Part shown: positions 1-49,733 of the stretch, one piece after another
Layout: each line of letters begins with the position of its first letter
How positions within the stretch are numbered: position 1 is the stretch's first letter
Assembly (NCBI GenBank): GCA_943704425.1
Contig: CALSCP010000463.1
Coordinates: 1 to 49,733 of the forward strand
Direction of reading: 5' to 3'
Length of the DNA: 49,733 bases
Source of the DNA: Ministeria vibrans ATCC 50519
Taxonomy: Eukaryota > Protista > Filasterea
Notes under the pieces: generated by a model
Told to the model about the DNA's origin: nothing
What the model saw: only the letters and a program-made list of their open reading frames with translations
Database searches by the model: none
Program-made: the position numbers and the translations under genes

Positions 1-124
1 AGAGAGAAACAAAGTGATAGAGAGAGAGAGAAACAAAGTGATAGAGAGAGAGAAACAAAGTGATAGAGAGAAGAGAGACAGTGAGAGAGAAAAAGAGTCG
101 TTTTTTCTTCTTTCTTTATCCGAC

Positions 125-385
125 CTGTTGAAACGCTTCGGCCTCGAGCTGTTCAATGACAACCGATTCCTGTTGGCTCTCAAGGAAACCTTCATTGAGG
201 AAGAGGTTGCGGAAGTAGGGTGAAGCAGCGGCAAGAATGATACGATGACATCGAAAGTCTTCGTCCCCAACGATAAGCGTCACATCACACAGCTTTGAGG
301 ATTTTCTCAGCTCCACAAGATTCTCCCGTGACGCTGCAAACGAATTGAGATCGTGCAGCACCAGCTGCTCCCGGCTGTTGCTCAT
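125..385 (-). CDS. BTB/POZ-domain protein (Kelch-like N-terminus), first exon; the gene continues beyond the window start
   Basis: MSNSREQ...KLCDVTLIVGDEDFRCHRIILAAASPYFRNLF matches the BTB consensus (CDV.L.V....F..HR.ILAA.SPYF). It is followed by a GT donor and a (CT)-rich intron. Confidence 0.85.
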
Positions 386-632
386 GCGTGCCTCCCTTTC
401 TTTCCACCAACGAGAGAAGTTCGAAAGTTCACAGTTGAGCTTCTTTGGATGTCAAGTCCAATCGACAATCTCAATGCAGTAATAGAGTACTCAGGCCAAT
501 ACGTGACCAGAGGGCAGCGCAGCGAGGGCACCAGAGTAAGAATATATCAGACAGCAGAGATGTGAATAAAAATACCGATTATTTGACGTGGTAGCACTTT
601 GGAGTTTTGACTTATCAGCACAATATTTTAAA

Positions 633-3600
633 ATGCCGGCACAAATGAACTTCACGACGGAGCAGATCGACTCCATTCGTGAAGCATTCAATGCCAACGA
701 TCACCGGACAGGCCAGATCGATCTGGTGGGCTTCCGAAATGTCTACCATCGAACCAAAGACAGTTGCGCACTCATCGCCATCAACGGCGAGCAAATCCGC
801 GAACTCTTCGATCGAAACAAGGACTACGACGGTGAAATCGACATGCGCTCTACAATGCAGGTATGTTTCTTCTATACTTTTTCTCTTTCCTTTCGCTTTT
901 TCCTCTTTTTTTTTTTTTCACTTCTGTGACGCGAACCGAATTCGCTTTTTCCTCTCTCTCGCTCGACCTGCACCTTTCCACGCCCTTCCCGCACTTTCCT
1001 GTCCTCTATTTATGCGCTTGCTACCCCCATGCAACTTGCTCGCGTGCCTGCGCTCTCCCTTCAGTGTCTTCTCACCGCAAGCCTTTTTATATCTTTCCTT
1101 TTTTTTATAATTCGCTGTTGTTGCGGGTCTCCCCACGCACGCCCCTCGCATTGCTCCAGCACGCCGTCCTCTCTACCCTCTTCGCCATGCCATTTTTGCA
1201 CCGTGCCGATGCCGACTGAAGGGCCCTGCACGACAGACAACGCCACAACTTGTCCCGTTTGAATTCTGCAGACGTCTGTGTCCTCTCTCTCTCGCCTGTG
1301 GAATTCACTCTTGCATACCATATGTGTTTTTTTTTGTAATGTCTTTTGTTTGCACTCTTCTCTCGCCGTCTTTCCTCTCCCGCCCGTTGCACCTCTATCG
1401 TCTATCGTATGTACTATGTGGCTCGGCGTCTTATTGCTCTCTCTCTCTGTCTGTTGCTCACTCTGTCTATTACGGAGCATTTCATTAACTCCCCATTGAA
1501 TATTCTCCTGTGTACTTCTTGAGGCTCACATAAACGCTTTGTGGGGGTTTTTGACGCTCCTCTTTTGTTCGGTCGGTCGACGCGTTCAGTTTTACGAGTT
1601 TTTTTTTTGTTTGTTTTGTTTGTTTTGCGCTCTGCAACTTATTTTACCTCGTTTTTTTCTTTCTTTTCTTTTTTCCCTCCCCACCAGGCACTCGATTCAA
1701 TCCGGTCTGCGGGTGGGGCTGGGCCCAATGGAAGTCGAAGCGCGTTGAGTCGAGCGGGCACGATCATTGGCAAGTGGTTTGGCGTGGGCAACGACGAAGA
1801 CCTCGAGCGATGGCAGCACACCATGCAGCAACAGGTGAAGACGCATGGCATTCTCAACTTGGAAGCACGCGAGGCGGTGCCCGGTGGCGAAATTCTTGAG
1901 CAGGGTGGCGCAGCGGTGCGAAGACGTATGACAAGTATGCGCATGCGACGTCAGTCAGTCGATCCGGCGACGGGTCAGCGACGCGGCTCCAACGCCACCG
2001 CTGCTGGCAGCTCGACTGCGCAGAGTCGTCGTGCAAGCGCTGCCTCGAGTGGCTCGAATGCCAGTGCGGCAGTGGCGTCACTCGCGGCCGTGCCCGAGGA
2101 CAGCTCTAAACCTGTTTCACGCGGCTTCTCGTTGCGACACGTCAAGAAGAACGTGTCGCACTCGTCGGTTCCAGACGCGACGGACGGTCACGATTCCGAC
2201 GATAGCAGTGTGTACGACAGTGTCGACGAGGAGGATGTCGATTCGGACGAAGACAATGGCGTTGAGTTGGCGGCAACACGCGACGGCGATTCGTTGGGTG
2301 GTGGAGTGGAGGACTCGCGTCGAAAGAGCGTCTCCTTTTTTGCCAGTGCCCCCGGCGCCAGCTCGGCCTCTCTCGGTGGTGGTGTGCTCACTTCGCCTCA
2401 CCCGGCGCGTTTCGACACGAGTGACAAGGGTTCGCGTGACTATGTCAACGAAGACTGGTTTGGCAACGACGACGAAGCAACGGCGCTCATGACGGCCGCC
2501 GCACCAGAGGCCACCATGCCCACGCCCACCACCGAATCGCAAAAGTCCCTAGCCAACATGAGTCCAACGGCGCTCTTGGAGGCGTCACGTCACGCCCCCG
2601 TAGGCGTCTCGGCCAAGCTTGTGCGCGAACAGACCCTTGCCCAAGGCGTCAAAGTTCCTGCTCACTTTGGCACGGCCGGCCAGCGTCACTCGGCGATGCC
2701 TCAAAGTGCTATTTCGGCCGGTGCTGCTGCCGGTGCCATGTCGCCTAGTGCACCCCGTCCCGGTATGTCTCCATCGGCAGCCGCTGCCGCCGTGCCCCAC
2801 AACTTGCCCAAGCTGCCTGCGTCCACACCGGTGCAGCCTCGCCCGCTCACGACCGAGGAGCAACGTCGGCGTCGTCAACGTATGGCACGCGATCGTCGCC
2901 CGGCTCGCGTGCGTCGCATGGACACGTTTGTGCAGAAGCAAATTCTCGCCATGCCCGAGTATAAGCCGTACTTCATCTACATTGTGAGCCTGATTCAGCT
3001 CATCCTCATCATTGTGGAAATGTCTGTTGGTGGCATTGCGCCCATTGGCTTTGGCACCCAGAGCCAATTTGCCACGGTTCCCTCGTTGCTCCAGTTTACC
3101 GGCACTACCGACGTGTCCAAGGTGATTGCCGAAAACTTTTGGATTGGGCCCGACACGGAGTTCCTCATTCGCTTTGGTGCCAAATACACGCCCTGTATGC
3201 GTCGCGACAACAGCGTCTACGCCTACTTTACCGAACGCAACAACGCCTTCCTGCAGTACAAATGCTGCCGCAACACCAACACGGACACATGCGGTATGGC
3301 CGCCACCGCCGATTGTCCGAACGGTAACGCCTGGCTGACTGTCTCCGCCAACGCCGACGAAGTGTGCTCCGTTGCCGATCCCGTCAACTGTACCCCCGAA
3401 AAGATTATCTTAAGGTATTTTTTTGTGACTCGCGTTTCGAGAACAATATGACTATGATACATTATTGTTTTTATTAGAATAATTATTAGAATAATTATTA
3501 TGATTGATTTTGTGTTTGTTGTTAACAACTGTTATTCTTAGACCATGCTGTTACACACAGTTTGCAACATGCTCAATGATTTCGGCGTCGGAATGCCAGT

Positions 3601-4334
3601 TCTACGGAGGCACATTCTATTCGACGATGGAGACTTGCACGCAGATCGACAGCAACTGTTTGTCGGCGACGTGTGGCATGGGCATGTCTCTTGAGCCGAC
3701 CAAGCCGAACCAAGCGTGGCGCTTTTTCACGCCCATCTTTCTGCACGTTGGCTTTCTTCACTTTCTCTTCAACGTGCTCTTTCAGTGGTCTATTGGCAAG
3801 GCTATTGAGCGCCAGGCGGGCTTCCTGCGCATATTCATCATTTATATGCTTTCTGGCTTTGGTGGCAATGTTGTCTCGGCTGTGTTTGTGCCGTACAGTG
3901 CACAGGTGGGTGCCTCGGGCGCCCTCTACGGTCTCCTTGGTGTTCTCATTGTGGAACTGTTCCAGTCGTGGCAGCTACTGGACAATCCCTGGTCGGAGCT
4001 TTTCAAGCTGCTCATCATTGTGGGTCTGTCGCTCATGATTGGTACCCTTCCGTGGGTCGACAACTTTGCACACGTTGGTGGCTTTATTGTTGGACTATTT
4101 GCTGCCGTTGTCTTTTTGCCGTACATTGTGTTCGGCAAGTGGGACCGCCGTCGCAAGCGCTTCCTTCTTATGATCTGCTTCCCCATCCTCATTGTCTTTT
4201 TTGGCTTCTTCATCATCATCTTCTACACTGGCCGCCAGGTCAACTTCTGTCCGTGGTGCAGCTACATCAATTGTGTGCCGTACACCTCGACCATCTGCGA
4301 GGGCGTCAACTCCAATACCAATCCCTACGACTAA
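633..4334 (+). CDS. iRhom (RHBDF)-architecture rhomboid with N-terminal EF-hand-like exon and intact catalytic dyad; exons ~633-860, 1688-3414, 3542-4334
   Basis: Phase-compatible GT-AG introns. Long low-complexity cytosolic region, TM1 (YKPYFIYIVSLIQ), Cys-rich iRhom homology domain (IGPDTEFLIRFGAKYTPCMR; RPCC...C...C...CG). Rhomboid core WRFFTPIFLHVG, QVGASGALYG, DNFAHVGGF. iRhom-type C-terminus LPYIVFGKWDRRRKR...CPWCSYINCVP. Confidence 0.9.
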
Positions 4335-4587
4335 CACACACGCATACCACAAAGATACGCCACAGACACACCACTACAGAAACACCACTACAGACTCACC
4401 AATACAGACACACCACAACGACACACACGCACATACATACATACATACATACATACATACATACATACTCACACACGCGCGCACACACATTCACACACAC
4501 GCAAGAGAGAGCGAAACCTCCCCCTGAAAGATTGTAAAATAAAAAATCTAAAGAGTTTTACTTTTCTACGTTGGTTTGTTACATGCT

Positions 4588-5900
4588 TCAAAACGGTTTT
4601 GGGTTGCGCCAGGCGAGACGATCAAGATCAATGCGACGCCACTTGTCGTCGTCGGCAAAGTGAGTGTGGGCATCGCGGGAGGTCGCGAGAGTGATTCGCG
4701 AGAGACGCACAAGGTAGAGTGAGGTGTCGGGGAGGGATGACGCGGAGGAAGAACTGGTGGAGGAGGGAAGGGTGGCGGACGGAGAGAGGGTCTGCGAGGG
4801 GTCTGTGATGAAAAGACGACGGTTGTACTTTGGAGATGGGGTCCATGTAGAGCGTTGGTGGAGAAGAAGTGCGTTGAAGTTGACGGGACGTTCGTGACTG
4901 TTAGGATCATGGACAAGGTCAAATGACAGTGCGACAGGATGATACTGCGTCTGCTGCTGCTGTTGTTGTTGTTGGTGTTGTTGTTGTTGTTGTTGTACAC
5001 CGCCGTGGTGCACTGCAATGTACTCGGCAAGTCCACTAGGGTACACGCTCTGATCGGGCACAAAGATTTCGTCAATGCCCGCCACGAGAACTGCAGAGTA
5101 GGCAAAGGATGCGGCGGCGGTGCCATTGTTGATTCCGGCTGGGTTCATGAGACGACGCAACGCACCGCGCAGACCATCGGTAGTCCAAATGTGTGATGCA
5201 ATGTGTTCCGACACGTCTACGGTGATTGCTTGACTCGGATCGAGAATAAAGGTGTCGCGAGCGGGAAAGTGCAATGCATAGTAGCGCAAAGAGGCGCGAA
5301 GGGCACGCAGGTCGGTGGAGTGGAGTAGGTGCAAGAGAAGAGCACAGCGCGGCAACGAGCGGCTTTGTGCCGGTGGTGCCAGGGCGAGTGTACCTGCCTC
5401 TGATCGCTGCCATACCTGCGTCCATGTGCGCATTGCACTGCTGAGACGCTGGAAGTAGGGTGCATTGAATGGGTGGCGCTTTGGGAGAATGCCCTTTTCG
5501 AGCCAGTCTGCAATTTGAGTGTAGCATTCAGCGGGACGTTTGGGAGTGTTCGTTTGGCGCAGTCGATCCTGTGCGTCACGTGAAAACTCGACAAAATCTT
5601 CGAGCCAATGCAGTGCGGCCCATTCGTCTTTGAGACGCGAATACTGAGAGTGGCGCAGTGCACTCGCGAGTGCGCTAGAGTCACCGTCACCGTCAGAGTC
5701 ACCGTCAGAGTCAAAGAGAAGAGAGTGCGGTTGCATGCGCACCACATTGGGTCCACCTGACTTCACTCCATAGCCAATATGATCGCAGCTGAGAGGAAGG
5801 GAAAACAAAAAAGAGAAAAAATTAGAAAATTAATAAAACAAATTAATAATAATAATAATAATAATAATAATTATAATAATAATAATTATTATTATAATAA

Positions 5901-5942
<42 letters not shown>

Positions 5943-7455
5943 TAATAATAATTAATAAATTATATTATATGAAATATGTTACCATTTCTGAGACGATTGA
6001 CATGGAGAAGTCGCTCGTTGTCGGTGATGTGGAGACCAAGAGAGTTGAGGGCGCGCTGAGAAAGCACGAGTGAGGAGGTGAGCAGATCGTACGCCTTGTG
6101 AGCAGCCGCATTGATATTGAACATGCCCATGGGCGCACTGGGCTCGTGTTCAAGACCCACAAGATCGCTGTGTGCTGCGAGTGCCTTGACAATAAGCACC
6201 TCCATGAGTGCGCGTACGGCAGCCACGCTACGCTCCTTAAGCGACGCCAAATTGACACGGTAGCTCATGACAATCGTCACGAACCACTCTGCGTTGAGCT
6301 AAGGGTGGTGAAAATTGGCGTGCACATCGTGTCAGTCGGAAAAAAATAGATGTAGATGTATCAAACATCTCTATTCGACTGGTTGGTAATACCTTTAGCA
6401 GACGTTTGATAATGTCCGATACCATTTGCGTGACTTGCGTGCCGCTCACTTTGCCTGGTGCTGCGACCACAATATCCCGATGAGTGTTCATAAAGGAGTT
6501 GGCACAGTCGATTGCTGGTGAGGAGAAGAAGAAAGAAGAGTACAAATCAGAAAAGACGTCTTGTTGTTGTTGTGAGTACAGGTCGACAGCTCGGTAGTCA
6601 CGACGGCTATTTGCTTGAGATCACTCAGTTGTTGTGCAGGCCATTGAAAGCGTCGTTCGAGCATCTCACCCTCGATACCAGTTTGCTGCTCAATGGCATT
6701 GGCCTGCCGCACCGTTTCCCACACCTGCAAGACAGACACGGGCGAGACAAGTTGACATATGAGATGACTATTCGACCGACACTCGCAACGAGAGTGGTTG
6801 CGTGCGGAGGCACGCAAGACGCGGCAAAAGGGAAAGCCTCAAAATGAATAGTAAACCCCATAAGCTGTTTGATGATGACACACGCGAGTGAGGAGGAGAG
6901 GAAACAATGATGATGCAGCATTAAAAAAAAAAATTTCTTTTTTCGTCCCCTCACCGCTTCAATCGTCATGCCGAAGGTGTTGAGGCGTCTCCTGATGATA
7001 CTCGACAACTGTGCAACGTCGTCGGCGTGTTCTTCGACGCGCGAAGCCTCTCGTTTTTGGTGAATGGCTTGGATTTTGGTGGAAAGTTCGGAGCGCGCAT
7101 GAACATGAAAAATTGGCTCGTCGACGTGCTGGAGCTGCACTGCCTGTAGCTGGACGAGCAGGTCGCCACCGCGGTGGGGCGGAGGGTTGGCGGCGACGGC
7201 GGGACCGGCACGAGCCGCTTCGTCGTCGTGTTGGTGGTCGACATCAAATGCATTGTTGACACCGTCAAAGACAAGCGCTGGCGGTGGCGGCGGTGGCGGC
7301 GGTGCCAGTGGCTCTGCGGCGGGCACCATGGCGTGCTCGCCCTCATCAGGCTCGTTGTCGATGCCAGGCGCGTGGTGTGGCGGGGGCGGGGGAGGGGGAG
7401 GGGCACCAATGCGTGGCATCGAGGTGGGTCGAGGAGGCACTGGCGGTCGATCCAT
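4588..7455 (-). CDS. Polyproline/WH2-like protein with a CHUP1-C-like helical region and an unknown C-terminal domain; exons ~7455-6955, 6724-6581, 6515-6391, 6299-5983, 5757-4588
   Basis: Five frame-compatible exons. Two polyproline runs, then RGGDLLVQLQAVQLQHV (WH2-like), then EGEMLERRFQWPAQQLSDLKQIA. The product name is tentative. Confidence 0.55.
5843..5960. repeat. (AAT)n microsatellite in intron
   Basis: Direct tandem aat runs. Confidence 0.95.
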
Positions 7456-7930
7456 TGCGAAGGAAGAAAAATAATACTGATGATTTGATTTTGATTCGAT
7501 TTTGATTTGATTGATTTTGATAATTTGATAATTTGATTTTGATAGGGATCATAGGATCCAAATGCCAGACGCAGAATAAAGAGCAAGACTGCAAGAGTGG
7601 AATATGTACAGTGTAACGAGTAACGCGATTAAAGACAGAGGTCAGAGAGTGGCCGAGTGGGAGGCTGGGATCATACAGAGTGAGCAGGCTCTAGAGCGAC
7701 ACCTTTTCAGAGCAAATAGCTGAAATAGGTTCAAGATCCAAACAAAAAGTCAAAACAAAAAAAGGTCTTATTCGTTTCGAGGGGAATTTCTCCTATTATT
7801 ATTATCTGTATCATTAATAAATGGGTTGTATATCTATTATTATTATCAGTAATATTTTTATTTACTTGTTGATGTTCTGTCCACGCCCGCACAAACAGAC
7901 TTTATACCCTTTTTGGTTTCACGCTCGCTC

Positions 7931-8033
<103 letters not shown>

Positions 8034-8099
8034 ATGGTTTGACACTCTCACTCATTCGTTCGTCTTGAATCGGGTCTCTTGACCTCGCTCACGTCTCGC

Positions 8100-10518
8100 T
8101 CATGTCTCAGAGAGAGGCGGAAGAGGTGCCTCAAAGGCCTCAGTTCGCAAATACTCGACAAACTCTGTCTTGCGCTCTCGCATCTGTGCCCGCTCATGCT
8201 CAGTCAGCGCACTCGACGGACGAATGCGAATACGCCCAGTGTCCGTCAGGTCCACCTTGATCCCACGCGCACGCACCATCGCCAGCACTTGCGCACATGG
8301 TTGGTTCGTCGTCGCACTCACCCCTCCCCGCGCCTCATGCAAAATTTCCTCGCGCAGTGCCGCAATGAACCGTGGGCGGTGCTGCCCAATCAACGACCGC
8401 TCTCGGTCTGTCAGCAGCCGCGAAGGCGCCACTCGAATCTTGTCTTGTACCAGCTCAACCACAATTCCACGTGACCGAATCTCCCGCAACACATCGCCTG
8501 TGCAAAAAAAAAAGCCGAGAGATGGTGTTGCGCAGTCAGTTCGGTAATAATAAAAAAAACAATAGTTTCTTCGCCGTGTTTTTTCTCTCTCTTTACCAAT
8601 GTTGAGGCCAGTGACAGACTTGTTGGAGGAGACACGAGGACCAATGTCGGGACGCCACTCTTCACCCTCGACAATAACGGCAGGTGCATCGTAGATGGTC
8701 GGGTCGTCAGTGCGCTGCACAATCGTCACACTGTTGGCACTGCCGGGGCGCGAGTCCCCAAACGTACTGCTGTGGTTGTCGTCGACATCGTCAAACGTGG
8801 TCATTGTGCTGCTTCGCGCGTCATCAACTTGCGCCAGTTCCTCGTCCACCTTCTTCTTAAATGCCCTCGAGAGGGCTGCTGCCGCAATGGAGCGTGTCGA
8901 CGAGCGAGTGGTACTGGCAAGACTGCTCTCCGACGCGATCGACGAGATGGACGAGTTGGACGGGTGGCGACGCAGCGTCTGGTCGCTCGTTGCTAACGAA
9001 AGTGGCGCCACCGGTGGATTCTTAGGCATCAACGTGTGCCGTCGCTTGTCTGCATCGCGTTCCGACAGTGTGCGGCGCAGTGGATACACCTCCTCGGCCT
9101 CCCCCGGCGGTGGCATGGGTGGCGGGATGCCCGGCATGAGACCTGCTACTGAGCGCGGCTCGTGTGCACCCAGTGACTTTTCCTTCTTCAGCAATGACAT
9201 GCGTCGCTCACGGTCTTCACGTTCCGCCTCCAGTCGCGACTGCACAATGAGATCGAGATCGCGACGACTCGTCAAACGTCGCTCGTCCAACGACAGGCGA
9301 CGACGCAACGCAAACTCCTCGTCGTGCTCGCCCTCCTTGTCGCCCTCCGTCGTACCCGTCGACGGCAAAAGCCCCGGTTCAATCTTTTCAATAAGATTCA
9401 CCACCGAGCCTCCCTCCTGATGGCTCCGCTTGAACTCGTCCCAGTCCCAGTCGTCCTTGTAGTGCACCACTGTGCTCTTGCTCCCATCACCAAACATCAG
9501 CGATGGCCGTGCTGCCTGGGGCACGGGGGGTGCAGGCTCGACAGGGACCGCATTGTCGTCAACACTCCGTACCTTGCGCTTCCCCTCACTCAGGTCCTTC
9601 TTGAAGCTCTGCTGAAGCTCACGTGTGGACAGTGTCCGTCGCACTCCATTTTCACTCTCAGTCCACAACTCTTTCTGGCCGTGGTGTGCCTCCGAACTTG
9701 ACTGTCGCGACAGCCTCAGATGCGTTAGCATTTCTTCTTCGCGTCGCTCATCCTCAGCCCGTTGCTCTGGCGTCCGCATGGCCTTCCGTAGGTACTTGCA
9801 CCAGCCAGTTGCTGAATCCTCCGTGTCCGCCTGACACTTGTACACCACTCCCGTGCGCATCCGGATTTCAAACACCCGCTGACGATCCCCATACTTTTCC
9901 ACATAACGAATAGCGTCAGCCTCGCGCATCGGTGCACGCTACAAAGAATGAAAGAAGGTAGAGAAAGAAAAGAAAAAATAATGACGAAATTGTCTGGCTG
10001 GGGTGTTCACGTACCGCAACGATGGGGTCGACTTGGGCGGGGGGACAGTCATGCATAATAATGAAGGTGCCTGCGTCGTCAAGGACGCAATAGCGACGGT
10101 GCCAAGCGCGGGCATCGACACGTGCCGACTGCTCGCGCTCGTCCGGGTCCATGATATTCAGGTGGGAGTAGTAGACGGCGACGAAGCTGGCCGAGTCGAC
10201 GTCGATCGAGACAAACTCCTCGTCGTCGTTGCCGTCGCCAAAGCGCGAGGGGACGTACAGTGCGAACTCATCGAGTCGTCGAGTACATATAGGAAGTTGA
10301 CGCAGGGAGGCAGTAAGCTCGGCAGTGCTCTGGGAGGCGGTGGCGAGTGCACCAACGTAGTGTGTGAAGAGGCGCGGAAGTACGCGTTGTTGCTCCTGAC
10401 GGTACGCATTGAGTGCGCGACAGTACGCAACGGCATTATTGGAATGTCGCGTCTTCTCGGAGCTGTACTCGTGCTACACAAGCGTTGTATCAGCAGGGGC
10501 GCGACAAGAGAGAACGAC

Positions 10519-10596
<78 letters not shown>

Positions 10597-11310
10597 CTCT
10601 GTGTGTGTGTGTACAGTACGTGTGTGTCTTTGTGGTGTGTGTGTGTGTGTATAGTAGGTGTGTGTCTTTGTGGTGTGTGTGTGTGTGTGTATTTGTGGTG
10701 TGTGTGTGCGTGTGTCTTTGTGGTGTGTGTGTGCGTGTGTGTGTGTATGTGGCTCTGTGTGTGTGTGTATAGTACGTGTGTGTCTTTGTGGTGTGTGTGT
10801 GTGTACCTCGAGACCGCCCCCCGCCTTCTTCGAGTACCGCTTCAGGAAGCGCTCCCACGTCTCGGACGAGCGATTAAAGCGATCGGTGGCCGCCTGCAAC
10901 GGGGATTGGATCTTCTTGGTGGTGTTTGCCAGGGAAGCGAGGGGCTTGAGGACGTTGTGGAAGACGTCGCGGAGCATCAGGTCGCGCTGCTTGTCGCACG
11001 AGCGCATTGCCTTGACCATTGCCGCCATGTCCTACGCAGCGCACACGTCAACACAACGCCGTGCAGCCCAACCGCTGTACCTTGGCATCGCCCTCCTCCA
11101 CAAACCCTTCCTGTCCGCCTTCGTCTTGGACTGCAAACAAACGATTAAGATCCCAACATGACTCCTCACAAAAAAAAGACAGATAGTACCATATCCTTGC
11201 CACTTGAGCCGGAACGCCCGCGATGCTCGGAGCGCTGTACGCTCCGCCGCCATCATGTCGGACGCCAGCGTCGCGAGCTCTTTGACCCTTTGCGCTTGTT
11301 GCACCGATCT
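8100..11310 (-). CDS. BAR-like + PH domain protein with two C-terminal TubC_N-like repeats; first exon(s) uncertain
   Basis: Helical N-terminal exons (KQRDLMLRDVFHNVLKPLASL...). PH signature WHRRYCVL...RVFEIRMRTGVVYKCQADTEDSATGWCKYLRKAM. Long disordered middle. An in-frame intron at ~8498-8595 precedes two ~50-aa repeats. Confidence 0.7.
10519..10803. repeat. Compound (GT)n/(CA)n intronic microsatellite with internal duplication
   Basis: gtggctctgtgtgtgtgtgta(c/t)agtacgtgtgtgtctttgtggtg occurs twice within GT runs. Confidence 0.9.
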
Positions 11311-11734
11311 AATATTATTATTATTATCATTTTTTTTTTGGTTGTTGTTATTATTATGATTCAGATTTCCAGACGAAAATAATAATAATAATGAAGATAT
11401 CTGTCGAGCCAACAAAGCACGACATGTAACGTCTAAGTGAACCTCTGACAATGTGGGTTGAAAGCAAAACGCGATTTTTACCGACGAACGAATTTGTCGG
11501 ACTGACTGCGAAAGGCAGGAGTGTCCCTCTCGGCATCCCGCTCGTCAATAGGCTGGAGGCCCATTGGTTCTGAAAGAAGGGATGGGCCGCGGTAGAGGAA
11601 GGACGAAGACGAACTGATCTGAATTAAATTGATAATCGTGACAGGATTTTGGATAATGTCATTAATGTGATTTTGAATTCAACATTTTTTTTTCTTTCCA
11701 TTCTTGAATCTTCGCCTCCTGTGACCGAGCTGAT

Positions 11735-14750
<3,016 letters not shown>

Positions 14751-14861
14751 CCCCTGTAAATTAATACAAAGTGAAAATTCTACACCGAAATATTTTAATT
14801 TTAGTCATAAAAATATAATAATATTAATCATGTCTCATAATTAATTTATATTTTTTTAAAG

Positions 14862-15708
14862 ATGAGCAAACGAAAGATATCCGATGCGTCGCCTGATTCG
14901 TCGTCACAGTCTACGTCCGCCACGGCGGCGCCCGCCAAGCGGCTGCTTGTGCCTGTTGCAGCCATGTCCGAGGAGCACTTGCGCGCCGAAGTGACTGCTC
15001 TGCGTGTCGCAAACCGCGATCTGGAACAGCTCAAGCGGACGTCGTTGACGCGCGAGAAGACGCTGATGGTGCGTCTGACACAGGCGGAGCTACAGGTTTG
15101 AGTGGACGCGCGTTGAGTGCGCCGCGAGAGAAGAATCACTGAAAACTCACTGTTGGGTTTTCCTTGACAGTGCCATAAGCTTCGATTGCGCATCCACGAA
15201 CTCGAAGAGTCTATCAGCGACCCAACCAATGGACGAGCACGCAAGCTTCTTGATCCTATGGTCCACTTTGTGTTCACCATGCTGCAGAATCAGGTAGGAC
15301 GGACTGGCTGGGTCGTCGTTCCCGCTCACTCTTGGCCGCTTAACGTAGTCAAGAGAACTGGAAGACAAGGCAAAGCAGTTGAGTGCAGACCGAGACGCAT
15401 GGCAATTCCAGGCAGAGAGTGCCATGGGAAAGAAGCTTATGGCGCGCTGTCGGCAACTAATCGAAGAGAACCAAGAGTTAGGCAAACAGCTGTGTGACGG
15501 TCGGGTGGCGCAGCTCGCGGGTGCGCTTAGCATGTCGCAGGCGTTGGTGACAGAGTTGCGCAAGAGCGATGCAGACCTGCGTGGCATTGTTGTGGAGCTA
15601 GAAGAGGACATGGGGCGCATGTTGGACAAGGCAGCGGCCCTCAAGAAGGAGCTCAAGGCGGCCAAGTCAGCCAAGGAGATAGCAGAGAAAGACGCAAGCT
15701 CGTGCTGA
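14862..15708 (+). CDS. WTAP: WTAP / Fl(2)d m6A methyltransferase complex subunit
   Basis: REKTLMVRL, LLDPMV, AWQFQAESAMGKKLMARCRQLIEENQELGKQL...GRVAQL match the conserved WTAP coiled-coil. Three exons. Confidence 0.9.
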
Positions 15709-15858
15709 AAGCAGTGTGCAACAAGAGCACTTGAGTAGCACACTCGAAATACACAAATTGTATCAAAGCGACAAACCAATAAGAAGAGTGTGTATAGAAG
15801 TACGGAAGGAAGAACTGATGGAGAGTGTGTGTGTGTGTGTGTGAGCGAGTGTGTGCGA

Positions 15859-17554
15859 CTACTGGGCACTGACGTTGAGAAGAATGCCCGGCGAGCCGCT
15901 GTTGCCACTGCTGTTGCCCGGCAGATATGTCACATTGCGGCTCTTAGCGAGCGTCGTCGCAATTTCTTTAGCTGCGTCAATCTTACGCAGCACAATCAGA
16001 CCCTGTCCGTTCTCAGCGAGCGACGACGAAATGAGCTCTGCAGCCTTGGCATCACCCTCTGCGCGGATAATGGCCGCCAGTTTCTCTTGCTCCGCCTTCA
16101 GAGAGAACAAAGTGTTAGAGGAAGCGGAATGCAAAGCGAAACGCAAAGTGATACAGCGAGAAATAGTTCACACACACATACATATATAAGGGTACCTTTT
16201 CTACGACAAAGCGCGCTCGCTCTGCATCCTGTTGTGCCACCTGCTTCATCTCGACAGCTAAACCGCAATTCACACGTCAGTACTAGGGATGGTTCATTTT
16301 TTGCTGGTGTCATACCGCGCGTGAACTCGGGGCCGAAAGTCAAGTGAGTAATGGAAATGTCGTCGAGGACAATGTTGAACGATTCGGCGCGTGATCGAAG
16401 AGCTCGCTGCACTCCATCCGAGACCATCTCGCGCTGAAATGAATTTCGTATCAGGAAGGGGACATCCAGTGTGGTCATTCATACCTGTGTAATGAGCTCG
16501 CCTGCGTCAAACTGAGCGACGACCGCCTTGAGCACTTCATTGCCGATCGATGGGAGTACCCGCTCATCGTAGTCGGGACCGTAGTTCTGGTAGATGCTGG
16601 CCAGTCCTTCAATCTTAGGTCGGTACAGAATACCTGCGGTGTGGGAGGACGAGAGAGTGAGTTAGTGGGTGAGTAAGAGAGTAAGTTTGAAAAAAGTCAG
16701 CTTGCGACGATGGACAAGTGAGTGTGTGAGTGTGTGATGAGTCAAGTGCGTGATTGTGTGAGTAAGTGTGTGAGTGAGTGGAGTGTGTGAAGAGTCAGCT
16801 TGTGATGATGAATGGGGGTTGAGACTTGGGAAGAGTATGGCAGTGAGTGCGTGAGTGAGTGAGTGCGTGAGTGAGTGAGTGCGTGAGTGAGTGAGTGAGT
16901 GAGTGGAGTGTGACGAGTCAACTTCTGATCAGTGAGATTGGGATTCCTTACGGAGCGTAATGTTCACCGTCTGCATGTCTTTGCTTCCAGTCGTGGTGCT
17001 AATGTTACGTGGCTGCGTGCGCACGTCGAAAACGATAGGCCACTGGAGACCAGGAACGAGAAAATGTGTTCCCTATCGAAAAAAATGAAGAAAAAAAAGA
17101 AAAAAAGAAAAAAAAAGAAAAAAAAACTCGTCAAAGTCAGTGAGGTCTACAAGGATGAAGACTAGTCGGAAGGACACAGAGACGCAGCGGGCGACGTCGT
17201 GATGGGTGGGGAAACGGCGAGGGCGATTACACGTGCAAAGGACTGGCACAGCGAGAAATGGCTCCTTGTGTCAGACACAGTCGCACGCCACGCGCAAGAC
17301 ACGACGCTGTGCGCGACGGGTGCGCTCCACCACGCCCGCACCCGCGGCAAGGGACGGCCCCAGCGGCACGGCGACGCACACGGACCAGCGCTTACCTCCG
17401 TGTAGACCTTCTCTTTGACGCCGGCGAAGCGGTCGAAGATGATCGCCCGGTGGCCCGCCTCCACGTTGAACAGCGCCGTGTTCACAACCGCACCGCCCAC
17501 CGCAATGCCCAGTCCAATCTTTCCCATAAGGTCCGCGAGTCTCTTGGCAGCCAT
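15859..17554 (-). CDS. PHB1: Prohibitin 1
   Basis: [90 protein letters not shown]. Confidence 0.95.
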
Positions 17555-17840
17555 TTTCAATACTTCTTTTTCTGTTTCAAGTTAACGTAAAAAAAATGAT
17601 TAATGACTTTCGAGTTATAATAATTATTTATTATGATGAATGATCACGATTGTGAAATCAAAATCCAGTTGACAAAAATCCCTCAATGTGTACTCAGAGC
17701 GCAGTAACGAGAGAACTCATGTCATCCACTGCACTACTAATGCACACTGCGAGTGATCTCTGTAACGGAGGAGGTTGCTTCAAGTGCGCATCTCGTTGCA
17801 ACTGTCCTCTCGCGAAGTCGCTACCACGCATGCCAGCTCG

Positions 17841-18406
17841 TTAAAAGTCCTTTGTCACCACGTGAGGAGTCAAATCGTACTTTTGCGAAATGTGCAGCAG
17901 CGAGGAAACCTAACAGGGACGTTTAGTGTGCGCTGATGAACGCACAGAGTGCACTAAATTCACCTGTTTCCATTTGGCACGCACTTGGTCTAGCGCTTCA
18001 AAGATCACCTCGCCCATAGTGACATCTTCGTGGGGAATGACATTGACGGCGGCAACAATCGCATCGAGCAGCCGCAGAATGCGGACTCGCTGACGGTCCG
18101 TCAGAGAGCGCACCATCGACGCACCGCCCAACGGGTCGTCACGCGGCAGACGCAGCGCATACGCCCACGTCCGCGCCGCTCCCAGGTAGAATGCAAGCTC
18201 GCCAGACGTCTCGCCCGCCTTGCTGCGCGCTGCGTCGCCTCCTTCGGCCGCTCCGTCGCGGAAGCCTTGCGCGAATCCCGCCTCAGCCGCTTCTCGCGTG
18301 CATCTACGACAAAATCCGACATATCGGTTGCTGTCATGCCAGTGCAAGTGTATTACTCTTCCTCCAATCGTTCCACAGCGTCAAATATGTCCCCTTCAAA
18401 ATCCAT
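17841..18406 (-). CDS. LTO1/ORAOV1-like (Yae1_N deca-GX3) protein
   Basis: MDFEGDIFDAVERLEEE, then AGFAQGFRDGAAEG...GELAFYLG and LDQVRAKWKQ, a glycine-periodic motif. Three inferred exons. Confidence 0.7.
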
Positions 18407-18516
18407 TTCAAACAAAACTGTGTGTGTAAAACTGTGTAAAATAATTTAAATCGATCTTTACTACTCACTCATCAGTCATCAGTCATCACTCAAATTTTAT
18501 CTATCGCATTCTGACA

Positions 18517-21038
<2,522 letters not shown>

Positions 21039-21189
21039 TTGGCTCCCTCGATCACTTTGTTCTTTGTTCTTTCTATCACTTTGTTTCTTCTCCCCCCCCC
21101 CTTCTTACTCAACTCACAACCAAACTCACTTTTTCAATATTAAAAACTTCTCTCTCTCTCTCTCTGTGTGTCTTTCATTTGTTGTTACG

Positions 21190-24100
21190 CTACAGTTTGT
21201 CCAATTCACTGAGCACGGCGTCTCTCAGTCGCTCATAGTCGGACATTTCATTGTAGATTTGTGCGCTCAGTCGCACATATCCCCTTTGCTCACCCACAGG
21301 TCCTAGGTTGCACAACACACCGAGTTGAGTGTCCCAATCGCATCCACTGTTTCTTGATATTACCGGCCACAAACACCACTGTTTCTACATCATAGTCAGA
21401 GCGCAGAGTGCGTCGCATTGCATTGCCCAGCTCACGTGTATTGATCGCCAAATGTAATGCCTACTCGGAAACTCACACACCTCGCAAATCGCCTTTCTTT
21501 TTTTTTCTTTGGTATACCTTTGGCAGTTCGAGACAGCACATGGCAGCACACATCTCAGGGGGCTGGGCAAGGCGTACTGCCCATGCGTCGCAGAGCATAC
21601 CGGCCGCAGCCATGACCAGCGTATGTAAACGAACTGCCACTCGTCCCTCATCACTCTCGTTCATCTCTGTATACCAATGTCAATTTTTAGCGCATCAGTG
21701 AGTGCCTGTCTATTGTATAAAAGTAGTTGAACCTTGAAGAAAATCGAGGGCGGTAGGCACAGCGAGCATTGCGCTATAATCGCGTGTGCCAATCCAAGCA
21801 CACTCTCGCGCCAAACCACTCCCGTAGTTGTGCGAAATGATGGGCGGATGAAGAGTGCGCTTGTCACCTGCCGAAACACACATAGGTTTCAAAATTCAAA
21901 TTCGACCAGAATACTCTGTCAGACTTACTCATGCCTGGCTTGGCGTAGAAAAAGGCAACCGAGGGTGGTGCAAATGCCCACTTGTGCAGGTTAGACACAT
22001 AGTACTCTGCACCAATGTCACGCATGCTAAGCGGATCAATCTGCCCTACTGCGTGAGCGCCATCCACAAACACCTCTTTGATGCCACTCTTGTGGCACAG
22101 CGCAACCAGCTCGACAATCGGAAGCACCTGCAACAAGAATACGAACAAAAAAAAACCACAGCAAGAAATTGGGGGAAAATTACAGCGAGAGAGTAAGAAA
22201 GGAAAAGGAGTGAGAAAGAAACAAACCACAAAGTGAAGAAGAAAGAGACAAAGAGACAGAGAGAGACATAGAAAAAGGCACAGAGAGAGACAGAGAAAGG
22301 TGAAAGATACAAAGTAGTAGAGAGAGAGGGAGCAGTCACACGCTGATGTACTAGACACTTACGAGTGCGGGAGTGCTTGTGATGTGGTCAAGAACAGCCA
22401 AGCGAATGGGCCCCTTGCAGGCAACAATAGCCCTGCGCACTGCCCGGACAATGTCGCGCGGGGACTCCACGGGAAACGGGAGGTCGGCAAAGACCAGATT
22501 GGCTCCGGCACGCTGGCAGTACTCGACAAAAGTCTGGCGAGTGGCATTGTAGCATAGGTTGAGCATGAGAATGTTGTCGCCCTTGCGCGCACGGCCCTCG
22601 TGGAAGTCCCACATGAGTGACTGTGCCACCATGGTCACGCCTGTACTTGCATTGTCGACGAGCACCACATCTGCCGTGTCGCACCCGATCAGCTGAGCGA
22701 CGGCAGCCCGTGACTCCCCCAGCCCCGACTCGAGTCCGTCAAAGTACATCTCGTCGGGCTGTGCCAGCCAGCGCAACTGATGCGCCTCTTGTGCGTCCAA
22801 AACGCATCCCGGGGGCGCCCCAAAGCTGCCGTGGTTGCAGCGGGCCGTGGTCGGGCGATGGTGCTGAAAGTGTGCGTCGCGCATCGGATGCCGCGGTCCC
22901 CTCTGCTCGCGGTACTCTCGGAAACGCTGCTGAATCGCCTTGGCAGCGTTCTCTCGCGCCGTTTGCTCTTCGGCAATCTGCTGCCGTGTCTGCTTGCCGC
23001 GCCACGATGCCTGTAGCGTCACTGCCGCCTGTTCACGTTCCATTTGAAGACGCGAGTACTCTTTGCGCGCACTGTAAGCGCGATACTGCGTCTGAATTTG
23101 CGTCGCAGCGCGCGTCTCCTGCTCGCTCTGTGCGCGGCTCTCGCGGCGTGACTTGTGTCCGCGATAATGCGCCTGGATGACAGTCGCCGACTGGTGCTGT
23201 ACGGCAATGTCTCGGCGCGTGCGGTGGCCGCGGTACGCTGCTTGTATTGAACTTGCGGCGGTGGCGCGCTCGGCTGCCTCGCGTTCGCGCTCGCGTTGCT
23301 CGTGTGCCAGTCGGGTACGTGTGTGGTGTCCACGGTAGGCACTCTGGATGCACGTGGCGGCGTGCGTTTCCTCGGCGAGCTGTGTAGCAACCTGCTGACG
23401 AGTGCGGTAACCGCGGAAATTTGATTGAATCGTCGTTGCGGCCTGATCGCGCATCGACCTCTCGTGTGCCACACTTTGTCGGTCGCGATGACCCCGAAAG
23501 CCCGACTGTATGCGCACAGCGGCGTCCTTGGCCTGTGCCAGCTCCCGACGAGCATTGCGGCCACGGACGTGCTTCTGCAGAGTAGTCGCCGCCCAAGTGC
23601 GGTCTGCGTACAGGACTGCGACCTGCTGGCGCTCGCGGAAGCCCCGGAACCACGATTGGATGAGAACGGCGGCGCGCAGACGCAATTGACGCTCGCGTCG
23701 AAGCTCCTGGGCCATGGGCGACATGGGACGGGAGCGAAGAAAGTCGTCGCGCGAGCCCATCGATGCGGACGAAGCACGCAAGCAATCTTCGGCGACGCTC
23801 GGATCAAGCTCACGGCCCTCCACTGCCTCCTTGCGATCCCACCTACGCAGTTCGAGTTGCTCGCAGACAGCCTGCGACGGCCGTTTGGTCACGGGGGAGG
23901 CCGAGGCGGGGGCGCGCGGTGGACGCCCACAGCGGTCCTTGAGCGACTTCATGGAGCCCTGACTCACGTTGAGCGGGTCCTCCCAGGCAAGACGCTGCGA
24001 GCGGGCACGGCGTGCCGGTGTCGGACTTGGCTTTGGTGCACGTGGTGCGGGCTCGGACTCTTCGTCTGGCTTCGTCTTGCGTGCCAGCACCGAGATTTCT

Positions 24101-24964
24101 TTGCGTTTCTCACGCGGTACGTATCCAGGCGGCGGTCGCGTCTTGCTGTCCACTTTGGTGGAAGCAAATACTCCACTGGCGGAGACGGGTCGCTCGCGAC
24201 TTGCAGGTCGATTGACGGGTGTCGTGGGTACTGGCGAAGGGGAGCGTGTGGCTTTGGCTTTTGATGCTGACTGGCGCACTGGCGTAGGCTGAATGTCTTT
24301 GCCAGGCCGAGCGCCGTCCGCTCCGACGTGTGATGATCGAAGGCCGGGGATGCTGTTGGAGGCGGTGGTCGAGAGTCGTTGTCTTACAGGTGCCGGTGAC
24401 GCTTTTCTTGTGGGCGCTGGCGACGGGGAGGGAGCACGATGGCGACGGGGTGATGGAGCGGACGAATTCGACGTCGCTGCAGCTGGTGCGCCTTTGTGCA
24501 CTGCACTCGAGCTCGCTGGCACGGGCGAAGGAGCCCGTGCATGCGCTGTGCCGCCGGCCCGAGGCACTGGCGAAGGTGCTCGGGCGCCAACTCCGGGTCG
24601 TGGTGAGGGTGCTCTTCGTGGCGTGGCGGCTGCAGCGGTGACACGGTGTGGTGCGTCCGCTGGAGGTCTTTGTTTGTCTCGTTGTTGCACGACCTGCGCT
24701 TGCATTCGAGCCGAACGAGACGCTGCCTTGGTTGACGTCGCACCGCGACTCGGTGCTGCACTTGTTGGAGGGGTAGGACCTATTTCCAAAGTCGTGCAAC
24801 ACGCGTAAGTCGCACAAACGCGCTGGATGCCGTCAAGGGCATTTTGGTCGTTCGTTTTTCTTTTTTGAATTTTGAATGTTACCTGTATGGACATTTCCCG
24901 GCGGTAATCTGCCCGCCGTGAGTTTTGTCAGATTCAAGGCAGGCACACCTACCCTGTCAGTCAT
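21190..24964 (-). CDS. IQ-repeat protein fused to a class-V aminotransferase-fold PLP lyase (L-cysteine desulfhydrase / Egt2 / isopenicillin-N epimerase-like)
   Basis: The large exon (~24780-22361) holds a Pro/Ser-rich region, 10 IQxxxRGxxxR-type motifs, then NHGSFG...LDHITS. Later exons give VDGAHAVGQ, SNLHKW (PLP Lys), WIGTRDYS and YVRLSAQIYN. Two small upstream exons (ATG 24964) are phase-compatible. Confidence 0.85.
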
Positions 24965-25139
24965 ACGAGAAGAACTATCTTAGAAAAAATAAATCAATGA
25001 CACTGAGTGAACTGTCATTCTGTCAACTCTGTGAAGATAGAAGAATCGATTTTTTTTAGTTGATCTTGACATTCAACAATGAATTGTAATCATTGGATTT
25101 ACTTGATATTTACGCGTGTGTCCCTTAGACCTGTAACCC

Positions 25140-28119
25140 ATGGCACCGGTCAACCTCCTCCCAAAGGTAAACACCGAGTAGCCCATGTCGTTGTCTCGCG
25201 TGACGGTGACTGACGGTCTGTGAATCCTCTCCCTCCCTCCCTCGGCTGCGGTTGCGTGTGTAGGCCGGGGAGTACTCCCAGTCCGTCGGAGTCGGCGTGG
25301 CGCTCGACGACCTCGTGCTCATGACGATCATCAACGAAAAGGTAGGGCTGCACAACAGAGGCACGACCGCCCTGACCCCAAAGGAACTGACCCCTCTCCC
25401 ATCCGACAGGAAATCATGCAGAACCTGCGCAAACGTGCCGACCGCGGAATCATCTATACGTAAGCCGCCCCCGCTGACTTTCTCGCGCCCACACCATTGT
25501 CCACATGCTCCGACACCCACTCGCTCCGACTGCGGCGCTGTTAGGCCGCGCGTCCTCTCGCCAGCGCCAGTCATTCGTTTTGCTTCTCTCCAACCACCTC
25601 CATCTCATATCTCCTTCCCCTTAGCTACATCGGCCACGTGCTCCTTGCCATGAACCCCTACAAGAAGTTGCCCATCTACGGCAAAGGTGAGACTAGCTCG
25701 TTTGAGTCGACACGGCACACTAATGGGACTCGGCAGATTTCATTCAGGGCTACACCGGTCGTTATCGCGTCGAAATGCCGCCACACATCTACTCGCTTGC
25801 CGAGGAAACCTTCCGTGACATGCTCACCGAGGAAGAGCCCCAGTGCATCATTATTAGCGGAGAAAGTGGCGCCGGCAAGACAGAGAGTGCTAAGCTGATC
25901 ATGAACTACATTGCGAATGTGTGCGGCAGTGCTAAGGGTGGCGTTGACAAGATCAAAGACATTGTGTTGCAGTCCAATCCGCTGCTGGAGGCCTTTGGCA
26001 ATGCCAAGACTCTCCGCAACAACAATAGCAGTCGCTTTGGAAAGGTACGAGCAAACGACCCACACCAAAGAGAAGGAAGGACCTAGTCCAACTTTCGTTT
26101 TTATAATATTAATAAGAAGTTTAATAATAATAATAATTATTGTTATTATATTTCATCTCACTTTTTTTCGCTTCATTTATTCTTATTATTTAACGTAGTA
26201 CGTCGAGATTTTGTTTGATCGTCATGGCTACCCGCGCGGCGGCCGCATCCGCAACTACCTCCTTGAAAAGTCGCGCATTCCATCGCAGACCAAGGGCGAG
26301 CGCAACTTCCACATCTTCTACCAGTTCTGCAAAGGAATGGTAATGCACCAAATTAGCACGCTCTACTTGCCTCACTTCACTCACTCACACAATTCAATGT
26401 ATACCATTGTGTGACAGGAGGACAAAGACCGCCAAACGCTGGGTCTGGGAAGTGCAGCAGGGGCAGTCAAGGCGTTTCGCTACCTGAGCCTTGCGGGATG
26501 CACGTCACTTGAGGGTGTCGACGACGCAGCCGAGTTTCGCCACACAGTCCATGCCATGAAGGTCGCCAACATGGGCGGCAAGACGGCTCGTGTCGTCTTT
26601 TCACTGCTTGCCGCCATTCTTCACCTGGGCAATGTTGCCTTTGAGCCTGCAAGTGCCGATGGCAGCACTTCGCGTGTCAGTCAAGACGCACAGGCGTTTC
26701 TCGATCGCGCGTGTGACCTGCTCAAGATTGACGGAGGTGCATACTCCATATAACACTCACCTCACTCACTTCACTCACCATGCGATATATCTTTTCTTTT
26801 CTTTTTTTCTACAGGGCGTTTGGTCAAGGCGCTGACGACACGGCACATTCGGACGCGCGGCGAGTCCTTCGACGTCCCCCTCAACGCACCGCAGGCGTCC
26901 AACGCACGCGACGCCGTCACCAAGACACTCTACTTCCGCGCCTTTGATTGGATTGTTGGCTGCGTCAACAGCGCTCTCGCCGCCGCCTCCACCCCCGCCG
27001 ACGGTACCGCCGCTGCCGCTGCCGACCCGGCCGAGCTCTTGGCGGTGTGTGTCCTTGACATTTACGGCTTTGAAATTTTCAAGTCCAACGGATTTGAGCA
27101 GTTTCTCATCAATTACGTCAATGAGAAGCTCCAACAGATCTTCATTGAGCTCACGCTCAAGGCAGAGCAGGTACGTCAAGCGAGACAATACCGACAGGGG
27201 GGACCTCACAAACTGGTTTGCGTTTGTTGTTGTTGTCGTTGTTTTCGCAGGAGGAATACGAACAAGAGAAGATCCAATGGACACCCATCAAGTTTTTCAA
27301 CAACAAAGTCGTCTGCGATCTGATTGAGGCGAAGAAGCCGCAGCCGGGCGTGCTGGCTATCCTCGATGACACTTGCGCCACGCTGCACGCGGACACGAAG
27401 AACGCCGACTCGACGTTTGTCGGCAAGGCAACGACCTTTCACAGCCAACACGCGCACTTTATGGCGACCGACCGCGGCTTTGTCATCAAGCACTACGCCG
27501 GCAATGTCGAGTACACATCACGCGGCTTCTGCGACGCCAATCTCGACTCGCTCTTTGTCGATCTGGTGGCGGTGCTCGCCGAGTCGCGTCACAAGTTGCT
27601 GAGCGTGCTGTTTCCTCAGAGCGAACTGGAGGAGTTGCAGCAGCAAGAAGGGCGCAAGCGACCGACGACGGTGGGCCACAAAATGAAGACGCAGTGTGCG
27701 CAGCTGGTGACGGACCTGATGGCGACCAACCCACACTATGTGCGCTGTCTCAAGCCCAACGACACCAAACAGGCGGGGGTCTTTGACGACGCACGCATCG
27801 AGCACCAGTGCAAGTACCTGGGCCTACTCGAGAACGTTCGTGTGCGCCGCGCTGGCTTTGCCTACCGTCAAGACTTCCATCGCTTCAACCACCGCTACCT
27901 CATGCTGCTGTCGGACCGCGACCGTGCACGCGTTGACCGTCCTGGCGTGTCCGACCGCGATGTCAGCAAGGCCATGCTTAAGCTGCTTATGCCCCAGCTC
28001 AAGGGTGTCGTTGCTGACACCGAGTTTCAGCTCGGCACTACCAAAATGTTCATCAAACAAGTATTGTTTTCTAGTCCACTCCCTCCTCCCTCTTTTTCTT
28101 CGTACTAATATAAATGTGT

Positions 28120-28151
<32 letters not shown>

Positions 28152-29698
28152 TATAGCCTGAGAGTGTGTTTGCAGTGGAGCAACTGCGCGTGAAGCATTT
28201 GGACGGGTGTGCGGCGCGCATCCAACGAGCATGGCGGGCTTTCTTGCAGCGCCGGCACTTTATCAAGCTGCGTCTGGGTGCCGTCAAGTACCTGAGCAAG
28301 CGCAAGGAGCGCCGACGCGACACTCTGCTGCGGCCCTTCACAGGCATTCACTTGCCCTACCACTCGACCAAAGACGAGCGCATGTGCAAGCTGCGCCAGT
28401 GCCTAGCCGACTGCACTGGCCTGGGCGTCCCTGCCACCGTAGGACAGGTCATTTACGCCGACAACTGCAAGGTGCGCCGTAAAAATACGACTGGAAGGGG
28501 GTAAGCTTACGTTTATGTTTAGGTGCTGCGAGTGAATGGGACAGGGATGGAGGAGGACCCATGCACGCTGGTGTTGAGCACGTCGGGTGTGTATATTGCC
28601 GAGTGGCGCCAGTTGCCGGCGGTGATGCAGAAGAACATGGTGACCAATGTGGTGTGGGCGGGCGCACATGAGCGCCTCAAGCGACCTGCAACTGCACCCG
28701 TCTTTGCCATGCGACGCCACATTCCACTGAGTCTGCTCGACAGTGTGTCGCTGTCGCCGTACGCCGACAATGTGATTGTACTGCACGTGAAAGACCGACC
28801 CAATGGCACACCGCCCGTGTGGACTCCCAATTCGGATGTGGTTGACTGTGCACGGTGCAAGCGCAAGTTTTGGTTGTTTCTACGTCGCCATCACTGCCGG
28901 CAGTGTGGCACGGTCTACTGCGACGAGTGTGTACCCGAGGGTGTGGGGTGTGTGCCAGACCGCAGCATTGACACGCCCGTACGCATCTGTGTGGGTTGCT
29001 GGGGGCGCGAGAGCCTCGACGCGTGGCAGGACTATGCGATTGTGGTGGATTCCAAGACAGAGCTGATGGCGCTGCTGATGGACGCGAGTGGCATGACCAT
29101 GGAACGATCGGGTCTGCCACCAATCAAGGCCAACATTGCCCCCGAGATCATGTACAAGGGCCCGTCGACGGTGAGCGCCGGCAGTGAGGTGGCGACGCGT
29201 TCGTCTCGTCGGCTACAGTTCACACGCGATCCTCGCATGACCGAAATGGCAGTGCGCGTGACGGGCGCCGGAACCATTTCGGTGGGTCCTGGCGTCCCTG
29301 TCGAGTTGGTGGAGCAGCAGCGCAAGGCGGAGGCGCGACGGCGCAAAGAGCGTCTGCGACGACTCGAGCACGAGGCAGAGCAGCGTCGACTGGCCGAGCA
29401 GCAGCGAGCGGAGGCACGCGAGAAGGAACGCAAGCGCCGCATCAAGGAGAAGAAGGCGCGTCGTGCGGCGGAGCGAGCCACAGCGGCGGAAACATCGGCT
29501 GCGGAGGCGTCCGTGTCGGCCGAGAAGAAGGCGAAGCGTGAGGCGCGCAAGAAGAAGATGGCTAAGGCGGCCCCAGTGCAGGCGGTGGCGGTCGTTAAGT
29601 GTGGCGACTGTGGCTGCGACGACTTCCAGCCGCACACCTTCAAGAAGAACACGTGCAATGTGTGCTACCACGACCACGCCGCCACGAGTGCTGTCTAA
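25140..29698 (+). CDS. Class I myosin with IQ, TH1 interrupted by FYVE, charged helix and a C-terminal Cys/His motif
   Basis: [10 protein letters not shown]-loop, [69 protein letters not shown] (myosin-I type), [14 protein letters not shown], and FYVE WTPNSD...RRHHCRQCG...RIC. Confidence 0.92.
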
Positions 29699-29709
29699 TT
29701 ATCAAAGAA

Positions 29710-29754
<45 letters not shown>

Positions 29755-29777
29755 CAAAGAGAGAAATAAACAGTTTA

Positions 29778-31163
29778 TTATTCGGTCATGGGCTCGGGAG
29801 CAGAGGTGTCTTCAGGCGCAGGGGCATCGCCCGGCACTGCGGCGGCTGCAGCAGCGGCTGTTTCAGTAGTCCCTGATGAAGTGTCTGCGTCCATAGGCAC
29901 AGCTGCCGCATCGTCGGCCGTCTGCTTGGCGCGCTTGGCGGTGGATGTGGCGGCATTGAGACGCTCGAGGTAGTCGGTGAGGTCGGCGTCGTCGTGCACT
30001 GTAAAGGGAGTGTCCAGGCCGACAAATGCAACGGAGAAGTTGGACGTCGACAGTGTGGTGCTCGAGGGCAGTGAGTCGTGCAGTGCTCGCACGGCATGGT
30101 CAATCAGTTCCTGAAGGGAGGCTGTAAACACAATGGATCAATATCAAGCGAGGGGTTTATTTTATTGCGGGGGTTTTTTGTTGTACCATCGAGAAACTCA
30201 TCCAAGTGACGTTCGAGATAGGTTTTGGCGGACTGTGAACGAGCACCGATTGCCATGGCCTTACAGTCAAAGTAGTTGGCGGAGGGGCACGTTTGGTAGA
30301 TGTGAGGGCCAAGTTTCTACCAAAAGAGTTCGAATGTGAGTTGTGGGCGAATGAGTGAGTGGTGGGTGAGTGAGTGAGTGAATGAGTGAGTGAGTGAGTC
30401 AGTCACTGAGTGAGTGATAAAGCAGTGAGTTTTTCTTTACGTCGTAGCCGGCAACGAGCATTCCGACGCCATAGGGTCGTCGTCCATAGCGCTGTGTGCA
30501 CACTTGAAGCTTGTCGCCAACGGAGGCGACCAGCCGTGAGACGGGAATGGGCTCACCAAAGGCATACTGATTGTTAAGGCATTCGTTTCTCATATATTTG
30601 CTGGAAAAGTCACAGAGAGAGAGAGGGAGAGATGTCAGGAGGGGCGTGGAGAGGGAGAGACGGAGCAATGGTAGGTACCTAAGGAAGCGGGCGTCGCTCG
30701 TCACGCCCGCAATGGTAATTCCGACGTGCGAATCGAGACGAAGCATTTTCTTTTGATGCGCTGACAAATCGCTCGCAGCTCGCTTTAAGCCCACGAGAAC
30801 GGCGTGCGTCTTCGACTTGAGACCGATACCACACGCGCCCTAGGGTACAGCACAATGCAAGGGTGAGCGAACGTCAGGAGAGACCAACAGAGCGAAAAAT
30901 AAGGAAAAGAAAAAAAAAAGATTCGCGAAGGAGAGAACAAGAACGAAGGAAGAAGAGGCTGTAAGGGGGCGGGCTGAGTGGACGGAGGTGGCTCTACCTG
31001 TTTGACAGCCTCCATGGCATACTCGACTTGGTGGATTCTCCCCTGAACGAGTGAGAGAGAGAGAGTGAGTGAATTTGGAACACCAATCGAATGTTTGTGA
31101 AAATGTCCGGCATACTTGCGGGCTCCACGTTGTGATGTCGTTGTCGTATTGATTACGGAACAT
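29778..31163 (-). CDS. PSMA1: 20S proteasome subunit alpha type-1 (alpha6)
   Basis: [59 protein letters not shown]. Confidence 0.95.
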
Positions 31164-31409
31164 CTTTGAAGTTATAACTTATAAAAGTATAAAAACCAAT
31201 TATTATTAATGATTTAAAATAAAAATCATTCATGAGATCAAAATCTATCTCAGAAAAGGGTTGGGGAACACGAAGTCAGGCCTCTAAGTAGGGTCCACAG
31301 GCCTACAACTAGACTAAATAGGCCGATCGGTCTTGCGAGCCTAGAGTCGTTAAATGCTACTTCTTTTTGCTATCTTGGAATTCTTTCATACGTGTTTCAT
31401 AGTACTCCA

Positions 31410-31710
31410 TCGCTTTCAGGCTTGTACTCCTCCAATCATCTTCCACTTTCTGGCTTGCACTCCTCCAATCATCTTCCACTTTCTGGCTTGAACTCCTCCA
31501 ACCGTCTTCCACTTTCAGGCTTGTACTCCTCCAATCATCTTCCACTTTCTGGCTTGCACTCCTCCAATCATCTTCCACTTTCAGGCTTGTACTCCTCCAA
31601 CCGTCTTCCACTTTCTGGCTTGTACGAAGCTTGTACTCCTCCAACCGTCTTTTCTAATGTACTCCTCCGAGTAGATCATCTTCCGCTTTCTGGTCTGTAT
31701 TCCTCCACAT
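31410..31710 (-). repeat. 33-bp minisatellite (about 8-9 full or degenerate units) overlapping the monooxygenase stop codon
   Basis: Minus-strand unit tggaggagt(a/g/t)caagcc(t/a)gaaagtggaaga(tga/cgg)t repeated in tandem. Confidence 0.9.
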
Positions 31711-33088
31711 TGACCGAGTCGTAGCCCGAGCCGACGGCACCGCGGCGCTTATCAAAGCGGTAGAGTGCACGGAATGCGGCGAGGAGCGGTGGCAGCACGT
31801 AAGAGAGCTTGGTGTATCCGGCGCGCGCGCAAAGTGCCCGCACGTCGACGTTGGGGTCTTCGTCGGGATCCGACTTGCGTTGGAGGAGCATCCGCTGACC
31901 CTGTTCGCGCTGAGTGTAAAACTTGTTTTTGCGCTCGAGCATTGACTGTTCGACCGGCAACAGACGCGCCATGTTACACGCGTGTGTCGCACCATCAAAG
32001 ACGCCCTCTTGTGCAAGCGCATCGTCGAGTTCGAGCGCATCGTGCAGCGCCAGATTGCCGCCACCGCCTAGTCCAATGTTGCGAAGCGAATCGCCCACAC
32101 AGATCAAAGGCAGCGAGGCGTGCTCGCGCAGTGTTGTGGGCCCATGCGTCATGTTCGCGCGGACTGTTACGCGCGACAGAGCATCGACAAACTCGTGCAT
32201 AATCGGATGGAAGCGGCCCGTCACCATGTCGCGATGGAGCCACTCTTGAACTGTTTTGAGTCGCGTGTCGGTGAACATGCCGTCGCGCCGCGAGCGTCCT
32301 TGCTCGAGGCCCATCTCTTGCAGAAACGCCTTCTCATCGGTGCGATCGTGCACCAAGTAAAAGAAGGAGGTGCGTTTGTCGGCAGGATCCGCACCAAATC
32401 GTTGCAGGAAGCTTTGGTAGCCGTGTGCAATGACACAGAGCGAACCTTCGCCAAGCGCCTCCACAGCCGCAGAAGAGGTCGACGCCTCGGGCGACTCGAT
32501 AAGCCCATGGATCATGAGTGCAATCGGATGCTTTCCAACTGGATCGTGAACGCGTAATGAGCGCAGCGGACTGTGCACGCCAGTGGCATCCACCACCAAA
32601 TCGTATGCGCCCAAGTCTGAGTTCTCGACACCCTTCACCATCGCAGCGCCCTCCTCGGCGCCATCAGACTCCACCACATTGGTCACGTTAACTCCATGGT
32701 GCACAGCAACGCCGCGCTCTTGCAATGCCTCAAGCAGGACCGTTCGAAGTCGAGCGCGATTCGATTCCGGCTCAGGATTGTGCCGTCGAAAGAGCTTGAC
32801 CAACGGCGGCATGTAGGACGCCACCACCACTTCAAGGCGTGTATTGACCCATACCATGACGTCACTTTTGGGTCGGGTCATCTCCCAGAAGCGGTGGTAG
32901 ACGCCGGCACGTCGCAGCACCGCTTGGCCTTCCGCATACGACAGATCAAGACCGTACCCTTCGTCGCGCTCCTTGTCTGCGCGCTCAAACACCTCCACAA
33001 ACACACGCTGCCGCGCCGACAGCATTCCTGCCAGGCCTAACCCCGAGATACCGCTGCCTATGACGGCGATGCGGGGGAGTCGTTGCAT
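31676..33088 (-). CDS. Group A FAD-dependent monooxygenase (TetX/UbiH-like), intronless
   Basis: IAVIGSGISGL Rossmann motif, EVFER, GYGLDL, YDLVVDATGVHSPLR (DG-like motif), VGDSL...GGGGNLALHDALEL (GD motif). Confidence 0.85.
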   Translation of the reverse strand: MQRLPRIAVIGSGISGLGLAGMLSARQRVFVEVFERADKERDEGYGLDLSYAEGQAVLRRAGVYHRFWEMTRPKSDVMVWVNTRLEVVVASYMPPLVKLFRRHNPEPESNRARLRTVLLEALQERGVAVHHGVNVTNVVESDGAEEGAAMVKGVENSDLGAYDLVVDATGVHSPLRSLRVHDPVGKHPIALMIHGLIESPEASTSSAAVEALGEGSLCVIAHGYQSFLQRFGADPADKRTSFFYLVHDRTDEKAFLQEMGLEQGRSRRDGMFTDTRLKTVQEWLHRDMVTGRFHPIMHEFVDALSRVTVRANMTHGPTTLREHASLPLICVGDSLRNIGLGGGGNLALHDALELDDALAQEGVFDGATHACNMARLLPVEQSMLERKNKFYTQREQGQRMLLQRKSDPDEDPNVDVRALCARAGYTKLSYVLPPLLAAFRALYRFDKRRGAVGSGYDSVNVEEYRPESGR

Positions 33089-33171
33089 ATTGGAAAAAGG
33101 TTGATAATCTGATTGGATAAAAATTAAAAATATTATTAAAATAATTTTACTCATTTGATTTACTCTTCGAC

Positions 33172-36158
33172 ATGTCAAACGGCGGCTACCGCTTTGGCGA
33201 TGGCACTCGATGGATCCTGCGCAACGTCATTGGTGCAGGGGGAAGGAATAATAGCGCGAGCGACGACGACGACGAAACGCCCCGCTCAACCCAAACGGAA
33301 ACACACGAACAGCGGCGTGAGCGCCTGCTGCAGCGAGTGCGCAGCGAGGAGGAGAAGGACGAACAGCAGCAGCAGCAGCAGCAGCAGCAAGAGGAAGGTC
33401 GTCGTAGCAGCAGTGTGGTAGACACAACCAAGTCCACAAGCACAACAACTACGACCAGCGGCTCTCTGCCGCCGTTTGTGCCGGCCGTCTCGCTAGAAGG
33501 CGCCTCCTGGCCCGATCCAGACCCCACCTTGCATTGCAGTGACAGTGCGACGGCCCGAGTCGACGACGTGACGCGCCTGAACGCGACGGAAGTCGACCGT
33601 GTCTTCATGCCTCGCTCGGTCGACGATGTGCGCGACATCCTGGCTTTGGCTCGCTCCACGGGACACCGCGTCTCGATGCGCGGCACCAAACACTCCATGG
33701 GTGGTCACACGATCTCCCCCAAGGGCTATGTCATTGACATGGCCAAACTCAACCGTGTCGTCAGTGTCGACGTGACCCGCCAACTGGCTGTCGTCCAACC
33801 TGGCGCACAGTGGTCCGATCTCATCTACCACCTCAACCAGTATGGTCTCTCGCCACGTACCATGCAGTCCTACTCGACATTCAGTGTGGGTGGCACCGTC
33901 GCCGTAAGCGAACAAGACAAATTATGAAATATTTTTCGTCCCCCTCAATAATAATTCGTCCCTCACTCACGACACGTCATCGTTTATTTTTTTCCGTCCT
34001 TAAAAATATTTTTCTTTCATTGATTCTCAGGTCAATGCCCACGGCATCACCACCGATGAAACAATGGCGGAGAGCGTCGAAAGTATGGTGGTGGTGACTT
34101 GGGACGGAGCAGTGCAGCAGTGCAGTCGCGAGGAGAACAGCGACCTGTTCGCGCATGTGATTGGCGGCTATGGACTCTTTGGCGTCATGGTCGAACTTAC
34201 ACTACGTGTCAGTCCCAATGTTCCTCTTCAAATGGACTTTATCGCGTGCACTACGGAAGAGTTTTCGCGTCTCTATCTTGCCTTGGTGGACGACACGGAC
34301 GTCGAAATCAAACTGGGCCGTGTCAACATTGACACTTTTGCCGCGTGTCAGCTCTTTGTCTTCCGACGCGCCACTCGTCACGCCTCCGTTCGCACCGTCT
34401 CTAGTCTGCCTTTGCATCCGCGTGAAATGTCACGCACCAGCCAGTTTCTCTACAAGTGGGTCTTTCCCAGTGCATCGCGTCTGCGTGCCACCCTCGAGAG
34501 CTTCCAAGGTCGCGCCATCGACTGGTCCGACGCCAACGAACGCAACCAGCTCATGTATGAGAGTGCGCAGCCCCTTGCCCGTCTCTACTCGCCACTCCTC
34601 GATCTCGATGACACGGTACGGGAGAGGGAGGGGGTGTTCAGTCAACTAAATCCACGCGCCCTTTACCTCTTCTTATTTTTAGTTTGTGCTTCAAGAGTAC
34701 TTTGTGCCTCGCTTTGCCTTTGTCGACTGGATGCGCTCGGCAGGCGACGTGCTTATGAGCGCGCGCAACGACAGCGCCACACACTCACTCTTGTCGCTGC
34801 TCAACATGACAGTGCGCTTTGTGCTGCACGACACAACCACCACACTGCCGTATGCGCGTGCTCCCGAAGGCTCCTTCGCCTTTGTGCTTTACTATCGTCT
34901 CAAGCGCTCACGCGCCGCCGACGAAGCCCTCCACTCGCTTCACTCGGCACTCGTTGACGTCACACTCCGTCTCAGCGGCACCTTCTATCTCCCCTATCGC
35001 CATCATTATACCCACGCCCAGATGCACTCGGCCTATCCTTCCGCGCGCGACTTCTTTGAGGCCAAGTCCCGCCTCGATCCTCACGGCCTCTTCGACTCAC
35101 TGTGGTTTCGCGCCTACAGCCCATGCGAACCGTCCGAATTGCTTGTCATCTGCGAAAGTGTTACTCCTTCTAGCAACAGCAGTGGTGCATTTGAGCTCGA
35201 ACGTGTTCCTGAGCGACGCACCGACTCCTACCGTCAACTCATGCGCGATCCGGTCATGCGCTCGCAGTTTTTCGAGAGCTTCCTCACCAAAATTTTTGAT
35301 GTGGACCAGCCCGATCGACTGCACAGCGTCATTGCCAAGGCGACCGCTGACCCACGCAACGCGTGTGATCTGGACGTGTACGGTGCGGTCAAAGACGAGC
35401 TGGCCAAGCTGGCAGGGGGTCCCTTTGCCGGTGTGCAAAAGCTGTACAAGAGTATCAAGCAGCTGCGACACCAACGTGCCGAGTTTACGCGCGAGACAGC
35501 TGCCATTCTGGGGCGCCTTGGTCGCATGGGACATGTTCACGACTACGTGAGCATTGGCGACAACGGTAAGATGGTCTTGAGCTTTCGTGCCACCCTGGGC
35601 ATGCGTGGTCGCGCGTATGTGGTTCACGACCGTGATGCAGGCGAGAAGGACCTGGCCGGCATGCTTGAGCGGGGCTCGGAGCAGCCCGTTGGCGAGTATG
35701 TGCATCTGGACTACGAGCAGGCAGAGCATGTTGTCGGGCGCCTCAGTTCCATTCCCGATGCGAGTGTCGACCTTGTGACCGCCTTTGTGGGATTGCATCA
35801 TTTGCCGCAGGCAGGAATCATGCCGCTGCTGAGCGAGATCAAGCGCATGCTGCGACCTGGCGGTCTCTTTCTGCTTCGCGAACACGACGCTGTGCCATCG
35901 CTCATGCCTATGTTGGACTTGGCCCACTCGGTGTTCAATGTGGTGACGGGAGTATCGGCCATGGACGAGCGCACAGAGATTCGTGCGTTCCGTCCGCTGG
36001 TTGCGTGGCGTCGCATTGTCGAGGCGGCCGGTCTGCACGACCTCATGTTGTACGAGATGGAGGCAGGCGATCCCACCATTGACGAGATGATGGTCTTTTG
36101 CAATGGTTCTCTCGATGACTTTGTGGAGCACGCACCGTCGCCGTCACCCGAGAGTGTC

Positions 36159-36199
<41 letters not shown>

Positions 36200-38308
36200 T
36201 CCGGCGGGTGTTGCCACGCAGCATCCTCTCGTGGGCATGCTCGGCTCGCTTGCCGAGCGCACGCCGCTGGCCTTGCTCGAGCTGCTCCGCAGCGTTCTGG
36301 ACGGTGCCGTGTCCATGATTGATACGCTACGCACAACTATCGATGATCTTGTCTCTGTCAACGGCACAGTCGGTCAGCGCTTTGCCGCCACACAGTTTGT
36401 CGATCAATTGCTCATGCCTCTGCGCGAGCTTCTGGTCGACGTGCGTCCCTTCCTTGATGCGGCCCAGCTCAAGGAGAAGGCACCCTCATTTGACTTGATT
36501 CCTCCAGAGCTGTTTATTGCCATCAATGCGCTACTTGCCAAAGGGCGTCGTGGTGAGGCGTCGCCCAACGAACTCGTTGCCATTGCCATCATCATGGACG
36601 TGCAAAACTTCTTTGGAAGCGGCAGCACGGACGAGAAGAAGGCGTCGGCGAGCACAACAGCAGCAGAAGAAGAGCATCATGCGGACGAGGGTGGCGCTGC
36701 GTCGTCATCGTCGTCGTCAAACATTCGTGAACAAGCATTGTTGGTTTTCACGCGTCTCTTTACGGCCATGCCTGAGCTTGGCAACACCGAGTATCTCACG
36801 ACGGCCGGATTTGATCATCGGGCGACCCTGTTGATCCAGTCGCGACTCGGTGGACGCCGTAGTATCAGTGCAGAAACACTGTCGGACGCACTAGTACCGT
36901 GGATGGACGATCGTGCGTGGCGTGAGGTCTCAGACGCTCTCGAAGATGTGATGTTTGATCCGTCGCACCATCCGTTCACCTACGACAGTCTGTGCAACGA
37001 CAAGTCTCCTTGGTCACGCGTCGCCATGGGCCTGCTTGGCTCGCCCCACGTGCGTCCCACCGGTTATGTGCAAATGATGGCGTCCGCCGCGGGTCTCCGT
37101 CGCCTCATTGAAGTAATTTGTTCAATTTTTCTGTGCACAATTCTAATTTTACTGCTCATAATACTAATCTGCTAATAATAATCGTTTCATGTCTTTATTA
37201 ATTAATAGATGTGGAAGGTGGCGCAGCAACTGCGCAAGGCAACAAAATCAACAACAACAACAATAACAACGCCATCGGTGGGAAATGGGCGGGAGTTGAG
37301 CGGTAAGGCGCGAGGGATGCTGCGTGCGGCGGCGCTGGTGGTACATGAGAAGGCGGACGCAGCGTCGGTTGATGGGCTCGAGCGGTGTCTGCGCATGTAC
37401 TCGGTGGTGCAGACGCCGGCGGGGACCCATCCCGAGTTCACGTACTACAAGCTGCCCGAGTGGATGCAGGTAGAGATGGTGCGTGTCTTTGGTGCATCGA
37501 TGGAGCACACGGCATGGTACCGCTTTCCGTTTATGCCATTGCTCAAGACGTACTTCACTGTGCTGCTCAACGAGTGCAAGATTGTCTATGCCAAGCACGG
37601 CCTTGCCCGTTCGCTCCTCAGCCTTGCTTTTGCCACCGACCTGGTTCCCGGCGTGGTGATGGCCGCGCTCTTTGCCCAACTCCAGCTCTTAGCCGTGAGA
37701 CACAAACAATATATATATATATATATCCGAGACACATTAAAACAAAAATTCATAGATGCCATTGTTGTACACACTGGGCAACGAGTACAGTCCCGATCAG
37801 CGTGAGACGCAGGTTGAGGAGCTCGTTGTGGTTACGGGCGATACACCACCGGACTGGCAGTCACTCGTTGACAGGCGTGTGGTCGCACAGACGGTCGTGA
37901 CAGGTTTGCACGTTGTCAAGGTCAGAACGACAAACATGACATGCTGCATTTCTGTCGTTGACACTAGGCCTGTCTCCTTAGGTTCCATCGTTGGGCGAAT
38001 TCACGGATATGATTGTGCGACTGGCTCGCGTGCAACCCTCGGTGCGTGTGATACGGATCAGTGAGCATCGAGAGGTACAGGTGCGTGTGATGGTGCGTCA
38101 TGGCGATGCGTCGCTGCTCGCCCAAGTACGTGCGCTTGAGGGCGCCACCGTGCTCTTTGACTTCCACATGGCCACGGACGGTACGCCGCATGTCCCTGAG
38201 GTCAGTGTTGCCCTGTGTGTGCAGGTGTCGGCTCTCCTTGACCTGGTGCGCTCAGTCGACGCACTCGATGGTGTGCGACTCGAGCAAGTGTACGATTTTT
38301 GGACTTGA
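33172..38308 (+). CDS. FAD-linked oxidase (FAD_binding_4/PCMH, ALO/DprE1-like) fused to a class I SAM methyltransferase-like domain and an unknown C-terminal region; exons ~33172-33903, 34031-34615, 34683-37112, 37209-37694, 37757-37920, 37983-38308
   Basis: VSMRGTKHSMGGH, FSVGGTVAVNAHG, IGGYGLFGV, LQEYFVP, GTFYLPYR, LDPHGLF. Methyltransferase region SVDLVTAFVGLHH...MLRPGGLFLLREHD. C-terminal YKLPEW motif. Confidence 0.85.
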
Positions 38309-38359
38309 GTAAAAAAAAATAAGTCTTCCTTAAAATCCATTTCTCAATCAATGTATGTT

Positions 38360-39140
38360 ATTGTGGGAGTGTATTCAGAAAGGTTCGCCAAGAAAGTTGT
38401 GGCCGCCAACACACACACATGATTTCCTGCAACATAACATAACACGAATGAGAAAAGAGAAAAACAAAATAACATATACAACCGACAAAAAGTCGATGTG
38501 TGTCATATGGTAGTGCATTCCAAATCCGCATGTTAATGAATTGTCAAAAAAGGCTCTCAGAACAGGTCTGTGGAGTGTCATTAATCATTCACACAAAAAA
38601 ACAAAAAAAACAAGAAACAAAAACCCATTTTCAAATATTCTTACCGAGAGAAAGGGGACGGGATGTGACTGAAGAGCACGTGAGGGACAACTGGAAGGTC
38701 TCCTGTCGTTTGTCTCGCGATGAAGCAGTCGGAATTTGCATTTTTGACAAAAACGTGTGTGATCTGAAGAAAAATGATAAGAAAGAAACACAAGAGTGAG
38801 AAGGAGGACTGTCACACAAGGTGTACACATACAAAGACAAAAGAAAGGAGGTGGATTTGGATTTGTTGATTTTTTTTTTGTGTTTTTTCGTTGTTTTTTT
38901 TGCAAGGATTGAAAATTGTCGATTATGCTCAATCGCACAACGAACAAGCCAAGCGCGGCTTGCCATATGGAACATGAGATGCCAGGGGACACTATGGCAG
39001 GGTCGGCCGGGCGGGAACGGTCCGGGATTGTGCACACGTGGAGATTTTTTTTGTGTTTACCTTTTGCAAAGTCCATGAAAGGATTGCTGGTGGTCAGGGG
39101 CGTATGGTTAGACTGTTAGTCAATCATCTCCGACATTGTC
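38360..39140 (-). ncRNA. Probable spliced snoRNA host transcript with little coding potential
   Basis: Clear GT-AG introns at ~39060-38764 and 38644-38427 separate short exons with no recognisable protein. Intron 2 carries a C/D snoRNA candidate. Transcript ends are uncertain. Confidence 0.5.
38498..38594 (-). ncRNA. Box C/D snoRNA, U25(SNORD25)/snR56-like, guiding 18S rRNA 2'-O-methylation in AACAGGUCUGUG
   Basis: Terminal stem GUGUG/CACAC. C-like box AAUGAUUA. The 12-nt guide CACAGACCUGUU lies immediately 5' of CUGA (D'), then a C'-like UUGACAA and a D-like AUGA. It sits ~70 nt upstream of a 3' splice site. Confidence 0.7.
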
Positions 39141-39381
39141 TCGATTCCGAACGAAAAAGAAACGGAAACAAAAAGTTGAAGAGAAAAAAATGAATTGATT
39201 TTGAAAATTAATCGAATATCAATAATTGAAAATCAGTCCAACTATTCTGTTCTTTTACTGTGCATTTACTTCCTTACGGCCTTACCTACTAGTTAATACT
39301 TAATACTTATTTAGTTGTGTCTCTCCCTGCAGTCTTGTCATTTCACACTTGTGAGTTGCGTGTTGCTTTATTAGTCTTCGG

Positions 39382-40396
39382 ATGAGCGTCAGTCCGTTCG
39401 ATCAGTACTTGCGCGAGTACAACATTCTCGTCGAATAGTAAACGACCGTTTCTCGCTTCGCCTCTGCCCATTCTGACCGCCAGTCGTGCCCCGTAGCAAA
39501 CTTGTCGTTGACGAACAGCATCAGTTCACGGGCGTCTACGTTGCGCCCTCCTTTGATTCGCTCCATGGTAACAAGTGAAAATAATAATAATGTTGTTGAA
39601 TGTTGACTGGTCATAATCCGCCGACCTCGCGCCAGCCTCATCCGTGTCGGTCGCAACCGCCCTCTCATGCCTTTCCCCTTGTTGTGTTGCGTAGTTTGGA
39701 ACGGCGTGGTCTTTGTACGAAGCCGCGCTTACGCCACGGGACGCTTTAAGTTTCGCATTGACATCCCAGCCGAATTTCCCACCTGCAAAACGCCGCCACA
39801 AGTGCACTTTCTCACGCCCCTCATCCACCCATTGGTCAATCCGGCCACGGGCGAACTCAATGTCAAGCACGCATTCCCGGAATGGAGGTATTCATCACAA
39901 CAGCACAATATGTCGAGTCGACGCTCAACGTCTCATCTCTCACTGCACTAGCTCGTCGCAAAGCGCCCTCTGGCACGTCGCTCTCTACATCAAGAAGCTC
40001 TTTTACGACTCTTTCGATGCGATTGGCGATGAGGCGGTGTTCAATGCAGAGGCGCATCGCCTGGCGACGACCGACAAGGAACAGTACAAAGCCATGGTGG
40101 CACAGTGCGTTGCTGCCTCCAAGGAAGATGCCCTTCTCGCAGCGGCACAACTTCCTACAGTACGAGAGACTGTCGACGACGTACCACAGGACGCTCCGAC
40201 ATCCTCCGTTGCCTTCCATCCGTGGTGCGACACGTACGAGGAGGCGTACAAGCGCATTCTGGAACAGGGTCCCTGTGATGCCACCGACTCCGTTTTGAAT
40301 CTGCCTGTTGACCCACCCTCGCAACTCATGGGTCTTTCGTGGGTTGCCAAGGGTAGTGAAAAGCCTTTTTCCGTTTGGAGGAGCGCCAAGAGATGA
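39382..40396 (+). CDS. AKTIP: AKT-interacting protein / FTS (inactive E2 variant of the FHF complex)
   Basis: YLREYNILVEY, GVYVAPS, WNGVVFVR, FKFRIDIPAEFP, HPLVNPATGELNVKHAFPEW (no catalytic Cys), LWHVALYIKKLFY. Confidence 0.85.
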
Positions 40397-40646
40397 AAAT
40401 GCCTCCTGTAATATTTTTAATGTAAACGAACACGTACGACTGAACTCACTCTTGGGCTGGGCGATCATTCAGAGTTGTCAGTTCACACAGTTGACTGTTG
40501 AGAGTTCAGACGATAACGCACCGAGCCGTTTAATTTGACAAGTGGACACTGTGAGGTTGCTGAACGTTTGATCAATCAATGTCACAAATAATAATAAAAA
40601 TATTATTATTAATAAAAAAAAACAATCATTAATTTTTCTCAATACC

Positions 40647-43600
40647 ATGAACTCCAGTCCAATGCGCGCCTCGTCGCTGTCGGGTGCAACAGCGTCGGCA
40701 TCGTCATCGGCGCTGGAGACCCATCGACGCCTGCGTGGTGATTTGTCGCAGTCAACACGGTCACCCAACGTCAGCTTTTCGCGAAATGCCTCTGCGGCCA
40801 CATCCGCAGCGTATGACGAGACACGCACCACGCGACGCACTACACGAGTAACGACCACCACTGTTGGGCGCGACGGCGAGCCGCCGGGCGCTGCCGCAAA
40901 ATCGGCGGTAGCAACGGCGCAACGTCATCGTTTGTCGTTTGTCAGGGAAGTGTGGCGTGCCCTCGCCACTTGCGACCCCGCTCTACTGCCGCCCACTGCC
41001 GCTCCCATTGGCGACGATCCCCAGACGGTGTGCACCGCCTCCGCAAGTGGCCAGGACGAAGTCAACGAGATGGCATTGGCGCGCGTCGAGGCGCAATTAC
41101 GCGGCGCCACTATGCAACGAATGCGGCTTCTGTCAAAAGCGCTGGGCGACGTTGAGCGCGAACGTGACGCCCGTGCCGAACTCGAGGCGCAACACGACCG
41201 TGTTCTCTCCATGGTTGACAGTGCCGTCGAGGGCCAGACCGATTCTCGCAGGCGCGCCGCTGAAAACGCCTCAGCGCAGGCCGACCTGCAAAACGCGCAA
41301 GACCAAGTTCGCAAACTCCAGCGCGAACTCGCAGCAGCTCGTCAGCGTTCCGCTCTGCCATCATCCGCTCATGATCAGTCACAGAGCGAGCATGGGCGTG
41401 CTTTGGAGCGTCGATGTGCTCAGCTCGAGGCAGAGGTGCTGGGAAAAACTCAACGCGCCGACGACGCCGAAGACAACGCCGCACAGCTCCGCGCTCAAGT
41501 CGCACAGCTACGCCATCAACTTGAGGTTGCTTCCACGTCTCGTTCCGATCTTTCTTCTAGTCGTTATCACCACGACGATGACGAGGAGGAGGACGACGAC
41601 GACGACACACACGCGCAACAACTGAGCGAATTGCGCAGTCAAGTGTCACGTCTCGAGAGGCAAGTGATGGACGCTGATCGTCGTATTGTCGCTGCGCAAG
41701 AGGCTGCGGCCGCTTCAGAACGTACACGGTTTACAGCGGTGCGCACAGTCGAGGAGCTGACGCGCGAGCTGGACCAACTGCGCGAACGCAACGACGAGAG
41801 ACTGCGCTCGAGCGAGTATGAGGTGAACACACGCCTGCAAATGGCACATAATGCGTCGGGCGCGGTCGAACGCCGTGCAACCGAAGTGCAGGACCAACTT
41901 CACGCGACGCAGAGGACCAATGCAGAGTTGCTGCGGGACCTGCAAGAGGCGCGTGTCGCAGCGGAAGAGAGTGCTCGCGAAAGAGTGCAACAGCAGTCGC
42001 GACTCGACAGGTTGCGCGACGAACTGGCAGCGGTGACGCGTGCTCTGGAGCAGGCGCAGACAGGCGCGCGGGCGGCCGAAGAGCGAGCAGGACAGTGTGA
42101 GGATGAGCTGGTGGTGGCGCGACGAGAAGGAGAGGCGGTGCGCGAGGCGTGTGACAAGGCGGAACGTCGCGTCGCTCAGCTGACCGAGTCGCTCGCGAAC
42201 GAACGAGCGGAGCATGGAAAGCACAAGAAGGAGCGTGGCGAGGCACGCGAGGCCGTGAAGGAACTCGAAGAGGGCCAGGCACGACGGGATCTTGAGTTGG
42301 AGGCGGAGCGTGTGCGTATTGAGGCGCTCGAGGGAGAACTGCGCGCGCTGTCGGAGGGTAAGGCACGCGCGGAGGAGGAGGCGCGCACCGCCGCGCGACT
42401 GGTGGAGCAGCTGGAAGGGGAGCTGCGCGGTGCCAAGCGACAGGTCGGGGACTTGCGGGAGGCCGTGGCGGACGCCGATGGGGTGACGGAGCGATTGGGA
42501 CGCGAAGCGGAACGGGCGACGGGACTGGACCGGGCACTGGGCGACGCGCAGGAGTCGGTGACACAGCTGCAACGTGAGCTCAAGCAGACGTCGGGTGAGC
42601 GGACGCGACTTGACAAGGAGTGTCGACGACTCGCGAGCGAGGTAGAGCAGTTGCGTGCGGAGCTTGGCGAGGCAGTCAGCAAGGTCGACCGTCTGGGGGA
42701 GTCATCGCGAGCGTCGCGTAAGAACGGCGAGGAGATGCAGAAGCGTGTGCGGGCACTCACGGACGACCTGGAGAAGTCTCGACGCACAGCACAAGCGCGT
42801 TATGGCGAGTGTGGACGCTTGCAGGACGAGCTGACGGAGACGCAGGAGTCGCTGCAGGAGGCAGAGGCGCGCTGCGAGCGGGTGCAGGAGGAGATGGAGC
42901 AGACACGACAAGCACTGGAGGAGAACATGGCTGCATTGGAGCGAGAGAAGGCGCGTGCCGACGAGTTGGATGCGTGCGTGCAGGAGCAGCGCGAGCAAGA
43001 AGAGCAGGAGCGCGATGCGAGTGCGGCACAGAGTCGCGTGCTCGCGAGACAGGTGGCTGACCTGGAGGAGACGGTGCGCGCGAGAGAAACACAGCTTAGC
43101 ACACTTGAGCGACAGCTGGAACGCCAGACGGGCAAGTTGGAAGAGGTCGAGAAGCGCGCAGAGCAGTTGCAGAAACAGGTATGAGAGAAGAAGAGAAAAA
43201 TTAATACAATGTGGAATGGTTCTCATCATCATTATTATGTTATTTTTTGCCCTAGCATGACTCTGTGTTGGAGCGACTGGACTCGGCGACAGGAGCACTG
43301 GAGGCGGCAAACCGGGAACGGATGGGACTAGAGAGTGAATTGGGGGAGGCACGGGTGCGGATGGACACGCTGGAGGGCGAGCGGGAGCTGAGTGAGGCGG
43401 CTATGGGGCAGTTGCGACATGCGGCAGATGATGCACGACAGCAGATGGAGGAGGAGCAAGCGGCGCATGCGCATGAGATGGCGTATGAGCGGGCGGTGCA
43501 GAGTGAGCGACGTGCGGCTCTTGAGAGTGAGTTGGCGAGCCAGCGTGAGCGAGCGCAGCATCTGGAGCAGCGCGCGAGTGATCTGGCGCGCGAGAATGGA

Positions 43601-44113
43601 CGACTGCGCGAGACGGTGGAGGAGAGTGAGCCGTTGGCGGCGCGTGTGCAGTCTCTGCGCAGCTCACTGCAACGCTCCTCGCAGCACTTTCGGTCGTGTC
43701 GTCTGGCCTACGACGGCGACATGGACACGGACGAGGTGCTCAACAGCACTGCTTCAGCCGTGGAGCGCGACACGCTCGCCGATGCGCTTGAGGACGTCGA
43801 GCGGCTGTCTCCTCATCGTCCCTCCTCACGCAACAACCTCCGCGACAGTCTCAACAACAGTGCGAGTGGTAGTTATCGTCCTCCGCTGGGTGCGTCGCGT
43901 CGTCTCAGCACAGGACCCAGCGGCGTTCGTCCGTCGGCGGGCCTTTCGGCCAGCTTTAGCGGCAGCACCAACAGCGATCGCGCGGGTCCACTGCGTAGCA
44001 GCTCAGTGCGTGCGCGCCATGGGCCTCTCCCTCCCGCCTACACCCGAGGTGACCCTGCTGCCCTGCTTGCTGCGTCGTCTTCGTCAGCGGGTGCCCGTCG
44101 ATCCTACCGTTGA
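40647..44113 (+). CDS. Long coiled-coil protein of unknown function; intron ~43179-43256
   Basis: About 1100 aa rich in E/R/A/Q heptads, with low-complexity Ser-rich ends. No specific family recognised. Confidence 0.8.
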
Positions 44114-44246
44114 AATCCGTCGATCCTACCGGTGGATCGTCTGTTTTGTGTGTTTTTGGTGTGGGTGTCGTTTGAGCAATGAATGTGTGTGTGAAAGGCC
44201 TTTTTGTTGTTTTATAAATATTATAATGATAATAATTCCAATTCTC

Positions 44247-45683
44247 TCAACAAGGAGTGCTATGCCCTCCGGCCCAACCGAGAATGCACGCGCCAAACGT
44301 GTCTTGGGGCGCCACTCGGTTGCCAAAGGCCGGTCCGGTGTTGCAGTACGAGCTATAGTGCCTGAGAGCGAAACGGAGAAGGGAAGAAGTTGAGATTGAA
44401 CGAGTGATCGGGCTTGCTTTTCCTACCAGTACGAATGACTGATGTTGGCTGAGCGTGCGGCGTTAAACTGGTCGCAGCCAAGCTCAGTGCCAAAGGTGGG
44501 GACATTCCACTTGTGGCTGAGTGCCTGCATGTTCTTGATGTCGTGCGGAGGAGTGCCGTAGTGCCAGGCGTAGAAGCAGTTGTTGGACTGGCGAATGTAG
44601 TCGAGTGCGTGTTTGGAGATAAATTCGTGTCCACCTGTGAGGTCGGTGACCCACGCGGGAAGCAGCGACGCCTCGCCAACGTCCATGACACTGACACTCA
44701 TGTCGGGCACAATGGCCGTGATGGCCTGGGCACACGCGACCCAAGTGTCGAACATGGCAGTGCGGTGGATCGTCATGGGCTCGTTCATGAGCTCCGCTGC
44801 AAAGGCCGATGGGTGTGATGCAACGGCCGTCGCCATGAGACGCCAGAAACGCACAAAGTCATCGCGACCGGGTCCCTCCTTGACCATGTACGTCATGCTC
44901 TCCTGTTGAATGGTGGTGAAGCCAATGCCACCGGGGTTGCCACCGTCGTTGAGTGCCTTGCAGCAGTCGTTGATGAGATTGTAGTTGGCGTCACCTGCGT
45001 GCTCTTGCCACTTGGTCTCGTTGGTGCCGCACACGTCGTAGCCGGCCGTCTCCTTGATGCGCAGCTGCGGCACCAGGTCGTAGGGAAAGCCCGTCTCCAG
45101 CGGCTTCCCTATGAGCTGCGGTGCAGCCTTCTTTTGAAACCACATCGGCATGCCATTGCCACAGCCGGCGCCCCCGACCATGTCACCGTGATTATCGAGC
45201 ATCACGTTGATGTTGTTGGCGTCGGTGAGGTTCAGCAGGGCGTGGAGACGTGCAAGGAAGGCGGAATCGAGGGCGTCTTCGTCGCGAGGCTGTGCACCCG
45301 CCCACACGACGCCGAGGCGGATGAAGTTGTAGCCGAGCGACTTGATATGGTCGACGTCAGCCTGATTGAAGGTAAAGCAGGTCGTGCAGTTGCCGTGCGC
45401 CTGGCACACGGCGTCGGTGACGTCGTTGCAGATGGAGCTGCCTGTGCAGAGAGAAGGGACGATGAGACGCGTTGCTGCGAAACACTGCAGGCGAACCTGT
45501 CACGGCCGGCAGCCATGGGGGTCCCTTGACGACGACGTTGGGGCCGCCCAGCACGATGCTGGCGTTGGTGGCGGCGACCACAAAGCGAGTGTTGTCGATG
45601 CGGACGGTACGCGGAACGGACGCGTCCGCCGACATCACCAGCGCCAGGGCAAGCGTCGCGTACCTCACTAGGTGATGTTTCAT
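44247..45683 (-). CDS. Secreted glycoside hydrolase family 5 (endoglycoceramidase-like)
   Basis: Signal peptide, GPNVVVKGPPW, GYNFIRLGVVW, MLDNHGD, ELMNEP (acid/base), FGTELG (nucleophile). Three exons. Confidence 0.85.
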
Positions 45684-45841
45684 GAAGAACTTGACCGTAA
45701 AATAAATGAGGCACAGAGATAGATGTGATATAGAATGNNNNNTAAAGAGTCCAAACTACTTATTAATTTAATTTCATTCGGCGGCCTCTTCCCCTTACCC
45801 TATTTTCTTTTTGATACCTCACATAAACTGAAGAAGCGACG

Positions 45842-48244
45842 ATGACATTGAAAGCCGTTCTGCTGATTGGTGGACCTATCAAAGGTTGTTCGTTTCTCAC
45901 TCTCTCTCAAACACTCTCCCTCTCGACTTGACACGCTCCTCCTTCGTTCCAGGAACCCGCTTCAGACCGCTCAGTCTGGAGATGCCCAAGCCGCTCTTTC
46001 CACTCGGTACGTTGCAGTCTGAAACGCAAACACTGTCTCTCTTCTCCTTCTTGTTCTCTTCTCCCGTTTCGTCTTGCATTTATACCCTCTCTGCAGCAAA
46101 CCAAGCGATGATTCAGCATCATGTCAACGCGTGTCTGTTGGTGCCCGAGCTGGCAGAAATCATTCTTGTGGGCTTCTTTGAGGAGTCGGTGATTCGGCCG
46201 CTGCTCAATCTCATCCGCAAAGACACCGCGGCCAAGCAAGTCTCCATCTCGTAAGCGCACGTGGGTGTGTGGGGGGAGAGGAGAAAAAATGGAGAGGAGG
46301 GTGAGAGGTGGACAGAGACACACAGAGAGAGGAGAGACAGAGACATGAGGCAAAGGGACGAAGCGATAGGGAGAGAGAGACCAAGTGATAGAGTGTGCGT
46401 GTGAGAAAGAGAGAGAGAGAGACGAAGGGATACAACGTGATCGAGAGAAGACAAAAGGTCAAGTGATAGAGGGAGGGAAAGGAAAAAAGGAGAGGATGGT
46501 GAGAGGTGGACAGACACGCGCAGAGAGACAGAGATACAGAGACAAGAGACGAAGCGATAGGGAGTGAGACGAAGTGACAGAGTGTGTGTGTATGTGAGAG
46601 AGAGAGAGACGAAGGGATACAAAGTGATCGAGAGTAGGCAAAAGGCCAAGTGATGGAGAGGAGGGAGAAAGAACAAGAGCAAGAGGAGAAAGCGCATAAT
46701 GAGAACAAACTGACACCAACAAAAAAATTGAATTACATTTTAATTATAGGTATTTGCGGGAGCACCAGGCATTGGGAACGGGCGGCGGTCTCTACCATTT
46801 TCGTGACCAGATTCTACGCGGCAAGCCCGAGGCGTTCTTTGTGCTGCACGCCGACGTATCGTGCACCTTTCCGTTGCAAGCACTGCTCAAGTCGCACCGA
46901 AGCAAGCCTGATACGCACGCGACCCTGTTGGGCACGCACGTCACACAGGAGCGCTCACACAATTTTGGGTGTATTGTCGAGGACCCAGACACACACACGG
47001 TGTTGCACTACGCAGAGAAACCCGAGACGTTTGTGTCGACCCTTGTCTCCGCCGGTGTGTTCCTCTTTGCGCCCGCCATCTTCGACGACATTGTCGACGC
47101 CGCGACACACAAGAAGACAGACTCGTCCGAGTTTGACAAGGAGTAAGAAATAAGGAAGCAAAGGAGGGGTGGGAAACGTATGAATCGGAATTTGTGTTTT
47201 GAAGAGACCAAGACGAGGTGTGCAGCGAAGCGATTGCTTCGACTGACTTTATCCGCCTTGAGAAGGAGGTGTTTGTGCCTCTGGCGGGCACGGGAAAGCT
47301 TGCGGTGTACACGGCTGATGGATTCTGGTCGTCCATCAAGAACCCAACGTACGAACAGAGAGAGGAGGGGAGGAGGGAGAAAGAAACAAAGTGATATAGA
47401 TAGGAACAGATTTAGAGGTAATAGATTTTGACTGCCTCACTGAATTGTGATGTACTGTCATTTCGTTCAGGAGCACCCTGTCTTGCAATGCCTTCTATCT
47501 GGATCAGCTGCGACACTCATCGCCCGACGCACTTGCAACAGGGCCTCACATTACAGGGAATGTCATCATTGACCCATCTGCTGAAATTGATCCGTCTTGC
47601 AAAGTAATCCAGCACTTGAATCAAATCTCCACTTGAAATCCTGACACATTTTTATGCAGCTGGGACCAAACGTGTCGATTGGAGCGGGAGTGCGCGTGTG
47701 TGGGGGAGTGCGTATCGCCAACTGCATTGTGCTCGAGGATGCAGTGCTTGACGCCCACTGCTGTCTGCTCAATGCTGTCATTGGCTGGCGCAGCACTGTC
47801 GGCAAATGGGCGCGCGTTGAAGTATATTAGATAGATAGGGAGAAAGGAGGGAGAAAGAAAAGGGATAGAGAGAGAGAAAGAGAGACAGAGAGAGGAGAAA
47901 GAAACAAAGTGATAGAGAGAGAGGGAGAGGAGGGAGGGAGAAAGATACAAGTGATAGAGAGAGAGAGAGAACAAAGTGATAGAGAGGTCATTAATGCGTT
48001 CTGTTTTTTAGGGATTGCCAATGAGTGAGGTGGACAAGAGTAGCCAGTCAATGGGACAGGGAAAGAAGCTCGCGGGAGCCACCATTCTCGGTACACTTCC
48101 TCACACGCTATCCCACTACAACTCATTCAATCTTTTTTTTTAGGTTCCGATGTGACTGTCAGCCCGGAAGTGATTATTCGCAACTGCGTTGTTTTGCCGC
48201 ACAAAGGACTCACCAGCTCACATGCAAACGAAATCCTCTTATAA
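45842..48244 (+). CDS. GMPPA: Mannose-1-phosphate guanylyltransferase alpha subunit
   Basis: KAVLLIGGPIKGTRFRPLS...PKPLFP (the GGP.KGTRFRPLS form is alpha-type), LGTGGGLYHFRDQI, VLHYAEKPETFVS, hexapeptide repeats, VLPHK...NEILL. Confidence 0.93.
46290..46665. repeat. ~200-bp degenerate tandem duplication of GA-rich sequence in a GMPPA intron
   Basis: gagaggtggacaga...gacgaagcgatagggag...gagacgaagggataca...gtgatcgagag...caaaagg(t/c)caagtgat occurs at ~46303 and again at ~46501. Confidence 0.85.
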
Positions 48245-48340
48245 ATGCGCACTTACGATGACTCAAAAAAAAAAGTAGATGTTATAAAAAGGTGCATTAC
48301 AAAAAAAAATACTGTTATGGCAAAGTACGAGATAGCACGG

Positions 48341-49600
48341 TTACAGACCGCCAGAAGAGCGCGAGTACGAAGGGAGAGAGGAGGAGGCAGAGCGAGTAGC
48401 GCGCACGGTAAGCCAGTCAATAAGATCACCCAGGACGGCCTGATAGCCCTCTTCAATGTAAAAGCCATGGTGGCGGTCCGGGTACATCTTGATGGACTTG
48501 TCGGCTGTGTTGGCACGCTCATAGAGCTCGCGCGAACCGGCCGGATCGACGACAAGGTCAGCATCGCCATGTTGCACAAAGAGGGGCACAGACAGCCGAT
48601 GGATGTTCTGCTGGAGAAACTCGGTGGCGTGCTTCATGGCCAGCCCGGCAGCGACACGCATGCCGCCCGAGTACACCAGCTCGTCCCGATGCCAGGTCTC
48701 CTCCAACGAGCGGTCCTTGCACAACTTGCCGTTTCCGCCCTCGGCGGTGGGCAGCCACGGGATGAGCGAGTGCAGAAACTGCGCTGCCTTGACAATGAAC
48801 CACCCCGGCTTGGTCGTCTCATGCGGTCGGATCAGCGGGCACGCGACAGCGGCACCGTCAATCTTTTGTGGGTGACGCAGCGCGTACGTCAGCACTGTGG
48901 TGCCACCAAGGGACGCACCAAAGAGATAAAGAGGCAACGAAAAGCCTTCGGTCCGACGGATATTGTCAATGGCTGCGTCCACGGCGGCCACGAGCTCGTC
49001 AATCGAGTTGAAGTTGCCGTGGATTCCCGTTGACTTTCCATGCCCAGGCATGTCAGGCGCAACAATAATGAAGCCGCTGTCAACAAGCTTGTCCGAGCAC
49101 GATTGCTGCCGTGTCGCGTAAAAGAAGACGAGGAAGACAAATAATGCGTGTTAATCGGGAGAGAAAAGTCAGACAAGACACATACGAAAATCGAGCTGTT
49201 TCCATGGTCGCCGTAACCATGCGCATACACCACAATCCCTTTGACTTCGACGTCCAGCGGCTTCCACACTGTCACGTGCGCAAAGTGGTTGTGCTTGGTG
49301 CGCAGGTACATCTTCTCGCACCGCAACGAGCTGCAAAATGAGAGGGTGTGTGTGCGCGGATGAGTTTGAGTTGGCCTTAAAATACACAAGAGGGCAAATC
49401 GACGTCCAGAACGACTCGCTGCGTTCACATAGGCAGGGCCATAGGTAGACTCGCATACGCGTGAACCCCATCGCGGCAGTTAGACACGCCAGCGAGCACC
49501 AATTCACAGGAGGAGAGTGACACACAAAAACCCCCCAATGCCCAAAACCCCAACCACACCCCTTTTGCACAATAGATCGACACGACACACGAGGCCATCG
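48341..49600 (-). CDS. Monoacylglycerol lipase-like alpha/beta hydrolase (Hydrolase_4); 5' end uncertain
   Basis: VYAHGYGDH, DMPGHGKS, LFGASLGG (nucleophile), QHGDADLVV (Asp), YPDRHH (His). Confidence 0.85.
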
Positions 49601-49733
49601 TCGCCACACGTGTGGACATCACACAGTGCGGTGTGCCAAACGTCTTCAAAGCCCCTCTTTCGAGACTGTACGTTTTTTTTTTCTTTTTTCTTTTTTTTTC
49701 TTTTTTTTTGTTGTCTGACGAGTTTCAAAAAAA

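What the first reader, a model, noticed from the sequence alone, without database searches (positions are those of the whole stretch)
21190..23690. Ten IQ motifs fused directly to a cysteine desulfhydrase/Egt2-type PLP lyase
Seen: in one uninterrupted reading frame, 10 IQ-type motifs (IQSWFRG, LQKHVRG, IQSGFRG, IQSNFRG, IQSAYRG, IQAAYRG, IQAHYRG, IQTQYRA, LQASWRG, IQQRFRE) run straight into NHGSFG, and the lyase retains its PLP lysine (SNLHKW). Established: this subfamily includes plant LCD (H2S production) and fungal Egt2 (ergothioneine synthesis), normally standalone enzymes. IQ motifs bind calmodulin-like proteins. Inference: a Ca2+/calmodulin-linked or cytoskeleton-tethered C-S lyase, possibly coupling calcium to H2S/thiol signalling.
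Basis: partly seen in the sequence, partly recalled or inferred. Interest (0 to 1): 0.8.

Follow-up and report, generated by a model that had tools for sequence, protein, structure and literature searches.

The report
IQ-array fused to PLP C-S lyase
A protist gene joins about ten calmodulin-binding IQ motifs, in one reading frame, to an apparently active cysteine-desulfhydrase/Egt2-type sulfur lyase; I found no other example of this combination, but no transcript or enzyme data exist yet.

Summary
One six-exon gene lies on the minus strand (24894-21190, all introns GT-AG, 1074 codons). Its 844-codon first exon carries three parts in one frame:
- a basic, Ser/Pro-rich, low-complexity N-terminus;
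- nine canonical IQ motifs plus one degenerate one (Pfam IQ E=3.5e-41);
- after a 6-residue linker, the N-terminus of an LCD/Egt2-type class-V PLP lyase.

The six exon peptides tile full-length homologues in order (Amoebidium 45%, Capsaspora 43-44%, plant LCDs 42-50% identity). The PLP lysine, the DGAH aspartate, the Egt2-Tyr134 equivalent and the C-terminal Arg are all kept.

Homology starts exactly at Met671, which is probably the ancestral start codon. There is no stop codon and no intergenic space upstream of it, so the DNA is a true fusion.

None of the 150 best hits in a 1.84-billion-protein library has an IQ array upstream of the lyase. Neither does any word-search hit.

The genome looks like a protist metagenome-assembled genome. 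No transcript evidence or close relative was reachable, so a lyase-only isoform starting at Met671 cannot be excluded.

The genome has OvoA but no Egt1-type methyltransferase match. An ergothioneine role is therefore unlikely. A role as cysteine desulfhydrase or thiohistidine-sulfoxide lyase stays open.

Verdict: a new domain architecture of known parts, function inferred. The scan had also noted this same stretch of this genome again (s1-779362), not other DNA.

The parts
23698..24894 (-). Exon 1, aa 1-399: low-complexity, very basic N-terminal region (pI 11.45; rich in A/P/S/R; 17 SP/TP sites, e.g. repeated APSPVP). No Pfam family. The true start codon is uncertain (ATG at 24894, or a later Met such as aa 64).
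   Evidence: no family; composition, pI. It is unique in the genome.
22903..23697 (-). Exon 1, aa 400-664: array of nine canonical IQ motifs (AAxxIQxxxRGxxxR) plus one degenerate motif, spaced 23-34 residues apart and predicted as long alpha-helices.
   Evidence: Pfam PF00612 E=3.5e-41. Motif positions and shuffle control. AF2 single-sequence model: helices at aa 400-465, 475-557 and 565-664. No DNA-level tandem repeat.
22882..22902 (-). Junction: the 6-residue linker (QRGPRHP region) and Met671 (codon 22884-22882). Met671 is the position where standalone homologues begin, so it is the probable ancestral start codon of the lyase.
   Evidence: (P0053 and P0057 start 4-5 residues before this position).
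22363..22881 (-). Exon 1, aa 672-844: N-terminal third of the class-V PLP lyase (NHGSFG, DNASTG, and the Tyr equivalent to Egt2 Y134 in LCYN).
   Evidence: Pfam Aminotran_5 24.4 bits against a cut-off of 21.5. Egt2 5uts E=1.8e-10 with alignment. 45% identity to P0045 residues 16-185.
22128..22362 (-). Intron 1 (GT...AG, 235 nt, pyrimidine/TC-rich). The in-frame stop at 22353-22351 lies inside it.
   Evidence: sequence. Exon 2 follows exon 1 directly in order on homologues.
21929..22127 (-). Exon 2: VFVDGAHAVGQ (PLP-pyridine Asp) and SNLHKW (PLP Schiff-base Lys, codon 21983-21981).
   Evidence: 59% identity to P0045 residues 186-248, E=9e-27. Alignment.
21733..21867 (-). Exon 3: HPPIISHNYGSGL...WIGTRDYSA, a conserved block.
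   Evidence: 58-64% identity to P0045, P0047 and P0048.
21518..21666 (-). Exon 4.
   Evidence: 41% identity to P0045 residues 301-341.
21364..21460 (-). Exon 5. Its similarity is the weakest; the boundaries come from GT-AG sites, reading frame and order along the homologues.
   Evidence: E=0.01 to P0045 residues 355-369.
21190..21302 (-). Exon 6: GYVRLSAQIYN (substrate-carboxylate Arg block) and the stop TAG at 21192-21190.
   Evidence: 64% identity to P0045 residues 374-406.
24895..25138 (.). A 244-bp region between this gene's ATG and the divergently transcribed myosin-I gene (start near 25139, + strand). It is a putative shared promoter.

Best explanation
This is one protein-coding gene of a compact protist genome. 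It arose by fusing an IQ-array gene segment onto the 5' end of a standalone LCD/Egt2-type PLP-dependent C-S lyase; the old lyase start codon survives as internal Met671.

The predicted 1074-residue protein has three parts:
1. a basic, Ser/Pro-rich, probably disordered N-terminus;
2. a roughly 265-residue helical arm with ten IQ motifs, expected to carry calmodulin or calmodulin-like light chains (eight motifs are the complete IQxxxRGxxxR type);
3. only about 6-10 residues further on, a catalytically competent class-V lyase, which by family precedent is a homodimer.

Inferred mechanism: the light-chain-loaded arm places the lyase dimer on a partner or structure reached through the basic N-terminus. 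In addition, or instead, Ca2+-dependent rearrangement or release of the calmodulin next to the catalytic domain changes lyase activity. Either way Ca2+ would be wired directly to a C-S cleavage reaction, most likely L-cysteine to H2S, pyruvate and NH3, or cleavage of a cysteine (sulfoxide) conjugate.

Shown: the gene structure, both domains, intact catalytic residues and the absence of this architecture among the hits I could inspect. Inferred: that a single transcript is made, light-chain binding, Ca2+ control and the substrate.
For: Continuous frame:
- The open frame is 858 codons and spans the junction, with only 6 residues between the end of the predicted IQ helix and Met671. There is no stop and no space for a terminator or promoter.

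IQ array:
- Pfam IQ E=3.5e-41. Nine strict motifs against 0.17 expected in shuffles.

Lyase:
- Aminotran_5 scores above the gathering threshold for the exon-1 part.
- Exon peptides E1-E6 hit Amoebidium P0045 at residues 16-185, 186-248, 254-291, 301-341, 355-369 and 374-406 of 419, in order.
- The PLP Lys, DGAH, WIGTRDYSA, GYVRLS and the Tyr aligned to Egt2 Y134 are conserved.

Genome context:
- Codon usage of the IQ and lyase parts correlates between them (r=0.64) and with other genes of the genome (r=0.54-0.71). GC3 is 0.67 and 0.63.
- The locus is single-copy.
- The genome is compact: 244 bp to the divergent myosin gene, and roughly 155 bp, read from the sequence, to the convergent carboxypeptidase gene. 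Loss of a short spacer between two genes is therefore plausible.

Precedent for N-terminal additions:
- 13 of 128 top lyase hits have more than 100 residues before the NHGSFG motif.
- Riccia P0003 carries a J domain before the lyase.

Related regulation:
- A Ca2+/CaM link to LCD exists in plants, but at the transcriptional level (PMC8585011).
Against: - No transcript, protein or read-level evidence is available.
- The genome appears to be a metagenome-assembled genome: 2860 contigs, with an identical HSP70 in ENA metagenome ERZ23497041.
- No close relative was reachable, so conservation of the fusion could not be tested. The best lyase hit is only 45% identical, and both metagenome scans were blank.
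- Met671 sits exactly where standalone enzymes start, so an internal promoter could give a lyase-only product.
- I did not locate a canonical calmodulin gene. The best EF-hand hits I translated were centrin-like, calcineurin-B-like and others. Calmodulin genes are only mentioned in unchecked earlier notes.
- The substrate is unknown.
Confidence: 0.6

Rival explanations
1. Two functional products from one locus. The fusion ORF exists in the DNA, but the physiologically relevant lyase is a standalone enzyme of about 404 residues, made from an internal transcription or translation start at Met671. The IQ-containing upstream part is then a separate, minor or regulatory product, for example a long 5' leader or an alternative isoform.
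For: Homology to standalone enzymes begins at Met671. P0053 and P0057 start 4-5 residues before the equivalent position and P0045 starts 12 residues before. This is the only LCD-type copy in the genome besides a 40-42% identical, signal-peptide-bearing paralogue on C1502.
Against: An IQ-only product has no in-frame stop before intron 1, so it would need unseen alternative splicing. The IQ array is well preserved (E=3.5e-41) and kept in frame with the lyase, which suggests selection on the fused frame.
Confidence: 0.2
2. Assembly artefact. A metagenome contig joined, or frame-shifted, two unrelated or adjacent genes at about 22880-22920, creating an apparent fusion.
For: The genome looks like a metagenome-assembled genome with 2860 contigs. 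The architecture appears nowhere else among the hits inspected.
Against: - There are no Ns, repeats or composition breaks at the junction.
- Both sides share codon usage with the rest of the genome.
- The frame is kept across the join.
- Flanking genes on both sides show the same intron style and microsatellites.
- Neither half has a second copy elsewhere in the assembly.
Confidence: 0.07
3. The lyase domain is not regulated by the arm at all. It serves mainly as a dimerisation module for an ASPM-like IQ scaffold protein, or the arm is merely a calmodulin reservoir, and the enzyme activity is incidental.
For: The nearest IQ array in the genome belongs to an ASPM-like gene with a CH domain, many IQ motifs and a C-terminal ARM-like region. 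ASPM-type proteins were the best IQ hits. Class-V enzymes are obligate dimers (established knowledge).
Against: All catalytic hallmarks are retained, at 42-64% identity to active-type homologues, which argues for selection on catalysis.
Confidence: 0.08

Closest known systems
Plant L-cysteine desulfhydrase LCD (At3g62130 type; e.g. SlLCD1) and its holozoan homologues (Capsaspora CAOG_05033, Amoebidium EP00123_P021960)
   Same: Same class-V PLP lyase subfamily. Identity is 42-50% over the exon-1 part and up to 64% in later exons. All motifs are shared in order (NHGSFG, DNA[ST]T, DGAH, SNLHKW, WIGTRDYSA, GY[AV]R[IL]S).
   Different: Those proteins are 409-480 residues with short N-termini. This one has about 670 extra N-terminal residues that include ten IQ motifs. 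In plants Ca2+/CaM acts on LCD through the transcription factor TGA3, not by binding the enzyme (PMC8585011).
Fungal Egt2, hercynylcysteine sulfoxide lyase (PDB 5uts, 5v12)
   Same: Same fold and family. It aligns from Egt2 residue 45, with the NHGSFG block and Tyr134 conserved.
   Different: Much more distant than LCD (E=1.8e-10). The genome gave no match to the Egt1 methyltransferase domain (PF10017) or to DinB_2, so the ergothioneine pathway is probably absent.
IQ-array proteins: unconventional myosin necks and ASPM
   Same: Tandem AAxxIQxxxRGxxxR motifs at 23-27-residue spacing on a continuous helix. ASPM-type proteins are the best-scoring IQ matches.
   Different: There is no motor, CH or ARM domain. 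The array ends in a metabolic enzyme instead.
Plant glutamate decarboxylase (a calmodulin-regulated PLP enzyme)
   Same: An analogy in how it may work: a fold-type-I PLP enzyme carrying its own calmodulin-binding segment that controls activity (PMC3849887, PMC11978549).
   Different: GAD has one C-terminal, non-IQ, autoinhibitory CaM-binding helix. Here there are ten N-terminal IQ motifs. The two are not homologous outside the PLP fold.
Other N-terminally extended LCD-type lyases (Riccia sorocarpa J-domain fusion P0003; unnamed proteins from public assemblies with acidic/Gly-rich leaders, P0082, P0075, P0095 and others)
   Same: They show that this lyase family repeatedly acquires N-terminal appendages just upstream of the F-x-HH...NNGSFG start.
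   Different: None of those appendages contains IQ motifs.

Membership tests
LCD/Egt2-type class-V PLP lyase (Pfam Aminotran_5, PF00266) | Significant match to the family profile | tested here: met
   The exon-1 part alone scores 24.4 bits against a cut-off of 21.5, E=1.8e-5. phmmer gives up to 172 bits, E=1e-45, to homologues.
LCD/Egt2-type class-V PLP lyase (Pfam Aminotran_5, PF00266) | PLP Schiff-base lysine in the S-N-L-H-K-W block and the Asp of D-G-A-H | tested here: met
   Exon 2 carries VFVDGAHAVGQ and SNLHKW, aligned column for column with P0045, P0047, P0048 and P0007.
LCD/Egt2-type class-V PLP lyase (Pfam Aminotran_5, PF00266) | Full-length domain in the same order as homologues (no truncation) | tested here: met
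   The six exon peptides cover P0045 residues 16-406 of 419, in order.
LCD/Egt2-type class-V PLP lyase (Pfam Aminotran_5, PF00266) | C-S lyase or desulfhydrase activity | not testable with these tools
   Needs an enzyme assay.
Egt2 (ergothioneine pathway lyase) | Partner enzyme Egt1 (SAM methyltransferase PF10017 plus sulfoxide synthase) in the same genome | tested here: not met
   No PF10017 match and no DinB_2 match. The FGE-sulfatase-domain gene on C31 matches OvoA instead. Caveat: the assembly is incomplete and the search runs exon by exon.
IQ calmodulin-binding motif (PF00612) | Profile match and the consensus [ILV]QxxxRGxxx[RK] | tested here: met
   E=3.5e-41 with 7 stretches. Nine strict motifs against 0.17 expected.
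IQ calmodulin-binding motif (PF00612) | Motifs lie on an exposed continuous alpha-helix | tested here: met
   The AF2 single-sequence model gives helices at aa 400-465, 475-557 and 565-664, with pLDDT mostly 64-91. A single-sequence model is weak evidence.
IQ calmodulin-binding motif (PF00612) | Binds calmodulin or a light chain | not testable with these tools
   The genome has at least 50 EF-hand matches. I did not pin down a canonical calmodulin gene.
ASPM or myosin (proteins that carry IQ arrays) | CH domain or ASH/ARM regions (ASPM), or a motor domain (myosin), in the same protein | tested here: not met
   No Pfam family in aa 1-398 at E<=1. The only domains found are IQ and Aminotran_5.
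OvoB (bacterial ovothiol beta-lyase, class I/II aminotransferase fold, PDB 5Z0Q) | Membership of the Aminotran_1_2 / PatB-type C-S lyase family | tested here: not met
   This protein is class V (PF00266), not PF00155. It could at most be a functional analogue.

The most novel reading that the evidence does not exclude
The fused enzyme is the unidentified eukaryotic lyase of ovothiol biosynthesis, cleaving 5-histidylcysteine sulfoxide, placed under direct Ca2+/calmodulin control.

In favour:
- The genome encodes OvoA (C31, TIGR04344 pieces of 238, 124 and 115 bits) but gave no Egt1-type match.
- The literature reports no OvoB-like gene in metazoans other than Hydrozoa (PMC8433421).
- Egt2, a relative of this lyase, performs the equivalent sulfoxide cleavage for ergothioneine.

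Against:
- Angiosperms keep LCD-type genes without OvoA or Egt1.
- A secreted-type paralogue (C1502) and several class-I/II aminotransferases could do the job instead.
Probability: 0.1. Interest if true: 0.85.

Novelty: new variant of a known kind. Interest (0 to 1): 0.55.

Why it matters
IQ arrays are known as lever arms or scaffolds of motors, channels, GAPs/GEFs and ASPM-type proteins. I found none attached to a PLP-dependent sulfur-metabolising enzyme.

If the fusion protein is made, it would be a hard-wired link between Ca2+/calmodulin and a C-S cleavage reaction that yields H2S, persulfide or thiohistidine. In plants this link is known only at the transcriptional level (PMC8585011).

It would also be a simple experimental system: one polypeptide, testable with and without Ca2+/calmodulin. 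That could show whether LCD-type enzymes can be controlled allosterically from their N-terminus, which is the same site where several other lineages have added unrelated extensions.

Because the genome also has OvoA, the gene is a candidate for the unidentified eukaryotic ovothiol lyase.

Tried and rejected
- Word search restricted to the lyase part (region 671-844) returned nothing, although the same stretch had given E to 1e-43 hits. I treat as uninformative.
- The ESM Atlas feature search gave only bacterial Aminotran_5 fragment clusters at 0.80-0.81, below the lead threshold.
- The metagenome protein-pattern scan and a 28-nt exact junction pattern both found nothing. The tools say the window's own or nearby records may be masked.
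- An exact look-up of the 847-aa ORF was not on record.
- A possible short 5' intron (24882-24780) would shift the frame relative to the IQ ORF, so I rejected it (read).
- The idea that the IQ array was copied from the neighbouring myosin is rejected. The own-genome search with the array hits only an ASPM-like gene (37% identity) and C1716, not the myosin.
- The attempt to name the organism failed. The HSP70 search gave only a 100% identical metagenome ORF and hits of about 61-73% identity, mostly animal and plant.
- The search for a bacterial-type OvoB among class-I/II aminotransferase fragments was inconclusive. None has PatB C-S lyase as its best family.
- The search for a canonical calmodulin gave centrin-like, calcineurin-B-like and other EF-hand proteins only.
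- The AF2 model of the truncated lyase part was unusable (pLDDT 30-40).

Every exon was searched or aligned by reference on its own. only displays separately aligned fragments on one line, and only pools codon counts.
Full report
**What is in the sequence**

The window is eukaryotic. It has short GT-AG introns, (TC)n and (CA)n microsatellites and closely packed genes.

On the minus strand, an ORF runs from the ATG at 24894 to a stop at 22353-22351. The open frame from stop to stop is 858 codons. A GTAAGT donor directly after codon 844 (exon end 22363) precedes that stop.

Reading on, I found five further short exons, all flanked by GT and AG:
- E2 22127-21929
- E3 21867-21733
- E4 21666-21518
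- E5 21460-21364
- E6 21302-21190, ending in TAG at 21192-21190

The exons sum to 3225 nt, which is 1074 codons plus the stop.

**The IQ array**

Pfam IQ (PF00612) matches exon 1 with E=3.5e-41, with seven stretches significant on their own.

A strict pattern finds nine motifs at aa 412-627, spaced 27, 23, 27, 27, 34, 23, 27 and 27 residues apart. Each is preceded by AA-x-x, as in myosin and ASPM IQ repeats. A tenth, degenerate motif (IQQRFREYREQR) lies at aa 654.

Shuffles of the same residues give a mean of 0.17 matches and a maximum of 3.

There is no DNA-level tandem repeat. The array is therefore old and diverged, not a recent expansion or an assembly stutter.

A single-sequence AF2 model makes aa 400-664 three long helices.

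The 399 residues before the array match no Pfam family. They are very basic (pI 11.45), rich in A/P/S/R, and carry 17 SP/TP sites.

**The lyase**

The exon-1 part from Met671 passes the Aminotran_5 gathering threshold on its own. It aligns to N. crassa Egt2 (5uts) from residue 45, including NHGSFG and the Tyr that corresponds to Egt2 Y134.

I searched each exon peptide separately. They hit Amoebidium parasiticum P0045 in order:

| Exon | P0045 residues (of 419) | Identity |
|---|---|---|
| E1 | 16-185 | 45% |
| E2 | 186-248 | 59% |
| E3 | 254-291 | 58% |
| E4 | 301-341 | 41% |
| E5 | 355-369 | 40% |
| E6 | 374-406 | 64% |

The same order holds against Capsaspora and plant LCD sequences.

The conserved blocks DGAH, SNLHKW (PLP lysine, codon 21983-21981), WIGTRDYSA and GYVRLSAQIYN are all intact. 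The enzyme looks catalytically competent.

It is nearer to plant LCD-type proteins (42-50% identity, E to 1e-43) than to Egt2 (E=1.8e-10).

**The junction**

The predicted IQ helix ends at aa 664, and Met671 follows six residues later. Homology to standalone enzymes begins exactly there:
- P0053 and P0057 start 4-5 residues before the equivalent position.
- P0045 starts 12 residues before it.

Met671 is therefore most simply the ancestral lyase start codon, retained inside a longer frame.

There is no stop and no spacer, and the frame is kept. An IQ-only protein would have no stop codon before intron 1.

Codon usage of the IQ and lyase parts correlates with each other (r=0.64) and with other genes of the genome (r=0.54-0.71). 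Neither half exists elsewhere in the assembly.

I therefore take the fusion to be real at the DNA level. I give an assembly chimera about 7%.

What cannot be decided here is whether a lyase-only isoform is also made from Met671, or made instead of the fusion.

**Is the architecture known?**

A full HMMER scan of 1.84 billion cluster representatives used a query with three IQ motifs plus the lyase N-terminus. It gave 1830 hits.

Among the best 150:
- Lyase-type hits have no upstream IQ array. Three of them give a single chance match to a loose IQ pattern, all with the lyase motif only 15-30 residues from the N-terminus.
- The IQ-rich hits have no lyase motif.
- The NHGSFG-type motif sits a median of 28.5 residues from the N-terminus.
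- Thirteen hits have leaders of more than 100 residues. These are acidic/Gly-rich, Ser-rich or unrelated.

The word search returned no protein carrying both PF00612 and PF00266. It did return a J-domain-lyase fusion in Riccia.

A literature search for IQ motif together with cysteine desulfhydrase found nothing.

The combination therefore appears new, while N-terminal additions to this enzyme family are recurrent.

Only the best 150 hits could be inspected, and the window's own genome is not in the protein collections.

**The organism**

G000 is 29.7 Mb in 2860 contigs. Its intronless HSP70 is 100% identical to an ORF on a 2.7-kb contig of ENA metagenome assembly ERZ23497041 (SCHR19-1_SAMN09406010_METAG). 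Otherwise it is about 61-73% identical to the listed hits, which are mostly animal and plant HSP70s.

The closest named lyase homologues are the holozoan protists Amoebidium and Capsaspora.

I could not name the organism. It looks like a protist metagenome-assembled genome, possibly holozoan. The contig is not human.

**Function**

Both pathway contexts proposed for this enzyme family were checked in the genome.
- The Egt1-type methyltransferase (PF10017) and DinB_2 give no match.
- An intron-containing OvoA is present on C31, with TIGR04344 pieces covering positions 36-444 of the model.

Ergothioneine synthesis is therefore unlikely. A cysteine-desulfhydrase role is the default by similarity.

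A role as the sulfoxide lyase of the ovothiol pathway is possible. A bacterial-type OvoB is reported missing from metazoans other than Hydrozoa (PMC8433421). That role remains speculative for two reasons:
- A signal-peptide-bearing paralogue exists on C1502.
- Several class-I/II aminotransferases are also present.

**Mechanism (inference)**

By established knowledge of IQ motifs, complete IQxxxRGxxxR sites hold calmodulin or light chains already at low Ca2+. Ten sites on about 265 helical residues would form a rod of roughly 40 nm, similar to a myosin-V or ASPM neck.

The last site lies within about 10-15 residues of the first conserved lyase residues. Class-V enzymes are dimers. The product would then be a lyase dimer with two light-chain-decorated arms that end in basic, phosphorylatable tails.

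I consider two roles most likely:
- Ca2+-dependent rearrangement of the calmodulin nearest the enzyme changes its activity.
- The arm and tail localise the enzyme.

Plant GAD is a known case of a PLP enzyme with its own calmodulin-binding segment (PMC3849887). Plant LCD is linked to Ca2+/CaM2 only through the transcription factor TGA3 (PMC8585011).

**Limits**

- There is no transcript, read-level or comparative evidence.
- I did not verify a canonical calmodulin gene.
- The exons were never joined into one protein for a search or a fold.

**Verdict**

- Observation: confirmed.
- Interpretation: partly supported.
- Novelty: a new domain architecture of known modules.
- Interest: moderate to good, pending transcript proof.

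Noticed in passing
window 24895-25140 and 25139-29700 (+): A myosin-I gene starts about 244 bp from the IQ-lyase ATG on the opposite strand (M-A-P-V-N-L-L-P-K, then a GT donor). Two genes expected to use calmodulin-type light chains would share a putative bidirectional promoter.
   Followed up: partly
L005 (G000:C1127:24820-28494), minus strand: An ASPM-like gene: a calponin-homology segment, then at least 15 IQ repeats (IQCAFR..., IQGAFR...), then an ARM-like C-terminal region. It is interrupted by a short run of N (XX in translation). It is the closest IQ array to the one in the finding (37% identity).
   Followed up: partly
L026-L028 (G000:C31:98833-100430, minus strand): An intron-containing OvoA (5-histidylcysteine sulfoxide synthase). 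Three exon pieces match TIGR04344 positions 36-444, so the ovothiol pathway is probably present in this protist.
   Followed up: partly
L003 (G000:C1502:197-1102, +): A second, standalone lyase of the same superfamily with an N-terminal signal-peptide-like leader (MRTFLALLSVPLFVVSV...). It is 40-42% identical to the window's lyase.
   Followed up: no
window 18750-21040 (+): A serine carboxypeptidase gene converges on the IQ-lyase gene. Its last exon ends ...AGHMVP...[10 protein letters not shown], roughly 155 bp from the lyase stop. Its introns are packed with (CA)n and (TC)n microsatellites.
   Followed up: no
L022 (ENA ERZ23497041, SCHR19-1_SAMN09406010_METAG scaffold_8778): A metagenome contig carries an HSP70 that is 100% identical to the one in this genome (G000:C2175). 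This points to the sample type the genome comes from and to where raw reads could be found.
   Followed up: partly
P0003 (Riccia sorocarpa, 1141 aa); P0082, P0075, P0095, P0097, P0085 (unnamed; P0082 is from a Logan assembly): LCD-type lyases elsewhere carry other long N-terminal additions (a J domain, or acidic/Gly-rich leaders) that end just before the F-x-HH...NNGSFG start. The N-terminus of this enzyme family seems to be a recurrent fusion point.
   Followed up: partly
G000:C1493:6306-6602 (-): A weak Aminotran_5 match sits inside a 1258-codon open frame. It may be another large fusion protein with a class-V PLP domain, for example of the Moco-sulfurase type.
   Followed up: no
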